A stretch of 64,000 nucleotides of DNA. It comes from Nitrosopumilus sp. Lineage in GTDB: Archaea > Thermoproteota > Nitrososphaeria > Nitrososphaerales > Nitrosopumilaceae. Shown here one piece after another: positions 1 through 64,000 of this stretch (positions within the stretch are counted from its first letter, which is position 1; every line of letters starts with the position of its first letter). The translations under genes and the position numbers were made by a program. The notes below the pieces were generated by a model that did not search any database, was not told the origin of the DNA, and saw nothing but the letters and a program-made list of their open reading frames with translations. The stretch is taken from the NCBI GenBank assembly GCA_965218785.1, contig OZ244650.1, forward strand, positions 1,376,001 to 1,440,000, in the 5' to 3' direction.

Positions 1-472
1 GAAAAATACCTACGCTCAAATCTGCCTTGCCTGAATTTCGTAGTAATTCCCCGTCTAGGATATCTCCATTTGAGTTCTTGTGGATGATCAACTTTAATTC
101 TAATTTTGGTGGATCTTGTGCCAACATCCATGCAAGTGCCCTTATGTGATCTTTTTCAAATTTTTCTTTAATCTCCTCAAAACTTTTTATCCAGTTGTCC
201 TTAATTTTTTCTTCTCTGTTTGTAACACCTTTTTTAATTGCTGCAATATCTTCACTCGTAAATAATGATGATAGAACCAGTTTTAATTCACCGTTGTTCT
301 TTAGAAATTCACTTAATCCCTCAGCACATAAAGCCAGATTTTTTGATGTAAAAAATCCCCCATATCTATAATATGTATTGGAATTTAAAAAACATGGAAC
401 AAAAAAATCATTATACGGATCACTTGATACAGATGAATAACCAGATAATATTGGGAATGATTTTAAATTCAA
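1..472 (-). CDS. N-terminal part (runs off the window) of a PLD-like domain/SF2 helicase of the phosphorothioation-associated restriction enzyme (PbeA-like) type
   Basis: Hand-translated from TTG at 472, overlapping the HNH stop: MNLKSFPILSGYSSVSSDPYNDFFVPCFLNSNTYYRYGGFFTSKNLALCAEGLSEFLKNNGELKLVLS...HIRALAWML...SVGIF. Resembles the N-terminal pattern of PLD-helicase fusions. Open to base 1; not in the ORF track. Confidence 0.65.
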   Translation of the reverse strand, partial: MNLKSFPILSGYSSVSSDPYNDFFVPCFLNSNTYYRYGGFFTSKNLALCAEGLSEFLKNNGELKLVLSSLFTSEDIAAIKKGVTNREEKIKDNWIKSFEEIKEKFEKDHIRALAWMLAQDPPKLELKLIIHKNSNGDILDGELLRNSGKADLSVGIF

Positions 473-1386
473 ATAAAATCTTCCTTTATTTTTGAATTAT
501 GAAATTTGATATTCTTTGTGTCAAGATTATGTTTATCTTTAAAAAAAATCGTACCCAAATGATTACCTTTCAAATCTTCTATTTTATCAGGATTTTTTGG
601 ATTAAATCTAATTATTCGGAAATCAAATTCAGTGTGATGGTTTGGACATAGTACCAGCATGTTATCAAAATCATCATCTCCATTGTCTGCCATTGGCCAG
701 ACATGATGGATTTCGGAGTATCCTGGTTCTGCATATTCTGGAAATGAATAGCTACAAATCTGACATTTGTTGCCATATATTTTTTTTAATAATTTAGATT
801 TTCCCGTATCTCGTATTCTTCTTAGTATGGTGGATTGTATTCTTTTTGGTTCTTTTTTCATACTTGATGGAATTATTTTTGTAATATCTATATTTTTGAA
901 TTTAGGCACTGATATCCCAAGATACGATTCTATGGTATTGTATTTTTTACAAATTTTTTGAATAGATTTCTCCCTGAATTGGATCAGGCTAATTTTGTGC
1001 ATTTTTGGAATATCTGTATCAAATCCCATATCTGAATTTGTTTTTTTATATCCCAAATTTATTTTAAATATTTGGCTAAAATATACTGCTAGAAATTTAT
1101 CCTGATAAATTTTTTTATTCATATTTTTTGTTTGTATTTTCAGTTTCTTTGTCTTGTAGATTTTTCCTGCAACTGAATATTTGCCGTTAAAATAAAATAA
1201 TAACCATTCATCATTATTCATACAATTCCAAATTTTTAAATTTTTTTCTGATGATGAAAAGCTCCACATGAATGTAATATCAGAATCTGTTTTACTTTCC
1301 ACATCTGAGGTTTTGATTTTTTTGACAAATTCATTCATAAAGATTTCTTTTTGATCTCGTTCTATAGATGTTAGAAAAACTTGCAT
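469..1386 (-). CDS. HNH endonuclease with an N-terminal EVE/PUA-like domain (probable modification-dependent restriction nuclease)
   Basis: C-terminal CQIC...EIHH...DDFDNMLVLCPNHHTEFD HNH motif. The N-terminal W..MNNDEWLLFY pattern is EVE-like. Confidence 0.8.
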   Translation of the reverse strand: MQVFLTSIERDQKEIFMNEFVKKIKTSDVESKTDSDITFMWSFSSSEKNLKIWNCMNNDEWLLFYFNGKYSVAGKIYKTKKLKIQTKNMNKKIYQDKFLAVYFSQIFKINLGYKKTNSDMGFDTDIPKMHKISLIQFREKSIQKICKKYNTIESYLGISVPKFKNIDITKIIPSSMKKEPKRIQSTILRRIRDTGKSKLLKKIYGNKCQICSYSFPEYAEPGYSEIHHVWPMADNGDDDFDNMLVLCPNHHTEFDFRIIRFNPKNPDKIEDLKGNHLGTIFFKDKHNLDTKNIKFHNSKIKEDFI

Positions 1387-1567
1387 TTTTTTGTCCTCAT
1401 TTATTTTCCACGTTTTATCGTCAATATCTTATCTACAATATATCTTTTTGAGACCACACATTAAAAATATTCATGCATGGATTCATCATGTGTTATCCAA
1501 CGTTTGTTTTTATTAGTCATCCCATGTTATTCAATAACTCTATAAACTCCCGGTTCCAACCATATTC

Positions 1568-1735
1568 ATGCGAGATACGATAGGTGGAAGACCATACGAG
1601 GTCAGAAAGACAGGCTCCAAGTATGTCGTCAGTTTTTATCCCCAGGTCAAAAACGCAAAGAATCCAGATGCTGTATTATTCAGACTGACTGTAACCAAAG
1701 AAGAGCTAAAGAAACTGGCAAAGATTGCAGGATAA
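1568..1735 (+). CDS. Small basic hypothetical protein (55 aa)
   Basis: MRDTIGGRPYEVRKTGSKYVVSFYPQVKNAKNPDAVLFRLTVTKEELKKLAKIAG, with TATAAA about 25 nt upstream of the ATG (leaderless arrangement). Confidence 0.6.
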   Translation: MRDTIGGRPYEVRKTGSKYVVSFYPQVKNAKNPDAVLFRLTVTKEELKKLAKIAG

Positions 1736-2056
1736 ACTCACTCTGATAGAGTATCAAACACCATGTTTTCATAGGTGTTGCCCGTAAATTCAAACAAAAA
1801 ACTTGAAGAACAAAAGGACATCGGAGTAAAAAAGCTAAAGATCAATATGTTCTACCCAATACAATAACAGAAAAAGATCAATGGAGGAACAGATAATGGA
1901 GGAATCCACAGTCAGAAAAAATGGACATAAAAACCCCGATATGATAAAATTGATTTAATTGTGCAATAGATCTGTTGTGTTTAGTTTGTTAAATCTATTT
2001 CAGCACAAATTTCAGATCAGAAAGCAATTACAAGACAGACAATAGATAAAAAATAA

Positions 2057-3235
2057 CTACCAACAAAACTTTTCATCAACTGGTTGTTTTTTGAAACTGC
2101 TTGGATGATACAGGTATCCAGACTCTAGGCTCTGTTCAAAGTCTTGAACAATTACTAATTCTTTCGAATCAAATGAAATTCCAATAGAAACTGATTCATG
2201 ATTAGGATTAATGATATTATCTCTATGACCCCAGTTTGCATGAGCGTCATCAAACATCATGTCATAGTTTGCATCTAAGATTCCCTTTTTCATATTCCAA
2301 GTACTACCATAGCCTCCTGCAATATTTTCAAAAATCAAATACATTTCATCGTTATTATTTTTGTATCTAAGCATTGGACCATCACCTGAATTTGAAACAT
2401 GATGAATACACTGTTCTTGTGCTAATTGCTCAGCATAAACCTGAGGAGCTTTGGCATCACCTAGACTAATTGATCTCACTCCTTTGTCTTTTCTATACTT
2501 GTTGATATCATCTAATGCAATTTGTCGCAGTTCTTGTAATGTTGGTTGTTCCGGAGGTTCAAATGATGGTATTTCAATTTTAGGAATCTGTATTTCAGAG
2601 ATTTTAATATCTGGAATTACTACAGATTCTTGAGTTTCATGGATAATATTTTCAATCATTAGCGGTACTTCAGTTAAAGAATCTTCAAAAGATTCGATTG
2701 ATTCAGAAACATTGGAGGGTAATTTAATTTCATCAAGAATCTTTTCCAAATCATTGTACAGATTTTCTTCATAGTCAATGTCAATTAAATCATATTTGAT
2801 TTCAATTCCTAAATGACTGTTAAATTGAGTTGTGTATACATTGTTTTTTAAAGTCAAGGTGACATCTTGAACAACATTTGCATTTAGAGGCATATCCCTT
2901 ACTAGGTAAAATATTTCATTGCCACATTGAATTTCTACATTTCTAGTTCCAAATGTGTTCATAATACAATCATTCCAAATTTGATCAGTTTTTTGTGAAG
3001 TAATTTGTTTTAAATTAAATTCAGATACATCTACTATTCCTAGTACAAAAAGAAATACAAACCCTACAATTACAACTCCAATTCCCATTCCTAAATTTTT
3101 TGATTGTTTTTTATTGCGATTGTTTTTGTAAGAGCCTCGTTTTATATTTCCATCATATCTGTTATCATATTTCCCTCCTTTCCAGCCCCTCCAATCATCA
3201 AAGGTATTTTCTGCTGTGTCATCCCATCTTCCCAT
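2057..3235 (-). CDS. Membrane-anchored CAP (SCP/Tpx-1/Ag5) domain protein
   Basis: N-terminal TM helix; C-terminal INKYR...H...ENIA...WGHRDNIINP...SIGI CAP signature. Confidence 0.8.
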   Translation of the reverse strand: MGRWDDTAENTFDDWRGWKGGKYDNRYDGNIKRGSYKNNRNKKQSKNLGMGIGVVIVGFVFLFVLGIVDVSEFNLKQITSQKTDQIWNDCIMNTFGTRNVEIQCGNEIFYLVRDMPLNANVVQDVTLTLKNNVYTTQFNSHLGIEIKYDLIDIDYEENLYNDLEKILDEIKLPSNVSESIESFEDSLTEVPLMIENIIHETQESVVIPDIKISEIQIPKIEIPSFEPPEQPTLQELRQIALDDINKYRKDKGVRSISLGDAKAPQVYAEQLAQEQCIHHVSNSGDGPMLRYKNNNDEMYLIFENIAGGYGSTWNMKKGILDANYDMMFDDAHANWGHRDNIINPNHESVSIGISFDSKELVIVQDFEQSLESGYLYHPSSFKKQPVDEKFCW

Positions 3236-3289
3236 ATCTAATCATCATTTTGTGTATATTTTTCTTTTAAAAAAAGATATTGTTAATCT

Positions 3290-3897
3290 GTTCCAAAATA
3301 GTATTCAATCATTTTTAGATTCTCATCAATCAAACAGACAAAGAATTACTACTTTGTTAAGTACTGTAAGAGGAATTACACTTCCTTCTGGAGCAGGAAT
3401 ACAATTTGATTTCTCATCAAACAATATCTTGGACTTGCCAGGATTATTTAGAAGATTAGATCAATGGGCTGGAGAGAATAATACAAAAATCGTTATTGCA
3501 GTAGATGAAGCTCAAGAATTTAGAAAAAGCAAACACATGGATATGACAAACATATTTGCATCAGTATATGATAACTGTAGAAATATTATTTTAATTTTGA
3601 CAGGTTCAGAAATTGGAGTTTTTTATGATTTCTTGGCTCTTGAAGATGCTAATTCAACATTATTTGGAAGAGCAAAAAAAGAAATCAAAATTAATCCATT
3701 ATCCCATCAGCAAGGTATTGAATTTCTTAAAGTAGGATTAGAACAACAGAAATTAAAAAAATTTGATGAATCTGTATTATCTCATGCTGTTGATGAACTC
3801 GGCGGTATTGTTGGATGGTTAAATGAATTTGGACTACGATGTCTGGAACATAAAAAAAATGGAAAAGAATTCATTAAGGATATTAAAAAAATAGGGT
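3290..3897 (+). pseudogene. Fragment of an archaeal ATPase (AAA+/ATPase_2 family), truncated at both ends
   Basis: Walker B IAVDEAQ, LTGSE, GR and GG motifs are present; Walker A is absent. The C-terminus runs into the repeat at 3898-3942. The start coordinate is approximate. Confidence 0.7.
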
Positions 3898-3942
3898 TCT
3901 GGTGCAAAACAGTGATCTGATCATCAAAATACACCAGAACCG
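3898..3942 (-). repeat. Solo copy of the 45-bp palindromic terminal repeat
   Basis: Reverse complement CGGTTCTGGTGTATTTTGATGATCAGATCACTGTTTTGCACCAGA matches 38680-38724 at 37/45 positions. Confidence 0.85.
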
Positions 3943-4003
3943 TGCTACTACCAGTAACTGACATGCGGTACATTGGTTTTCAAACATGACAAATTATCAA
4001 CAA

Positions 4004-4842
4004 TCATCTATTTTTTACCACAAGTTGTTTTTTCCGTTTTAGATATCTAGAGTCGGGCGGATATTCTATGTTATCTTTTATCTTCATTTCAGGTAAAATC
4101 GATGTGACCCATTTTTTTACAATCGTCGTTCTGTTATCCTTCAAGTAGGAGGACACGGTTGTTCCATGATCTTCTTCTATGATAATGTCGCCACGTTCAA
4201 ATGCCGTATCACACAATCTACAAAATAACAACCCGTTAGATGGATTCATAGAGTTTTTAGGATCCTCTACTTTCATAGTGCTATATGGTACAATATGAGC
4301 TCCTATCATATATTTTGGAATTTTAAATTCACAAAGAACACATTTGTGGTATTGTTTTTCTAGAATCCGCTTAAATGCCGTCTGTTTTGTTCGAACAGAG
4401 ATGGTTCGCATAGAGCCATCAGAGTAAAAATTCTTTGTTTAATTTCTTCTTTGCCCTGATTGATAGCGTGTTCTTCTAACAAAGAATATTCATCGGTTTT
4501 AGAACCTGCCAATCTCCATGTTCCCATACCTCTGCCTTTTTTTGTTTTCCTCCAATCTACAAGAATGTTCTTTAGACGTAATCTGCGAATTTCTCCAGCT
4601 ATCTCCTTGTACAATTTGTTCCCGTGTTCATTAGTATAATCATCAAAGTTGACCCCCAAGCGTGCTGTTACAAATTTGTCCAGATCAGTTTTATTGTGCC
4701 ATATAGGCTTGAGTTCATCTGGTTTAGAGTAGGATTTGCCATCATTGCGTATCATGTAGATCGGTCTGCCGGGTTGAGTAAGATATTCCCAGACATACTG
4801 TTGAAGACCAGTAAATTCTGAATATTTCTTGTATTGTCTCAA
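4004..4842 (-). pseudogene. Frameshifted winged-helix (Mrr_N-like) + HNH endonuclease (ORFs 4360-4842 and 4004-4411)
   Basis: HNH part: CVLC...AHIVP...NGLLFCRLCDTAFERG. Adding one A in AAACAAAGAAT near 4435 joins the frames as KQKNFYSDGSMRTISVR. Confidence 0.7.
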
Positions 4843-5015
4843 TATTGTTTAGCCAGGACTATCACAATTAAGTGCAGATGTTAAGATTAAAGCATACTCC
4901 CAGATGGGAAATAATCAACGACCCATCTGAAGAAAATATCAGTCATAAACAATCCTGATTGGATACTGTGGACTTCTGTCAATCCTGTTTCTTGCCGCAC
5001 AACACAAAAAAGCAT

Positions 5016-5067
5016 TGGGTATCCAAATTAAGGAAATTTTTAACATTTATTAAATAAAAGATACCCA
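5016..5067 (+). promoter_or_regulatory. Inverted repeat TGGGTATC...GATACCCA bracketing the AT-rich TATA region of the fic gene
   Basis: Perfect 8-bp inverted repeat at 5016-5023 and 5060-5067; TTTATTAAATA lies between the arms; ATG at 5076. Confidence 0.4.
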
Positions 5068-5075
5068 CCTGATTC

Positions 5076-5969
5076 ATGGTCATAGTAGTAAAAGAAAGGA
5101 AGAGGAACAGGGAATTTTACTACCTAGCACACCATTCAGGCACAAAAACCATCAAAAAATATCTGGGCAAATTCATTCCAGATGACGTTGAGGAGCAAAA
5201 GGCGGGGCTTTTACAAAAGTTCTACTGCCGGGAATGGGATGGGGAGATAAGGAAGATTGTGGAGAATTACCAAATCGAGATGAGGCGCATCCCGATATCA
5301 GTCCAGATACAAAACTTTGAGAGTTTTGGAATATCATTTACCTACAACACGCAAAGAATTGAAGGCTCGACACTGACACAGGAAGACACCCGGGATCTGC
5401 TGATTCACGGAATCACCCCAAACAAGAAATCAAAAATTGACAGCATTGAAACGCAGAGGCATTATGATTTATTTGTAAGACTGGTTTGCTCCAAAAAAGC
5501 AAAGAGGATCACAATGAACGAGATTCTGGCATGGCACAGCGAGATATTCGGACAGACAAAAATCGGCCAGGCAGGAGGTCTTAGGACCGGCAGGGTGGGA
5601 ATATCTGGAAACGACAAAATTGAATTCACCCCGGTTGCACAGATAAAGTCGAATCTAGAAAAAATATTCAAAGAGATTGACGGGTATGACGGCAAGATAA
5701 CACCCGCGGAACTGGCTTGTAAGGTACACTATGATTTCGTATCAGTACACCCGTTCTGGGATGGAAACGGCAGGATCTCCAGGCTGATAATGAACTACAT
5801 ACTATTCAAGTATGACTATCCGCTGATGTTAATTGAAAATAAAAACAGAAAAGCATATTTCAAATCACTTGAAAGATCACAGCTTGAGAAGAATCCAATT
5901 CATTTTCAAAAATGGTTCATGAAGTATTACATCAAATCCAACAAAAAATATAATCACCAGACAACTTGA
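5076..5969 (+). CDS. Fic family protein (AMPylase) with an intramolecular inhibitory motif
   Basis: Canonical HPFWDGNGRISR; inhibitory (S/T)xxxE(G/N) motif TQRIEG. Confidence 0.92.
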   Translation: MVIVVKERKRNREFYYLAHHSGTKTIKKYLGKFIPDDVEEQKAGLLQKFYCREWDGEIRKIVENYQIEMRRIPISVQIQNFESFGISFTYNTQRIEGSTLTQEDTRDLLIHGITPNKKSKIDSIETQRHYDLFVRLVCSKKAKRITMNEILAWHSEIFGQTKIGQAGGLRTGRVGISGNDKIEFTPVAQIKSNLEKIFKEIDGYDGKITPAELACKVHYDFVSVHPFWDGNGRISRLIMNYILFKYDYPLMLIENKNRKAYFKSLERSQLEKNPIHFQKWFMKYYIKSNKKYNHQTT

Positions 5970-6177
5970 GCAAAACATACAGGGTTGCATGTCACCACAC
6001 AGACTTGATCCCTTTGTGTATAGCCAGACCAGGCTTTTTTGATGGTAATACGAAAATTGATTAAAAATTTGAATTAATTACATCAGTTAGATAAAATCAA
6101 ATATTAAAAAATCAGGTTATTATCAGTCAATTCTCATCATGGACATCAGTAACCACACATTAGAAAAAAAATGATGT

Positions 6178-6315
6178 CTAGTGGCTGTGTCCACAGCCAC
6201 AGGAATCATGACCTTCCTGTCCGGGGGATTCCTTCCCTGCACATCTGGAGCATTTCTCGGATCCTATTGGAGAGAAGAAGCTGATTCCACATGATACGCA
6301 TTTTTGATTTGCCAT
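6178..6315 (-). CDS. Small Cys/His-rich zinc-binding protein (45 aa)
   Basis: MANQKCVSCGISFFSPIGSEKCSRCAGKESPGQEGHDSCGCGHSH; two CxxC motifs; followed by a T-run on the minus strand. Confidence 0.65.
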   Translation of the reverse strand: MANQKCVSCGISFFSPIGSEKCSRCAGKESPGQEGHDSCGCGHSH

Positions 6316-6339
6316 GTAATTCGTGAAAAACTGCCATAT

Positions 6340-6705
6340 TTATTCAGATGGTTTTGTTGCATGACCTGCATCATCATCACCTGATCCGTCCTTTTTTTGA
6401 AAGACCCTGTACTCACCAATGACCCCGCCGCATTTCTCACAGGTGTACTGTCCCCTCTCTATTAGCACCAAATTCTCTGCGACCTGCTCGTTTGCACTCT
6501 CCTCTAGCCGAATCTTTGGAGGACTGGCAAATTCGGTCTCACAGATGTTGCAGTAGTGTTTGAACATCTTTTCTGGTTCCAGCTTTCCAATTGGAGCCAA
6601 AAACAGCTTTCCTACACCCAAATCCGCTTTTTTTGCCTGCTCCTCAGTCAGGTCTGCCGTGACATGACCGCCTGAACCATGAACCTGAAATTCTGCCATA
6701 TACAC
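6340..6705 (-). CDS. Hypothetical zinc-ribbon protein
   Basis: CNIC...CEKC pair. Confidence 0.75.
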   Translation of the reverse strand: MYMAEFQVHGSGGHVTADLTEEQAKKADLGVGKLFLAPIGKLEPEKMFKHYCNICETEFASPPKIRLEESANEQVAENLVLIERGQYTCEKCGGVIGEYRVFQKKDGSGDDDAGHATKPSE

Positions 6706-6780
6706 CGTACCATCCCGTGTTATTTTAGTATGCCCCCTGTATTACCATAGATTCTTATCTAAAATTTTTAGGAAAAATCC

Positions 6781-7650
6781 ATGGATAAAATCAAGCAAAA
6801 TTCCTACGTATTATTCTACTTTAACCATTCAAAAAAATGGCTGATCAAGGTCTCAAGGAAGGAATCACTCCACACACACATCGGAGTAATCAAACATTCA
6901 GATGCAATTGGAAGAGAGTACGGCTCCAGACTGGTTACAAACAAGGACAAGTACGTCTATCTTCTCAGGCCTACAATGTATGACTATATAATGAAGATCC
7001 GGCACGGCACCCAGATTGTTTATCCAAAGGATCTAGGCTACATCGTTGCAAGGGCGGGAATTGGAAGCGGACAGAAGATTCTGGAGATTGGAACCGGCAG
7101 CGGCTCTCTTACCTCTTTTGTCGCAAGTATTGTAAAACCGCGCGGCCATGTGTACACTTTTGATGTTGATGAGGGTTTTATGAAGATAGCAGAAAAGAAC
7201 ATCAGCAAGGCAGGCGTTTCAAAATATGTGACGCAGCATAACCTGGATCTTAAAACCGCAAAAAAGATGCCGCTAAAGGAGATCGACGTTGCATTGATTG
7301 ACCTGGGCGATCCCTGGACCGTACTGCCACAGGTGCGCCAGATGCTCAAAAGCAGCGGTTCGGTCTTTGCCATCTGTCCCACCATGAACCAGCTAGAAAA
7401 GCTGAGCATGGCACTTGTGGAAAACGAATTTACAGACATTGAATCAACTGAACACATCCTGCGTACAATCGAGGCCAGGGAGGGAAAAACCAGACACTCA
7501 TTCCAGGGAATCGGCCATACCACCTACCTGTGTTATGCCAGAAAGGCGTACTTTGAAATGCCATCAGCACCACCCCTCAAAAAAAAGAGAGTCATCAAAA
7601 AGACCGCTAAAACCAAAAAGACCGCTAAAACCAAAAAAAGCAGTGCGTGA
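6781..7650 (+). CDS. trmI: tRNA (adenine-N1)-methyltransferase
   Basis: TQIVYPKD, LEIGTGSGSLT, IDLGDPW, GHTTYL motifs. Confidence 0.9.
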   Translation: MDKIKQNSYVLFYFNHSKKWLIKVSRKESLHTHIGVIKHSDAIGREYGSRLVTNKDKYVYLLRPTMYDYIMKIRHGTQIVYPKDLGYIVARAGIGSGQKILEIGTGSGSLTSFVASIVKPRGHVYTFDVDEGFMKIAEKNISKAGVSKYVTQHNLDLKTAKKMPLKEIDVALIDLGDPWTVLPQVRQMLKSSGSVFAICPTMNQLEKLSMALVENEFTDIESTEHILRTIEAREGKTRHSFQGIGHTTYLCYARKAYFEMPSAPPLKKKRVIKKTAKTKKTAKTKKSSA

Positions 7651-7703
7651 GTATCTACACCCAGAAACAAGACTTATTCCCATGTCTACTGTAACATGTT
7701 CAG

Positions 7704-8567
7704 ATGGTTCGAAGGAATCTTTCACCCGCAATTGTCAGGAAATTCATTCCTGCACGAAGGGCAAACTCCAGAAAAGGCGATAACGGCATAGTGCTGGTTC
7801 TTGGCGGAAGTTACATGTATCACGGCGCCCCAATCCTTGCCTCTATTGCCGCACTCCGATGCGGCACCGATCTGGTGTATACCTGTGTTCCAAAGATCAA
7901 CGTGACCCCGACGCGTGCAGTCTCCCCGAATCTTATTGTTATTCCACTAGCTGATCAAAAATTAACCCGCGGTGCTGCAAACAAGCTTGTAGGGGCATTG
8001 CCGCGTAATCTTCATTCTGCCACGGTTGGTATGGGTCTTGCAGTACAGGAAAAAAACGCATTGTTACATCTTGTAAAATGCCTTTTGGACAGGGATGTCA
8101 GGCTGTCACTAGATGCGTCTGCGCTGATTCCAGAGGTGCTGCCGCTTTTGGCTGAGAAAAACGTCATAGTGACGCCGCATGCCGGGGAGTTCAAGCGGTT
8201 ATTTGGTCTGGTACCATCTGACTCTGCAGACCAGCGAATCAAACAAGTCGAGGAACACGCCAAAAAAGCGGGAATTACAATCCTGCTAAAGGGGGCAACG
8301 GATATCATCTCAGATGGTTCTACCACGTATCTTTATGAGAAAAAAATCCCCGCCATGACAGTCGGCGGAACAGGCGACGTACTATCAGGACTGGTCGCAG
8401 GACTGTTATCTAAAAACCGGAACGCCTTGGAGGCAGCAGCGGCTGCTGCATTTATCAACGGACTTGCAGGAAAGGCAGTCCAGAACAGGATGGGACTCCA
8501 CATGACATCCATGGATCTTCTCGAGCAGATTCCCGCAGTGATGAAGCCCTTTGATAAGGTGGTGTAA
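7704..8567 (+). CDS. nnrD: ADP-dependent NAD(P)H-hydrate dehydratase
   Basis: KGDNGIVLVLGGS, TPHAGEF, GGTGDVLSG motifs. Confidence 0.9.
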   Translation: MVRRNLSPAIVRKFIPARRANSRKGDNGIVLVLGGSYMYHGAPILASIAALRCGTDLVYTCVPKINVTPTRAVSPNLIVIPLADQKLTRGAANKLVGALPRNLHSATVGMGLAVQEKNALLHLVKCLLDRDVRLSLDASALIPEVLPLLAEKNVIVTPHAGEFKRLFGLVPSDSADQRIKQVEEHAKKAGITILLKGATDIISDGSTTYLYEKKIPAMTVGGTGDVLSGLVAGLLSKNRNALEAAAAAAFINGLAGKAVQNRMGLHMTSMDLLEQIPAVMKPFDKVV

Positions 8568-8570
8568 CTG

Positions 8571-9968
8571 ATGGACCCGCTAAAACACATAGACTCTGAG
8601 ATGGGCTCTCTGATCTCGGATCTTCAGACGTTAATCAGACAGCCAAGCGTCTCTGCAAAAAACGAGGGCATTGAGGAGTGTGCCAGACTGGTAAAATCAC
8701 TACTAAGAAGAGCCGGATTAAAATCCGAGATTCTGCGGCTCGAAAGTGGCGTCGCACCAATAGTTTACGGGGAGATAAAATCAAGACAAAACCCGGCAAA
8801 GACCCTGATGTTTTACAATCATTATGACGTCCAGCCTGCCGAACCATTTGATCTGTGGGATGACCCGCCATTTAGCGGAACCAGACGAGGCAACAAAATC
8901 TTTGGCAGGGGCTCAACTGATGACAAGGGGGAACTAATCACCAGAATCAAGGCAGTCGAGGCGTCCCTGAGAACCACGGGTGATGTTCCCTGCAACATTA
9001 AATTTGTAATAGAGGGGGAGGAGGAGACTGGCAGCGAGCACATTGAAAAGTATCTGAAAAAATACAAAAAAAAGTTTGCAGCAGACGGGGTCATCTGGGA
9101 GTTTGGATACGTCGATGCACAAGACCGGCCAGTCATCGGACTTGGAATGAAGGGACTGCTGTTCGTTGAGCTCTCAGTCAAGGAGGCCGTTCGGGATGCG
9201 CATTCAAGCCTGGCAGTCCTGATAAAAAATCCTGCATGGAGGCTCGTTGAGGCCCTGCAGACACTTCGGAGTCCTGCCGGACGAATCCTCATAAAGGACT
9301 GGTACAGCGAGGTGACACCGTTTTCAAAGCAGGACTTGAAACTGATTCAGCAAGAACCCTTTGATGAGAACAGCTTCAAAAAAGAGTTTGGAATCAAATC
9401 TTTTGTGGCAGACAAAAAGGGAATGGATGCAAAAAAAGCACTAGTTGGCGGCGCTACCTGTAACATTGCGGGATTTTTATCCGGGTATACGGGCGATGGC
9501 GCAAAGACAGTTATTCCCGGAGAGGCCCTAGTTAAGATTGATTTCAGACTGGTACCGGGGATGATCCCAAAAAGACAGGTCAGAAGATTAAAGAAACATC
9601 TAAGATCAAGAGGATTCGGAGACGTCAGAGTCAGGGTGTTTCACGGCGAGGTGGCAGCTGCTAGGACCGACTCATCAGAGCCGTTTGTATCGCATGTCCG
9701 GCAGGCAGCTGACGAATCATTTGGAGAATCCATCCTGAATGTCTCAAATGCAGGAACTGGTCCGATGCACTCCTTTATTGATATTCTAAAGGCGCCGTGC
9801 ATCTCCATAGGAAGCACGTACATGTTTGCCAGGATTCATTCGCCAAACGAGTTTGCCAGAATTGATCTGCTAAAAAAGACGACAAGATGCATGTATCTGA
9901 TTATGCGGAATTTTGGAGAGAGCCTAATGGATGCATCTGGGCAGTTTTTTGATGTACTGCGCAAGTGA
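8571..9968 (+). CDS. M20/M25/M40 family metallopeptidase (ArgE/DapE-like)
   Basis: HYDVQP, GRGSTDDKG, EGEEETGS, HSPNE motifs. Confidence 0.9.
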   Translation: MDPLKHIDSEMGSLISDLQTLIRQPSVSAKNEGIEECARLVKSLLRRAGLKSEILRLESGVAPIVYGEIKSRQNPAKTLMFYNHYDVQPAEPFDLWDDPPFSGTRRGNKIFGRGSTDDKGELITRIKAVEASLRTTGDVPCNIKFVIEGEEETGSEHIEKYLKKYKKKFAADGVIWEFGYVDAQDRPVIGLGMKGLLFVELSVKEAVRDAHSSLAVLIKNPAWRLVEALQTLRSPAGRILIKDWYSEVTPFSKQDLKLIQQEPFDENSFKKEFGIKSFVADKKGMDAKKALVGGATCNIAGFLSGYTGDGAKTVIPGEALVKIDFRLVPGMIPKRQVRRLKKHLRSRGFGDVRVRVFHGEVAAARTDSSEPFVSHVRQAADESFGESILNVSNAGTGPMHSFIDILKAPCISIGSTYMFARIHSPNEFARIDLLKKTTRCMYLIMRNFGESLMDASGQFFDVLRK

Positions 9969-10340
9969 TATTCTTCCCGGTCCGGCAATCATGATTACCA
10001 GGGACGCTGCAAGCAGGATCACATCAAACTCTACGCCGTTATCCCCAGTCAGGCTGCTTGCCCCCTTTACATGGAATATGGCACCTACCATGATTATCGA
10101 AATCAGTGCCGCTGAAAACCTGCTGAGCACTCCTATGATTAGCAGGATTCCTGGAACCATCTCTGCTAGTGCGATTGGTATCTGCAACTCTGCTGGGAGT
10201 CCCAATTGTGGCAAAAAGTTTCCAAATCCCGGATCAAATTTTGAGATACCGTGAACGATGAATATTACACCAATGGCGGATCTCAGACCCATAAAGACTG
10301 CGTCATCTAGAATTTTTACCCTAATCTCACTTGTAGTCAA
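9924..10340 (-). CDS. DoxX family membrane protein
   Basis: R..IGVIFIVHGISK...E...GPGRISL pattern; four TM segments. Confidence 0.85.
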   Translation of the reverse strand: MTTSEIRVKILDDAVFMGLRSAIGVIFIVHGISKFDPGFGNFLPQLGLPAELQIPIALAEMVPGILLIIGVLSRFSAALISIIMVGAIFHVKGASSLTGDNGVEFDVILLAASLVIMIAGPGRISLAQYIKKLPRCIH

Positions 10341-10435
10341 TATGTGTCTCTGAAATTATCAGTATAATTATCTTGCCACCAGACCGCACATAAAATGTAG
10401 AAAACCCTTTATTATGCCCCAAAATTATTTGAATC

Positions 10436-11032
10436 ATGTCAATGTATATGCCGGGGGCGACTGCTGTTGGAATTACATTTGTCGGAGGCGTGGTTCTTGC
10501 CAGTGAAAAGAGAATCGCGTTTGGAAACTTTCTTGTAAGCAAATCCACAAAAAAGACGTTTCCGATCACCTCCAAAGTGGGTGCAACATGTGCCGGACTT
10601 GTTGCCGACATGCAGATTCTGTCATTGCAGATTGCAGCACTTGCAAAAATCAGAAAGATGGAGATAAAAAGGGATGTCCCCCCCAATACCGTTGCCAAAA
10701 TGATGTCAAATATGATGTACGAGCGGAGGTACTTCCCGTTACTAACCCAGGTGATTGTAGGCGGGGTAGTTGACAAGCCCGTTATGTATACCCTTGATCC
10801 GCTTGGTTCTGTTCTTCCAGATGAATATGCCGCAGTCGGAACCGGTGCTGAAATGGCGTTGGGCGTCCTAGATCCCCAGTTCAAAAAGGACATGACCCGA
10901 GATGAGGCAGTTGATCTGGCAAAACGCGCGGTGCGTTCTGCCGCCCTGAGGGATTCGGCAAGCGGTGACGGTCTTGATATCCTGGTAATCACCAACGACG
11001 GCACCGAAGAGTTTACAGAAGAGATAAAGTAG
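10436..11032 (+). CDS. psmB: Proteasome subunit beta (non-catalytic-type N-terminus GATAVG)
   Basis: GLVADMQ, LDPLGS, RDSASGDG motifs. Confidence 0.9.
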   Translation: MSMYMPGATAVGITFVGGVVLASEKRIAFGNFLVSKSTKKTFPITSKVGATCAGLVADMQILSLQIAALAKIRKMEIKRDVPPNTVAKMMSNMMYERRYFPLLTQVIVGGVVDKPVMYTLDPLGSVLPDEYAAVGTGAEMALGVLDPQFKKDMTRDEAVDLAKRAVRSAALRDSASGDGLDILVITNDGTEEFTEEIK

Positions 11033-11509
11033 CTAGTCGTAAATCGTTTTTCCAGTCTCCCAAAACCTGTCAGAGATGTAGTGTATGTTTCTTATGACCT
11101 CGCCTTTTTCCATGCCGTCTATCTCCGAGCTGTCCACCATTGCCTTTCCAACTGCCAGAAACTTGTGCTGTGATTCCTCGATGATGCAGACCATGCCGTC
11201 TTTTTCAAATTCCGTGAATCCCTTGATTCCGGGCCTCATGACGTTTGCACCCTTGCACATGAACTTCACGGCCCCCATGTCCACGGTAACGTTTGGGAAC
11301 TTTGATAGCGTCTCAGTCTCTGATAGAAACGGCAGGTAATCGTCATTGATCTTCAGTATCTTCATTCCCCCGCCCGTGATAATCTGGGCATCCTCTAGTA
11401 TCTGATGAACCTTCAGATTCTTGACTCTGGGAAGCTGCATCCCCCATATTTCTGAGACTGTTTTTAAGAGTGCCGATGTCTCACTCTTTGAGATTAGATT
11501 TGATTTCAA
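11033..11509 (-). CDS. PUA-domain RNA-binding protein
   Basis: VDMGAVKFMCKGANVMRPGI. Likely TTG start at 11509 overlapping the hom stop; the ORF track starts too early. Confidence 0.85.
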   Translation of the reverse strand: MKSNLISKSETSALLKTVSEIWGMQLPRVKNLKVHQILEDAQIITGGGMKILKINDDYLPFLSETETLSKFPNVTVDMGAVKFMCKGANVMRPGIKGFTEFEKDGMVCIIEESQHKFLAVGKAMVDSSEIDGMEKGEVIRNIHYISDRFWETGKTIYD

Positions 11510-12516
11510 GTTCCTGCAATCTCTTCTCTGATGTCCAGCAGGTCTCGCAGTATGGAACTGGCAGTCTCCATGCCCCCCGCACCCTTTCCAATAATTGTCT
11601 GGGTTCCTGAATGCTCGGATGTAAAGGCAATCGCATTTAGCGTCCCATTCACGCAAAGCGGATCATCTAGGGATATCTCCCTGGGCCCCACAACAAGCTC
11701 CTTGTCACATGATGCAATCAGTTTTACCGCACAGTTGTTTTTGGCAGCATCCCTGATGTTATCTGCCGTGAGATTTCGTATTCCGGTACAGTCTATATCC
11801 GGCATGGTTACCTTCATTCCCATTACCCAGTTTGCAAGGATTACCAGTTTGGCAGCAGCATCTAGTCCGTCCAGATCCAGGGACTCGTCTGCCTCTACGT
11901 ATCCCCGGTCTTGGGCGTCCTTGAGCGCGTCTTCAAAGGACAGTCCTGCCGTCATGTTTGAGAGGATGTAATTCGTGGTTCCGTTTAGTATTCCTGCAAA
12001 CGACGTTATTCTTTCTCCGCTGAGACTGTTTTTGGCATAATCTAGAATCGGGGTGCCGCCTCCCACTGTACCGCTGAATTTTAGCATCACCTGGTTGTAT
12101 GTTGCAAGTTCCATAAGGGATGGAAATGCCAGTGCAAGCGGTCCCTTGTTTACAGAGATCACATGCATGCCCTTTTTCATGGCAGTCGTGATGTGGGTCA
12201 TTCCAGGTTCGGCATCCCGGTAGTTGCTTGCCGTAGTCTCAATTAGCACGTCTGCATCAATACTCCTTATCATCTCGACTCCGGAGATGGCGTTTTTCGT
12301 ATCGGCATAATTTTTTACTGTCGCAGACTCTTTCTTTACTTTTATCAATCTGCTAAAATCCAATCCGGATGAATCAACGGCACTCCCGCCGCTGTCAAAC
12401 ACGCCCACTATTCTCGGCTTTAGCCCGTATTTTGCATACAGATCCTCCGATCTTGAATCAAACAGTTTTACCAGGCTCTGACCTACGACGCCAAATCCGC
12501 ATAATATTATTCTCAA
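11506..12516 (-). CDS. hom: Homoserine dehydrogenase
   Basis: GFGVVG Rossmann motif, NKGPLA, GILNGTTNYIL, GAGGMETAS. Confidence 0.93.
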   Translation of the reverse strand: MRIILCGFGVVGQSLVKLFDSRSEDLYAKYGLKPRIVGVFDSGGSAVDSSGLDFSRLIKVKKESATVKNYADTKNAISGVEMIRSIDADVLIETTASNYRDAEPGMTHITTAMKKGMHVISVNKGPLALAFPSLMELATYNQVMLKFSGTVGGGTPILDYAKNSLSGERITSFAGILNGTTNYILSNMTAGLSFEDALKDAQDRGYVEADESLDLDGLDAAAKLVILANWVMGMKVTMPDIDCTGIRNLTADNIRDAAKNNCAVKLIASCDKELVVGPREISLDDPLCVNGTLNAIAFTSEHSGTQTIIGKGAGGMETASSILRDLLDIREEIAGT

Positions 12517-12585
12517 GTCATCTCACACATCCCTCTGATCTTCTTATCATAATTGTGTTTTCTAAAAACATTTTGTTGCAACCAG

Positions 12586-12996
12586 TCATGGTTTTTCTTT
12601 GTCTTTTTCATGCTGTAATGAGATGGAATTGATGCAGTATCTCTGGTTTGTCGGCTTTGGACCGTCATCAAAGACATGTCCCAGGTGTGCCCCGCACCTG
12701 TTGCAATTGACCTCCGTGCGCGTCATCCCGTATGACGTATCAGAGATGTACTCTATCTTCTCCTCGTTAATCGGCTCCCAGAAACTCGGCCATCCGGAGC
12801 CTGAATCAAACTTTGCATGTGACGAAAAAAGCTCCTCATCACAGCACGTACACCTAAAGACCCCCTCGATCTTGCTGTCGTTGTATTTGCCTGAAAATGG
12901 CGGCTCTGTCCCGTGATTAATACAGATCTTGTACTGTTCTGGCGTCAGTTCTTTTTTCCATTCTTCGGGGGTTTTTCTGGCAGTCTTTTCTGTCAT
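12586..12996 (-). CDS. msrB: Peptide-methionine (R)-S-oxide reductase
   Basis: GTEPPF, KFDSGSGWPSF, HLGHVFDDGP, RYCINS motifs. Confidence 0.95.
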   Translation of the reverse strand: MTEKTARKTPEEWKKELTPEQYKICINHGTEPPFSGKYNDSKIEGVFRCTCCDEELFSSHAKFDSGSGWPSFWEPINEEKIEYISDTSYGMTRTEVNCNRCGAHLGHVFDDGPKPTNQRYCINSISLQHEKDKEKP

Positions 12997-13032
12997 GGTT
13001 TGGATTATTCCATTTGGTATTAGAATATTTTT

Positions 13033-14658
13033 CTATTTTGAGTGCCTGCTTTTCTTCTTCTTCTCTGCTGTCCGTTTCTCTGACTCGAATCTCTCCAGGT
13101 CGTATTGCTTCAAATCGACGAATTTCATGATTCTGCTCAGGGCAGGGTGAACCTTGCTGATCTGCCTGAACATCTGCTGTGCGACCAGCCGATAGTCTGC
13201 GTGTCCCTGCGGTATGCTCCTCAGTTCGATGAGATGACACGCCTCCCTTAGATTAAACCTCATCAGATACGGATAGTTGTATGCAAAGTTTACGACATAC
13301 TGTGCCTGCTCCGGATGTTTCTTTCGAATCATGTTAAATGTCTCCCGGGTCCCCTCCATGCAGTCCTTAAAGTCATCCCCGATTCCCAGAATTTTGAGCT
13401 CCTCTGGAATGTCGTATCCGTGGTCTGTCGTCAGTAGCTGCCTCTGAAGTGTCAGGGCCCTGTGCCTGTGAAGATCCCTGAACATTCCAAAGTTATTACA
13501 CAAATCAAACGTATAGTAGACTGCCTCAAAGGCCCGTGACGGTCTGTGGCGCCTGTTGGTTCTCAGTTTTACAAATTCATCGATAATTTTGATCTGCTTC
13601 TGCATTGGCATTTTTTTGACATGTCTTAAGATATCCTGATATGATATACCTGGTGACTGCTCATACATGATGCCTGAGATGATCTTCGCTAGTGCGTTTT
13701 TTTCTGGTTCGTAATCGACTAGTCTGACACTTTTTCCTGCAGCCGGTCTTGTCTTGATTTCTCTGGCGGCAATCATCTCTGAGCTGCTTTTGAGATTCCT
13801 CAGGTATTTCTTAAATGCCATGCCGTATTTGTCATCTGCCCTTTTGACAAATGATTTTATCGTAGTCTCCAGCTCTTTTTTGATCTTCGATGCCAGATCC
13901 TGCTCCTCTCTTAGCTCAGACGAGCCTAGAATCGTCAGCAGGTATTCAAACGCGCGGCCGTTGCCTGTAATTCCAACGTTTGTCAGAGTCGATGCGGGTA
14001 GCAGTCCCCGAAGAACATCCAGCGCCTTGGCCTTCGTTGATCCACGGTAAATCATGCCGGCAGACTTTATATCGCCGTCTCTCTTTAATTTGGAAAAGGG
14101 TTTTTCCCCCCCGTCAGCTGAATCCCTAAAGCTGTATTTTTCTATCGGGTACCTTTCTCTTATGTAGCTTATCATGGGTTCCATGTTTTTTGAATACACA
14201 TCAAATGAAAAGTTGCACGTCTCCTCGTACATGTCTGCAAACCTTGATTTCATAATTTCAGGATCCCTGTAAAACCTGTACCTGCCGTTCTCTTTTTTGT
14301 TCCACGCAACATACCTTGATGATTTTTCCAAGTATGACAGGCCGATCCGCCTGTCTTCGATCTTTTTTACCGCGATGTTTGAGAGTCCCTCGATTGCAAT
14401 CTGCGCCTCGCCTAGTTCTGCGACAGAATCATCGCCATACTCCAAAAGCACCCTGTCGTAAAATTCCTCCCCCCTGTTTTTGTTTTTTAAAAACTCGTCA
14501 AGAAAGACCCGCCTCATGCTCTTGTCAGTCCTGCTGTATCTTGACATCAGGGCGCCGCGATCAACCTGCCTTGGCGTGATTATGGCAAACACGTCATCAT
14601 CAGTATTTGAAAAATGTCCGGATAGGATCTTTTTGTCCCTGCTTGAAAATTCAGACAA
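13033..14658 (-). CDS. thyX: FAD-dependent thymidylate synthase (long, duplicated-domain type)
   Basis: YLEKSSRY and RDLHRHR motifs. Probable TTG start at 14658; the ORF extends to 14679. Confidence 0.88.
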
Positions 14659-14690
14659 TGCATGTGTCTTGTTTATCAATTATTAATAGT

Positions 14691-14984
14691 CTATTTCTTT
14701 TTTCCAATCTGAATCAGATCAGGACCACGGTCTCGGTCTTTATCCTGTCCCTTGGTCTGCCACCTTAACAGGACCTCCCTGAAATTGACCGCATCTGCCT
14801 CGTTTTCGGTATACATCAGCGATGTGACCCAGAAACCGTTTTTTGCAGTCCTCCCGCCTACGGAGTTCATCCAGAAATCACTGGGCAGGGTTTCCATGGG
14901 CTTGCCATCCGGATCCTGCGTGAGTTCGATCCACCTGTTTGCCACAAAATTCAGAATTTGCTCTAATTCTTCTCTTTGAATCAT
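14691..14984 (-). CDS. Hypothetical protein
   Basis: Fills the gap between thyX and cdvA; no motif recognised. Confidence 0.6.
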   Translation of the reverse strand: MIQREELEQILNFVANRWIELTQDPDGKPMETLPSDFWMNSVGGRTAKNGFWVTSLMYTENEADAVNFREVLLRWQTKGQDKDRDRGPDLIQIGKKK

Positions 14985-15115
14985 GAGCCTGCTAATACAC
15001 CACATGATTTTAAAATTGCTAAACCAGACAGTCTCAAGTTGGTAAAAATAATCTTACCAAAATCAAAAACATTTCTTACACTTTGTCGGTTATACGAATC
15101 CCATAATTACCACAC

Positions 15116-16027
15116 ATGACCCACGACGATATCGAAATTATCGGTAAGAACGTCAAAGACATGTACGGAACATTCATGGGTAAGGTCGTAGGAACGATAA
15201 CTGACATCGACGGTAGTATTCAATCCGTTGGCATTGACTCCGGTTCTCAGGGATTACAGCAGATCCAGTATGAGCAACTAGTAGTTCAAGGCGATGTTGT
15301 CATTTTCATTCCAAAATGGAGACTCGACTCCCAAAGACTCATTCGTGAAAAACAACTGACTCTGCGCCGCCTAAAGGCCCTGATGGACATTGTTTCTGAA
15401 AATGATGAAATGAAGGATGATGCACAAATCATTCATGAAAAATACAAGTCAAAACTTGTAACATTATCTGAAACACAAAGTGAAATCAAAGCCAAACTCG
15501 AGGCGAGGTTAACAGAGTTGGATGACGAAATAAAGTCTGCAAAGATGTTATTATTTGATGCAAAAGTACAAACCAAGAGCAATGAGATCTCCAGTACCAC
15601 ATTTGATACTGTGAAATCATGCACAACCACGGTGATTGAGCGAATCACTCATGAAACCGCAGAGATTGCAAATGTGAAGAGCAGAATTGCAGACCTTGAT
15701 TTGGAAATGCAGGATATAACAGCTCTGCCACAACCCCATAACATCCAAGAATCAGCCGTTTCATATCTGGAGACACCCGAATCGCAGCAGCAACAACAAC
15801 AACAACAGCAGCAGCAGGCGGTTCAGTCAATACTTCCAGAAGCCCCTACAGCACCAATAGACACACCTTTGGCACAGGTCCAAGTCCAGACTACACCCAC
15901 GTCTGAACTTCCAACCGAATCCAAAGTATCAGCCGCGTTCCCAGAACCACCACAACAACAGGTGAAATCAGAGACTTTAGATGAAGACAGTGATGACGAC
16001 TGGCTTGCTAGAATGGAAGCACAATAA
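15116..16027 (+). CDS. cdvA: Cell division protein CdvA
   Basis: N-terminal PRC-barrel-like IGKNVKDMYG, a coiled coil, then a low-complexity P/Q-rich tail. Confidence 0.85.
   Translation: MTHDDIEIIGKNVKDMYGTFMGKVVGTITDIDGSIQSVGIDSGSQGLQQIQYEQLVVQGDVVIFIPKWRLDSQRLIREKQLTLRRLKALMDIVSENDEMKDDAQIIHEKYKSKLVTLSETQSEIKAKLEARLTELDDEIKSAKMLLFDAKVQTKSNEISSTTFDTVKSCTTTVIERITHETAEIANVKSRIADLDLEMQDITALPQPHNIQESAVSYLETPESQQQQQQQQQQQAVQSILPEAPTAPIDTPLAQVQVQTTPTSELPTESKVSAAFPEPPQQQVKSETLDEDSDDDWLARMEAQ
15785..15817 (+). repeat. CAG/CAA poly-glutamine tract (Q11) in cdvA
   Basis: cagcagcaacaacaacaacaacagcagcagcag. Confidence 0.9.
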
Positions 16028-16211
16028 TTTTTTTATTTTATTTTTTTGAGATTTGAATCTGCGTTCATGCATTTTTTGATATGATCCTAAATTGAAATTA
16101 AATCCGGAGAAGATCACTATTTTACCAACTGTTATTTGGCAGAAGCAGACTCCCAACATTACATCATAATCTAATTGCCCAACACTAATGTAGTTCACAC
16201 CAGTACATTTT

Positions 16212-18110
16212 TTGATGTCTGAGACTTTTAACATCGGCCTTGGAAACAATGATACTGCCCTAAGAAAGAGCGCCGATTCTGATTTCGTGTCTTTTTGGGG
16301 GAGACAGGCAGAAAACCTTGTCTGGTTTTCCACTTGGAAAAAAACCTTGGACTGGCAGCCCCCGTTTGCCAAATGGTTTGTCGGAGGCACGATTAACGCC
16401 TCATATAACGCCCTAGACGTACATCAGAGTACAAAATCAGACAAACCGGCCATACTGTGGGAGGGCGAAGACGGCCAGTCCCGAATTCTGACATATCATG
16501 ACATGTTCATCCAAGTCAAAAAATTTGCCAACGTCTTAAAATCCCTCGGCGTTCAAAAAGGGGATCGTGTTACGATATATCTGCCGATGGTCCCCGAATT
16601 GCCTATTGCAATGCTGGCATGTGCCAGAATTGGGGCAACACACACCGTGGTATTTTCAGGATTTAGTGCCAGATCAATTCATGACCGTATTGATGATTCA
16701 AAATCCAGAGTCGTGATAACTGCCGATGGCGGATACCGAAGGGGAAAGATCATCAAATTAAAGCAGGTAGTCGATGATGCAATAGCCGGTCTTGATTTTG
16801 TAGAGCACGTGGTAGTTCTCAACCGGGCAAACAATGAAATCCAGATGACTTCAAAGGACAAGCTTTGGAGTGATCTGATAAATGATGCCTCTGATTCATG
16901 TGATGCAGAAAAACTGGACAGCAATCATCCTCTCTACATATTATACACCTCTGGAACAACCGGAAAGCCAAAGGGTGTCTTGCATGGTACGGGCGGATAT
17001 CTTACACACCTGTATTCCACATTCAAGTGGGCATTTGACATCAAGGATTCTGATGTCTTTTTCTGTACTGCAGATATCGGCTGGGTTACCGGTCACAGTT
17101 ACGTCGTTTATGCCCCGCTGCTTCACGGTGCAACTGAAATAATGTATGAAGGCGCCCCTGATCATCCCGACACATCAAGAATGTGGGAGATCCTGCAGAA
17201 ATACCGGGCTACAATTTTTTACACCACGCCGACTGCCATTCGAATGTTTATGAAATTCGGTGACGAGGCACCCAACTCGTTTGATCTTTCGTCATTGCGG
17301 CTGCTTGGAACAGTAGGCGAGCCAATCAACCCCGAGGTTTGGAGGTGGTATTTCAAAACTGTCGGAAAGGAAAAATGTCCGATTATTGATACGTGGTGGC
17401 AGACAGAGACTGGAGGCATGCTGATCTCAGCACTGCCGGGTCTAGAGACCATCCCACTCAAGCCAGGTTCTGGAACACTGCCAATTCCGGGGGTGGATAT
17501 TTCAGTAGTTGATGAATCCGGGGCCGACGTATCCCCAAATACAAAGGGATACCTCGTAATTAGGAATCCGTGGCCTGGAATGCTGTTGGGCCTGTGGGGC
17601 GATGATGAGAAATACAGGGCAGTCTACTGGTCAAAATATGAGAATTGCTACTATCCAGGCGACTATGCGCTAAGGGATGATGACGGGTATCTTTGGCTGC
17701 TTGGACGTGCAGACGACGTGCTCAAGGTGGCAGGACATAGAATAGGTACTGCCGAACTTGAGAGCTGCATGGTATCACACAACGACGTGGCAGAATCCGC
17801 AGTGTGCGGGATTCCTGATGAAGTAAAGGGCGAGGCAATCATTGCATTTGTTGTTTTAAAACAGGGCACAGTACTGGCAGATCCTGCAGCCCTGGAGCAG
17901 GAACTTGCCGCCAAGATACGTGCCGACATCGGTGCAATCGCATCTCCGCGACGAATCTATTTTGTCTCAAAACTTCCAAAGACCCGCAGTGGAAAGATAA
18001 TGCGCAGACTGCTCAAGGCAGTTGCCAACAATGAAAAGATCGGCGATCTCAGCACGCTAGAAGACGGGGAGGCAGTAACTGAAATTCAGAACGCCTTTAA
18101 CAAACTTTAA
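16212..18110 (+). CDS. acs: Acetyl-CoA synthetase (AMP-forming)
   Basis: YTSGTTGKPKG, DTWWQTETGG, PKTRSGKIMRR motifs. Confidence 0.95.
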   Translation: MMSETFNIGLGNNDTALRKSADSDFVSFWGRQAENLVWFSTWKKTLDWQPPFAKWFVGGTINASYNALDVHQSTKSDKPAILWEGEDGQSRILTYHDMFIQVKKFANVLKSLGVQKGDRVTIYLPMVPELPIAMLACARIGATHTVVFSGFSARSIHDRIDDSKSRVVITADGGYRRGKIIKLKQVVDDAIAGLDFVEHVVVLNRANNEIQMTSKDKLWSDLINDASDSCDAEKLDSNHPLYILYTSGTTGKPKGVLHGTGGYLTHLYSTFKWAFDIKDSDVFFCTADIGWVTGHSYVVYAPLLHGATEIMYEGAPDHPDTSRMWEILQKYRATIFYTTPTAIRMFMKFGDEAPNSFDLSSLRLLGTVGEPINPEVWRWYFKTVGKEKCPIIDTWWQTETGGMLISALPGLETIPLKPGSGTLPIPGVDISVVDESGADVSPNTKGYLVIRNPWPGMLLGLWGDDEKYRAVYWSKYENCYYPGDYALRDDDGYLWLLGRADDVLKVAGHRIGTAELESCMVSHNDVAESAVCGIPDEVKGEAIIAFVVLKQGTVLADPAALEQELAAKIRADIGAIASPRRIYFVSKLPKTRSGKIMRRLLKAVANNEKIGDLSTLEDGEAVTEIQNAFNKL

Positions 18111-18137
18111 AAATCAGTCAGGTACAAACTGCGATGA

Positions 18138-18671
18138 TTACTGGCCTTTTAGTTCCCTCAAATCAACGTTGGATATCATCTCAAACATTTTCTTGAGCCC
18201 GTCATGCTCTGATCTTGAACTCCTGTCTAGCTGTTCATACCTCTCTTCCCTGATTTGATCCAGTTTGTGGTTTGCCTCTCTGAAAAATTCCTCATACTCT
18301 TTTATTTTTTCACCAGTCATCTGCGTTAGATCAAAAATTATCGTGTTGCTGCCAAGCAGGTTTTTATTTTCATCATAAATGCTCGTTGCCTGAAGCAGTC
18401 CCCGAAAAGTACTCCCGTCCTGCCTCTTGAATGTGATGTCCCTATCAGTCACCTTTCCAGTCTCAAACCACGTCTTTAGGGAGTTGTTCATATCCTCCCA
18501 TGACTCTTTGGGCACGTGCTCGAAGATTGGCCTTCCTAGAATCTCTGATTTCGCATATCCAAGATTTGCAGCATACGTGGAGTTGCAGTCAAGAATCACC
18601 CCGATTGAGTTTATCCTCCTCCACATTACAGGTGCGTCTTTTAGCGTTTTTCTTGCTTCAGTTTGTGGCAT
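18138..18671 (-). CDS. Stand-alone PAS domain protein
   Basis: G.ILDCN...LGY.KSEILGRP...KRQDGS PAS/PAC pattern plus a helical tail. Confidence 0.8.
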   Translation of the reverse strand: MPQTEARKTLKDAPVMWRRINSIGVILDCNSTYAANLGYAKSEILGRPIFEHVPKESWEDMNNSLKTWFETGKVTDRDITFKRQDGSTFRGLLQATSIYDENKNLLGSNTIIFDLTQMTGEKIKEYEEFFREANHKLDQIREERYEQLDRSSRSEHDGLKKMFEMISNVDLRELKGQ

Positions 18672-18710
18672 TTTTTAAAATTACAATGACTGGTTATTAA
18701 ACTAAAATTC

Positions 18711-19733
18711 CTAAAACCATTTATCCAGATTCTGACTCTTTTTTTCCAGCGCCTTTTTCAGCCTGTTCAAGGTTGATTGAATCCTGTCCTCTGAGAAGCT
18801 TCGCTCTTTTACCAGATAGTTTGTAACTGCCTCATAATCCACCTTCTCAAAAACAATCTCGGCAGCATCGCTCACATTTGGTTCCAGAAAGATCTTTCGT
18901 ATCTGCTGAAAATCAATCTCCTTTAACTGGTCTTGAATCTGTGGAATATCCTCTAGTCTTGAATGCTGTTTTATCATCTTCAGCGCTGTTTTTGGACCTA
19001 TTCTGTCAAATCCGTTTGGATTAAAATCGGTTCCAATTAGAATTCCCACATCAACTAGCCCTTCTCTTGTTATTCCTAACGCATCCAGTGTTTTTTGCGT
19101 CTCGATTATCTCCGGCATGATATCGACGTAGGTGTTTTTATTTGGTATCTTCCGCCTTCCGCTGTTTGTAAAATTTCTTACCAGTCTTTTTGCACCACAT
19201 AAAATCGAGTCAAAGTCCTGACTTGCAGATGCATACGCCTGTCCCACTGCCGTGAGATGTGCTGCAGTTGCCTCTCCCTCTGATGGCGCCTCTATATACG
19301 GAATGCCAAAATGTCTCAAAAGCTGCTTTGACTCTTTTACCATGCCGTCCTTCATGCTAGTTGTCTGCTGCGCGTATTTTCTGGCATCTTCCATGTTTCC
19401 TTCGGCTACTGCCTTTTCGTATTTGACAGTCGCATCCTTTTTGATCTGCTTTCTGCGTTCAATCTCCGCTGTCTTCAACGACGGTGGTTTTCCATCAAAG
19501 ACATAGACAGGCTTTATTCCCAGGGACAGAAAATTGACATTTCTATAAAGCAGCCCGCTTAGATGACTGGTGACTCTTCCTTCAGAATCTGATAGTTGTA
19601 GGCCGTCTGGCCCCCTGATGCTTGCCAGAAACTGGTATATTGCATTGTATGCATCAATTGCGATTATCCTATTTGAGAATGACTCCAAGGTCGTCTTTTC
19701 CCTGACTACCAGGTCCTTTAGATTTAATCCCAT
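18711..19733 (-). CDS. fen: Flap endonuclease 1
   Basis: [21 protein letters not shown]; C-terminal PIP box QNLDKWF. Confidence 0.95.
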
Positions 19734-19800
19734 GAAGATTCTTGCAACCTTGTGCTTTTTTGTGTTTATCCTTTATACGTAATCGGTGTATTCTGTCAAT

Positions 19801-20070
19801 ATGACCGAGTCATCGCTGCCTTTTCATCTAAAGGAGAAGCTTTTTGAAATACGATTCGAGTCTGACGAACTAATCTCCAGGATCGTGTCTTATTTCCCCC
19901 TGTCCGAATCAGAGAGAGCAGAGATCCGCTCTGCCTTGAGCATTCCATCTTTTGATGGATTTCATTCTATCTTTACAGATACGATAAATCAGGAGGAATG
20001 GGATAAAACCAAGGAACAGATCAAAAAGAGATTCGGTGATGAACTCTTTGACGTTGATGGCATGTCCTAG
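19801..20070 (+). CDS. Hypothetical protein
   Basis: Divergent from fen; TATA-like TTTATA upstream. Confidence 0.65.
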   Translation: MTESSLPFHLKEKLFEIRFESDELISRIVSYFPLSESERAEIRSALSIPSFDGFHSIFTDTINQEEWDKTKEQIKKRFGDELFDVDGMS

Positions 20071-20111
20071 GCTCTAATTTGCTTTATTATGGAGATAATT
20101 CAAGAATATCT

Positions 20112-20193
20112 GCCGGGGTAGCCAAGTGGTAAGGCGGCCGTCTCGAAAACGGCTACGCGCAAGCGTGCAGGGGCTCGAATCCCCTTCCCGGCG
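20112..20193 (+). tRNA. tRNA-Ser (anticodon CGA)
   Basis: Acceptor GCCGGGG/TCCCGGC, anticodon arm GCCGT-CTCGAAA-ACGGC, long variable arm, discriminator G. Confidence 0.93.
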
Positions 20194-20227
20194 CTTCATT
20201 AATTTATGACGAGTTCCAAAAACTATC

Positions 20228-20413
20228 ATGACACAGGAAACTGAATCAAAAATCCAGGAATCTGGAATACCTGTCGCCCAGCTAATCGCGTATTTTCGGG
20301 AAAAATGCAAGGCCTGCGGGCATCACAGGATCATGCACGATGAGTTGGGAAAGTGCGAAGGCGTCATGAACAAGCCGTGCACCGGTGGATGTGATCGTTT
20401 TGAACCCGAATAA
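20228..20413 (+). CDS. Small Cys/His-rich metal-binding protein
   Basis: CKACGHHRIMH...C...C...C. Confidence 0.65.
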   Translation: MTQETESKIQESGIPVAQLIAYFREKCKACGHHRIMHDELGKCEGVMNKPCTGGCDRFEPE

Positions 20414-20859
20414 CTGGTTAGATAGGAATTATAAATTAAATTACAAAAAGACGACTTTACTATGAGTGGCAACTGGAGAAATCATTTATTCGACATTCAT
20501 TTGATTGTCTTGGAATGTTATTGATGATATTTCATGTCAAACGCTTATACTTGAAAAAAACCAGTGTTATTCTATTACATGAGAAAATATAACACGTTGA
20601 TATCCCATTTTATCATCCACTCCAAGATTTTGATTTCGTGATACATCCAATCACTCACACGCATTTTGTAAATATCTATTTTAAAATTTGTCAGTATGCC
20701 CCGGTTTGAAAAATTGCAGGACAGACATTCAGACGTTGTGGAAAATGCTGCAAAATGAGGCATCAAATTGGATGGTTGCAGGTTGGGCAAGTGCGACAGA
20801 GAACTAAGGAAGGGCAAAAAATCAGATCAAACAAATAAAATAAAAGATGTGAAATAGGA

Positions 20860-21057
20860 CTAGCCTAGTTTTTTCTTTGCTTTATTAATCATGCTGGTTT
20901 CTTCACGTAGGTGTTTTTTCAACAGGCGTTCATGATCCTTTTTATGAACGCTGTATGCCTTGCTAAGGGATTGTTTTGATTTTGCCCTTTTCACGGCATT
21001 TTGAAATTTTTTGTGAATGACGTTTACCTGAGCAGTATAACTTGCCATCAATCCCAT
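20860..21057 (-). CDS. Small Lys-rich basic protein
   Basis: 65-aa helical, highly basic ORF. Confidence 0.65.
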   Translation of the reverse strand: MGLMASYTAQVNVIHKKFQNAVKRAKSKQSLSKAYSVHKKDHERLLKKHLREETSMINKAKKKLG

Positions 21058-21166
21058 ACCCCAGAAGACATTAAAGAATCTTGCGCATGCGCCGTTATAC
21101 AGATGTGATCGCAGATCATATCAGAATCAGCGCGATCCATATATTGAACAGACACTTAAAATTTGT

Positions 21167-21694
21167 GTGAGCAGTTCTTTTGATAGACCGGATTGGGATG
21201 AATATTTTATGCTGCAAGCAGAGCTGGCAAAACTCCGCTCAAACTGCATAGCAAGGCAGGTCGGGGCAGTCATAGTGCGAGAACACAGACAGATTGCAAC
21301 AGGATATAACGGAACCCCGCCGGGAATCAAAAATTGTTTTGAAGGAGGATGTAAGAGATGCCAGCTTAGAATGGAAGGCAAGATAAAATCAGGGGAGTCA
21401 CTTGAGAGATGTCTTTGTAATCATGCAGAGGCCAACGCCATAATGCACTGTGCAATCCTGGGAATAGAGGCAGGGGCAAAGGGTGCAATATTATATACAA
21501 CGCTTGTTCCATGCTTGGAATGTACAAAAATGGCAATAACAATTGGGATTAAAAAATTCGTGTGCCTTGACTCATATCCTGAGACAGACTATGAACTGCT
21601 AAAGGAGGCAGGCGTTAAAGTAGTCAGTTTGGAGAAGGAAAAGATTGCAAGGTGGGCAAAAGAACTAGTCAGCAGCTACAAAAATTCCGTGTGA
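21167..21694 (+). CDS. dCMP deaminase family protein
   Basis: RSNC, TGYNG, HAEANA, PCLEC motifs. Confidence 0.92.
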   Translation: MSSSFDRPDWDEYFMLQAELAKLRSNCIARQVGAVIVREHRQIATGYNGTPPGIKNCFEGGCKRCQLRMEGKIKSGESLERCLCNHAEANAIMHCAILGIEAGAKGAILYTTLVPCLECTKMAITIGIKKFVCLDSYPETDYELLKEAGVKVVSLEKEKIARWAKELVSSYKNSV

Positions 21695-21698
21695 GAAG

Positions 21699-24257
21699 AT
21701 GCAAGTAAATATTACAAAAACAGGAAAACTAGAATCAATGCCCCCGGCAATGCTGGTCTCGGCGGCATATGACGGCAGTTCAAAATCAGCTGTTTTAAAG
21801 TTTTATGAACCAGAATCACAGAAACTATTCTTATGCAATGATGAGACAGGCCACAAGCCGTATTGTTACTCTAGGCTGTCTCCAGACGAACTAGATTTTC
21901 TGCAAGAAAGAGACGACGTTCTTGAGATAAAGACGGTTCAAAGATATGATTTGATGGCAGACAAGGAAATCAGCATGTCAAAAATCACCGTGGCAGACCC
22001 GCTTGCAATTGGCGGCACCATGGGGAATAAGAGCATCAGAAATGTGATTGAAGCATGGGAATCGGACATCAAGTATTATGAGAACTATCTTTATGACAGG
22101 GGGCTAATTGTCGGAAGATACTACAAAGTCACAGACGGGAAGATAATACCTCATGATTTGGAAATTTCAGATCAAGTCAAGCTGGCACTAAAGAGTCTGC
22201 TGTGGGACAAAGTCGACAGCAAGTCAATGGTAGATGCAGAACAGTTCAAGAGCTTCATTTCAGAATGGGCAGATCTGTTAAACCAGCCCATTCCAAAGAT
22301 AAAAAGACTGAGTGTTGATATTGAAATCGAGGCGGAGATTGGAAGAATTCCGGATCCCAAGATTGCAGAAAAAAAAGTAACTGCAATCGGCCTAAAGGGA
22401 AGCGACGGGTTTGATCGGATTCTTGTTCTTAGAACAGACGGGACAGAGCAGGGGGTAAACGAACTTGACCAGAACATCAAAGTCACGTTTTATGATTTGA
22501 ACAAGGAAAAAGAGATGATAAGCGACGCATTTGAAATAATCAAATCATTCCCGTTTGTGCTGACATACAACGGGGATGATTTTGATCTGCCATACCTGTA
22601 CAACAGGGCAGTAAGACTTGGAATCAAGAATTCAGAAAACCCACTTTATATGATGAGGGAATCGGCGACACTAAAGAAGGGGGTTCATCTTGATTTGTAT
22701 AGGACGTTTTCTAATCGTTCATTTCAAATTTATGCATTCAGCCAGAAATATACGGATTTTTCACTAAACAGCGTATCAAAGGCCCTGCTGGGAAAAGAAA
22801 AGATCGACTATGGACTGGCATTTGACAAGCTGAGTCTCTACCAAACTGCAAACTACTGCTACAATGACGCCCTGCTGACATACGAGCTGACTAGTTTTAA
22901 CAGTGATTTGCTGATGAATCTTCTGGTGATTATTGCAAGGATTGGAAGGATGCCAATTGATGATATTGCAAGAATGGGAGTCTCGCAGTGGATTAGAAGT
23001 CTGCTGTATTATGAACACAGAAAAAGAAACTACCTGATTCCAAAAAGAGAGGAGCTTCAAAAAAGATCAGAGGGGGTAATGTCAGATGCGATAATCAAGG
23101 ACAAAAAATACAGGGGGGGACTAGTAGTTGATCCCAAGGAAGGAATCCATTTTGACGTGGTAGTCATGGACTTTGCAAGCCTGTATCCGAGCATCATCAA
23201 AGTCAGAAACCTGTCATATGAAACTGTAAGATGCATCCATGAAGAATGCAAAAAGAACAAGATTCCGCAGACAAACCACTGGGCATGTTCAAAAAGAAAC
23301 GGCCTTACATCGATGATTATCGGCTCGTTGCGGGATCTGAGGGTGAATTACTACAAAAGCCTGTCAAAAAAAGAGACACTAACAGACGCACAAAGACAGC
23401 AATATACTGTAATCAGCCAAGCACTCAAGGTAATTCTAAATGCCAGCTACGGCGTGATGGGTGCGGAGATATTTCCATTATACTTTCTTCCTGCAGCAGA
23501 GGCAACGACTGCAATCGGCAGACATACGATTTTAGAGACGATTAAAAAATGCGAGCAGACGGGAGTCGAAGTCCTGTACGGGGATACAGACTCGCTGTTC
23601 ATCAAAAAACCCACCGAGGAGCAGATTCAAAAGGTGATAGACCAGGCAAAAAAAGATCACGGGGTGGATTTGGAGGTTGACAAGGTATACAGATACTGCG
23701 TGTTAAGTAATAGAAAGAAAAACTATCTCGGTGTTACAAAAACAGGCAAGGTGGATGTCAAGGGATTGACTGGCAAGAAATCACATACGCCTCCGTTTAT
23801 CAGAAAACTGTTTTTTGAACTGCTTGACGTGTTATCCAATGTCCAGACAGTGGATGATTTTGAAAAAGCAAAGAGGGAGATTTCAGAAAAAATCGCAATA
23901 TGTGGAAGACGAGTAGTCTCAAAAGAGATACCGGTGGAGGAACTGACATTTAACGTAATGCTTAGCAAGGCCCCATCAGAATATACAAAGACAATTCCGC
24001 AGCACATCAGGGCTGCAAAACAGCTAGAATCGATAAGGGAGATAAAAAAGGGAGACAGAATCTCGTACGTAAAGATTCTAAACAAACCGGGGGTAAAGCC
24101 TGCAGAGCTGGCAAAAAAAGAGGAGATTGATTCTAAAAAATACATGGAATTTATGGAGTCGACCCTGGAACAGATAACATCATCAATGGACTTGGATTTT
24201 GATACGATGCTAGGCAGACCAAAACAGACGGGTCTAGAGGAATTCTTTTGGAGCTAG
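21699..24257 (+). CDS. polB: Family B DNA polymerase
   Basis: Exo I DIEIE, YNGDDFD, DFASLYPS, KVILNASYG, YGDTDS; PIP box QTGLEEFF. Confidence 0.96.
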   Translation: MQVNITKTGKLESMPPAMLVSAAYDGSSKSAVLKFYEPESQKLFLCNDETGHKPYCYSRLSPDELDFLQERDDVLEIKTVQRYDLMADKEISMSKITVADPLAIGGTMGNKSIRNVIEAWESDIKYYENYLYDRGLIVGRYYKVTDGKIIPHDLEISDQVKLALKSLLWDKVDSKSMVDAEQFKSFISEWADLLNQPIPKIKRLSVDIEIEAEIGRIPDPKIAEKKVTAIGLKGSDGFDRILVLRTDGTEQGVNELDQNIKVTFYDLNKEKEMISDAFEIIKSFPFVLTYNGDDFDLPYLYNRAVRLGIKNSENPLYMMRESATLKKGVHLDLYRTFSNRSFQIYAFSQKYTDFSLNSVSKALLGKEKIDYGLAFDKLSLYQTANYCYNDALLTYELTSFNSDLLMNLLVIIARIGRMPIDDIARMGVSQWIRSLLYYEHRKRNYLIPKREELQKRSEGVMSDAIIKDKKYRGGLVVDPKEGIHFDVVVMDFASLYPSIIKVRNLSYETVRCIHEECKKNKIPQTNHWACSKRNGLTSMIIGSLRDLRVNYYKSLSKKETLTDAQRQQYTVISQALKVILNASYGVMGAEIFPLYFLPAAEATTAIGRHTILETIKKCEQTGVEVLYGDTDSLFIKKPTEEQIQKVIDQAKKDHGVDLEVDKVYRYCVLSNRKKNYLGVTKTGKVDVKGLTGKKSHTPPFIRKLFFELLDVLSNVQTVDDFEKAKREISEKIAICGRRVVSKEIPVEELTFNVMLSKAPSEYTKTIPQHIRAAKQLESIREIKKGDRISYVKILNKPGVKPAELAKKEEIDSKKYMEFMESTLEQITSSMDLDFDTMLGRPKQTGLEEFFWS

Positions 24258-24261
24258 CAAA

Positions 24262-24546
24262 ATGGAAGCCGACGGAATTTTATTGACCCTGCTTGGGAGT
24301 GCTGCAGGAATTTTGATTCTCACAGGATGGGTCGAGCAGATCTACAAGGGATACAAGACAAAGAGCCTAAGGGATGTCTCAAAATTTTTGATGATCTTTA
24401 TCTCGGCAGGGGCGGTTTTGTGGTTAATCTACGGTTTCATAGTCTCAGACGTCTTTATCATAGGCACGAATCTTGCAGCAATAGTGTTAATGACGATAGT
24501 ACTACTGATGAAAAAAAGATATGACATGCAGTTACAAAAAAATTAA
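24262..24546 (+). CDS. SemiSWEET/PQ-loop family transporter
   Basis: Three TM helices; Q.YK.YKTKS..DVS...LWLIYG...N pattern. Confidence 0.8.
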   Translation: MEADGILLTLLGSAAGILILTGWVEQIYKGYKTKSLRDVSKFLMIFISAGAVLWLIYGFIVSDVFIIGTNLAAIVLMTIVLLMKKRYDMQLQKN

Positions 24547-24587
24547 TCCGGTCAAGAATTAAATAGAATACGGCAGGATTAAGAAAG

Positions 24588-25244
24588 ATGTTTGTGATAA
24601 ATTGTAAAAACTATGAAGAGATTGCGGGAGATAAGATCATTGAATTTGTAAAGACAGCAGAGAGGGTTTCTAAAAAATACAGGATAAAAATTGCAATTGC
24701 CCCGCCGCAGCATCTTATTGGACTGCTCAGAAACAGTACGATACCAATTTTAGCCCAGCATGTTGATGACTCGGAGATTGGAAGCACCACGGGATTTGTG
24801 ATTCCGGAATTATTGAAAAAATCAGGGGTAAAAGGCTCGCTTGTCAACCACAGCGAACATAGAATTTCAAACAGTGAGATTAAAAATCTGGTCTTAAAAC
24901 TAAGAAAGCTGAGGATGATATCAATTGTATGTGTAAAGGATGTTGCAGAGGCTAAAAAATACGCAAGATTAAATCCGGATTACATTGCAATAGAGCCGCC
25001 AGAACTGATCGGATCAGGCAGGGCAGTATCAAAAGAAAGACCGGAGCTGATTGCAAAAGCTGCAATAGCAGTAAAAAGTGCAAAAAATAAGACAAAGCTG
25101 CTCTGCGGTGCAGGGATCGTTTCAGGTGAGGATGTGGCAAGGGCCTCAGAGTTGGGCTCCAAGGGGATTCTCGTGGCAAGCGGGATTGTCAAATCCAGGG
25201 ACTGGAACAAGGTCATGACAGAATTTGCCAAATCAATGATTTAG
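24588..25244 (+). CDS. tpiA: Triosephosphate isomerase (archaeal type)
   Basis: INCKNY, NHSEH, IEPPELIG, LCGAGI motifs. Confidence 0.93.
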   Translation: MFVINCKNYEEIAGDKIIEFVKTAERVSKKYRIKIAIAPPQHLIGLLRNSTIPILAQHVDDSEIGSTTGFVIPELLKKSGVKGSLVNHSEHRISNSEIKNLVLKLRKLRMISIVCVKDVAEAKKYARLNPDYIAIEPPELIGSGRAVSKERPELIAKAAIAVKSAKNKTKLLCGAGIVSGEDVARASELGSKGILVASGIVKSRDWNKVMTEFAKSMI

Positions 25245-25497
25245 CCAGATGTCTGTTGACATCAAACAGGCAAATTCCCAAAAAGAACACGTAGACAAGT
25301 GACGATCAAAAGATGTTGTATATTGGAATTACCATCCAAAAAGTGGTTCATTCGTTCCCCATATGAAAAAAAATAGAGAGATATTGGAAAAAGATGCATA
25401 CACAGGTAAAATTAGAAGAAATTCAATCATCGACCAACAGACTTATAAGTAATGATTTAGAAAATTTTAAATATTATAATAAAGGTTTGATGAAAAA

Positions 25498-26406
25498 ATG
25501 GTTAAAACAGTAAATCCGAAAGACAGATGTCCAAGATGCGGAAAGGGTACGCTAGTTACAGATGCCAATACCGGAGAGAATTTTTGTGGAAAATGTGGAT
25601 TTGTGATTACAGACAAGGTAGAAGAGTCAGGACCAGAATGGAGATCATTTTCAAACGAGGGTGAAAACAAAAGCAGGGCCGGTGTTCCAACATCGCTTGC
25701 CATGCACGACATGGGATTAGCTACAGTCATCAATCCTCAAAACAGGGATGCCACCGGAAAGCCCCTAACAGCATCCATGAAGAGCACGATTGAAAGGCTG
25801 AGGACGTGGGACAGCAGAAGCCAGGTTCACGAACCAGTTGACAGAAACTTTAGACAGGCATTTAGTGAGTTAGACAGATTAAAAGACAAGCTTGCAGTAG
25901 GCGATGCGGTTATTGAAAAGGCGGCATATATCTACAGAAAGGCGCTAGAAAAGGGTCTGGTCAGAGGACGGTCCATCTCGGCATTAATCGCATCCGCACT
26001 TTACGCAGCATGCAGGGATACGGAAACTCCCAGAACGCTAAAAGACATCGGACAGTCAAGCAACATCAAACGGAAGGATATTGCCAGATGTTACCGCCTG
26101 TTACTAAGGGAGTTAAATCTGAAAATGCCGGTAGTTGATCCAGTAAAATGTATTTCAAGAATTGCAAGCAAGGCAGGCTTGTCTGAAAAAACAAAAAGAA
26201 AAGCTACAAAGATTTTACAGACAGCAGAAGAGCTGAAAATTTCTGCGGGAAAAGATCCGATGGGACTGGCAGCTGCGGCACTATACGTTGCATGTGTGAC
26301 TAACGGGGAGAACAAAACACAAAGAGACGTGGCCGAAGCTGCAGGAGTGACCGAGGTTACCATCAGAAACAGGTACAAGGGCTTGAAACAGGCATTAAAT
26401 CTCTAG
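25498..26406 (+). CDS. tfb: Transcription initiation factor IIB
   Basis: Zn ribbon CPRC...CGKCG, GPEWRSF, cyclin repeats, VTEVTIRNRY. Confidence 0.96.
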   Translation: MVKTVNPKDRCPRCGKGTLVTDANTGENFCGKCGFVITDKVEESGPEWRSFSNEGENKSRAGVPTSLAMHDMGLATVINPQNRDATGKPLTASMKSTIERLRTWDSRSQVHEPVDRNFRQAFSELDRLKDKLAVGDAVIEKAAYIYRKALEKGLVRGRSISALIASALYAACRDTETPRTLKDIGQSSNIKRKDIARCYRLLLRELNLKMPVVDPVKCISRIASKAGLSEKTKRKATKILQTAEELKISAGKDPMGLAAAALYVACVTNGENKTQRDVAEAAGVTEVTIRNRYKGLKQALNL

Positions 26407-27384
26407 GTCGGATGTTTTTTTAGCATAGTATCTCTGTACAAACAGTATGAAGATCGAAAAGGCACCTGCGGCCAACAGCAGTAATTCCAGCGATGAGATA
26501 AGCGAGTGTGAGAATGCCTGCTCAACTGTGATAAAATTCAACTGTGAAATGAAATTCGCATATGAGAATACAAAGTAGTTGGTGGCCCAATGAATCAGCA
26601 ATGAAGTTACAAAACCATATCTGAGATAGACCCATCCCAGAATGATTCCACCGGCAGATGCCTGTGCAAATTTGCCCTCACTCCAGAATTCACCCAAAGC
26701 AACATGGGCAAATCCAAACGCAATCCCTACAAGGACGACGAGGAAGACTGCTTTTTTATAATCGTGAATATCCAGATTGTCAGGCCGCCACAGGCATTTG
26801 ATGAAATATCTCGCAGAAGACCTGTGGGAATACATCAAAAACAAAGGAATTCCGATTAGGATTAAACGGAATCCAAACTCTTCAGTAAGTGGTGCAAGAC
26901 TGACATAAAAAAAATGAATAAGATCATTTTCAACAGGCGGAAAGTCGATTACAATTCCAAATCCCTCCTGAACAAAGTTGATCAGCACTGAAATAAAGAT
27001 CAAGATAGAAAACCATTTTGTCACACCGACCATGTAGTTTGTTGGAGCGTCATATTTTCCAAAGGAGATTATTGGCAGAAGTGACTTTTGAAATCCATGT
27101 TTCGGGCCCAGTACCGCAATTACAAAAATTATCGCATAAAAAGTCCACAATACGGCAAACACATCCCCGATACTAACATCAGCTGTGGCCTGATAGAGTA
27201 CGGTTCCATCAAAGAGGGACAGGTAGGTAAACGGATATTCATGATTGATATCCCCCCCTATCTCGCTTTCAAAGACGATAAAGATTCCTATTGGAAAAGA
27301 GGCAAGAAGCAGTCCAAATATCACGGAGAGTAACGCAGTAAAAGGAATTCCAAGAACATGAAGCACTCTGTTTGAATTTTGCAA
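26395..27384 (-). CDS. CPBP (CAAX/Abi) family intramembrane glutamic endopeptidase
   Basis: PLTEEFGFR, FGFAH, HWATN motifs. Confidence 0.85.
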   Translation of the reverse strand: MQNSNRVLHVLGIPFTALLSVIFGLLLASFPIGIFIVFESEIGGDINHEYPFTYLSLFDGTVLYQATADVSIGDVFAVLWTFYAIIFVIAVLGPKHGFQKSLLPIISFGKYDAPTNYMVGVTKWFSILIFISVLINFVQEGFGIVIDFPPVENDLIHFFYVSLAPLTEEFGFRLILIGIPLFLMYSHRSSARYFIKCLWRPDNLDIHDYKKAVFLVVLVGIAFGFAHVALGEFWSEGKFAQASAGGIILGWVYLRYGFVTSLLIHWATNYFVFSYANFISQLNFITVEQAFSHSLISSLELLLLAAGAFSIFILFVQRYYAKKTSDLEI

Positions 27385-27390
27385 TTTGTT

Positions 27391-27699
27391 CTAATGTAGT
27401 TCTATACTCTCTTCAGGAAAACCCAAACCAATCAGGGTGTTTTTGATAGTGTCCCGGTGATCACCTTGCAGGAAGATATAACCCTCTTTTGCAGTGCCGC
27501 CGCAGGCATACTTGTTTTTGAGTTCCTTGGCGACGGTTTCTAAATTGTTCAATTTGGGATCTAGTCCTTCTATCATTGTTCCCTTTTTCTTAAATCGTCT
27601 TGTCTCTAATCGAATTATGATCTTAGTACTGTCTTTGGCCAGTTCACCACATGCACACAGGTCTTCTGGAAGACCACAAGTATTACAAATTACCGCCAT
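27391..27699 (-). CDS. Translation initiation factor SUI1/aIF1
   Basis: CGLPEDLC, LKNKYACGGT, LQGDHR motifs. Confidence 0.93.
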   Translation of the reverse strand: MAVICNTCGLPEDLCACGELAKDSTKIIIRLETRRFKKKGTMIEGLDPKLNNLETVAKELKNKYACGGTAKEGYIFLQGDHRDTIKNTLIGLGFPEESIELH

Positions 27700-27798
27700 T
27701 CGTTCGAAATAAATTTAATCATACACGTTATTAAGCCTTGTTTGAGGGCAGGAATTAAAATAATCGGATATTTTAGGCAGAAGTCCCAAAGAGGGACA

Positions 27799-28122
27799 AT
27801 GTCAAAAGATCTTACAAAAAAAGCCGTTGAAATGCTGCTAAATGGGGGAACGCTGCTTGGTGAAAAATGCCCGTATTGTTCAGGAGTGAGAGTAATTAAA
27901 GACGGGCGTGCCCTGTGCGCAAGCTGTGGACGCGGGCCCCTAAAAAAGGAGATTCCAAAAGCAGTACGACCGGGGACCATTCTAGAAAAAACCCTGGAAG
28001 GAAAGATCGAGTGTCTGGCAAAAGAACTCGAGGATGAAAAGGACCATATAAAACAGCAGGAGATTCTAAAATCGATCAACTCGTTATTAGAAACGCTGGA
28101 AAAAACGAAGAACAAACAATAA
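27799..28122 (+). CDS. UPF0148/Sjogren autoantigen-like zinc-finger protein
   Basis: MLLNGGTLL...CPYC...CASC; ATG at 27799. Confidence 0.8.
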   Translation: MSKDLTKKAVEMLLNGGTLLGEKCPYCSGVRVIKDGRALCASCGRGPLKKEIPKAVRPGTILEKTLEGKIECLAKELEDEKDHIKQQEILKSINSLLETLEKTKNKQ

Positions 28123-28155
28123 GGTTTTTATGTTAAAATCTGAGGACGGATTGTA

Positions 28156-28320
28156 ATGGCAGATAAAAAATCAGCACCGCTTCCGGCCTCAAGCGGGGGT
28201 CTTATGAGATTCTTTGAAGATGAGACCAAGGGATTCAAGGTGGATCCAAAAATTGTAATATCAGTTCCTATAAGCTTAATTGCAGTATCATGGGCAATCG
28301 ACATATTTCTAGCTCCGTGA
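28156..28320 (+). CDS. Preprotein translocase subunit Sec61beta (archaeal SecG)
   Basis: Hand-translated MADKKSAPLPASSGGLMRFFEDETKGFKVDPKIVISVPISLIAVSWAIDIFLAP; shorter than the ORF-track cutoff. Confidence 0.9.
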   Translation: MADKKSAPLPASSGGLMRFFEDETKGFKVDPKIVISVPISLIAVSWAIDIFLAP

Positions 28321-28327
28321 AAAAACC

Positions 28328-30076
28328 ATGGAAAAGTATTCAGACGATGTTTCAAATATACACGACAGATTCTCCCTTACTCTAATCAATCCGTCCTCAC
28401 ACTATTTTTCACTAGTAGGTTCGCTGATTACAGTGGCAGTAATTTCATTTACGATATATTTCGGGTATTTGAAGGATTTTGGGATTGACGAGGCATGGTA
28501 TAGGGTTCTGGCAGTAATCGGAGTATTACTGCTAACACAGTTATTGGACACGAGGTTTACAAAGAAAAAGGAATACACCAAATCATTACACTCGTCTCTT
28601 TTTGCAAACATGTTGTGGGCAGTCACGCTGTTAATGGGACTGCTGGCAAGCTTTGTTTTGTCAAAAGAAACGTCACTGTTCTTTGTAACTTTTGGCATGT
28701 TTTTGTTTGCGAGTTTTAGAATAGGAATCTACACGACGACTCTTGGAATTAGCATCAGAAAAGCATGGGCAATATGTTTTGTCCAGCCATTAGCAATGTT
28801 TTTCACACTAGTTCCACAAGACATGTGGCTTTCCATGTTAAGTGAACCCGTAACACTGGCGTATGGGGCATCATTTTTGATAATTGCAAGCATGTGGTCA
28901 ATACTGACTGACAGGGCAGGAAGACCTGGTATGGAGAGCACCCATAAAACCATTCAGGCATATCTTGCATCACAGGGAAATGATCATACGGAGGCCGAAG
29001 AAATTATGGAACAGCGTTCAAGTGAGACCAGGGTGTCTACAGCCCAGATAAGACTATCATCATCAACAGGCAAATCAGAATTTAGAATGGTCCTGCCGGA
29101 AATACATCCGGGTCCGTATCATCCCGTAGGTGGAAGCAACATACCGTACCTGATCTACAAAAACCTGGACTCGACTGCAATGATAATGCACAGCATATCA
29201 GATCACTCCCTGAATCTGCCTTCAAAAAACGAGGTGGAAAATTATCTGAAAAATTTGGAAAACAGCACAGTCAAAGAGGAGGGATTGCAGTGTACAGAGC
29301 CTGTAACGGTTCAAATAAACAAGGCAAGGGTTATCGGACTGTTATTTGGAAACAATCCGGTATTATTTTTGTCACTATCCCCGCACGGAATGGAGGACAT
29401 TCCAAGCTACATGAAGACAGACATTGAAACATATGCAAAAAACCGGAACTATGCCAGAACGCTGATAATAGACTCTCACAACGCGATGGGGGAGGAAATT
29501 TCAAAAGAAGACGGCGAAGACATGCTAAAGGCCGCAAAATCCTGCCTGGATACCCTAATTACAAAAGAGAGTTTTCCAATTGAATTCGGTTATGCAAATT
29601 CAGATGACATGGATGTGTGGACCGAGGATTTGGGAATGGGCGGATTGGGGGTCGTGTGCCTCAAGATTAACGACAATGAATATTTTCTCGGATGGGCAGA
29701 TGCAAACAACATGGAAAACGGCGTCAGAGAGAAGATCATCGAGAATTTTGCAAGGGATGGTCACCGGCTGCTTGAAATCTGCACATCAGATACGCATTAT
29801 GCCCCAGTCAAGGCCAGAAATAGAAACGGCTACTACCAGCTCGGATTGATCACAGCCGCAGACAAGCTCTCAAAATGGCTTTTAGATATTGCAAAAAACG
29901 CAGAAACAAAGACCGCGTCTGCAAAATTTGAAATTTTAGAAAATGAAACCAGGGTGAAGGTCATGGGACAGGAGATCTACGAGGATTACTCCAAGGCACT
30001 AGATAATTCCCTAAAAATTACCAAGGGATTTATGATAGGCGGGGTCTTGCTGTTTATCACTAGTCTGTTCCTATAA
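28328..30076 (+). CDS. DUF2070 family membrane protein
   Basis: Multi-TM N-terminal half; HPGP...GGS, MH..SDH, DSHN, D.NN, TSDTH motifs. Confidence 0.82.
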   Translation: MEKYSDDVSNIHDRFSLTLINPSSHYFSLVGSLITVAVISFTIYFGYLKDFGIDEAWYRVLAVIGVLLLTQLLDTRFTKKKEYTKSLHSSLFANMLWAVTLLMGLLASFVLSKETSLFFVTFGMFLFASFRIGIYTTTLGISIRKAWAICFVQPLAMFFTLVPQDMWLSMLSEPVTLAYGASFLIIASMWSILTDRAGRPGMESTHKTIQAYLASQGNDHTEAEEIMEQRSSETRVSTAQIRLSSSTGKSEFRMVLPEIHPGPYHPVGGSNIPYLIYKNLDSTAMIMHSISDHSLNLPSKNEVENYLKNLENSTVKEEGLQCTEPVTVQINKARVIGLLFGNNPVLFLSLSPHGMEDIPSYMKTDIETYAKNRNYARTLIIDSHNAMGEEISKEDGEDMLKAAKSCLDTLITKESFPIEFGYANSDDMDVWTEDLGMGGLGVVCLKINDNEYFLGWADANNMENGVREKIIENFARDGHRLLEICTSDTHYAPVKARNRNGYYQLGLITAADKLSKWLLDIAKNAETKTASAKFEILENETRVKVMGQEIYEDYSKALDNSLKITKGFMIGGVLLFITSLFL

Positions 30077-30713
30077 CTTTCATCTGATCAATATTTCCAT
30101 AAAACTCGTCAATAAACGAGGAGAATTGAAAGATCGGCACGATGGGGACATTCTCTATAAAGTCGACTCTGTCCTGATATAATGTCACAATTACCGGTAC
30201 GGCAGAGGCTCCGGGAGTTTTAGCGACATAATGTTTTGTGCGTTCGATCTGTTTTTTGACGGCAGTTCTCAGCGACGATGTACTGTACCTCTTCCAATGC
30301 TTGCAGTCAATTAGAATTGCTATACCCAACCGGATCCCTATAACGTCAATCTCCATTCTAGGCTTGGTCAGAATCAGGTTTTTGATCACTGCAAAGTGCT
30401 TTGAGATCAAAATCGCGGCAGTCAGCCCTTCAAAATCCTTCCAGTCCAGCACGATGGATATTTCGTCGATTGGAAATCCGTTCTCAAGTAATGTAATGGC
30501 CGCTTGTAATTTGTCGCCGTCTTCAAAGTAATACGAATCGCCCTGCTTTTTACCAATATCATTTTTTATCAGTTCGTCTAGAATTGTTTTCGAGTCAGCG
30601 GCATTCAGATCTGTAACGGCAACAAAATCCTTGACTGAGACACCGCCGGGAATAATTCCCCTCAATCCAACAATGGTTTTGGGATGAATTTTCAACTGAA
30701 TAATCTGATTCAT
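30060..30713 (-). CDS. Restriction-endonuclease-fold (Mrr_cat/NERD-like) protein
   Basis: WKDFE...EIDVIG...IDCKHW PD-(D/E)xK pattern. Confidence 0.75.
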   Translation of the reverse strand: MNQIIQLKIHPKTIVGLRGIIPGGVSVKDFVAVTDLNAADSKTILDELIKNDIGKKQGDSYYFEDGDKLQAAITLLENGFPIDEISIVLDWKDFEGLTAAILISKHFAVIKNLILTKPRMEIDVIGIRLGIAILIDCKHWKRYSTSSLRTAVKKQIERTKHYVAKTPGASAVPVIVTLYQDRVDFIENVPIVPIFQFSSFIDEFYGNIDQMKVIGTD

Positions 30714-30792
30714 GCAAGGGAATATAGGTTTTAGGGGACGATGCTGCCGGATCATGACATAGACTTTATTACAAGCATTTCAAATTACAGTT

Positions 30793-33282
30793 ATGAAAAA
30801 ATTGCTAGTTATCATGCTAGCTCTTTCAGTTGCAGTCTTGGCATGTCATCCTCATCATTATCATGAGGCATTTGCGGAAAAAAACACGTTTTTTGATTCA
30901 GTCAAATTCATCCAGTATCTGGATGAAAATACGGCATTAGAGGAGGTGCGTAATGGAAATCTTGACGTGTATTATTACAGGATTTCATCAGACAGGCTAG
31001 AGGGCAGCCAGGATTCGGATGATTTGCAGGTGTTTGACTCTACGGGTGGGTCATACAGCATCCTGGTCAATCCGGCAGAGTCTGAAAAATTCAATCCGTT
31101 CTCAATTAAGGATGTCAGATTTGCGCTGAATTATCTGGTGGATAGAAAATTAATTGTAAATGAACTGATGGGCGGGTATGGCTCTAAGATCATCTCCTAT
31201 TATGGTCCGTCAGATCCGGAATACCTCACAGTCATCGAGCAGTTAGAGACGTTTAATTTCAGATACAATCCGACCCTTGCAGAAGAAATTATTGGCAAGG
31301 CACTCAAAGAGAGGGGTGCGGTAAAAATCAACGACAGGTGGCACATCGATCAGAGTCCGATCGAAGTTACCATCTTCATCAGAAGTGACGACCCTGTTAG
31401 AAAATCAATAGGGGAGATTTTGACAGTAGAGCTAGAAAAGATCGGATTTACTGTCACAAAGGATTTTGGAGATCTGAACAAGGCATTTGTGGTGGTGTAC
31501 GGTTCGAATCCGGCTGACTTGAAATGGAGCCTATACACAGAGGGGTGGGGACGTTCTGCATTTGTAAGATATGACGCCGTAGGACTAGGACAGATGTATT
31601 CCCCCTGGTTTTCAAATATGCCGGGATTCAATGATCCCACATACTGGAATTATGAAAACGAAAAGCTCGACGAGATTACCCAGAAGATATACAGCGGGGG
31701 CTTTGAATCCCCGGAGAAGAGAACAGAACTAGTCCGGGAGGCAGTCATCGAGGGGGTAAACGAGTCTGTCAGGATTTTTTTGGCAAGCAAGATTGATCAG
31801 TATGTTGCAAACAAGAGAGTCAGCGGAATAATCAACGACTTTGGCGCCGGAGTTCCAAGCAGGTTCACCCCGATTAATGCAAAAGGCAGCAGTGACGAGT
31901 TTGTAGTAGGGGTAAAACAGATCTATCAGGGGGCGTGGAATCCGGTAATGGGATTAACTGACAGCTACAGCAGACACATCTGGGGAATAGTATCAGATCC
32001 GGGCACGTTTAAACATCCGTTTACCGGAGAGACATTTCCAGTCAGGGCCAACTGGCAGGTTCAAACCGCAGGACCAGACGGAAAACTAGGCGTTCCAGAA
32101 GATGCCATGATATGGAATCCGTCAGTACAGGGATGGGAGGGTGTCGGTCCGGATTCATTTGCAACAAGCAAGGTGACATTTGACTTTGAATTTAGCAACT
32201 GGCATAACGGAGAAAAGATGGACATCAATGACATTTTACATTCATTATACTTTACAATAGAATGGGGGACACAGGCAGATGAGAACGACAAGACTTTTGA
32301 TGCGGAATTCACGCCAAGAGCGGCCCAGAGTGTCCAGACAATTATCGGCGTAAAACAGATAGACGTGGATACGATTGAAGTTTATGTCAATTATTGGCAT
32401 TTTGATGAGGGGGAGATTGCAGACTGGGCAGTAATATGGAATACAATGCCGTGGGAGATCTCATCTGCGATGGAAAAGGCAGTCACGGATGGAAAGGTCT
32501 CATTTTCAAGATCCGGTGCCACAAGCAAGAATGTAGGCTGGTTATCACTAATTATTCCAAATGACGCGGATCTTATCAGGGATTACCTGCAGGAATTCAG
32601 GGATTCTGGCTATATTCCTGCACCGTTAAAGGAGGGCAACAACTATGAATACTTTCAAGCAAGGTACGACTCTTCAATAAAATGGATCAACGAGAACAAT
32701 CATGCAGTGATTAGTAACGGTCCGTTTTATCTAGAGTCATATGCGCCAGAGTCGCGGACCATAACTGTCAGCGCCTTTGATGATGATTCATATCCATTTA
32801 AAATTGGGAGATGGTCGGAATTTGAAAAAGAGTCATCACCGGTCATCAGAGATGTCAGCATCAAAAAAAACGTTCAGAGGGGGGAGGTCTTTGAGATTAA
32901 ACTCAGAACGGATCACACAGATACCATACTTTATTTTCTGACAGGCAGCGAGGGTAACATGATATCATCAGAGAGCGTCCAGATAAGGGATGGTGAGGCC
33001 ACACTCAGCATACCATCAAAAGACACAGAAAGGCTGGGAGTCGGGGCAAGCAACATCAAGATATTTGCAATTTCAGATTCAGTACTAAAGCCGGATTTTT
33101 ATGAATCAAGTTTTATTGTGACAGACGGCAAGACAGAGCTGCCAGTCAGTACACATCAGGGCGTCGAGTTTGCCAGGGACATGCCAGAATACTGGATTTG
33201 GATGACAATACCAATTCTGATAGTTGCAGTGGCAATAATTTATCTGAGGAAAAGATATCTACGACAATCCAAAGTCCCTTGA
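30793..33282 (+). CDS. ABC transporter substrate-binding protein (family 5, peptide/nickel)
   Basis: Signal peptide, NPFS..DVRFALNYL.DR, ISNGPFYL, C-terminal TM anchor. Confidence 0.85.
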   Translation: MKKLLVIMLALSVAVLACHPHHYHEAFAEKNTFFDSVKFIQYLDENTALEEVRNGNLDVYYYRISSDRLEGSQDSDDLQVFDSTGGSYSILVNPAESEKFNPFSIKDVRFALNYLVDRKLIVNELMGGYGSKIISYYGPSDPEYLTVIEQLETFNFRYNPTLAEEIIGKALKERGAVKINDRWHIDQSPIEVTIFIRSDDPVRKSIGEILTVELEKIGFTVTKDFGDLNKAFVVVYGSNPADLKWSLYTEGWGRSAFVRYDAVGLGQMYSPWFSNMPGFNDPTYWNYENEKLDEITQKIYSGGFESPEKRTELVREAVIEGVNESVRIFLASKIDQYVANKRVSGIINDFGAGVPSRFTPINAKGSSDEFVVGVKQIYQGAWNPVMGLTDSYSRHIWGIVSDPGTFKHPFTGETFPVRANWQVQTAGPDGKLGVPEDAMIWNPSVQGWEGVGPDSFATSKVTFDFEFSNWHNGEKMDINDILHSLYFTIEWGTQADENDKTFDAEFTPRAAQSVQTIIGVKQIDVDTIEVYVNYWHFDEGEIADWAVIWNTMPWEISSAMEKAVTDGKVSFSRSGATSKNVGWLSLIIPNDADLIRDYLQEFRDSGYIPAPLKEGNNYEYFQARYDSSIKWINENNHAVISNGPFYLESYAPESRTITVSAFDDDSYPFKIGRWSEFEKESSPVIRDVSIKKNVQRGEVFEIKLRTDHTDTILYFLTGSEGNMISSESVQIRDGEATLSIPSKDTERLGVGASNIKIFAISDSVLKPDFYESSFIVTDGKTELPVSTHQGVEFARDMPEYWIWMTIPILIVAVAIIYLRKRYLRQSKVP

Positions 33283-33750
33283 GACTGATTTTACCTGATC
33301 CTCATCCTGGACTTTGGCATACTCATCTAGGAGGTTCTGGTTTAGTTCATAAAATGTATGCCCCCACTTGAATTTGTCAAGCAGTTCCAAAGCCTGTTCC
33401 GGGAAACCCAAGACAAACAATGATGCAGACAATGCCTCGACGGTGGTCAGTTTGTTGAGTTTTGAATAATTTACGGGGTTTCCTGCAAGCAATGGCGGGA
33501 GTCTTCGTTTTATCCCGTTGAATTTTTTTGAGAATGCCTGGTCGGCAAGATTCCAGGAGCAGTCAATTCCGACAATGCCGTTAATCTGGGATCTGTCCTT
33601 TGGCAGCAGTGTTTTTTCAGAAAAGGGATCTAAAACCAGACATCTGTTGCCGATTTTTTTGATGTTCCTGGCAAGACCGAATTTTACCATCTTGGCAGCC
33701 GTGCACTTTTTTGGATCATCCTGATAAAACATCAGTACCTGCAATCTCAT
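33259..33750 (-). CDS. tsr3: 16S rRNA aminocarboxypropyltransferase (DUF367)
   Basis: DDPKKCT, IDCSW, RLPPLLAGNPVNY, FKWGHTF motifs; ATG at 33750. Confidence 0.9.
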   Translation of the reverse strand: MRLQVLMFYQDDPKKCTAAKMVKFGLARNIKKIGNRCLVLDPFSEKTLLPKDRSQINGIVGIDCSWNLADQAFSKKFNGIKRRLPPLLAGNPVNYSKLNKLTTVEALSASLFVLGFPEQALELLDKFKWGHTFYELNQNLLDEYAKVQDEDQVKSVSRDFGLS

Positions 33751-33781
33751 TGATTCAGTCACACCTAACGGTATTTTGAAT

Positions 33782-36700
33782 TTACTGTACGGTCTTGTAT
33801 ATGACTTTGTAGTAAAATCGCGAGGCCTGATCATCTTTTATGACTTTGACGTTCCATTCTGCATCAGGCAGAAATTCCTCAGAGGACTCGGGCAGAATGC
33901 TGAATTTTTCCAGTCGTACGTCCGGACCGCTGTATCTTACGTTAAGGGCGACACCGTCGGCTAGAACAGATTCATAAATCTGTCCGGGTTTTCTAGTGGA
34001 TTCGCTGACAAGACAGCCCTCATCAGGGCCGATTATACACAGTCCGGTATCAGTGGAGACCCGAAGATTCACGTGTGGCTCATCGGCTCTAAGGGGGGTA
34101 ATCAGGGAGCCGGAGATAGCTCTGGGAGCAACAACTGCCGCTAGATCATCTACGGTCTTTTCTGCAACGGGGATTGATATCGTTGTTTCTGGAATTCTGT
34201 TTTCTTTTTCAATTATCGTTTTTAATTTTGATTCGGTTGGTTTTTCAACCACGGTAAACAAGAGTGATTTTTCTTCAAAGTCGGCATTGACTGTCACCTC
34301 GTACTCTCCAACAGCGGATGTCTCATCAGGAATTACAAATTCATGGGTAAAAGAACCCGAAGAGCTCGGCCTGATGTTGACTGTGGAATCGGCATACATC
34401 CCACAGACAAACGTGCCGCAGTTAATTTCAGTATCCGTCTTTTGGATGATGTTTACATCGTATCCCTCAAGATAGATCAGCTTGTTTGGTTTTCCGCTGA
34501 TAGTTACGGTCTCACCAGGATAGTATTCGGGTTTGTCAGTGGATGCCAAGAGTGCCACCGGTCCGTCAAGATCAAAGGCAAAATCATTTGCAACACCAAA
34601 GGTGGACTGTGATCTCGCGTTGATATAATTTGCCTTTATGATGTAGGATCCATCAGTGAAGATTGTAACTGGCAGTTCAAAGAGGCTTGAGAATTCACCG
34701 CCCTGGTCTGGGTATACGGAGGCCTCATGAATCTGTTTGTTCGGGAAGACTCCGTCATGTATCCGGATAGAGACCCTGTCTGGGATGACTAGTCCCTCGT
34801 CATTTTGACTGCGTAAAATGACATTTCCGATGACCTTTAGTTTTTCACCTGCCTTGTATAACGGCTTTTCAGCAGATACGAAGATTGGAGAATCAGATAA
34901 AGAGTCGTTTTCAGGATCAGCTGATACCTTGAAGAAGAGATCGACATACTCAGAGTCAGTAGATACCTTGATTTTGTATACGCCGAAATTTGACTTTAAT
35001 GAATCCTGGATATTGGCAACGTTGATATTTTGATATTTTTCAGAAATCGGGGTTGCCCACGACCATGAAAAACGTTGGTTGTCAACATATGCCCCATAAT
35101 CAGTTCCGGTGCCATCAGGTCTCGTCAGCGAGATTTTGACCGTGTTGCTGCTAGTTGGTTTGACTATTCCCGAAAGGTTGACAGTCTCCCCAAGACCGTA
35201 GATTTCCTTGTCAAGGGTAATGGTTGCATTATCGATCAAATCATCAAACGGATCGGTTATTGAAAAAGTGGTGATTGCAGAATGGGTAAAGTATACTGCT
35301 TTTGCGACATAGTTTCCCAGGGTAAAGACAGTATGCGTGGCATCAATCTGGGTGGAATATCTTCCCGAAATCTCAGGAATGGCCGTAAATTCATATCCTA
35401 CTTTTTGATCATTTTTTGATCTGTTTTGTGCCCCGTTTGACAATGCAAAAATCTCCAGCGGGGTGCCGTCTTCATGGGAGATGGTAATGCGTACCACCGA
35501 GCCGGTCTTGTAAGTGGAATTCTCATGTGGATCCAGAACAAACCCGCTTAGGCTCATCGTCTCGCCAAAATCATAGGATTCTTTGTCAGATTCGATAGTT
35601 AGCGGCTCGGTTATCGCGACAAAGTTTTCAGGATCGGCAACTGCATGAATTACAATGCTTACAGAACCAATGTCCTTTGATACATTGATTCTATAGTCGC
35701 CCAGTCTAAGATCGTTGTCTGGAATTGTAAAAGTATGGGCAAAAGAACCGTCGCCATCTATTGTCAATCCGTCTAGAATTTTAAATCCCGTATCACTGCG
35801 GGAGTTTGCAATGGATGCCTGCTTTGTTTGAATGATCTCCAGATCCAGCGTGCTGACCCAGACCTGGTTTAATCTGCCAGTAATTTTAACCTCATCACCC
35901 AAACCATAAGCGGTTTTATCAGTCCAGAGGGAGATTGGTACGTCTTCTTTAATATCCTCGAGTAGATCAAAGGTGGTAGAGGCGGATTTGTCAGAATATT
36001 CTGCGTCAATCAGATATGTTCCATACACAGGATCCACTGTTGTCATGTATACGCGGGTTGTAAATTCGTCGTTGACTGGGAAAAGAGTTCCACTGGCAAT
36101 TACCTTGTCATCAGGGTCTTTGAGGGTAAATGCCATTCCCTCAAATGGTATTATATCTGTGGCAGTTCCAGTTATCCCAACGTACTCTCCTGGGAGGTAC
36201 TGTGGTTTGTCAGTAAGCAGGTCAGTTAAACCGTCTACTTTTTCTACTTCCTCGATTAGTTCATATCCCACAGAAAAACTGGTGTCTGCTGTCGCATCTG
36301 CATAGATTACAGATACGTCATAAGTGCCTTCACCGACTCCGAGAACCTGCTGCAGTCTAATCGTGGTTTCAAAATTCAGATTCATATCAGGATACAGTCT
36401 CACGGTTTTGACAAAGTTGGGACCGGAGATATCAATCACGACAGAATCGGACTGGAAGAATGGCTTGTAAATGAAAACCTCTTTAGAGACGGTTCCGCTA
36501 ATTACGGCGGTTTGGCCAAAGATGTACGAGGGGTCTGATGAAACAGTTACAGTAACGCCCCGTGATTTCTGTGACTCGATCTGCTTTCCGTTTGATGAGC
36601 CCGCATTGGATGTATCAAATTTCCAATCATATTGACTGTCCAGATCATAACCATCATAGATTCTCTGCCAGGAGGCAAAGTCATTTTGATGGTCAGAGAG

Positions 36701-37069
36701 TGTGGGGGTCTTGTCAACAACGATTCCAGTGTCATCTCGAAGCTCGACAGAGTCTCCAGAGTCAGTAAACCAGATGGGTTGATGTGAATAGATCAGAAAA
36801 TCTCCAGAACCGATCACAGTACCGCCAGGTATCGTCAGTGTTTTTTTAAGACCGACAGTAGATGCAATCTCCCAGCCGCCAATATCGACATCAGAATCAG
36901 TAGGATTGTAAATCTCAATCCATTCAGATACGGAGGCGGCATCATTTCCGGGAGGATTAATGTCTAATTCGTTAATTATAACATGCTCAGAGATTGTCTG
37001 GGCATATGCTGGGGCTAAAAATCCTACAAACAGGACCAAAGACAGTATCATAGGCAGATTCCGGTTCAT
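33782..37069 (-). CDS. Large secreted lamin-tail-domain protein with repeated Ig-like modules
   Basis: Signal peptide; IINELD.NP..EWIEIYN..DVDIGGW lamin-tail domain; repeated TDK..Y..GE.V.I.G modules. Confidence 0.85.
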   Translation of the reverse strand: MNRNLPMILSLVLFVGFLAPAYAQTISEHVIINELDINPPGNDAASVSEWIEIYNPTDSDVDIGGWEIASTVGLKKTLTIPGGTVIGSGDFLIYSHQPIWFTDSGDSVELRDDTGIVVDKTPTLSDHQNDFASWQRIYDGYDLDSQYDWKFDTSNAGSSNGKQIESQKSRGVTVTVSSDPSYIFGQTAVISGTVSKEVFIYKPFFQSDSVVIDISGPNFVKTVRLYPDMNLNFETTIRLQQVLGVGEGTYDVSVIYADATADTSFSVGYELIEEVEKVDGLTDLLTDKPQYLPGEYVGITGTATDIIPFEGMAFTLKDPDDKVIASGTLFPVNDEFTTRVYMTTVDPVYGTYLIDAEYSDKSASTTFDLLEDIKEDVPISLWTDKTAYGLGDEVKITGRLNQVWVSTLDLEIIQTKQASIANSRSDTGFKILDGLTIDGDGSFAHTFTIPDNDLRLGDYRINVSKDIGSVSIVIHAVADPENFVAITEPLTIESDKESYDFGETMSLSGFVLDPHENSTYKTGSVVRITISHEDGTPLEIFALSNGAQNRSKNDQKVGYEFTAIPEISGRYSTQIDATHTVFTLGNYVAKAVYFTHSAITTFSITDPFDDLIDNATITLDKEIYGLGETVNLSGIVKPTSSNTVKISLTRPDGTGTDYGAYVDNQRFSWSWATPISEKYQNINVANIQDSLKSNFGVYKIKVSTDSEYVDLFFKVSADPENDSLSDSPIFVSAEKPLYKAGEKLKVIGNVILRSQNDEGLVIPDRVSIRIHDGVFPNKQIHEASVYPDQGGEFSSLFELPVTIFTDGSYIIKANYINARSQSTFGVANDFAFDLDGPVALLASTDKPEYYPGETVTISGKPNKLIYLEGYDVNIIQKTDTEINCGTFVCGMYADSTVNIRPSSSGSFTHEFVIPDETSAVGEYEVTVNADFEEKSLLFTVVEKPTESKLKTIIEKENRIPETTISIPVAEKTVDDLAAVVAPRAISGSLITPLRADEPHVNLRVSTDTGLCIIGPDEGCLVSESTRKPGQIYESVLADGVALNVRYSGPDVRLEKFSILPESSEEFLPDAEWNVKVIKDDQASRFYYKVIYKTVQ

Positions 37070-37207
37070 TGCTGTTTCCTGACTTGCTGTGCCATTGTAC
37101 TCATTTTAGAAGGAAATTGAGGAAAAGTTGAGCTTATGGTTAAAGTCAGATATATCAAAGCCATCAAAGATGAATCTGGTTTTTCGGTATTAAGGCATGC
37201 GTAGGAG

Positions 37208-37462
37208 TTATTCCTCGGAATAGTCGCAGTTTGGGCATTGTTTGTCGTGGATTTTAGAGCCACACTCCAGGCATATTCCCTCTCCGACGTCGCGTGCAAT
37301 CATCTGGCTTCGCTTTGCCACATACACCTTGATTCCAAAATACATGAGAGTCACGATGAGAACCGCATAAATGGGCGCCATAAACGGAATCAGCCCAATC
37401 ATGAAAAGCAAAAGCCCTACAATCAAAAGGATGTCCCGTCTCTCAAATTTCAATGAAATCAA
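37208..37462 (-). CDS. Small membrane protein with a C-terminal zinc ribbon
   Basis: Two TM segments plus CLECG...CPNC. Confidence 0.7.
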   Translation of the reverse strand: MISLKFERRDILLIVGLLLFMIGLIPFMAPIYAVLIVTLMYFGIKVYVAKRSQMIARDVGEGICLECGSKIHDKQCPNCDYSEE

Positions 37463-37591
37463 TCATCATGGAATTTATAAAAACATGCCGGAGCTCAGAG
37501 CCAATTAGTTTATTTCACATATCATTACTCTAACTCTTCTTCATTGCTCGGCAGTGATGTTATGCGGTAATTTGATAATAAGATATGGTTG

Positions 37592-37668
37592 TGGTGGGAT
37601 CGGCGTGATTCGAACGCGCGACCTCTGCGTCCCAAACGCAGAATCATACCAAGCTAGACCACGATCCC
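37592..37668 (-). tRNA. tRNA-Pro (anticodon TGG), with encoded CCA
   Basis: GGGATCG...CTGCG-TTTGGGA-CGCAG...GTTCGAATC...CGATCCC-A-CCA on the minus strand. Confidence 0.93.
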
Positions 37669-37739
37669 AGTAAATCATAAAAATCGCCCAATTTAAGCTT
37701 CACAGATAATCATTTTAAAGGCACACAAAGGATCAGTGT

Positions 37740-38636
37740 ATGCAGATCGAGGATTATCTCAAGGCAGGAAAAATTGCCGCCGAAGTAAGGGAAATTGTCA
37801 GGACGAAGGATTGGATTGGAAAGACAGTATATGAGATTTGCGAGTATGTCGAAGGGGAGATTGTAAAGAGGGGGGCAAGATGTGCCTTCCCGGTAAATAC
37901 CAGCATCAACGAGGTTGCAGCACATTATACAGCAGAGCCAGATGATCCGATTACAATCAAGGATACGGACCTGGTAAAGATTGATCTTGGCGCACAGGTT
38001 AACGGCTACATTGCAGATACTGCGGTAACTGTATGTTATGATGTACAGTCTGAGGGACTAGTCAGGGCAGCCGAGGAGGCACTGGCAAATGCAATGTCGA
38101 TGATCAAGGCAGGAGTAAAGGCAAGTGATGTCGGACGGACCATTGAGACTACGATTAAACGGATGGGATTCATACCGATTGCAAATCTTAGCGGCCACTC
38201 GCTGGGACAGTACACGATACATGCAGGAAAGTCCATTCCAAACATTTGGTCAATCGGGGGTTTCTCGCTTTCAGAGAGTTCAGCATATGCATGCGAGCCG
38301 TTTGTGACAACCGGAAAGGGCGGCGGCTTTGTCAGGAACGGACAGATAAAGAATATCTTCGCCATAAATTCACGAAAAAAGACAAAGGATGCAGAAGCAG
38401 ACAAGCTGCTTGATTTTATCTGGGAGAATTTCAACATGCTGCCATTTGCATTGAGATGGATTACAAAAGAGTGGGAGGAAAAAAAGGCAAGGGAGTTAAT
38501 GGCGATTTTGATAAAGAAAAAGGCAGTACAGGCATATCCGATTCTTTTGGAGGTAAATGAACAGAGGGTGGCACAGGCAGAACACACATTCATTCCAAAT
38601 GAAGGCGGCGTGACAGTAACAACCAGGGCACCGTGA
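37740..38636 (+). CDS. map: Methionine aminopeptidase type II
   Basis: AFPVN..INEVAAHYT, KIDLGAQVNGYIADTA, NLSGH, EPF, AQAEHT motifs. Confidence 0.95.
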   Translation: MQIEDYLKAGKIAAEVREIVRTKDWIGKTVYEICEYVEGEIVKRGARCAFPVNTSINEVAAHYTAEPDDPITIKDTDLVKIDLGAQVNGYIADTAVTVCYDVQSEGLVRAAEEALANAMSMIKAGVKASDVGRTIETTIKRMGFIPIANLSGHSLGQYTIHAGKSIPNIWSIGGFSLSESSAYACEPFVTTGKGGGFVRNGQIKNIFAINSRKKTKDAEADKLLDFIWENFNMLPFALRWITKEWEEKKARELMAILIKKKAVQAYPILLEVNEQRVAQAEHTFIPNEGGVTVTTRAP

Positions 38637-38679
38637 TTACATAATTTGGATTAAAATTTTCCACAAGATATGATTTGTA

Positions 38680-38724
38680 CGGTTCTGGTGCATTTTGGTA
38701 ATCAGATCACTAGAATCCACCAGA
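38680..38724 (+). repeat. Left terminal inverted repeat
   Basis: CGGTTCTGGTGCATTTTGGTAATCAGATCACTAGAATCCACCAGA. Confidence 0.9.
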
Positions 38725-38955
38725 CCCAAAATATTATCTGTAATTTCAATGATCATAAATACATCTATGAATAAAAGAGATTCAAATCATGATGTTGTCA
38801 GTCAGGATTGAGATATGATTGCCAGTGATATTTCTTGATTTTGTTTCTTATTCTGTAGTATTTTTTTTGTGTATAATACTTCATGTATTTCTCCAATAAG
38901 TAATCACATTCCTTTTACAAAATGGTATTTGTAACTGATTCTGATTTATCTTTTT

Positions 38956-39306
38956 CTATGGAATTCCGGCTTCAATGTTATCTAGTAATGCTCTTGCAAG
39001 TACCAGATCTTCTGTATTCACATTTTTCCCCACAGTGTATCTAGCTCTAATGCTTAATGTTGAAAGTAAATGGTAATCGGCATATACTGCATTTAGATGT
39101 GTTTCCACCAACTGATTTCTTACATGATGATTTATTTTTGAAGGATATTCTATCTGATTTCTAATAAAAAATTCATCTACCAAATGTAATGCAGTATAGA
39201 ATAATGTGGTAATTTCCCAATCCTTGTATTTTTGATTTTGTGATTGTAGCAAATTATTTGCATCCTTGTTGTGACTAATTTGATCAATTTGAAAATTTGT
39301 TGACAT
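38956..39306 (-). CDS. HEPN domain protein (putative toxin)
   Basis: HN...DWEITTLFYTALH...NH..R...L..LSIRARY helical HEPN pattern. Confidence 0.75.
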   Translation of the reverse strand: MSTNFQIDQISHNKDANNLLQSQNQKYKDWEITTLFYTALHLVDEFFIRNQIEYPSKINHHVRNQLVETHLNAVYADYHLLSTLSIRARYTVGKNVNTEDLVLARALLDNIEAGIP

Positions 39307-39314
39307 TTTTCAGA

Positions 39315-39914
39315 TTAGAGAATAGTTTTTGTCTCCTTTATTGTGTGAGGCTGGACTTCAGACTCGTGTAGAATCCATGGCTCAATATAATGATCTGGGA
39401 ATCCAGTTTCTAATTTTCGAATAGATTCATCAATTTTCCTGAGCGCATCTGTTTTATCATTAGAAGAATGGATTACAATTATTCTTATTTCTGAATCCTG
39501 TTTTGAATATGCTATTTTTGTGACATATTCCAAATGGTTAAGAGAATTTACTATTCTTTCTTCCTCCATTTGATCTAGTTCTGATGATTTTTTTGTTCCA
39601 GATGAAACAAAGCCGTTCTCATTTAATTTAGTATCAATCATAAAAGAAATCATTTTCTGGAATATGGGCATATTTTCTTCTAGTCTTTTATCTACAACTA
39701 ATTTGATTGTATGTTCGTCATCATACCCTGTACCTCTGATCCTTGCTGCAAAAATTTTCTGGGACGGTCCAGATCTGGAATATTCCAATGTTGGTAAGGA
39801 TTCTGTTGATATATCAACTGAGTTGGATGGTCTACGATATGCGTTTTTAGATGTATATGAAACAGACTTTTTTCCATCTATTTTTTTGATTTCGCTTCCT
39901 TCATTTTCACTCAT
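39315..39914 (-). CDS. Hypothetical protein with a C-terminal degenerate minimal-nucleotidyltransferase-like fold (putative antitoxin)
   Basis: C-terminal V.KIAY...DSEIRIIVI...L.KI......L...FPD..IEP....E mirrors MNT topology without GS/DxD. SD AGAGGTGA upstream; overlaps the upstream gene. Confidence 0.5.
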   Translation of the reverse strand: MSENEGSEIKKIDGKKSVSYTSKNAYRRPSNSVDISTESLPTLEYSRSGPSQKIFAARIRGTGYDDEHTIKLVVDKRLEENMPIFQKMISFMIDTKLNENGFVSSGTKKSSELDQMEEERIVNSLNHLEYVTKIAYSKQDSEIRIIVIHSSNDKTDALRKIDESIRKLETGFPDHYIEPWILHESEVQPHTIKETKTIL

Positions 39915-40683
39915 TCAAATCACCTCTATAGTATACATAAGTTGCAACTGTAAATGCAATCAATACTTTTATTACATTTATTCTTAACTCCATAGGCAGT
40001 TCATCCATTTCTTTAAATTCCTCTTTATGTTCGTTATAAAATTGACTTTTTGTCAAAAGTAAATAGTAATCCCCCGGATTGTCTATTGCTTTTATTATTG
40101 ATGTCTCCCCTCCTCTAATTGAATGATATATTGCCATAGCTAATCTGTAAATCATCGTAGTTGAATCCATAATTTTTTCATTAACAGTTTCTTTTGCAGC
40201 TTGAAAAATCATGTCTTTACTATTTACTTCATCCAAGATGTTGATTGAATGCAACAACTTTTCTGTATTTTTCTTTGCTGACTGTAAATTGAATTCTGCT
40301 TTGTATTTGTCACCGACTATTAATTTTGCAAGACATTCTCTTGAATTTTTTATCCAATTATCAAATGATTCAAACGAATTTAATTTTTTTAAAATATTCA
40401 TTGCTACTATCATATCATATTCCCAATGTCCAAATTGACCTCCATTTGAAGTATGAATAAATATTTCATCTGTAAAGCTTGTGGATTTTATTAATTCATA
40501 TAATTTAGGATTCACTGCAACTTCTAAATTTGTATCCATCTTGGATTCATCTTTTTTTATTTTGATATGTAAGAATGGAAAATTAGGACTAGTTGCAGTT
40601 TTGAGGAAAGTTGCTGTTTGGGATTCTTTTGGATTAGAACCAAAATTAAAGGAAAATCCTTCATGTATGTTATCTTTTAACAT
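39907..40683 (-). CDS. Hypothetical protein, first gene of the cargo operon
   Basis: 258-aa AT-rich ORF with a TTTATA upstream; no family recognised. Confidence 0.7.
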   Translation of the reverse strand: MLKDNIHEGFSFNFGSNPKESQTATFLKTATSPNFPFLHIKIKKDESKMDTNLEVAVNPKLYELIKSTSFTDEIFIHTSNGGQFGHWEYDMIVAMNILKKLNSFESFDNWIKNSRECLAKLIVGDKYKAEFNLQSAKKNTEKLLHSINILDEVNSKDMIFQAAKETVNEKIMDSTTMIYRLAMAIYHSIRGGETSIIKAIDNPGDYYLLLTKSQFYNEHKEEFKEMDELPMELRINVIKVLIAFTVATYVYYRGDLNE

Positions 40684-40929
40684 ATTTCATATACTCCAAT
40701 ACCTCATATAAAAATAAAATAGAATTCATGTAATCGATTGGATTCCCGCATGGATTTCTTGTCTGTAGATATAGTATATACCATATTGCAATTCATGGCT
40801 AACCTAATTTTTTCATCATCAGTCTGTCTCCTCTTAACCGTTGTCAAATTCTGAAATATGCCTTTCATCATTTACATGAGGTTGTTACTACCTAATTCAT
40901 ATTCATATCTTTTCACCTCGATTTTCGCT

Positions 40930-40974
40930 TCTGGTGGATTCTGGTGATCTGATCACCAAAACGCACCAGAACAG
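40930..40974 (-). repeat. Right terminal inverted repeat
   Basis: Reverse complement CTGTTCTGGTGCGTTTTGGTGATCAGATCACCAGAATCCACCAGA. Confidence 0.9.
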
Positions 40975-41079
40975 TTTGTACCATTCAGGTGATGATGATG
41001 AGACACAAGACTTCGGAGGGTATGGCAGCAGGGCAGGTATCAGCTGATCAAGGATCACATGCAGCAATCCAAAGGGGTG

Positions 41080-41262
41080 TCACCCCATGGTTTCACCAAA
41101 TATTTTCTCGATGCGTGTTGTACCATCACATGATGTGCATTTTGATGATTCTGCAAACAGGACATCGCCGTCAACGAATCTTCTTTTTCTCTGCATTTGA
41201 CATTTTTGGCATATCTCAACTGTATAGTCGATGATGATCTCCTTGTTCTTCCTCCCAAACAT
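41080..41262 (-). CDS. Small zinc-ribbon protein
   Basis: CQKC...CTSC; coupled to the DUF1512 gene. Confidence 0.75.
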   Translation of the reverse strand: MFGRKNKEIIIDYTVEICQKCQMQRKRRFVDGDVLFAESSKCTSCDGTTRIEKIFGETMG

Positions 41263-42395
41263 TACTGTGGCACCCCGGCAGTGTTACCAACGCCGATTAT
41301 CAGTACAGACTGGCCTTCTGTGGTGTTCTCCCGAATCATTTCGTAAACTTGGGAGCGTACCTCGTCGGCCTGATCGGCGATTTCTTTTTTCATCAAGGTG
41401 ATTGCCTCCTTGACTGATTGTTTAATCACGATGGAAAAAACAGGAATCCTGTTGTGTGTTGCAACTGCCTCAATTTGGAACCTGTCAGTTCCAATTCCGC
41501 CAATTGCCGCACCAAAACCCTGTGCAACAGATGCAGAGTCCTCGCCCTCCATTTTCAATGCCGCATCAATCATAATTACCGCATCAATCTTGTTATCAGA
41601 GACGATTGTTTCTAGTGCATCAGCGGGCCGTCCCACCGTAGAAGAGGGTCCCTCTGCCTTTAAAAGAAACAGTTTCCTATTCTCAAATTCAGTCATTGCA
41701 AGGACCGTTTGAAATGCAACGGTCTGTTTTTCACTGTTTAACATCATTCTTCCCACGATCATCGGGCCGATTCCATCACCTACGGGCTGTCCGGCCTTGA
41801 ATGCCGGAATCGCATATCTCATCGCCTCGGCATGTTCTAGTATAAAGGGAAGAAGCATCTGAAGCGGCAGAATCAGCGGATAGTTGTTTTGTTTCTTGGC
41901 AGTCAGATACATGTGGTTGACTATTTTGTAAATAATTTGCAAAGAGGAGGCAATCTCAAGCAGGGTCTGAACCTTGGCCAATTCCAGGTCGTTGATTCCC
42001 GGAAAAATGGATTTTATGTGTTCCCGGGTGTGGTCTTCCCTGGATCTGACAGTATGTTTTACCTTCTCGACGATTCCGCTGGGATCCATATCAACAGGCA
42101 TGATTGTAAAGTAATCCAAAAACCTGTCAATCTTTTTTGCAAAGTCATCCTTGTGGCTCAGATTTTTTTCGGCGTAATTGATCAATTCGGTTTTGGATTC
42201 CTTTCTAAAACCATCAAGTTTCTTTATTGCCTTTTTGATTTCACCAGATGTGACATACAGCTGAATTCTCTGCCCATAAAAAATAAAGAGCACTATTGGA
42301 AGAATCCAGATCAACACCATCAGGGGATTGGTGTCATCGCCCATCCCGAACAGCTGTTCAAAATCAAAATTTATAAAATCCAATAGTGACAACAC
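41262..42395 (-). CDS. DUF1512 family protein
   Basis: PVDMDP.G, GDGIGP, KAEGP, IDAALKMEGE, IGVGNT motifs. Confidence 0.85.
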   Translation of the reverse strand: MLSLLDFINFDFEQLFGMGDDTNPLMVLIWILPIVLFIFYGQRIQLYVTSGEIKKAIKKLDGFRKESKTELINYAEKNLSHKDDFAKKIDRFLDYFTIMPVDMDPSGIVEKVKHTVRSREDHTREHIKSIFPGINDLELAKVQTLLEIASSLQIIYKIVNHMYLTAKKQNNYPLILPLQMLLPFILEHAEAMRYAIPAFKAGQPVGDGIGPMIVGRMMLNSEKQTVAFQTVLAMTEFENRKLFLLKAEGPSSTVGRPADALETIVSDNKIDAVIMIDAALKMEGEDSASVAQGFGAAIGGIGTDRFQIEAVATHNRIPVFSIVIKQSVKEAITLMKKEIADQADEVRSQVYEMIRENTTEGQSVLIIGVGNTAGVPQ

Positions 42396-42524
42396 TTGCC
42401 GGATCTAAATTAAATCATTCGTCTTACAGATATCAAAAACATAAAAAAATCGCACAAAATCCAGAGTAAATCCCAGAATGGCGGCGAGTGCTTTTATTAT
42501 AGCTAAAATATAAAGAAATCTGAA

Positions 42525-43085
42525 ATGCCACAGACAAAACCCATTGTAAGCGTGGAGAACGTTGTAGCATCAGCATCAGTAGATCAAAAGATGGACCTAA
42601 ATGAGATTACCAGAACATTTCCAGACGTAGAATACCATCCTGATCAGTTCCCGGGACTTGTTTTCAGATTAAAAACCCCAAAGACTGCGACGTTGATTTT
42701 TACCTCGGGTAAGATGGTGTGTACTGGTTCCAAATCAGAAGACATGGCAAGAAAGGCGGTAAAAACCGTCGTGCAAAAACTTCGAAAGGGCGGAATCAAG
42801 GTCAAAAAGGATGCAGTAGTTGAGATTCAAAACATCGTAGCTTCAATCAATCTAGGCGGAAAAATCCATTTGGAGCAAGCTGCAAGAACATTGCCGCGAA
42901 GCATGTATGAACCAGAACAGTTTCCAGGGCTCATTCACAGAATGGTTGATCCAAAGACAGTGATTTTGTTATTTTCCTCGGGAAAACTCGTCTGTACTGG
43001 CGCCAAAAAAGAACCGGACGTTTACAGATCCGTAAACAATCTGCATGCGTTACTAGAAGAAAAAGATCTGATGATTTACAATTAA
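42525..43085 (+). CDS. tbp: TATA-box-binding protein
   Basis: Two repeats of ENVVAS/QNIVAS...YEPEQFPGL...SGK.VCTG. Confidence 0.97.
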   Translation: MPQTKPIVSVENVVASASVDQKMDLNEITRTFPDVEYHPDQFPGLVFRLKTPKTATLIFTSGKMVCTGSKSEDMARKAVKTVVQKLRKGGIKVKKDAVVEIQNIVASINLGGKIHLEQAARTLPRSMYEPEQFPGLIHRMVDPKTVILLFSSGKLVCTGAKKEPDVYRSVNNLHALLEEKDLMIYN

Positions 43086-43122
43086 TCAGATGCGTCTTTT
43101 AATCTGGCGTTACACAGTCAGA

Positions 43123-43452
43123 CTATTTGATGGGACTTCCAAGTGGGACCTCACCGTCCACTGTAAGCCAGAACGGTTTGTCATCAACATCTGCTGCCAG
43201 CAGCATTGCATTTGATTCGACTCCGGCCATTTTTTTGGGTTCCAAGTTTGCCACAACTATGACGGTTTTTCCGACGACATCCCCGGGCTGGTAATACTGT
43301 GCGCCGCCAATTATCACATCCCTTTGATCATTTCCCCCCAAATCAATCCGTCCTTTGATGATTCGTGATTTGCCTTCAATGGGCTCAGCAGCGATGATCT
43401 TTGCGACCCGGATATCCAGCCTTGCAAAGTCATCGTATGAGATGTTTGACAT
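43123..43452 (-). CDS. tRNA-binding domain protein (Trbp111/CsaA-like)
   Basis: DDFARLDIRVAKI, VANLEPKKMAGVESNAMLLA motifs. Confidence 0.9.
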   Translation of the reverse strand: MSNISYDDFARLDIRVAKIIAAEPIEGKSRIIKGRIDLGGNDQRDVIIGGAQYYQPGDVVGKTVIVVANLEPKKMAGVESNAMLLAADVDDKPFWLTVDGEVPLGSPIK

Positions 43453-43491
43453 AACAGACCCTGGGTGTTCTCGTTAAAATGAATTTCGAAT

Positions 43492-43707
43492 TTACTGCAG
43501 TTCTTTTTTATCAATTCCGCTAGTTTCAATCTCATATCTTAGAGCTGCTGGAAGTTCCGTGTATTTTTTGTTGACTAGCAGGATGATTTGATCCTCAGGA
43601 ACGTTGACTTTGTTTAATAATTTTCCACGCTGGTGGGCATATGCGTTTTTCCAAAACTTGGGACCATCAAGGGTTTGGATTTTTGGCATGTATTTTGAGG
43701 GTTTCAT
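43492..43707 (-). CDS. Small hypothetical protein
   Basis: Co-oriented ORF upstream of the tRNA-binding gene; real start possibly MPKIQ. Confidence 0.65.
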   Translation of the reverse strand: MKPSKYMPKIQTLDGPKFWKNAYAHQRGKLLNKVNVPEDQIILLVNKKYTELPAALRYEIETSGIDKKELQ

Positions 43708-43860
43708 TTTCTTTCAAATTAGTTGACTGTGATGGAAGAGTGGCAAATGCCATTGGAACTGGAGTTAATGTTCCGGATTTTAGGCATGTTACCCACCACA
43801 GTCTATTTGAATTGGAATGGGAATCTAATATATTTAATGCTAAACGGGTGCCTGTAAGGC

Positions 43861-44298
43861 ATGACTAGAATTGAAGTTGAGGTGGAAATCAGCGCCCCGA
43901 TTGACATGGTGTGGGCCGTTGTTTCAGATATTGATAATGAACCCAGGTTTTGGAAGGGGACAAAAGAGATCAGGAACATCTCAAGAGATGGGAACACGGT
44001 AAACAGGGAGATCATAATAGCGTTCAGGGATCAGAGATGCCTGCAGGAGGTAAGGCTCCAACCCAAGGAGAAGATAGAGATAAGATTCACAAAGGGGATC
44101 ATTGATGGAGAGAAGACGATATCCCTTGTTCCCAAAGAAGGCAAAACAGTACTGCAGACAGTCTGGGACGTAAGGTTAACTGGTATGATGGGAGTATTTA
44201 CCGGAATGATAAAAAAACACATCAAAAGCGGCACGGAGCAGGCAATGAAGAGCATCAAGGAAGAAGTCGAGAGGCAGGTCAATGGAATTAATCATTGA
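43861..44298 (+). CDS. SRPBCC (polyketide cyclase/START-like) family protein
   Basis: EISAPIDMVWAVVSD....PRFW pattern. Confidence 0.85.
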   Translation: MTRIEVEVEISAPIDMVWAVVSDIDNEPRFWKGTKEIRNISRDGNTVNREIIIAFRDQRCLQEVRLQPKEKIEIRFTKGIIDGEKTISLVPKEGKTVLQTVWDVRLTGMMGVFTGMIKKHIKSGTEQAMKSIKEEVERQVNGINH

Positions 44299-45499
44299 CG
44301 TACTCAACTATTCAGTAGCGGCAATTCTAATCGGTGTATGTGGTGCATGGGTATTTCTCATCAAATCAATGACAGATTCATTCAGACTGGCGCCATATCT
44401 TGACAAATTCGAGGATACATCAAAATCAAAATCATCATCACCCATGGTGTCAGTAATTCTTCCTGCAAGAAACGAACAAGAATTTATTGGCAGATGTCTG
44501 GATTCGTTGATTCAGCAGGAATATGAAAACTATGAAGTCATAGTAATTGATGACTCATCAGATGATGCCACATGGAAGATAATTTCAGAGTATGCAGAAA
44601 AATCCCCTAGAATCATCCCCGTCTCTGCAAGACCCAAGCCGGACGGATGGATGGGTAAAAACTGGGCATGTATGGAAGGGTACAGAAAAGCAAAGGGGGA
44701 GCTTTTGTTGTTTACTGATGCAGACACAAGATATTCAGAAAATGTAATATCACTTGCAGTGGCCCACCTGATATCACTTGACCTAGATGCGTTGTCTGTG
44801 ATTCCGAAAATGCTCACGTTTGACTTTTGGACGAGGATTACGCTCCCAATGATCTCCACGTTCTTGCACACCAGATTTTCGGCATTAAATGTCAACAATC
44901 CGGCAAAGAAAACAGGCTACTTTTTTGGAAGTTTCTTCATCTTGAAAAAAGAGACGTACCAGCAGGTGGGAATGCATGAAGGGGTAAAACAGCAAGTCAT
45001 TGAAGACGGCGCATTAGGAGGGAAGGTAAAAGATGCAGGATACAAGATGAGGATGGTAAGAGGCGAGCACCTCATTGATGCTGTCTGGGCAAGGGACAAG
45101 ACCACGCTGTGGTACGGATTGAAGAGGCTGATGGTTCCATTATATCTTCAAAGTGGGAAAATCGCCATCGGGATTTTCTTTGCAGTTACATTTTTGCTGT
45201 TTGTTCCATTTCCGATATTTGCCGCATCAGTGTTGCTGCCAGTGGAGACTGCATCTGCTAGAATGCTTTGTATTGCGGCATCTGCGGCCTCGATTCTAAT
45301 CTACGCGGGGGCAGTAATTGAAACAAGGGTGGGGCTGGGGCTGGGGCTCGTTTATGCGGTATTTGCGCCGCTGGGAGGCCTGGTAGTCGTTTTGGGATTT
45401 CTAAACGGGTTGATTCATGCAAAAGGCGCATCCTCAGTAACATGGAGGGGGCGGGTCTACTCGATGAGGGATCAGACTCAAAACTCGATCAGAGTATAG
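44282..45499 (+). CDS. Glycosyltransferase family 2 (membrane-bound)
   Basis: VSVILPARNE, DDSSDD, GWMGKNWA, FTDAD, IED motifs. Confidence 0.9.
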   Translation: MELIIDVLNYSVAAILIGVCGAWVFLIKSMTDSFRLAPYLDKFEDTSKSKSSSPMVSVILPARNEQEFIGRCLDSLIQQEYENYEVIVIDDSSDDATWKIISEYAEKSPRIIPVSARPKPDGWMGKNWACMEGYRKAKGELLLFTDADTRYSENVISLAVAHLISLDLDALSVIPKMLTFDFWTRITLPMISTFLHTRFSALNVNNPAKKTGYFFGSFFILKKETYQQVGMHEGVKQQVIEDGALGGKVKDAGYKMRMVRGEHLIDAVWARDKTTLWYGLKRLMVPLYLQSGKIAIGIFFAVTFLLFVPFPIFAASVLLPVETASARMLCIAASAASILIYAGAVIETRVGLGLGLVYAVFAPLGGLVVVLGFLNGLIHAKGASSVTWRGRVYSMRDQTQNSIRV

Positions 45500-45536
45500 C
45501 AAACCTTTTACATAGAAAAGATGGGATAACAATCTC

Positions 45537-46733
45537 ATGGACAGATCAGGCGTGTTCGTAGGAGGAGTCATAGGGGCAGTAATGGTGGTAATCGTCTTTA
45601 CAGTGCTAGTCATATCACCTCCAGAATCATTAAGGCCGGCAATCGTTGCAAGCAACGAACAATTGGCAATCGTTGCAAGCAACGAACAATTGGCAATCGT
45701 TGCAGATAACGGACACTTGGCAAATGCGGTAGAAGAGACGGTACCGACTTATACGACAGGTCTGTCGTTAATTGAAATTTTTGAAAGGACCGAGCCGGGG
45801 GTTGTAAGGGTAAACGTACAGAAAGACGCCGGTCCGGACGGTACAGGCGGGGTAGGCTCTGGTTTTGTTTTTGACAAAAAAGGACACATCGCCACAAACG
45901 CCCATGTTGTTGATGATGCTAAAAAAATCTCAGTCACGTTTCTTGATGGGAGATCATACAATGCAGAAATCATCGGCATGGATGACTATACTGATCTTGC
46001 AATAATCAAGGTGGATGTGGATCCGATGTTATTACATCCAATATTAATCGGGGATTCATCGAATCTCAAAGTAGGCGAAGGCATAGCTGCCATTGGAAAT
46101 CCGTTTGGATTGTCAGGTTCGATGACTTCGGGAATAGTAAGTCAGCTGGGAAGACTGCTTCCATCGGGCTCTGGATATTCAATACCGGACATCATCCAGA
46201 CAGATGCGGCCATCAATCCAGGAAATTCAGGCGGCCCATTACTGAATATGCGTGGCGAGGTTGTCGGCATAAACACGGCAATCCAGTCTGCAACGGGTGA
46301 ATTTACCGGAGTGGGATTTGCAGTGCCGTCACAGACAATTGTAAAGATCATACCAACCCTGATTAAAAAGGGCGAATACAAGCACCCATGGATTGGCATA
46401 TCAGGTCTTGATATCAATCCGGACATGGCAAAGGCGTTGGGGTTGAAGGATGCGGTGGGATTTTTGGTCATAACAGTAATAGAAGACAGTCCGGCTTACA
46501 AGGCAGGAATAATAGGTTCAGAAAAGACAGTCGAGGTTGAAGGAACCAGCTATCAAGTGGGAGGCGACATCATCTTGTCCGTAGACGGAATCGAGGTGAG
46601 AAAGATCGACGATATCCTGATACATCTTCAAAGGGCAAAATCCGTCGGAGATGAAATGGTTTTGGAGATCCTAAGGGATAGCAGAACTACAAATATTACA
46701 ATAATTCTCCAAGACAGGCCAAATGTGAATTAG
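45537..46733 (+). CDS. HtrA/DegP-like serine protease with a PDZ domain
   Basis: TNAHVV, DLA, IQTDAAINPGNSGGPL; N-terminal TM. Confidence 0.93.
   Translation: MDRSGVFVGGVIGAVMVVIVFTVLVISPPESLRPAIVASNEQLAIVASNEQLAIVADNGHLANAVEETVPTYTTGLSLIEIFERTEPGVVRVNVQKDAGPDGTGGVGSGFVFDKKGHIATNAHVVDDAKKISVTFLDGRSYNAEIIGMDDYTDLAIIKVDVDPMLLHPILIGDSSNLKVGEGIAAIGNPFGLSGSMTSGIVSQLGRLLPSGSGYSIPDIIQTDAAINPGNSGGPLLNMRGEVVGINTAIQSATGEFTGVGFAVPSQTIVKIIPTLIKKGEYKHPWIGISGLDINPDMAKALGLKDAVGFLVITVIEDSPAYKAGIIGSEKTVEVEGTSYQVGGDIILSVDGIEVRKIDDILIHLQRAKSVGDEMVLEILRDSRTTNITIILQDRPNVN
45638..45718 (+). repeat. In-frame 27-bp tandem repeat (two exact copies plus one diverged)
   Basis: GGCAATCGTTGCAAGCAACGAACAATT x2, encoding AIVASNEQL. 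Confidence 0.9.
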
Positions 46734-47065
46734 CAGCAGTCAAGCCGAGTTCTTTCAGATGAAAAGCCAAAATCGTATGACAGTTAATTGCAGACAAAAT
46801 GATCCCAGGCAGAGTGAATTTTTCACGAATCGTAAAAAAATAGTAAGATCAGCCAAGATCACTATTTTAGAGATAAAAGATGATACTTGGACGTTATATG
46901 ATAAATTCAGGATGCACACGCAGTACCAGTATTAAAAAACCTCATGACACCAGATGGATTATCAATGATCGGCAGGCCAATCCGGAGAAAATTCACATTT
47001 TACCTGTAGATGCGGCAGAACCAATACAATACAAGCATAAATACTTCAAGTCAAGAATCTTTCTG

Positions 47066-48235
47066 TTGAACACGCTTGTGCTCAGTTCTGAGAGTCTAAA
47101 CAACGTTTTGGAAGACAGGGTAATTTCACGCCAAGACATTGTTGAGATTTATCAAAAATCAACAAAGGATCCTCACGAATTATTTTCAGCGGCACGAAAT
47201 TTAAGAAGCAGGTTCAAGGGGGGTTCAGTCACATTCTCCAAAAAAGCGTTCTTTAACATAATCAATTTGTGCAAGGACACCTGCTCGTACTGCACGTACA
47301 AGGCAGAGCCAAAAGAGGCGAAATTATCACTAATGTCAAAACAGCAGATTGCAGAACTGCTACATCTGGCAAAAAAATACGGCTGTGTTGAGGCACTATT
47401 TGTTACAGGTGAGAGACCAGAGCAGAGATACCAGCAGGCTCGCAGCTGGCTTGCCGAAAACGGATTCAAAACGACTGCAGAATATCTAGTTCATGCATCA
47501 GAGATGGCCCTAGAACTGGGATTATTCCCGCATACAAACGCCGGAAATCTCAGTTTTGAAGAGATGAAAGAGCTGAAAAAATCAAATCCATCGATGGGAA
47601 TTATGCTTGAAAATGTCAGCAAGAGACTGACAGAGAAGGGAATGCCGCATTACCTGGCCGAAAGTAAAAATCCAGAAACAAGATTAAAGACGCTAGAAGA
47701 CGCGGGAAGACTTGGAATTCCCATGACGACTGGAATCCTTGTGGGAATTGGAGAGACCATCGAGGAGATAATTGACTCGGTTCTGGCAATAAAACAACTG
47801 CATCAAAGATATGGAAACATTCAGGAAATAATTTTGCAGAATTTTCAGCCCAAGCCAGATACGGGCATGATGAACAAGCCATCAACTAGCGAAGAGTATT
47901 TCAAGACAGTTGTTGCATTATCAAGAATCATGATGCCGGAGATGAACATACAGATTCCCCCAAACTTGTCCCCAGGTTCGTATCAGGATTTCTTATCAGT
48001 TGGAATCAATGACTGGGGAGGCATATCACCGCTGACTCCGGACTTTGTCAATCCGGAATTTTCGTGGCCGGAAATTGACAGCGTGGATGAAAACTCGAAA
48101 AAAGCCGGGTTTGAATTAAAATGCAGGTTTCCAGTATATCCAGAATACGCCTCTTTTCTCAGCAAAGAGCTAAGAGAAAGGATGTCAGTTATTTCAAATG
48201 AGGAGGGGCTGGTAAGGGAGGATTATTGGAGATGA
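47066..48235 (+). CDS. cofG: FO synthase subunit CofG (radical SAM)
   Basis: CKDTCSYC, PHTNAG, IILQNFQPK, QIPPNL, DWGGISP. Likely TTG start at 47066; the ORF-track extension to 46880 is probably spurious. Confidence 0.9.
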   Translation: MNTLVLSSESLNNVLEDRVISRQDIVEIYQKSTKDPHELFSAARNLRSRFKGGSVTFSKKAFFNIINLCKDTCSYCTYKAEPKEAKLSLMSKQQIAELLHLAKKYGCVEALFVTGERPEQRYQQARSWLAENGFKTTAEYLVHASEMALELGLFPHTNAGNLSFEEMKELKKSNPSMGIMLENVSKRLTEKGMPHYLAESKNPETRLKTLEDAGRLGIPMTTGILVGIGETIEEIIDSVLAIKQLHQRYGNIQEIILQNFQPKPDTGMMNKPSTSEEYFKTVVALSRIMMPEMNIQIPPNLSPGSYQDFLSVGINDWGGISPLTPDFVNPEFSWPEIDSVDENSKKAGFELKCRFPVYPEYASFLSKELRERMSVISNEEGLVREDYWR

Positions 48236-49497
48236 CAGCCAACATGGACTCGTTTTTTAAAAACGCGGATCCCGTAATATCTGAAATCCTGGACAGGGCA
48301 TTATCAGAGAAGGAAATTTCTGCAAAAGAGGGACTAGAGCTGTATCATGCAACAGGGGTCGGTTTTCACCTAGTGGGACTTGTCGCCGATGAAATCAGAA
48401 GACGGAGGGTCGGCGATGTGGTATCATATGTAATAAATCGAAACATCAACTTTACAAACGTCTGCATAAAGCAGTGCGGATTTTGCGCATTTAGCAGGGA
48501 TTTTCGAGGAGAGGAGGGGGAGGGATATCTCCTGCCCATCAGCGAGATTGTGCGAAGGGCAAAAGAGGCGCATCAGCTGGGGGCAACTGAAGTCTGCATT
48601 CAGGCAGGACTTCCGCCGGATATGGATGGGGAACTGTACGAAAACATATGCAGGGAGATCAAAAAAGAGATTCCAGACATCCACATTCATGGGTTTTCAC
48701 CCGAAGAGATTCTGTACGGGGCGTCAAGATCAAACGTGTCAATTGAGGAATTTCTAGGGAGGATCAAGGAGGCAGGAGTAGATACGCTTCCAGGCACGTC
48801 TGCGGAAATTCTTGATCAGAAACTAAGGGACAAGATTTCTCCAGGAAGAATCAGCGTAGATGATTGGGAGAAGGTCATCAAGACCGCGCATAAAATGGGA
48901 ATCAATACAACATCAACTATGATGTTCGGACATCTAGAGACACTAGAGGACAGGGTAAGACACATTGCAAAACTAAGGGAGATTCAAAAAGAGACAAAGG
49001 GATTTACGGAATTTGTCCCTCTAAACTTTATTCCATCTGAGGCTCCAATGTACAAGCACAAACTGCATCAAGGAATCAGGGAAGGGGCAAACGGAAACGA
49101 TGTCTTGCTTACCCACGCGATTGCAAGAATAATGCTGAATAATTCAATTGACAATCTGCAGATGTCATGGGTAAAGGAAGGACCAAAGATGTCTCAGCTG
49201 CTTTTGATGTGGGGCGCAAATGATTTTGGAGGAACACTGATCAACGAGAGCATATCAACATCGGCAGGTTCAGAACATGGCCAGTTACTAAGACCAAAGG
49301 AGGTCAGGAGGATGGCAAGGGAGATTGGAAGAATTCCTGCAGAAAGAAATACGGAATATGCCATTCTGAAAAAGTTTGATGGTCTCAACGATGTCGAGGA
49401 CAAGCTTGACGGGGTTGCAGACACATCACAGTTTGGCTCATACATGGAACTAATCAAGATCAATAAATTCAGGTACAAAAATCCAAGGAGTGAATAG
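48226..49497 (+). CDS. cofH: FO synthase subunit CofH (radical SAM)
   Basis: NRNINFTNVC...CGFC, PGTSAEIL, SWVK.G, GANDFGGTL motifs. Confidence 0.92.
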   Translation: MEMTANMDSFFKNADPVISEILDRALSEKEISAKEGLELYHATGVGFHLVGLVADEIRRRRVGDVVSYVINRNINFTNVCIKQCGFCAFSRDFRGEEGEGYLLPISEIVRRAKEAHQLGATEVCIQAGLPPDMDGELYENICREIKKEIPDIHIHGFSPEEILYGASRSNVSIEEFLGRIKEAGVDTLPGTSAEILDQKLRDKISPGRISVDDWEKVIKTAHKMGINTTSTMMFGHLETLEDRVRHIAKLREIQKETKGFTEFVPLNFIPSEAPMYKHKLHQGIREGANGNDVLLTHAIARIMLNNSIDNLQMSWVKEGPKMSQLLLMWGANDFGGTLINESISTSAGSEHGQLLRPKEVRRMAREIGRIPAERNTEYAILKKFDGLNDVEDKLDGVADTSQFGSYMELIKINKFRYKNPRSE

Positions 49498-50859
49498 TTG
49501 TCGGCCTTAGAAAAGGCGTTAAACCACTCAAGGAACGTGGGAATAGACGAATGTGAAATAATTGTCGTAAAAAAGAAAATAACAACCGTAAGAATCACCG
49601 ATTCGGAGATTGCAGAAGTCAAACAAAACTTTGATGAGGATTACGGCATGCGGATAATTCACGATAAAAAAATCGCGTCAGTTGGGACGACCAGCCAGGA
49701 AGACATGGAAAAAGCAATCGATAGCGCATTTGAGACATCCTCAAAGCTCAGGGTGCAGCAGTTCTGGCAGGGACTGCCCCATCAGGCGACATCTGACAGG
49801 CCAATAGATGGCACATTTGATGAACGGTTAGAGAGGATTTCCGGCACGGATGCGATGGATATCGCACAAAATATGATAAATTCGGCAAATAGTGATATGG
49901 TAAGTACGATTACGGGATCATTGAATATAGTTTCAGAAGACGTTGAGATGGTAAATTCAAACGGGCTGGATCTAAATGACAGGGCAACATACATTTCAGG
50001 AATCATTAATGCAGAATCCGAACACGGGTCACTGCCGGTATCGGGGATCGGTCATGCAAGCGGCAGGACACTGGCGAATTTTTCTGCAGAACAGATAGGA
50101 TGTGATGCGCAGATAATGTGCGCAGAGTCTATAAATCCACAAAAGGTTGACTCGGACAGGTATTCCATAATTTTCGAGCCGTACTCGGTGGGGGAACTGT
50201 TGGCATTTGTCGTGGCAGCAAATTTTAACTTTAAAATATTTTCAGAAAAGAAGAGCTGTTTTTCAAATAATTTCGGAGATAAAATTGCAGATGGGCAGTT
50301 TAATCTAATTGATGATCCACACATTCCTGAGGGAATTGGAACAAAATCAGTAGATGATGAGGGGGTAAAAACCCAGAGAAGGCATTTGATAAAAGACGGG
50401 GTTTTTAAAAACACTTTTTCAAACCTGTTTGATGGCTACAAGGAAGGCGGGCAGTCTTCAGGCAATGCATCAAGACCGGGTTCCCCCATGGGAAGAAGCT
50501 CAGATCCGATTCCAATTTCCGCACCTCATAATCTCATAGTCGACACCGGCGGAATTTCCCAGGAGGAGATGATCAAAAATACAAGACATGGATTGCTAGT
50601 TGGGAGGTTGTGGTACACGTATGCAGTAAACCCAATCAGGGGTGATTTTTCATGTACTGCAAGAAGCGGGATAAGAATTATCGAGAACGGGAGGATAAAG
50701 GGTCCTGGAAAATCAGTCAGGATAATACACAATCTTCCCGCCATGATAAAGGATATCTCAGAGATCGGCAATGACCAAAAAAACGTGATTCAGTGGGCGT
50801 CGCTTCCATCAGTTGCACCGTCAATCAGGGTTGAAAACATCAGGGCAGACCCCATTTAA
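49498..50859 (+). CDS. TldD/PmbA family protein
   Basis: DDP...DDEG, SGNA.R, NPIRGDFS motifs. Confidence 0.88.
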   Translation: MSALEKALNHSRNVGIDECEIIVVKKKITTVRITDSEIAEVKQNFDEDYGMRIIHDKKIASVGTTSQEDMEKAIDSAFETSSKLRVQQFWQGLPHQATSDRPIDGTFDERLERISGTDAMDIAQNMINSANSDMVSTITGSLNIVSEDVEMVNSNGLDLNDRATYISGIINAESEHGSLPVSGIGHASGRTLANFSAEQIGCDAQIMCAESINPQKVDSDRYSIIFEPYSVGELLAFVVAANFNFKIFSEKKSCFSNNFGDKIADGQFNLIDDPHIPEGIGTKSVDDEGVKTQRRHLIKDGVFKNTFSNLFDGYKEGGQSSGNASRPGSPMGRSSDPIPISAPHNLIVDTGGISQEEMIKNTRHGLLVGRLWYTYAVNPIRGDFSCTARSGIRIIENGRIKGPGKSVRIIHNLPAMIKDISEIGNDQKNVIQWASLPSVAPSIRVENIRADPI

Positions 50860-50878
50860 TGCCGGATTCAGGCACGGA

Positions 50879-51814
50879 TTATTTAAAAAACGTGATTGCC
50901 AGATAGGCGACATATCCGGCAGCCAGGCAGACTCCCATGGTACGGTTTATGATTCCAGTCTTTAAGGCAATGAGTAGTGTAAGGCTAAAGACAATCATAA
51001 TTGCATAATCAACGTACACATCAGATACAATTGCCACGCCGCCAAGTGCGGCACCAACGCCCATTATCATCAGAATGTTATAGATGTTACTTCCGATGAT
51101 GTTTCCAATGCCAATATCTGCATGTCCCTTTCGGATTGCCATGATGGACGTGATTAATTCCGGAAGGGAGGTTCCTATTGCAATTACAGTAAGCCCTATA
51201 ATTTTTTCAGACAATCCAAACTCCTTTGCCAAAATTACGGCGTTATCAACTGTCAGAATCGCACCAACATACAAAAGAACGATTCCAACCCCGATTAGTC
51301 CGATGTGTTTTAGGTATATGCTGCCTTTATCTTGTTGAACTTTCTCCCTGTTTTCCTTTCTTTGTTTCATTGCATCCCTGTAAGTATAAAATCCAAATAC
51401 GCCAAAGCCGACAAGCAGTAAAATTCCATCGTAAACAGACAGACTGCCGTCAATGGAGATTAATACAAGCAAAACAGAGACGCCCAGCATGATTGGGATT
51501 TCTTTTCGTAACACGGATTTGCTGACTAGCAGGGGCGTGATAATTGCCGCAATGCCGATTACCATCCCAACATTTGCAATGTTGCTTCCAATTACGTTTC
51601 CCAAAATGATTGCGCTGTGTTCTCCGGATGCTGCAATACTAGCAGCCAACTCAGGAGTGGAGGTGCCATATGCCACGATAGTCATTCCGATGACAAGATT
51701 GCTTATTTGGAATTTTCTTGCAATGGCAACGCTGCCACTGACTAACCAGTTCCCACCAAAACACAGCAGGGCCAATCCGACCACGGTCAATACCGCACTT
51801 ACTAAAACCTCCAC
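50879..51814 (-). CDS. Calcium/sodium antiporter (YrbG-like)
   Basis: Two GTS.PEL...GN.IGSN repeats. Confidence 0.92.
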   Translation of the reverse strand: MEVLVSAVLTVVGLALLCFGGNWLVSGSVAIARKFQISNLVIGMTIVAYGTSTPELAASIAASGEHSAIILGNVIGSNIANVGMVIGIAAIITPLLVSKSVLRKEIPIMLGVSVLLVLISIDGSLSVYDGILLLVGFGVFGFYTYRDAMKQRKENREKVQQDKGSIYLKHIGLIGVGIVLLYVGAILTVDNAVILAKEFGLSEKIIGLTVIAIGTSLPELITSIMAIRKGHADIGIGNIIGSNIYNILMIMGVGAALGGVAIVSDVYVDYAIMIVFSLTLLIALKTGIINRTMGVCLAAGYVAYLAITFFK

Positions 51815-51970
51815 AATGAAATTTCAAGTTTCGGTTGCTTAAAGTAGATGATTCATTATAATTTCACAATTCCAATAATTGGAGTAAACCTGAATCCAGG
51901 TATCAGGCACAAAATAGATGTAAAAAAATCATCCACATGGATCAATAAAGCCCAAGTTAAAGACTAATAA

Positions 51971-52000
51971 GGTACTATACCGTACTATACAGTATGATAC
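51971..52000 (+). promoter_or_regulatory. Three 10-bp-phased direct repeats over the start of the wHTH gene
   Basis: GGTACTATAC CGTACTATAC AGTATGATAC. Confidence 0.45.
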
Positions 52001-52341
52001 GCTCAAGACTTACATACGTACCACTAGAAGTAGCCGATCAATTCGAAGATTTCATCATAAAAAGAGACGAACAGGTACTTGATGCAGTAAAAGCAAGGAC
52101 GCGTGACTATAGTACGCTGTCTTTGCTAAAGTTACTGTATCAGCTCCGAGGGAATCCCATGACATTTTCTAAATTGTACTCAAAGTCAAAGATCAGGATG
52201 AAAAAATCATTTCTGAATTATCTGCATCTGTGTGTGAATTACAATTTTATCAAAAAAGAACCGGTCGGAATAAACGTGATTTATTCGATTACAGACAAGG
52301 GACGGACCATGTTAAACCTGTTTATGCAGAAAGGTAATTAG
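51994..52341 (+). CDS. Winged-helix DNA-binding protein
   Basis: C-terminal FLNYL......FI........YSITDKGR wing motif. Confidence 0.75.
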   Translation: MIRSRLTYVPLEVADQFEDFIIKRDEQVLDAVKARTRDYSTLSLLKLLYQLRGNPMTFSKLYSKSKIRMKKSFLNYLHLCVNYNFIKKEPVGINVIYSITDKGRTMLNLFMQKGN

Positions 52342-52363
52342 ACAGAAAAAATCGACGTAAACA

Positions 52364-53089
52364 ATGCAAAAAGAGTTTCCAGAGGCTGAGATCTTTGAGA
52401 CAAAAAAAACCGAATTGAAGAATCCTATAATCTTTGCCGGTTTTGTAGGAGCCGGTCTCGTAGGTCCTGTTGCAATTAACCACATTATTGAAAAGCTAGA
52501 GATGGAAGAGATTGGTGTGATGAGATCAAGATATCTTCCCCCATCCACAGTCTTCATGAGAGGCAGACTGCGTCACCCATTTAGATTCTATGCAAATCAG
52601 GAAGGGACGATATGTGCAATAATCTGCGAGATAACGCTAAAGATGGAAGGGCTGTATTGTTTGGTATCATCGATTTTAGATTGGGCAGAGCAAAAGGGAT
52701 CCAAAGAGATCGTCATTTTAGACGGGGTTGCCAGTACCGAACACGATGACAAAGCATACTGTGCCGCAGAAGAGGATTTGATAAGAACCATGGCAGACAA
52801 GGACATCAGCATGATTCCACAGGGATTTATCACGGGAATTCCAGGAGGCATACTAAACGAATGCCTGGTAAGGGAGATTCAAGGGCTTACTCTGCTGGCA
52901 AAGGCAAACCAGGGTGGGCCGGACTCGGCAGCAGCTGCAACCCTGATTGAGGCACTAAATAGATTCTATGAGATGAATATAGACACGGCAGAGCTTCAGG
53001 AAAACAAGGAAAAGATCAACTCGGAGTTTAGCGAATTATCCCAAAAATATACAGCGCATCGAGAAGAGACATCCGGGATGTACATGTGA
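52364..53089 (+). CDS. Proteasome assembly chaperone (PAC2) family protein
   Basis: GFVGAGLVG.A, PFRFY, G.ITGIPGGIL, PDS.AAA motifs. Confidence 0.88.
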   Translation: MQKEFPEAEIFETKKTELKNPIIFAGFVGAGLVGPVAINHIIEKLEMEEIGVMRSRYLPPSTVFMRGRLRHPFRFYANQEGTICAIICEITLKMEGLYCLVSSILDWAEQKGSKEIVILDGVASTEHDDKAYCAAEEDLIRTMADKDISMIPQGFITGIPGGILNECLVREIQGLTLLAKANQGGPDSAAAATLIEALNRFYEMNIDTAELQENKEKINSEFSELSQKYTAHREETSGMYM

Positions 53090-53138
53090 TCCAAACCGCA
53101 GGCAAATTCTTTTATTCACAGCAAGAGCGCATCAAATC

Positions 53139-54161
53139 ATGGTTCTGACCTACAAAAAAGCAGGAGTGGACATTTCTAAAATCAAACAGAGTCAGAGGGC
53201 AATTGGAAGACTGATTGCATCCACCCACAAGCCTCAGAAAAAAGCAAAGACGGCACATGGATTCGGACATTATGCCGGAATTGTGGAGATTCCAGGCGGA
53301 AAGCTTTTAGCTACACACACAGATGGCGTAGGAACCAAGGTAGTGATTGCAAACATGATGAAAAAATACAACACGATTGGGATTGACTGTGTTGCAATGA
53401 ATGTAAATGATATAATCTGTATTGGTGCAACACCCGTTTCATTTGTAGACTATATTGCCGCAAACAAAAATGATCAGCGGATATTCAAGAGGATTGTAGA
53501 GGGGCTGGTAACAGGGGCAAAGAGATCATCGATGCCGATTGTCGGAGGAGAGACTGCAATAATGCCAGATGTGATCGAGGGCAAGGGATTCGCATTTGAT
53601 CTGGCAGGAATGGTAGTAGGACTAGTGGAGAGAAAAGACGTGGTTCTCGGAGATAAAATAAGAACGGGGGATACAATTATCGGCGCAAATAGTACCGGTA
53701 TTCACTCAAACGGATATTCACTGGCACGAAAAGCACTATTAACGAAATACTCTGTCAAAGACAAAGTCAAGGGGGTCGGAACAGTTGGGGACGCACTGCT
53801 AAGACCCACTGAGATCTATGTGAATCCGGTTTTGGAGATGGTTCAAAAATGCAAAATAAACGGTCTTGCCCACATAACAGGGGGGGCATTTACCAAACTG
53901 CTGCGCCTCAAAGAAATAGGCTATCAGATAGACTCGCTTCCAAAAATCCCACCAATTATGGGGCTGGTAGAAGAGCAGGGGGTAAAACCCGAAGAGATGT
54001 ACAAGACATTCAATATGGGTGTGGGATTCTGTGTAATTGCACCAAAAAACCAAGCAGAAAAAATCAAATCAATATTCAAAAAGCACAAAATTTCAAGTCA
54101 GGAGATAGGGCAGATCATTTCAAGAAAGGGGGTTTTTGTAAACTCTAAAAAAATTGCCTAG
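53139..54161 (+). CDS. purM: Phosphoribosylformylglycinamidine cyclo-ligase
   Basis: YKKAGVD, TDGVGTK, GGETA, HSNGYSL, HITGG, TFNMG motifs. Confidence 0.96.
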   Translation: MVLTYKKAGVDISKIKQSQRAIGRLIASTHKPQKKAKTAHGFGHYAGIVEIPGGKLLATHTDGVGTKVVIANMMKKYNTIGIDCVAMNVNDIICIGATPVSFVDYIAANKNDQRIFKRIVEGLVTGAKRSSMPIVGGETAIMPDVIEGKGFAFDLAGMVVGLVERKDVVLGDKIRTGDTIIGANSTGIHSNGYSLARKALLTKYSVKDKVKGVGTVGDALLRPTEIYVNPVLEMVQKCKINGLAHITGGAFTKLLRLKEIGYQIDSLPKIPPIMGLVEEQGVKPEEMYKTFNMGVGFCVIAPKNQAEKIKSIFKKHKISSQEIGQIISRKGVFVNSKKIA

Positions 54162-54368
54162 TCACATCCTGCCGTAATTTGAAATACAAAACAACACACA
54201 GCCATAAAGCCAAATGATTTAGCTGACAATTGGGTTGAAATCGATAAAATCCGGATGGCGTGATTTATACTCGAAACATTTGGCACAAATTGTTTAATTT
54301 AACAACAACAAAATAATTTTCAACATAATATCACCTTATATTACATATTTCTATTCCAAACAGTAGAA

Positions 54369-55607
54369 ATGGCTGTAGAAGGGCAATTCATTGAAACAAT
54401 TATCGGGGTGGGTATTCTTCTCTTTGCAGCCAAATTAATGGCAGAGCTCTTCCTCAGACTAAAGCTTCCAATCGTTTTGGGAGAACTGCTGGCAGGGATG
54501 ATCGTGGGTCCGTTTGCGCTGGGGGGATTCTTTGTAGTGGATGGAAAACAGCTGCTTCAGATTAATGATGAGATAAGAATACTCGGCGAGATGGGTGCAA
54601 TCGTAATTTTATTCATGGCAGGACTTGAAATGACACCAAAAGAATTTCTCAAAGGCGGAAAGGCAGCGCTTACAGTCGGGACACTGGGGGTGGTGGTGCC
54701 GTTTTTTGCAGGTCTTGCAGTCTTCCAGATGTTCGGATTTGATGCGTTACAATCAATGCTGATTGCTACGGCGCTTACAGCAACAAGTATTGCAATCTCA
54801 ATCCAGGTGCTAAACGAGTTTGGCAAAATCAAGACTCCCGAAGCTAGGCTCATCATCGGAGCAGCCATTGTAGATGACATCCTAGCAATTGCAGTGCTGT
54901 CAGTTGTTACATCTATTGCAGGAACAGACGGAGGGGTGAACAACATAGACATTACCGAAGTTATAATTACAATTTTACAGGTATTGGGATTCTTTGCAAT
55001 AATGCTTGTTGTAGCAGTTGTAGTTATTCCAAGAATAATTACGCCAAGGTTATGGAAGGCAAAAGGCAGTGTTGAAGGAATAGCTACTGCATCGTTCTTT
55101 GGTGCAGCTGCCCTTGCGGGATCTATCGGGCTATCACCGATTGTAGGGGCGTTTGCAGTAGGAATGGCACTGTCAACTACCAAGGTCTTTGAAAAAGTGG
55201 AAAATTATGTCAGTAAGATAGGTCTGATTTTTGCACCGCTCTTCTTTGCAATCATAGGTGCACAGGTGGATTTCAGGTCAGTCGATTTGAATATTTTGAT
55301 GTTAAGCGTAATTGTCATTTCAGTTGCAATTGTAACAAAGTTGTTCGGATGCGGACTGCCTGCAATATTATTTTTGAAAAATAAGGAGCAGGGAATGAGG
55401 GTCGGAATAGGAATGATATCAAGAGGAGAAGTAGGACTCATTGTTGCAGGAGTGGGCGTTACTGCAGGAATACTTACATCTGAAGTATATTCGACAATCG
55501 TGATTATGGTGGCAGTAACGACGATCATAACACCAATCTGGTTGAAGATGGAATACAGAAAAGAACAGAAGAGGGAAAGCACTGCAGGCATGGAAAAGTC
55601 GGAATAA
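54369..55607 (+). CDS. Cation:proton antiporter (CPA2)
   Basis: ATSIAIS, AAIVDD, RGEVGL motifs; about 12 TM segments. Confidence 0.9.
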   Translation: MAVEGQFIETIIGVGILLFAAKLMAELFLRLKLPIVLGELLAGMIVGPFALGGFFVVDGKQLLQINDEIRILGEMGAIVILFMAGLEMTPKEFLKGGKAALTVGTLGVVVPFFAGLAVFQMFGFDALQSMLIATALTATSIAISIQVLNEFGKIKTPEARLIIGAAIVDDILAIAVLSVVTSIAGTDGGVNNIDITEVIITILQVLGFFAIMLVVAVVVIPRIITPRLWKAKGSVEGIATASFFGAAALAGSIGLSPIVGAFAVGMALSTTKVFEKVENYVSKIGLIFAPLFFAIIGAQVDFRSVDLNILMLSVIVISVAIVTKLFGCGLPAILFLKNKEQGMRVGIGMISRGEVGLIVAGVGVTAGILTSEVYSTIVIMVAVTTIITPIWLKMEYRKEQKRESTAGMEKSE

Positions 55608-56260
55608 ATTCTCATGCTAGCAAGTAGTGGCGGGTGCTTTCACTACTGTAAAATCAGGGGAGTTTTGCAAAATTATTCCAGTGGTTCTTTAGGATTTATG
55701 TAGTATGATTCAAGATTATTTATCCGATCATATTTTGATTATTACACAATTACAGATCTTTGTAGATCAGATTATAAAAAAGAAACAGAGGATGTTAGAC
55801 TTGAGGAACAAGCAAATTCCAGATGATGAGATACAAAAGATGAAATGATGTATCTCAGGTAGACGTTCATTCAAATGCTGTCTAGATGTCATTCAAATCC
55901 CATCATGATCGCATGGGTTAATGTTGCAATAAATCTGAGAATTGGAGATCTTGTCGCTGTGAGGGCGTTCTTGGACGGGCTTTAGCAGGCAGAGAACAAA
56001 GTATGATATGAATGGTAGTAAAAGTACTGCCCAGATTGGTATTTTGATTAAAAAAGAGGTGACAGAGGATCAGCGTGTGAATCGACGTTCGTAAGAAGAG
56101 CGTGCCACATCTGTAAAGAAAACATTACACAAAAGATCCATCAGAAAATGTTTGATAATACCAAGGCAGGTATGATCGCATTTGCAACAAATATCAAACT
56201 CAAATACGATAGGAGTAAATTCTTAAAAAGTCTTAAATCATAGAATCCTGAGTACAAGAT

Positions 56261-56743
56261 ATGTCAGTAAATACAAACAATGATTCGTTTAGAACAGAAG
56301 TACTTGCAGAGATCAAAAAAATTCAAGAAGAATTAGGCGAATTAAAAATTGTTAAAAGAAATATTGTAAAGAGATCAAATAAAAAACCAGCTAGAAAGAC
56401 TGTCAAGAGGAAATCGGCTAGAAAGACTGTCAAGAGGAAATCGGCTAGAAAGACTGTCAAGAGGAAATCGGCTAGAAAGACTGTCAAGAGGAAATCGGCT
56501 AGAAAGACTGTCAAGAGGAAATCGGCTAGAAAGACTGTCAAGAGGAAATCGGCTAGAAAGACTGTCAAGAGAAAGGCTGTCAAGAGGAAATCGGCTAGAA
56601 AGACTGTCAAGAGGAAATCGGCTAGAAAGACTGTCAAGAGGAAATCGGCTAGAAAGACTGTCAAGAGAAAGGCTGTTAGAAAACCAGTTAGAAAGACTGT
56701 CAAGAGAAAGGCTGGAAATACAGGTGTAAGAAGAAGAAGATAG
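56261..56743 (+). CDS. Histone-H1/Hc2-like Lys/Arg-rich repeat protein
   Basis: Short N-terminal coiled coil followed by ten ARKTVKRK units and one VRKTVKRK unit. Confidence 0.8.
   Translation: MSVNTNNDSFRTEVLAEIKKIQEELGELKIVKRNIVKRSNKKPARKTVKRKSARKTVKRKSARKTVKRKSARKTVKRKSARKTVKRKSARKTVKRKSARKTVKRKAVKRKSARKTVKRKSARKTVKRKSARKTVKRKAVRKPVRKTVKRKAGNTGVRRRR
56390..56712 (+). repeat. 27-bp tandem repeat array
   Basis: Unit GCTAGAAAGACTGTCAAGAGGAAATCG; mostly exact copies with one 15-bp interruption. Confidence 0.95.
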
Positions 56744-56799
56744 TCTCAAATCGAGCCAAATTATTTAACGAATTTATGTCCATGTCAATATGAGCAGAC

Positions 56800-58392
56800 A
56801 TGATAAAGTTGAATCCTGTTTTTTCAAAAGCATGTAGTGAAATCACTGAAAATCTACTGACAATTAACGAGCCCAGTAAGAAGCAGGTAAAAGACGAAAT
56901 CATAAAGATCTGTGCCAAGTATGCACTGGAAAGAATTCCCAGAAATTACGAAATTCTGTCAATGGCAAAGGAATCTGATTTCAACAAGTTAAGAAAAGTC
57001 CTGTTAAGAAAGCCAGTCAAGACGGCATCAGGAGTCGCAGTAGTGGCACTGATGCCAAAACCGTATGCCTGCCCGCACGGACGATGTACGTACTGTCCGG
57101 GAGGAATTGAGTTTAATTCCCCAAACAGCTATACAGGCAAGGAACCATCCTCGCTTAATGCCATTGAAAATGAATTTGATCCTAAATTACAAATCACATC
57201 AAAGATTGACAAACTAATTGCGTTTGGTCATGACCCATCTAAAATGGAAATTGTTATTGTAGGAGGCACCTTCCTGTTTATGCCAAGAGACTATCAAGAA
57301 AATTTTATCAAATCATGTTATGACGCCCTAAATGGAACAGATTCAAAAAATCTGCAAGAGGCAAAGTCAAACAACGAACATGCGTCAATAAGAAATGTCG
57401 GATTTACAATCGAGACAAAACCAGACTATTGTAAAAAGGAGCATGTCGATTGGATGCTAAACTATGGAATTACGAGAGTGGAGATCGGGGTGCAATCATT
57501 ACATGAAAGAGTTTATCAAATAGTCAACAGGGGTCACAACTACAACGATGTGACAGAATCATTCCAAATTTCCAAGGATGCCGGATACAAAATTGTCGCA
57601 CACATGATGCCGGGACTGCCTACTATGACGCCAGAAGAAGACATTGCTGATTTTAAGAAATTATTTTCTGATTCACAGCTGCGTCCAGACATGTTGAAGA
57701 TTTATCCATCGCTGGTAATTGAAAACACCCCGCTTTACGAGCAATACAAGCAGGGAAAATACGTTCCATATTCGGATGAAGCGATGATCAGGGTGCTAAC
57801 AGAGGCAAAAAGAAACGTCCCAAAATGGGTCAGAATCATGCGCGTGCAAAGGGAGATTTCCCCAAATGAGATCATTGCAGGACCAAAATCAGGCAATCTA
57901 AGGCAGATCGTACATGAAAATTTGGCCAGAGAGGGAATCTCATGCAAATGCATCAGATGCAGGGAGGCAGGACGCACCTCTCAGAAAAAATCAGACGGGG
58001 GGGATATCAAATTAGACAGAGTGAATTATGATTCCTCAAATGGAAGGGAGGTATTCCTGTCTTATGAGGACAGAAATGAATCAATTTACGGATTTCTGAG
58101 ATTAAGAAAGCCGAGTGTGGATGCACACAGGGACGAAGTAGGAACCGACTCTTGTATTGTAAGGGAGGTTCATGTCTATGGAAGATCACTTGGGCTCGGT
58201 GAGAAAGAAGAAAACGAGATTCAGCATTCAGGATTGGGAAAGAACCTGATGAAGGAGGCAGAAAAAATTTCCAGCGAAGAGTTTGATGCAAAGAAGATTC
58301 TAGTAATCAGCGCGATTGGCACAAGAGAGTACTACCAAAAGCTGGGGTATTCGTTATATGGGCCATACATGTCTAAAACATTGAACCGGTGA
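56800..58392 (+). CDS. elp3: tRNA uridine(34) acetyltransferase / carboxymethylation radical SAM-GNAT enzyme
   Basis: CPHGRCTYCPGG, GGTF, C-terminal QHSGLGK..ISAIGTREYY GNAT. Confidence 0.95.
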   Translation: MIKLNPVFSKACSEITENLLTINEPSKKQVKDEIIKICAKYALERIPRNYEILSMAKESDFNKLRKVLLRKPVKTASGVAVVALMPKPYACPHGRCTYCPGGIEFNSPNSYTGKEPSSLNAIENEFDPKLQITSKIDKLIAFGHDPSKMEIVIVGGTFLFMPRDYQENFIKSCYDALNGTDSKNLQEAKSNNEHASIRNVGFTIETKPDYCKKEHVDWMLNYGITRVEIGVQSLHERVYQIVNRGHNYNDVTESFQISKDAGYKIVAHMMPGLPTMTPEEDIADFKKLFSDSQLRPDMLKIYPSLVIENTPLYEQYKQGKYVPYSDEAMIRVLTEAKRNVPKWVRIMRVQREISPNEIIAGPKSGNLRQIVHENLAREGISCKCIRCREAGRTSQKKSDGGDIKLDRVNYDSSNGREVFLSYEDRNESIYGFLRLRKPSVDAHRDEVGTDSCIVREVHVYGRSLGLGEKEENEIQHSGLGKNLMKEAEKISSEEFDAKKILVISAIGTREYYQKLGYSLYGPYMSKTLNR

Positions 58393-58398
58393 GATGGG

Positions 58399-59985
58399 AT
58401 GTCAGAACAAGAGACTATTGGCAGGGGAACATGGATAGACAAGCTGGCTCATGAATTACTTGAACGTGAAAAGACTCTCGGCAGAAACCTGGATAACATA
58501 AGGGTGGAAAGCGGTCTTGGAGCATCGGGGATTCCACATATTGGAAGCCTGGGCGATGCGGTAAGAGCATACGGAGTCAAGCTGGCATTGGAGAATTTCG
58601 GTTACAAATCAGAGCTGATTGCATACTCTGATGATCTTGACGGGCTGAGAAAAATTCCCGAGGGGTTTCCAGATTCGCTAGAAGAGCACCTGGCAAAACC
58701 AGTTACGCTGATTCCGGATCCGTATGGATGTCACGACTCGTATGGCATGCACATGAGCAGCATTCTTTTGGACGGACTTGACAGGGTGGGAATAAAGTAC
58801 GAGTTCAGAAGGGCAATTGATACCTACAAGCAGGGACTGCTAACTGATCAGATCCACACAATCCTGCAAAACAGTGCAAGAATTGGAGAAAAGATTGCCG
58901 AGTTTGTAGGACAAAAAAAATATCAAAAATACCTCCCATATTTTCCAGTCTGTGCAAATTGTAGCCGCCTATACACGGCAGAATCAACTGAATACATCTC
59001 CGATGAAAGGAAGGTAAGATACAAGTGTCATGATGTTGAGATTGGCTCAAAAAAGATCAGCGGATGTAATCACGAGGGAGAGGCAGACATCAGAAAAGAT
59101 CTTGGAAAGCTGGCATGGAAGGTAGAGTTTGCGGCAAGATGGGCGGCATTTGATATCAGATTCGAGGCGTATGGAAAGGACATCATGGATTCAGTCAAGG
59201 TAAATGATTGGGTGGCAGACGAGGTTTTAGGATACGCACACCCCCATCACGTAAAGTATGAGATGTTTCTAGACAAGGGAGGAAAAAAGATTTCAAAGTC
59301 GCTTGGAAATGTCATAACTGCGCAAAAATGGTTGGAGTTTGGCAGTCCGGAATCAATTTTGCTACTACTATACAAAAGAATCACGGGTGCACGGGAACTG
59401 GGATTTGAGGATATTCCGTCTCTAATGAACGAATACGATGAATTAGAAGACGTTTACTTTGGAAAAACCAGGATGGAGAATCAGGCAAAACTGACAAGAA
59501 CAAAAGGGCTCTACGAGTACGTAAACCTACTTGCACCGCCCAAACAGCCAGGCACGCATGTTAACTACCGGCTATTGGTTGAACTGGCAAAAATATTCAA
59601 AGAAGACAGGGGCAAAAGAATAATGAAGAAACTATCAGAATACGGAGTGCTGAAAAACCCAGAGCCGGAAATTGAAAGACTCATTGGCCTTGCAGGTAAC
59701 TTTGCAGACGAGTTTGATCAGCGTGAAAAGACACGGATTGATCTGGATGATTCTGCAAAAGGGGCATTGAAGATACTGGCCGATGCACTTGATGCAGACC
59801 AAGAGCCAGAGGACATTCAAAACACGATATACCAGATTGCAAAATCAAATGACGTGAAGCCAAAAGATTTCTTTAAAATATTATATCAGATAATACTGGG
59901 AACATCTAGAGGTCCAAAGATAGGACCCTTCATTTCAGACATCGGAAGAAAGCAGGTTGCAAAAACATTATCAGAGTACACATAA
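58399..59985 (+). CDS. lysS: Lysine--tRNA ligase (class I)
   Basis: SGIPHIGS (HIGH-like), KISKSLGN (KMSKS-like), GPKIG. Confidence 0.95.
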   Translation: MSEQETIGRGTWIDKLAHELLEREKTLGRNLDNIRVESGLGASGIPHIGSLGDAVRAYGVKLALENFGYKSELIAYSDDLDGLRKIPEGFPDSLEEHLAKPVTLIPDPYGCHDSYGMHMSSILLDGLDRVGIKYEFRRAIDTYKQGLLTDQIHTILQNSARIGEKIAEFVGQKKYQKYLPYFPVCANCSRLYTAESTEYISDERKVRYKCHDVEIGSKKISGCNHEGEADIRKDLGKLAWKVEFAARWAAFDIRFEAYGKDIMDSVKVNDWVADEVLGYAHPHHVKYEMFLDKGGKKISKSLGNVITAQKWLEFGSPESILLLLYKRITGARELGFEDIPSLMNEYDELEDVYFGKTRMENQAKLTRTKGLYEYVNLLAPPKQPGTHVNYRLLVELAKIFKEDRGKRIMKKLSEYGVLKNPEPEIERLIGLAGNFADEFDQREKTRIDLDDSAKGALKILADALDADQEPEDIQNTIYQIAKSNDVKPKDFFKILYQIILGTSRGPKIGPFISDIGRKQVAKTLSEYT

Positions 59986-59986
59986 C

Positions 59987-60187
59987 ATGGTTCACAGCGG
60001 GCATAACAGGGCAAGAAACAGCGGGGGGTTTGCCCTGATAATTTTTGGGGCGTTGCTGCTATTTCTTGCACCAAACATCTATCCAAGCATGCCTGAATTG
60101 GGCACGATTTCCCTGGTTGGAGGGGCAGTTATTGGCAGTATCGGGTTTTATTTAAAATTCATTAGGACGCGGGTTAAGGAAGAGTGA
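59987..60187 (+). CDS. Small two-TM membrane protein
   Basis: ATG immediately after the lysS stop; two hydrophobic helices. Confidence 0.65.
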   Translation: MVHSGHNRARNSGGFALIIFGALLLFLAPNIYPSMPELGTISLVGGAVIGSIGFYLKFIRTRVKEE

Positions 60188-60194
60188 GAAGATA

Positions 60195-60962
60195 ATGGGG
60201 TTTTTTACCAAGAAAAAAACTGAAGAGCAGATTTCAGAAAAAAATGAGCAGTACGTGCAAAAAGAAAAGCTTGAATCAGAGATGGATGGTATCCAGGATC
60301 AATACAGGGCAAAACAGGAGGAGCTCAACGAGATAAGGCAAAAGATCGAGATGGTAAAAGACGAATACGAGGCCACAGTCAGCAGCCTCATGCTAATCAA
60401 AAAGGAGCTCAATCAGAAAAAAATGGATCTAGATGTGTCCATACGCCAGTACAGGGAGATCAATGAAAAAATTAAAAGCTCAGAAAAGATTACAGACTCT
60501 GAATCAATCAGCGAGTTTAACAAAACCGAGGAGAACCTGCGGAGAATAAAACAAGAGTTGAAGAAGATTACAAATGAATGCAATCAAACCAAGGAACAGA
60601 TGACACAGGAGCAGGCATTACTTCGCAACATTAGAAACCAAAACGTGGAATACAAAAAAGAGCTCGAAGAGGCAACGTCCCAGCTGTACAATGCAAAAGA
60701 AGAGTTGGCAAAAAAAGACATGTTTCAGGATACGAGTGTCTTGACTGCCAAAGAAACAGAGTTCATCAAGGGCGGCGATGCAGACCAAAAATCATCTGCA
60801 GGGGTAATTGAGGCGGCAAGTGTGGTGGTAGGATCATTAAAATCAAAACTCAACATGACACAAAAAGAATTAGAGGCAGTTCAGTTACTTTTAGAGCAGG
60901 AAAGAACCGGACATGGAAAGACCAGACAGGAGCTTGACAGGCTAAAAAGGACAAAGTCATAG
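60195..60962 (+). CDS. Coiled-coil protein
   Basis: E/K/Q-rich heptad pattern throughout. Confidence 0.8.
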   Translation: MGFFTKKKTEEQISEKNEQYVQKEKLESEMDGIQDQYRAKQEELNEIRQKIEMVKDEYEATVSSLMLIKKELNQKKMDLDVSIRQYREINEKIKSSEKITDSESISEFNKTEENLRRIKQELKKITNECNQTKEQMTQEQALLRNIRNQNVEYKKELEEATSQLYNAKEELAKKDMFQDTSVLTAKETEFIKGGDADQKSSAGVIEAASVVVGSLKSKLNMTQKELEAVQLLLEQERTGHGKTRQELDRLKRTKS

Positions 60963-61397
60963 ATTTTCAAAGTGTTTCTTCCACCTTGTCTTTATCTCCT
61001 GTTCTGAGATTCCCATATCATATAACGGCGAGGTCACCTCAGAGACGTCTGAGACTCTTACTAGTACGATCGAGTTGATCGGGCTTTTGATTCCTTTTTT
61101 TCTATAGTGGTTTAGAATTTCCTCAAACAGGGAATCATCATCGACTGTTTTGGCCTCTCCTTTGAACAGATAACCCTTGCGTAAAAGGGGATCAATTACG
61201 TTAATCTCCACAAAGGAATTGGTCTGCAGATTCCTCATGGTATCAGGCGAACGAATATCTGCAAATGCCAGCATCTCAGACGTCCAGCCAATGATGGTTC
61301 CCTTTGGAGAAATATTTGGTCGGCCATCAGAGGTGACAGTGGCCACGTAACCAAGCTTTTGCAGATCCAAAAAGTCCTTTATCTGCTGAGTGATCAT
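60957..61397 (-). CDS. Pyridoxamine 5'-phosphate oxidase family (FMN/F420-binding split barrel) protein
   Basis: YVATV.SDGRPNISPKG, T.RNL..N, GY.FKG motifs. Confidence 0.88.
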   Translation of the reverse strand: MITQQIKDFLDLQKLGYVATVTSDGRPNISPKGTIIGWTSEMLAFADIRSPDTMRNLQTNSFVEINVIDPLLRKGYLFKGEAKTVDDDSLFEEILNHYRKKGIKSPINSIVLVRVSDVSEVTSPLYDMGISEQEIKTRWKKHFENL

Positions 61398-61440
61398 CAG
61401 TTACTACCACAAATGAATACGATGTGACTGGTTTGGAAGA

Positions 61441-61638
61441 TCATCGCATGAATTCGGCCGCCTCTATAGAAAAGAAGAAGAATCCGATTCCACCGCCGAT
61501 AATGGCAACCCAAGCCAGAATCTGTTTGGTTTTAGACATTGAAGGGGATTTTTTAGTCTCATTATTGAATCTACTCGGCTTGATGGCGGGGGGCTCATAA
61601 CCATATTCATTCGAATCTGCTTTATTTAGAAATCCCAA
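61441..61638 (-). CDS. Small membrane protein
   Basis: C-terminal TM helix. Confidence 0.55.
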   Translation of the reverse strand: MGFLNKADSNEYGYEPPAIKPSRFNNETKKSPSMSKTKQILAWVAIIGGGIGFFFFSIEAAEFMR

Positions 61639-61656
61639 TGAAGAGCATAAAGTCTG

Positions 61657-62292
61657 TCACCCCATAGAACGCAATGTTGATTTTAGATCATCTATATTCA
61701 CAGTCATGTCTTGTAACTCAGTTTTGGCATTCCCGTCAGAATCAACAAAAAATATGCCTGATTGAACTCCAGTTATGTAATAAGAGTTTCCCCACCTGGT
61801 CCCAGGAGGATCCTTTGACAGAAATACAAGGACATGGTCACCCAGTTCTATTTGTGGGACATCAAAGTTCACATGCTCTATGTTCCTGTATGTTCCTCCC
61901 GACGTCTTGAACTCGACTATATCCGTGGGTGTACCCTTGATGAAATCTTTTGTCGAAATCGTCCATGTAGTATACACGTATGGAATATGCAGTACCGGCA
62001 CATCCAACGGCCAGTTTGAGAATGTCAAAAATGCCCATGTAAACGCCCATGTAGTAAACGTGTGTGGACTGTCTATATTGCCATTCTTGACCCATGTAAC
62101 TTCTGTTGTCTGCCCGGTTATTGTTCCTTCAAGTGCAAGTGTGCTTTTGGAATATAATTCTGGCTTGTCCATATTGGGAGAAAGACCCATGCTCTGATTG
62201 GTTATGGGTATGTATCCATTATAGTACAAACTTGGAACTGCAAGTATGCCAAATAGCACCAATACTGGAATAATCAGTATTATTTTTTTCAT
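61657..62292 (-). CDS. Exported hypothetical protein
   Basis: Signal/anchor MKKIILIIPVLVLFGILAV; GG...GD.VLVFL...G..SG.F pattern. Confidence 0.7.
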   Translation of the reverse strand: MKKIILIIPVLVLFGILAVPSLYYNGYIPITNQSMGLSPNMDKPELYSKSTLALEGTITGQTTEVTWVKNGNIDSPHTFTTWAFTWAFLTFSNWPLDVPVLHIPYVYTTWTISTKDFIKGTPTDIVEFKTSGGTYRNIEHVNFDVPQIELGDHVLVFLSKDPPGTRWGNSYYITGVQSGIFFVDSDGNAKTELQDMTVNIDDLKSTLRSMG

Positions 62293-62651
62293 GGGTACTG
62301 GGGATCCAATGCATCTTCATCGCTAGTAGTTATCGTTCCTCTTGATCCGTCCAAATTCAATCCTGCATTAATTACGGGATTACTGTCATGGAAATTATGG
62401 AAAAGAGTTGGCAGGTGATGATGTCCAATCTCATGGATTGCAACTGTTTGAAAATCCACAACTCTTGAATCTGCATCCACATCATCAAAATAATAATGCG
62501 TGTTGTACTGTACATGTGCGGAAATTATTATGCCGAATATTTTAGTTGGAATCATTTCAGCATAACGATTGTTTGCATCCATGTTGATTCCTTTTTGAGG
62601 GATTGCATTTAAATTTGCTTGTGTAATAGACTGAAGAATCTTCCCAGTCAT
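62289..62651 (-). pseudogene. C-terminal fragment of a matrixin-like zinc metalloprotease
   Basis: DFQTVAIHEIGH and T.SD..AL...YP motifs; no signal peptide; upstream frame interrupted. Confidence 0.55.
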
Positions 62652-62934
62652 TACAGCCGCATCAATAATGACATTACATCAGATCCAATGACGCCAGCTG
62701 TCTACCTGTCTTCAGGCATCCTCAAGAATGTCTTTTAATATTTTACAGAATGCGTGTCCGCACAGACTTGCATCTGCTGACTTGCACAAACATCAGGAGA
62801 TGGCTGTACTCATCTCTTGAATTCCTCTTTTTTATCTTCATATGTCCAATTCTCGGAACTTTAAAAGCGAAAATATCATATCTGGACTGAATTCTTACAG
62901 AAATTATAATTAGACTCGTAATGAATCAGCAGTA

Positions 62935-63078
62935 TTGGCAAGTATCAAAGATGTAGGAAAGCTCTTTTTATTCATAGTCGGCGGGATAGTGGCGATAATC
63001 GTAGGCTCCTTTATGATTAGGGGAACGATGCATCTTTGGGACAAGTCAGAGAAGACAGAGGAAAAAGACAAGGACTAA
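62935..63078 (+). CDS. Small single-TM protein (47 aa)
   Basis: Hand-translated from TTG: MASIKDVGKLFLFIVGGIVAIIVGSFMIRGTMHLWDKSEKTEEKDKD; TATA-like TTATAA upstream. Confidence 0.6.
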   Translation: MASIKDVGKLFLFIVGGIVAIIVGSFMIRGTMHLWDKSEKTEEKDKD

Positions 63079-63104
63079 AAAAAGGGCGTTGAGAAGGACT
63101 GTAA

Positions 63105-63404
63105 TTGCTTCAGGACGCCACAATCAGAAGATCGCTTGACGGATACATCAAAAGAAGAATTCAGGGGATACCCACTGAGATCAGGCAGACGTTTCCAAAC
63201 ATCAAGCAGATCTGGAAGTGTGATGATGAACTAGAGTTTCTTTACGGATACTATGTAGGCAAGATTGAGGAGGGGGCTTTGCACTACCTGCTCAAGGCAA
63301 CCCGTGCATCGGCAGGAGGATACGTCGATACGTTTGAGATCAGGGGAATAATTGAAACGCACAAGGTGGAGCTGCGTGAAACTATAAAATATTCAGTCAA
63401 TTAG
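63105..63404 (+). CDS. Hypothetical protein
   Basis: 99-aa ORF co-oriented with its small neighbours. Confidence 0.7.
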   Translation: MLQDATIRRSLDGYIKRRIQGIPTEIRQTFPNIKQIWKCDDELEFLYGYYVGKIEEGALHYLLKATRASAGGYVDTFEIRGIIETHKVELRETIKYSVN

Positions 63405-63438
63405 TGAAGTAAAAATACTACGTCATCTGTGTAAAGGC

Positions 63439-63612
63439 ATGGTAGGACCGCAAGATGGGGGTTTTGGATTTGATCAGTCTAAAAAATATACGAACGTCGA
63501 TAACATTGAGGAGGTCTGTGTACAGTGCCAGGCAGGCCAGCACAAAAAATGTTTGAAAAAGGCAATGCAGCAAAAAGACTGTGAATGTGAGCACTGTATG
63601 ATTTACGGCTAG
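63439..63612 (+). CDS. Small Cys-rich metal-binding protein (57 aa)
   Basis: MVGPQDGGFGFDQSKKYTNVDNIEEVCVQCQAGQHKKCLKKAMQQKDCECEHCMIYG. Confidence 0.65.
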   Translation: MVGPQDGGFGFDQSKKYTNVDNIEEVCVQCQAGQHKKCLKKAMQQKDCECEHCMIYG

Positions 63613-63878
63613 ATAAAAGATGATCACCGAATCATGAGATGGTGTGCTCTGATGGTTTCAAACCGGGTTGTTGTTCCAGTGCATGTTTTGCCAAAAAGAT
63701 ACGGCGCACGCCTTAGGACGACATAGATGCTGACAGGATATACAGACCGATAAAGTAATGTCGCAGAATTATAAAAAATGAAATGCGGCAGCAAAAAGAT
63801 CGGATATTATCACATATGCCATCCACAGATGAAGGTGGAGGATGTCGGATCAGGGAATAAATGTAAAGGATTTGAAGG

Positions 63879-64000
63879 CTAGAGTCCAGATAACTTGTTT
63901 TCAAGATCCCGAATCTCCTTTTGGGACATCTCAGAAACATTTTGAGAAAATTCCTTGTGTGCTGAAATAATTCCAGTCAGTGCATCCTTGTAATCCGGAT
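63879..64000 (-). CDS. C-terminal end of a gene entering from beyond the window
   Basis: Open frame ...PDYKDALTGIISAHKEFSQNVSEMSQKEIRDLENKLSGL*. Confidence 0.45.
   Translation of the reverse strand, partial: PDYKDALTGIISAHKEFSQNVSEMSQKEIRDLENKLSGL

What the first reader, a model, noticed from the sequence alone, without database searches (positions are those of the whole stretch)
38674..40980. 2.3-kb cargo element with 45-bp terminal inverted repeats, a TTTGTA target duplication and no recognisable transposase
Seen: the left end CGGTTCTGGTGCATTTTGGTAATCAGATCACTAGAATCCACCAGA (38680-38724) and the right end (40930-40974, reverse complement) match at 41/45 positions. Each end abuts the same hexamer TTTGTA (38674-38679 and 40975-40980; 7 bp if the adjacent C is counted). 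The interior is visibly more AT-rich than the flanks and holds three co-transcribed genes, none recognisably a transposase or integrase. Established: TIRs plus a TSD are the footprint of DDE-transposase or casposase insertion. Inference: a non-autonomous, pack-type element mobilised in trans and carrying toxin/defence cargo in a thaumarchaeon. I do not recognise these ends as any named IS family.
Basis: partly seen in the sequence, partly recalled or inferred. Interest (0 to 1): 0.85.

Follow-up and report, generated by a model that had tools for sequence, protein, structure and literature searches.

The report
Transposase-less cargo transposon with IS6-like ends
A 2.3-kb block of three unknown genes in a marine ammonia-oxidising archaeon is a real mobile cassette whose ends resemble those of the IS6/IS26 insertion-sequence family, but it has no transposase of its own and must be moved by an enzyme supplied from elsewhere.

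Summary
In detail: the ends match at 41/45, TTTGTA abuts both, and the interior is 30% GC against 43-44% in the flanks.

Each end is a 47-bp near-palindrome made of two 23-bp half-sites. The unit occurs at 39 loci in this genome, mostly in nearby pairs. With symmetric boundaries (window 38681-40973) the target duplication is 8 bp (ATTTGTAC/GTTTGTAC). Four of 16 testable unit pairs here score at least 7/8 (control 0.00065). One element in G002 and one in G158 are 8/8.

Mobility is supported three ways:
- 23 of 24 congeners have map and DUF1512 adjacent.
- A contig in a public run shows an element-free allele with a single target copy.
- Another Nitrosopumilus species carries the whole element at 93% identity at a different locus.

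No matching transposase was found here. In G158 and G144 the same half-site terminates 5.4-6.3-kb elements that encode a 540-aa zinc-ribbon DDE protein. That protein passes Pfam DDE_Tnp_IS240 and is distantly IS6-like.

Best reading: a non-autonomous compound cassette of a new IS6-like family. The cargo function is unknown, so "toxin/defence" is unsupported for this copy.

The parts
38673..38680 (.). left copy of the 8-bp target duplication (ATTTGTAC)
   Evidence: 7/8 identical to the right copy
38681..38727 (+). left end unit: a 47-bp near-palindrome with outer half-site 38681-38703, a central base, and inner half-site 38705-38727
   Evidence: homology with the G151 copy starts exactly at 38681; contigs of other loci branch off at 38681 (table 7)
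38956..39306 (-). cargo ORF, 116 aa, all-helical, no family; HEPN-like only as a weak language-model lead
   Evidence: intact in the G151 copy, dN/dS 0.67
39315..39914 (-). cargo ORF, 199 aa; the C-terminal ~135 residues form a domain shared with 38 representative proteins; no named family
   Evidence: intact in G151 apart from a 24-nt indel, dN/dS 0.74
39907..40683 (-). cargo ORF, 258 aa, helical, with a long, largely hydrophobic C-terminal helix (a possible membrane anchor, my reading only); narrow orphan family (10 clusters)
   Evidence: dN/dS 0.23 against the G151 copy
40684..40926 (-). upstream non-coding region of the cargo operon (a 55-aa ORF at 40704-40871 is unverified)
   Evidence: 92.5% identical to the G151 copy
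40927..40973 (-). right end unit: the same 47-bp near-palindrome, inverted relative to the left unit
   Evidence: homology with the G151 copy ends at 40972; contigs branch off at 40972
40974..40981 (.). right copy of the 8-bp target duplication (GTTTGTAC)
37740..38636 (+). left flanking host gene, methionine aminopeptidase (Peptidase_M24)
   Evidence: adjacent to the DUF1512 block in 23 of 24 congeners
41080..42395 (-). right flanking host genes: 60-aa zinc-ribbon ORF (41080-41262) and DUF1512 (41262-42395)
3894..3942 (-). another, solitary copy of the unit (variant type) in the same window, without a flanking duplication

Best explanation
Window 38681-40973 is a 2,293-bp non-autonomous compound transposon (a 'mobile insertion cassette'). 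Three cargo genes of unknown function are bracketed by two copies of a 47-bp near-palindromic unit. Each unit consists of two 23-bp transposase-binding half-sites facing each other. That makes it equivalent to the left and right terminal repeats of an insertion sequence with everything between them removed.

A DDE transposase supplied in trans would bind these half-sites and use the two outermost termini. It would insert the whole segment at a staggered 8-bp cut, leaving the ATTTGTAC/GTTTGTAC duplication between map and DUF1512.

The most likely enzyme is the ~540-aa zinc-ribbon DDE protein family (distantly IS6-like). Related Nitrosopumilus species encode it inside 5.4-6.3-kb elements that end in the same half-site. 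This genome does not encode it, so the copy is currently stranded unless such an element arrives.

Shown: the repeats, the duplications, the insertion polymorphism, the inter-species copy, and the co-occurrence of the half-site with that protein.

Inferred: that this protein is the mobiliser, and that the chemistry is IS6-like (replicative, via cointegrates). IS6-like chemistry would also explain the many units and pairs that lack duplications.
For: 1. The unit family has 39 loci in the genome, mostly in nearby pairs.
2. With symmetric boundaries, 4 of 16 testable pairs in this genome have 8-mer flank matches of 8/8 or 7/8 with different sequences, and the other 12 score 3/8 or less. The control probability of at least 7/8 is 0.00065.
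3. The same rule gives 8/8 for a 5.4-kb element in G158. For a 3.5-kb element with diverged units in G002 it gives 7/7 by script and 8/8 by my reading of the flanks printed.
4. Unit orientation does not matter: the duplication-bearing pairs are ++ or +-, as expected if either half-site can serve as a terminus.
5. In 23 of 24 same-genus genomes map and the DUF1512 block lie 76-773 bp apart in aligned blocks, against about 2.46 kb here.
6. One contig in public run X3 (depth 68.5) joins 38669 to 41021 with 39 intervening letters. These carry a single CTTGTAG where this genome has TTTGTAC twice.
7. G151 holds the whole element at 93% identity over exactly 38681-40972, at another locus. Its housekeeping flanks are 72-77% identical.
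8. The terminal half-site, with 0 mismatches to the G158 terminus, lies at the same place after the 536-540-aa gene in two species, G158 and G144 (88% protein identity).
9. That protein passes Pfam DDE_Tnp_IS240 (36.6 bits, cut-off 27). Its best NCBIfam hit is transpos_IS6. It keeps invariant D136, D244, E300 and K307 across 13 relatives.
10. Review passages in PMC7986276 state that the IS6 family makes 8-bp target repeats, has MITE derivatives and pseudo-compound cargo transposons, and often lacks flanking repeats. PMC10581047 prints an IS6-family inverted repeat, TGGTTCTGTTGCAAAGT, and 11 of its first 12 nt after the T equal our terminus.
11. All four genomes with full-length copies of the protein (G158, G144, G153, G154) are unit-bearing. 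Of the 17 unit-bearing genomes, 10 have some match, against 7 of 133 others. Relatives are not independent.
Against: - No cognate transposase was found in this genome or in G151. The link to the 540-aa protein therefore rests on two elements in other species.
- Only one of those two transposase-bearing elements has a duplication (G158 8/8; G144 3/8).
- The G151 copy of this very element has none (3/8).
- None of 21 single units has its own duplication (maximum 5/8). That is odd if each unit is a mini-transposon.
- Twelve of 16 pairs here and 15 of 16 in relatives' loci lack duplications.
- The 61-62% homologues in G153 and G154 show no recognisable half-site within 5 mismatches.
- The protein scores about 40 bits against a 125-bit IS6 equivalog cut-off. 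It is more than twice the size of the 220-250-aa transposases that the review gives for the family.
- The empty-site allele comes from a diverged strain (flanks roughly 93-97% identical). The tool classes the joint as 'replaced', not a clean excision.
- Three of the six duplications have one mismatch. A 7-bp duplication plus one extra base at the right end is not excluded.
Confidence: 0.68

Rival explanations
1. It is a genuine non-autonomous transposon, but a transposase other than the 540-aa IS6-like family moves it. Candidates are an unrecognised enzyme, or this genome's own broken IS6/IS1-like gene when that was intact.
For: No 540-aa homologue is present in this genome or in G151, although both hold many units at high identity. 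One of the two transposase-bearing elements lacks a duplication. The genome has a split IS6/IS1-like gene at C1:1739893-1740821.
Against: The resident gene has no GGTTCTGG-type ends. It aligns to the 540-aa family only marginally. The other transposases examined have unrelated ends and different duplications: the rve-type IS has TIR ..AAAAGTAGTTCACCCCC and a flanking duplication of at least 11 bp, and the DDE_Tnp_4 IS has TIR TAGAGAATATGCGTAATCC flanked by TA. The IS110-type genes lie 26-52 kb from the nearest unit, apart from one small fragment 12 bp from a unit.
Confidence: 0.17
2. The units are recombination sites for a site-specific (tyrosine, Xer or integron-like) recombinase, and the cargo is a gene cassette exchanged between such sites rather than transposed.
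For: The units are imperfect palindromes. An array of 5-6 same-orientation units interleaved with single cargo genes at C1:816-821 kb looks cassette-like. Most pairs lack duplications. The genome has two tyrosine recombinase genes.
Against: Six elements carry 8-bp flank duplications of six different sequences, which site-specific recombination does not produce. No recombinase gene was seen in the ORFs I listed for the 816-kb array or the other unit pairs. The ends and the associated protein are DDE/IS6-like.
Confidence: 0.07
3. The units are REP-like host palindromes (or IS200/IS605-type hairpin ends) spread by a Y1 HUH enzyme, and the flanking repeats are coincidental.
For: The units are hairpin-forming, dispersed and intergenic.
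Against: No Y1_Tnp and no OrfB_IS605 match was found in the genome. The duplications are far beyond chance. The whole element, cargo included, is shared at 93% with another species.
Confidence: 0.02
4. It is a degraded casposon or the remnant of another self-synthesising element.
For: Casposons are known in this genus (search listing) and have TIRs and duplications.
Against: No Cas1 match was found in the genome. The element is 2.3 kb and has no polymerase. The duplication is 8 bp, not the roughly 14-15 bp that I recall for casposons.
Confidence: 0.01

Closest known systems
IS6/IS26 family insertion sequences and their pseudo-compound transposons
   Same: An 8-bp target duplication, short GG-starting terminal repeats (11/12 identity to a printed IS431mec-like repeat), a DDE_Tnp_IS240-type catalytic domain with D, D, E and K in the candidate enzyme, cargo bracketed by two end-bearing modules, arrays of modules, and frequent absence of flanking repeats.
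   Different: The bracketing modules are 47-bp transposase-less palindromes rather than full ~800-bp IS copies, and they occur in either orientation. The candidate transposase is ~540 aa, with zinc-ribbon-like extensions at both ends and an insertion within the catalytic region. It lies far below the curated IS6 cut-off. Its own elements are 5.4-6.3 kb, with 149-bp compound ends and restriction-modification-like cargo.
[quoted passage not shown]
   Same: The unit consists of both terminal repeats with no coding capacity, is multicopy, and depends on a transposase in trans.
   Different: At 47 bp it has no internal sequence at all. Solitary copies show no target duplication (0 of 21). Duplications appear only around pairs that enclose genes.
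Mobile insertion cassettes (MICs, e.g. MIC231 of Bacillus cereus; recalled, only search listings seen)
   Same: Passenger genes lie between IS-type ends, with a target duplication and no transposase, and are mobilised in trans.
   Different: The domain (Archaea) and the IS family differ. The ends are palindromic double sites rather than single terminal repeats.
pdif modules moved by XerCD in Acinetobacter plasmids (recalled)
   Same: Small cargo modules, often toxin-antitoxin or resistance genes, are bracketed by short inverted protein-binding sites and lack their own recombinase.
   Different: Those move by site-specific recombination without target duplication. Here, variable 8-bp duplications point to transposition.

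Membership tests
IS6/IS26 family (as an element derived from it) | 8-bp direct target repeats | tested here: met
   ATTTGTAC/GTTTGTAC here (7/8). Other family members: 8/8 (C1:37123-38356), 7/8 (C1:15268-18200), 7/8 (C1:631120-631747), 8/8 (G158 L058), and 8/8 in G002 L063 by my reading (7/7 by script). Control probability 0.00065. A 7-bp repeat plus one extra base is not fully excluded.
IS6/IS26 family (as an element derived from it) | short, conserved terminal inverted repeats of the family type | tested here: met
   The terminus GGTTCTGGTGCA matches GGTTCTGTTGCA at 11/12. The latter is the IS431mec-like repeat printed in PMC10581047. I compared against that one printed repeat only. ISfinder is not available here.
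IS6/IS26 family (candidate transposase of autonomous relatives) | HTH + DDE (+K/R) transposase recognised by the family models | tested here: inconclusive
   Pfam DDE_Tnp_IS240 is passed (36.6 bits, cut-off 27). Invariant D136, D244, E300 and K307 are present. NCBIfam transpos_IS6 gives only 37-41 bits against a cut-off of 125, and no solved relative exists.
IS6/IS26 family | simple ~700-890-bp IS with one 220-250-aa transposase | tested here: not met
   The autonomous relatives are 5,431 bp and 6,283 bp. They carry a 536-540-aa protein plus methyltransferase and ATPase cargo.
IS6/IS26 family | replicative transposition through cointegrates | not testable with these tools
   Only indirect hints exist: many units and pairs without duplications, and a same-orientation array at C1:816-821 kb.
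Mobile insertion cassette / non-autonomous compound transposon | IS-type ends + passenger genes + target duplication + no transposase inside | tested here: met
Mobile insertion cassette / non-autonomous compound transposon | evidence of actual movement (empty site, or copies at different loci) | tested here: met
   An element-free allele in run X3. A 93% copy at another locus in G151. Adjacency of the flanking genes in 23 of 24 congeners.
MITE (for the 47-bp unit on its own) | each copy flanked by its own target duplication | tested here: not met
   0 of 21 full-length units have more than 5/8.
Casposon | Cas1-type integrase (casposase) | tested here: not met
   No PF01867 match in the genome.
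REP/RAYT or IS200/IS605-derived palindromic elements | Y1 HUH transposase (or TnpB) in the genome | tested here: not met
   No PF01797 or PF01385 match.

The most novel reading that the evidence does not exclude
The 47-bp palindromic units form a general gene-cassette shuttle in marine Nitrosopumilus. Any gene that comes to lie between two units becomes a transposable, horizontally exchangeable cassette. The driver would be a previously undescribed clade of large zinc-ribbon IS6-like transposases that themselves ride on restriction-modification-type transposons. On this reading the three-gene cargo here is a new defence or addiction module that this shuttle spreads between species.
Probability: 0.25. 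Interest if true: 0.7.

Novelty: new variant of a known kind. Interest (0 to 1): 0.5.

Why it matters
Ammonia-oxidising Thaumarchaeota are abundant in the ocean, and their mobilome is sparsely described. The main survey I could read (PMC6563490; passages and its IS section) lists only transposase-bearing IS families and larger integrated elements. It never mentions MITEs, non-autonomous transposons or compound transposons. A search of the paper library for MITE + Thaumarchaeota + insertion sequence found nothing.

This element shows that genes are packaged and moved between Nitrosopumilus species by transposase-less cassettes. Those cassettes are built from minimal IS6-like ends. In bacteria, the same logic drives IS26-mediated spread of resistance genes.

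It also defines a testable enzyme-substrate pair: a 540-aa DDE protein and a 23-bp half-site. And it flags unit pairs as markers for recently acquired accessory genes, often defence-related, in these genomes.

Tried and rejected
**Transposase candidates rejected**
- The 456-aa DDE_Tnp_4 transposase found inside a duplication-flanked G002 element looked like the missing enzyme. It is a separate 1.6-kb IS with its own ends, flanked by TA and merely nested there. A 100% identical copy elsewhere has no unit nearby.
- The rve-type IS of this genome has unrelated ends and a flanking duplication of at least 11 bp.
- IS110-type genes lie 26-52 kb from the nearest unit, apart from one small fragment 12 bp from a unit.
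- Family searches of this genome gave no hits for DDE_Tnp_1, OrfB_IS605, Cas1, IS1595 or Y1_Tnp. Transposase_mut gave only a sub-threshold hit.

**Wider searches**
- The viral-contig scan for the unit core found 0.
- The metagenome scan found one solitary unit and one partial chance hit.
- The genome-collection scan found only G151's record.

**Empty site in relatives**
- Alignment of the intergenic region in 11 congeners failed because they are only 72-82% identical.
- Larger map-DUF1512 gaps in G158 and G151 hold no units.

**Cargo**
- No Pfam, PADLOC or NCBIfam family.
- The 258-aa model (pLDDT 77) has no PDB fold match better than E 0.9.
- The 116-aa single-sequence model was too poor to search (pLDDT 51).
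- The 199-aa family profile has no PDB or Pfam relative.
- My impression that the 630-bp element carries a HicAB pair was not confirmed by Pfam.

**Read laying and tools**
- The other joints in read laying (38682/40929 on opposite strands; 38721 to 40929) have short sides and fall in the repeated unit. I treat them as assembly effects.
- Supplementary tables of PMC6563490, which list IS families and coordinates per genome, could not be seen. They might list IS6-type elements in this genus.
Full report
**1. The observation**

The sequence is as described. The repeat finder reports inverted arms at 38679-38731 and 40923-40975, 53 nt and 87% complementary. A search for the left end with up to 3 mismatches found only itself, and 100 shuffles gave none. 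TTTGTA, followed by C, abuts both ends. The interior is 29.9% GC, against 44.1% and 43.2% in the flanking 2 kb.

Three minus-strand ORFs of 258, 199 and 116 aa are packed with an 8-nt overlap and an 8-nt gap. None matches a Pfam, PADLOC or NCBIfam family over threshold. The flanks are methionine aminopeptidase on one side, and a 60-aa zinc-ribbon ORF plus DUF1512 on the other.

**2. The ends are palindromic units of a dispersed family**

Each end folds on itself (DNA fold z-scores -1.9 to -4.3). It is a 47-bp near-palindrome: two 23-bp half-sites, 18/23 alike, around a central base.

A profile built from 16 copies finds 39 loci on the chromosome at E<0.01, in both orientations. Most lie in pairs 0.3-3 kb apart. 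One further solitary copy lies in this window at 3894-3942.

**3. Target duplications**

I first saw 6-mers, then 7-mers. With symmetric element edges (GGTTCTGG ... CCAGAACC) the flanks are 8-mers. Of 16 pairs within 12 kb whose outer edges are aligned:

| Element (C1 coordinates) | Flanking 8-mers | Match |
|---|---|---|
| 37123-38356 | GCGCCTGA / GCGCCTGA | 8/8 |
| 15268-18200 | CATATCTG / CCTATCTG | 7/8 |
| 631120-631747 | GAATCTGA / AAATCTGA | 7/8 |
| 1414681-1416973 (this element) | ATTTGTAC / GTTTGTAC | 7/8 |

The other 12 pairs score 3/8 or less. Shifted-boundary controls give P(at least 7/8) = 0.00065.

The four elements carry different cargo:
- a 231-aa protein with a hydrophobic N-terminal stretch (my reading);
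- a 723-aa internally repeated protein;
- two small ORFs;
- the three genes studied here.

Unit orientation is ++ in two of them and +- in two, so either half-site can act as the outer terminus.

In loci fetched from relatives, 1 of 16 testable pairs is 8/8: G158, TCCTCATA. A G002 element with diverged units gives 7/7 under the rule applied blind, and 8/8 (AGTCCGGC) when I read the flanks printed.

Results against:
- the G151 copy of this very element scores 3/8;
- the G144 transposase-bearing element scores 3/8;
- none of 21 single units has its own duplication (maximum 5/8).

**4. It is an insertion, and it has moved**

In 23 of 24 same-genus genomes sampled, map and the DUF1512 block lie on one contig, with 76-773 bp between the aligned blocks. 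Here the distance is about 2.46 kb. The 24th genome has only one block, at a contig end. Those genomes are only 72-82% identical, and their intergenic DNA does not align with ours.

Public runs gave the closer comparison. Three runs from two studies hold the locus. All are Logan contigs. The best holder may be the source sample, so I do not count that run as independent support. In run X3 one contig (depth 68.5) joins 38669 to 41021, with 39 other letters between. The element-bearing contigs in that run have depths of 59-80.

Aligned to our two flanks, those letters hold a single CTTGTAG where this genome has TTTGTAC twice. Left-flank-like bases precede it and right-flank-like sequence follows it. 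This is an element-free allele in a strain whose flanks differ by a few percent. The tool classes the joint as 'replaced' because of that divergence. Contigs from other loci branch off exactly at 38681 and 40972, and word depth over the units is roughly 5- to 18-fold that of neighbouring bins.

Finally, G151 carries the entire element at 93% identity over exactly window 38681-40972. A tool-shown record title names G151 as a Nitrosopumilus MAG. Its copy is at a different chromosomal place, and its own map and DUF1512 genes are 72-77% identical to ours. All three ORFs are intact there, with dN/dS of 0.67, 0.74 and 0.23, from few substitutions.

**5. Looking for the enzyme**

This genome gave no match for:
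- DDE_Tnp_1, OrfB_IS605, Cas1, IS1595-type DDE or Y1_Tnp;
- Transposase_mut, except one sub-threshold hit.

What it does contain does not fit:
- **An rve-type IS.** It has unrelated ends and a flanking duplication of at least 11 bp.
- **IS110-type genes.** They lie far from units.
- **A split IS6/IS1-like relic.** It has no recognisable ends.
- **Two tyrosine recombinases**.

A 456-aa DDE_Tnp_4 transposase inside the G002 element looked promising. It proved to be an independent 1.6-kb IS nested there.

The productive lead was G158. A 5,431-bp element there has 149-bp terminal inverted repeats (94% identical). They begin with the half-site AGGTTCTGGTGCATTCTAGTGATC, and further half-sites lie about 123 bp inward. 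It has an 8/8 duplication. It encodes a cytosine methyltransferase, a HATPase_c_3 protein and a 540-aa protein.

That 540-aa protein has these properties:
- It passes Pfam DDE_Tnp_IS240 (36.6 bits, cut-off 27) and has a sub-threshold rve_3 hit.
- Its best NCBIfam hit is the IS6 model, but at about 40 bits against a cut-off of 125.
- Thirteen relatives keep D136 (WGIDET), D244, E300 and K307 invariant, with invariant cysteine pairs near both termini.
- Public sources hold about 27 related clusters of 300-660 aa, most 516-549 aa, and 24 of those 27 are pre-annotated with PF13610.

An 88%-identical copy in G144 is followed by the same terminal half-site with 0 mismatches, at the same position. 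Its 6,283-bp element starts with the other half-site variant. So the left and right ends of the G144 element correspond to the two halves of the palindromic unit seen here.

Full-length copies occur only in G158, G144, G153 and G154, and all four are unit-bearing genomes. Some match occurs in 10 of the 17 unit-bearing genomes, against 7 of 133 others. These genomes are kin, and both features track genome size, so this is weak support. Neither this genome nor G151 has a match.

**6. Comparison with what is known**

Passages of the IS6 review (PMC7986276) state that the family:
- makes 8-bp direct target repeats;
- has short conserved inverted repeats;
- includes two MITEs;
- forms pseudo-compound cargo transposons and arrays;
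- often lacks flanking repeats after intramolecular replicative events;
- has clades with zinc-finger extensions, up to 450 aa.

A passage of PMC10581047 prints an IS431mec-like inverted repeat, TGGTTCTGTTGCAAAGT. Its first 12 nt after the T match our terminus at 11/12.

The element therefore works like an IS6-type compound transposon whose flanking 'IS copies' have been reduced to 47 bp. It is not a canonical member: the size and the curated protein threshold both fail.

The thaumarchaeal mobilome survey (PMC6563490; passages and its IS section read) does not mention MITEs, non-autonomous transposons or compound transposons. Its supplementary tables were not visible. A library search for MITE + Thaumarchaeota + insertion sequence returned nothing.

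**7. Cargo**

- **258-aa protein.** It belongs to an orphan family of 10 clusters. The alignment-based model (pLDDT 77) is all-helical and ends in a long, largely hydrophobic helix. It has no PDB fold match better than E 0.9.
- **199-aa protein.** Its C-terminal domain is shared with 38 representatives, and no family or solved relative exists.
- **116-aa protein.** It has only a language-model lead towards HEPN-like clusters.

'Toxin/defence' is therefore not shown for this copy. It is plausible by association only. Elsewhere, units flank or adjoin:
- an AbiJ_NTD5+Abi_C protein;
- an SDH-type ClpP-like protease;
- a GNAT protein;
- a DprA/SLOG protein;
- an AAA ATPase;
- a HEPN + nucleotidyltransferase pair;
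- methyltransferase/ATPase blocks.

**8. Verdict**

The finding is real and mobile. It is a non-autonomous compound cassette of a new IS6-like lineage. That lineage's likely transposase is encoded only in related species.

Three things remain unexplained:
- why solitary units have no duplication;
- why the G151 copy and one transposase-bearing element lack one;
- what the cargo does.

Noticed in passing
G000 contig C2 (3,706 bp), outside the window: The small second contig of this assembly encodes a 279-aa open frame, with no start within the contig, that resembles a retrotransposon (gypsy/Ty3-like) integrase. It is probably eukaryotic contamination, not archaeal DNA.
   Followed up: partly
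L078 = G151:C2:1-8418 versus G000 C1:660423-666352: An 8.4-kb contig binned with G151 is 100% and 99.8% identical to this genome at its two ends. Its 4.9-kb middle differs: it holds a unit, a 409-aa ATPase and a 470-aa protein with TPR-like repeats (both labels are my reading of the sequences), and it replaces 2.4 kb here. This is probably a strain variant of this organism that was mis-binned. It shows cargo polymorphism next to a unit.
   Followed up: partly
window 25335-25426 (G000 C1:1401335-1401426); also C1:555512-555583: Short fragments matching the left end of the rve-type IS at C1:1724574-1725782. That IS has a split 116+192-aa transposase, a 17-bp perfect inverted repeat near its ends and a flanking duplication of at least 11 bp. 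A degraded second copy lies at C1:99156-100324.
   Followed up: partly
G000 C1:816058-821222: An array of five to six units, all in the same orientation, is interleaved with single cargo genes: an SDH-type protease, a GNAT protein, small ORFs and a DprA/SLOG-like protein. Three of the units share an extended conserved flank. It resembles the IS26-type arrays described in PMC7986276. No duplications were found.
   Followed up: partly
window 38637-38680 and 40982-41079, compared with L012-L020: Nine of the 11 congeners compared encode a small (~40-aa) CPxCG...CPxC zinc-ribbon gene between map and the DUF1512 block. It is not recognisable in the flank pieces printed for this genome, G007 or G024.
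   Followed up: no
G002 (L062, L063, L082), outside the window: A 1.6-kb IS encodes a 456-aa DDE_Tnp_4/HTH_Tnp_4 transposase with a repetitive, lysine-rich N-terminus. It is present in at least 11 copies at 90-100% identity in G002, and relatives occur in 28 of 150 genus genomes. None was found in this genome at E<=1e-5.
   Followed up: yes
G000 C1:109663-109821 and about ten other loci: DNA next to the full-length IS110-type gene matches a separate 65-130-bp repeat family scattered over the chromosome. This may mean the IS sits inside another repeat.
   Followed up: no
G000 C1:661721-662197, 110936-111257, 105771-106080, 1276308-1276531: Another dispersed repeat family of about 300-480 bp, 81-87% identical between copies. 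It was seen when comparing G151:C2 with this genome.
   Followed up: no
G000 C1:1741302-1741370: Tandem ~20-bp repeats (GGTGCTGGAGGTAGAGCCCT) lie beside the broken IS6/IS1-like gene.
   Followed up: no
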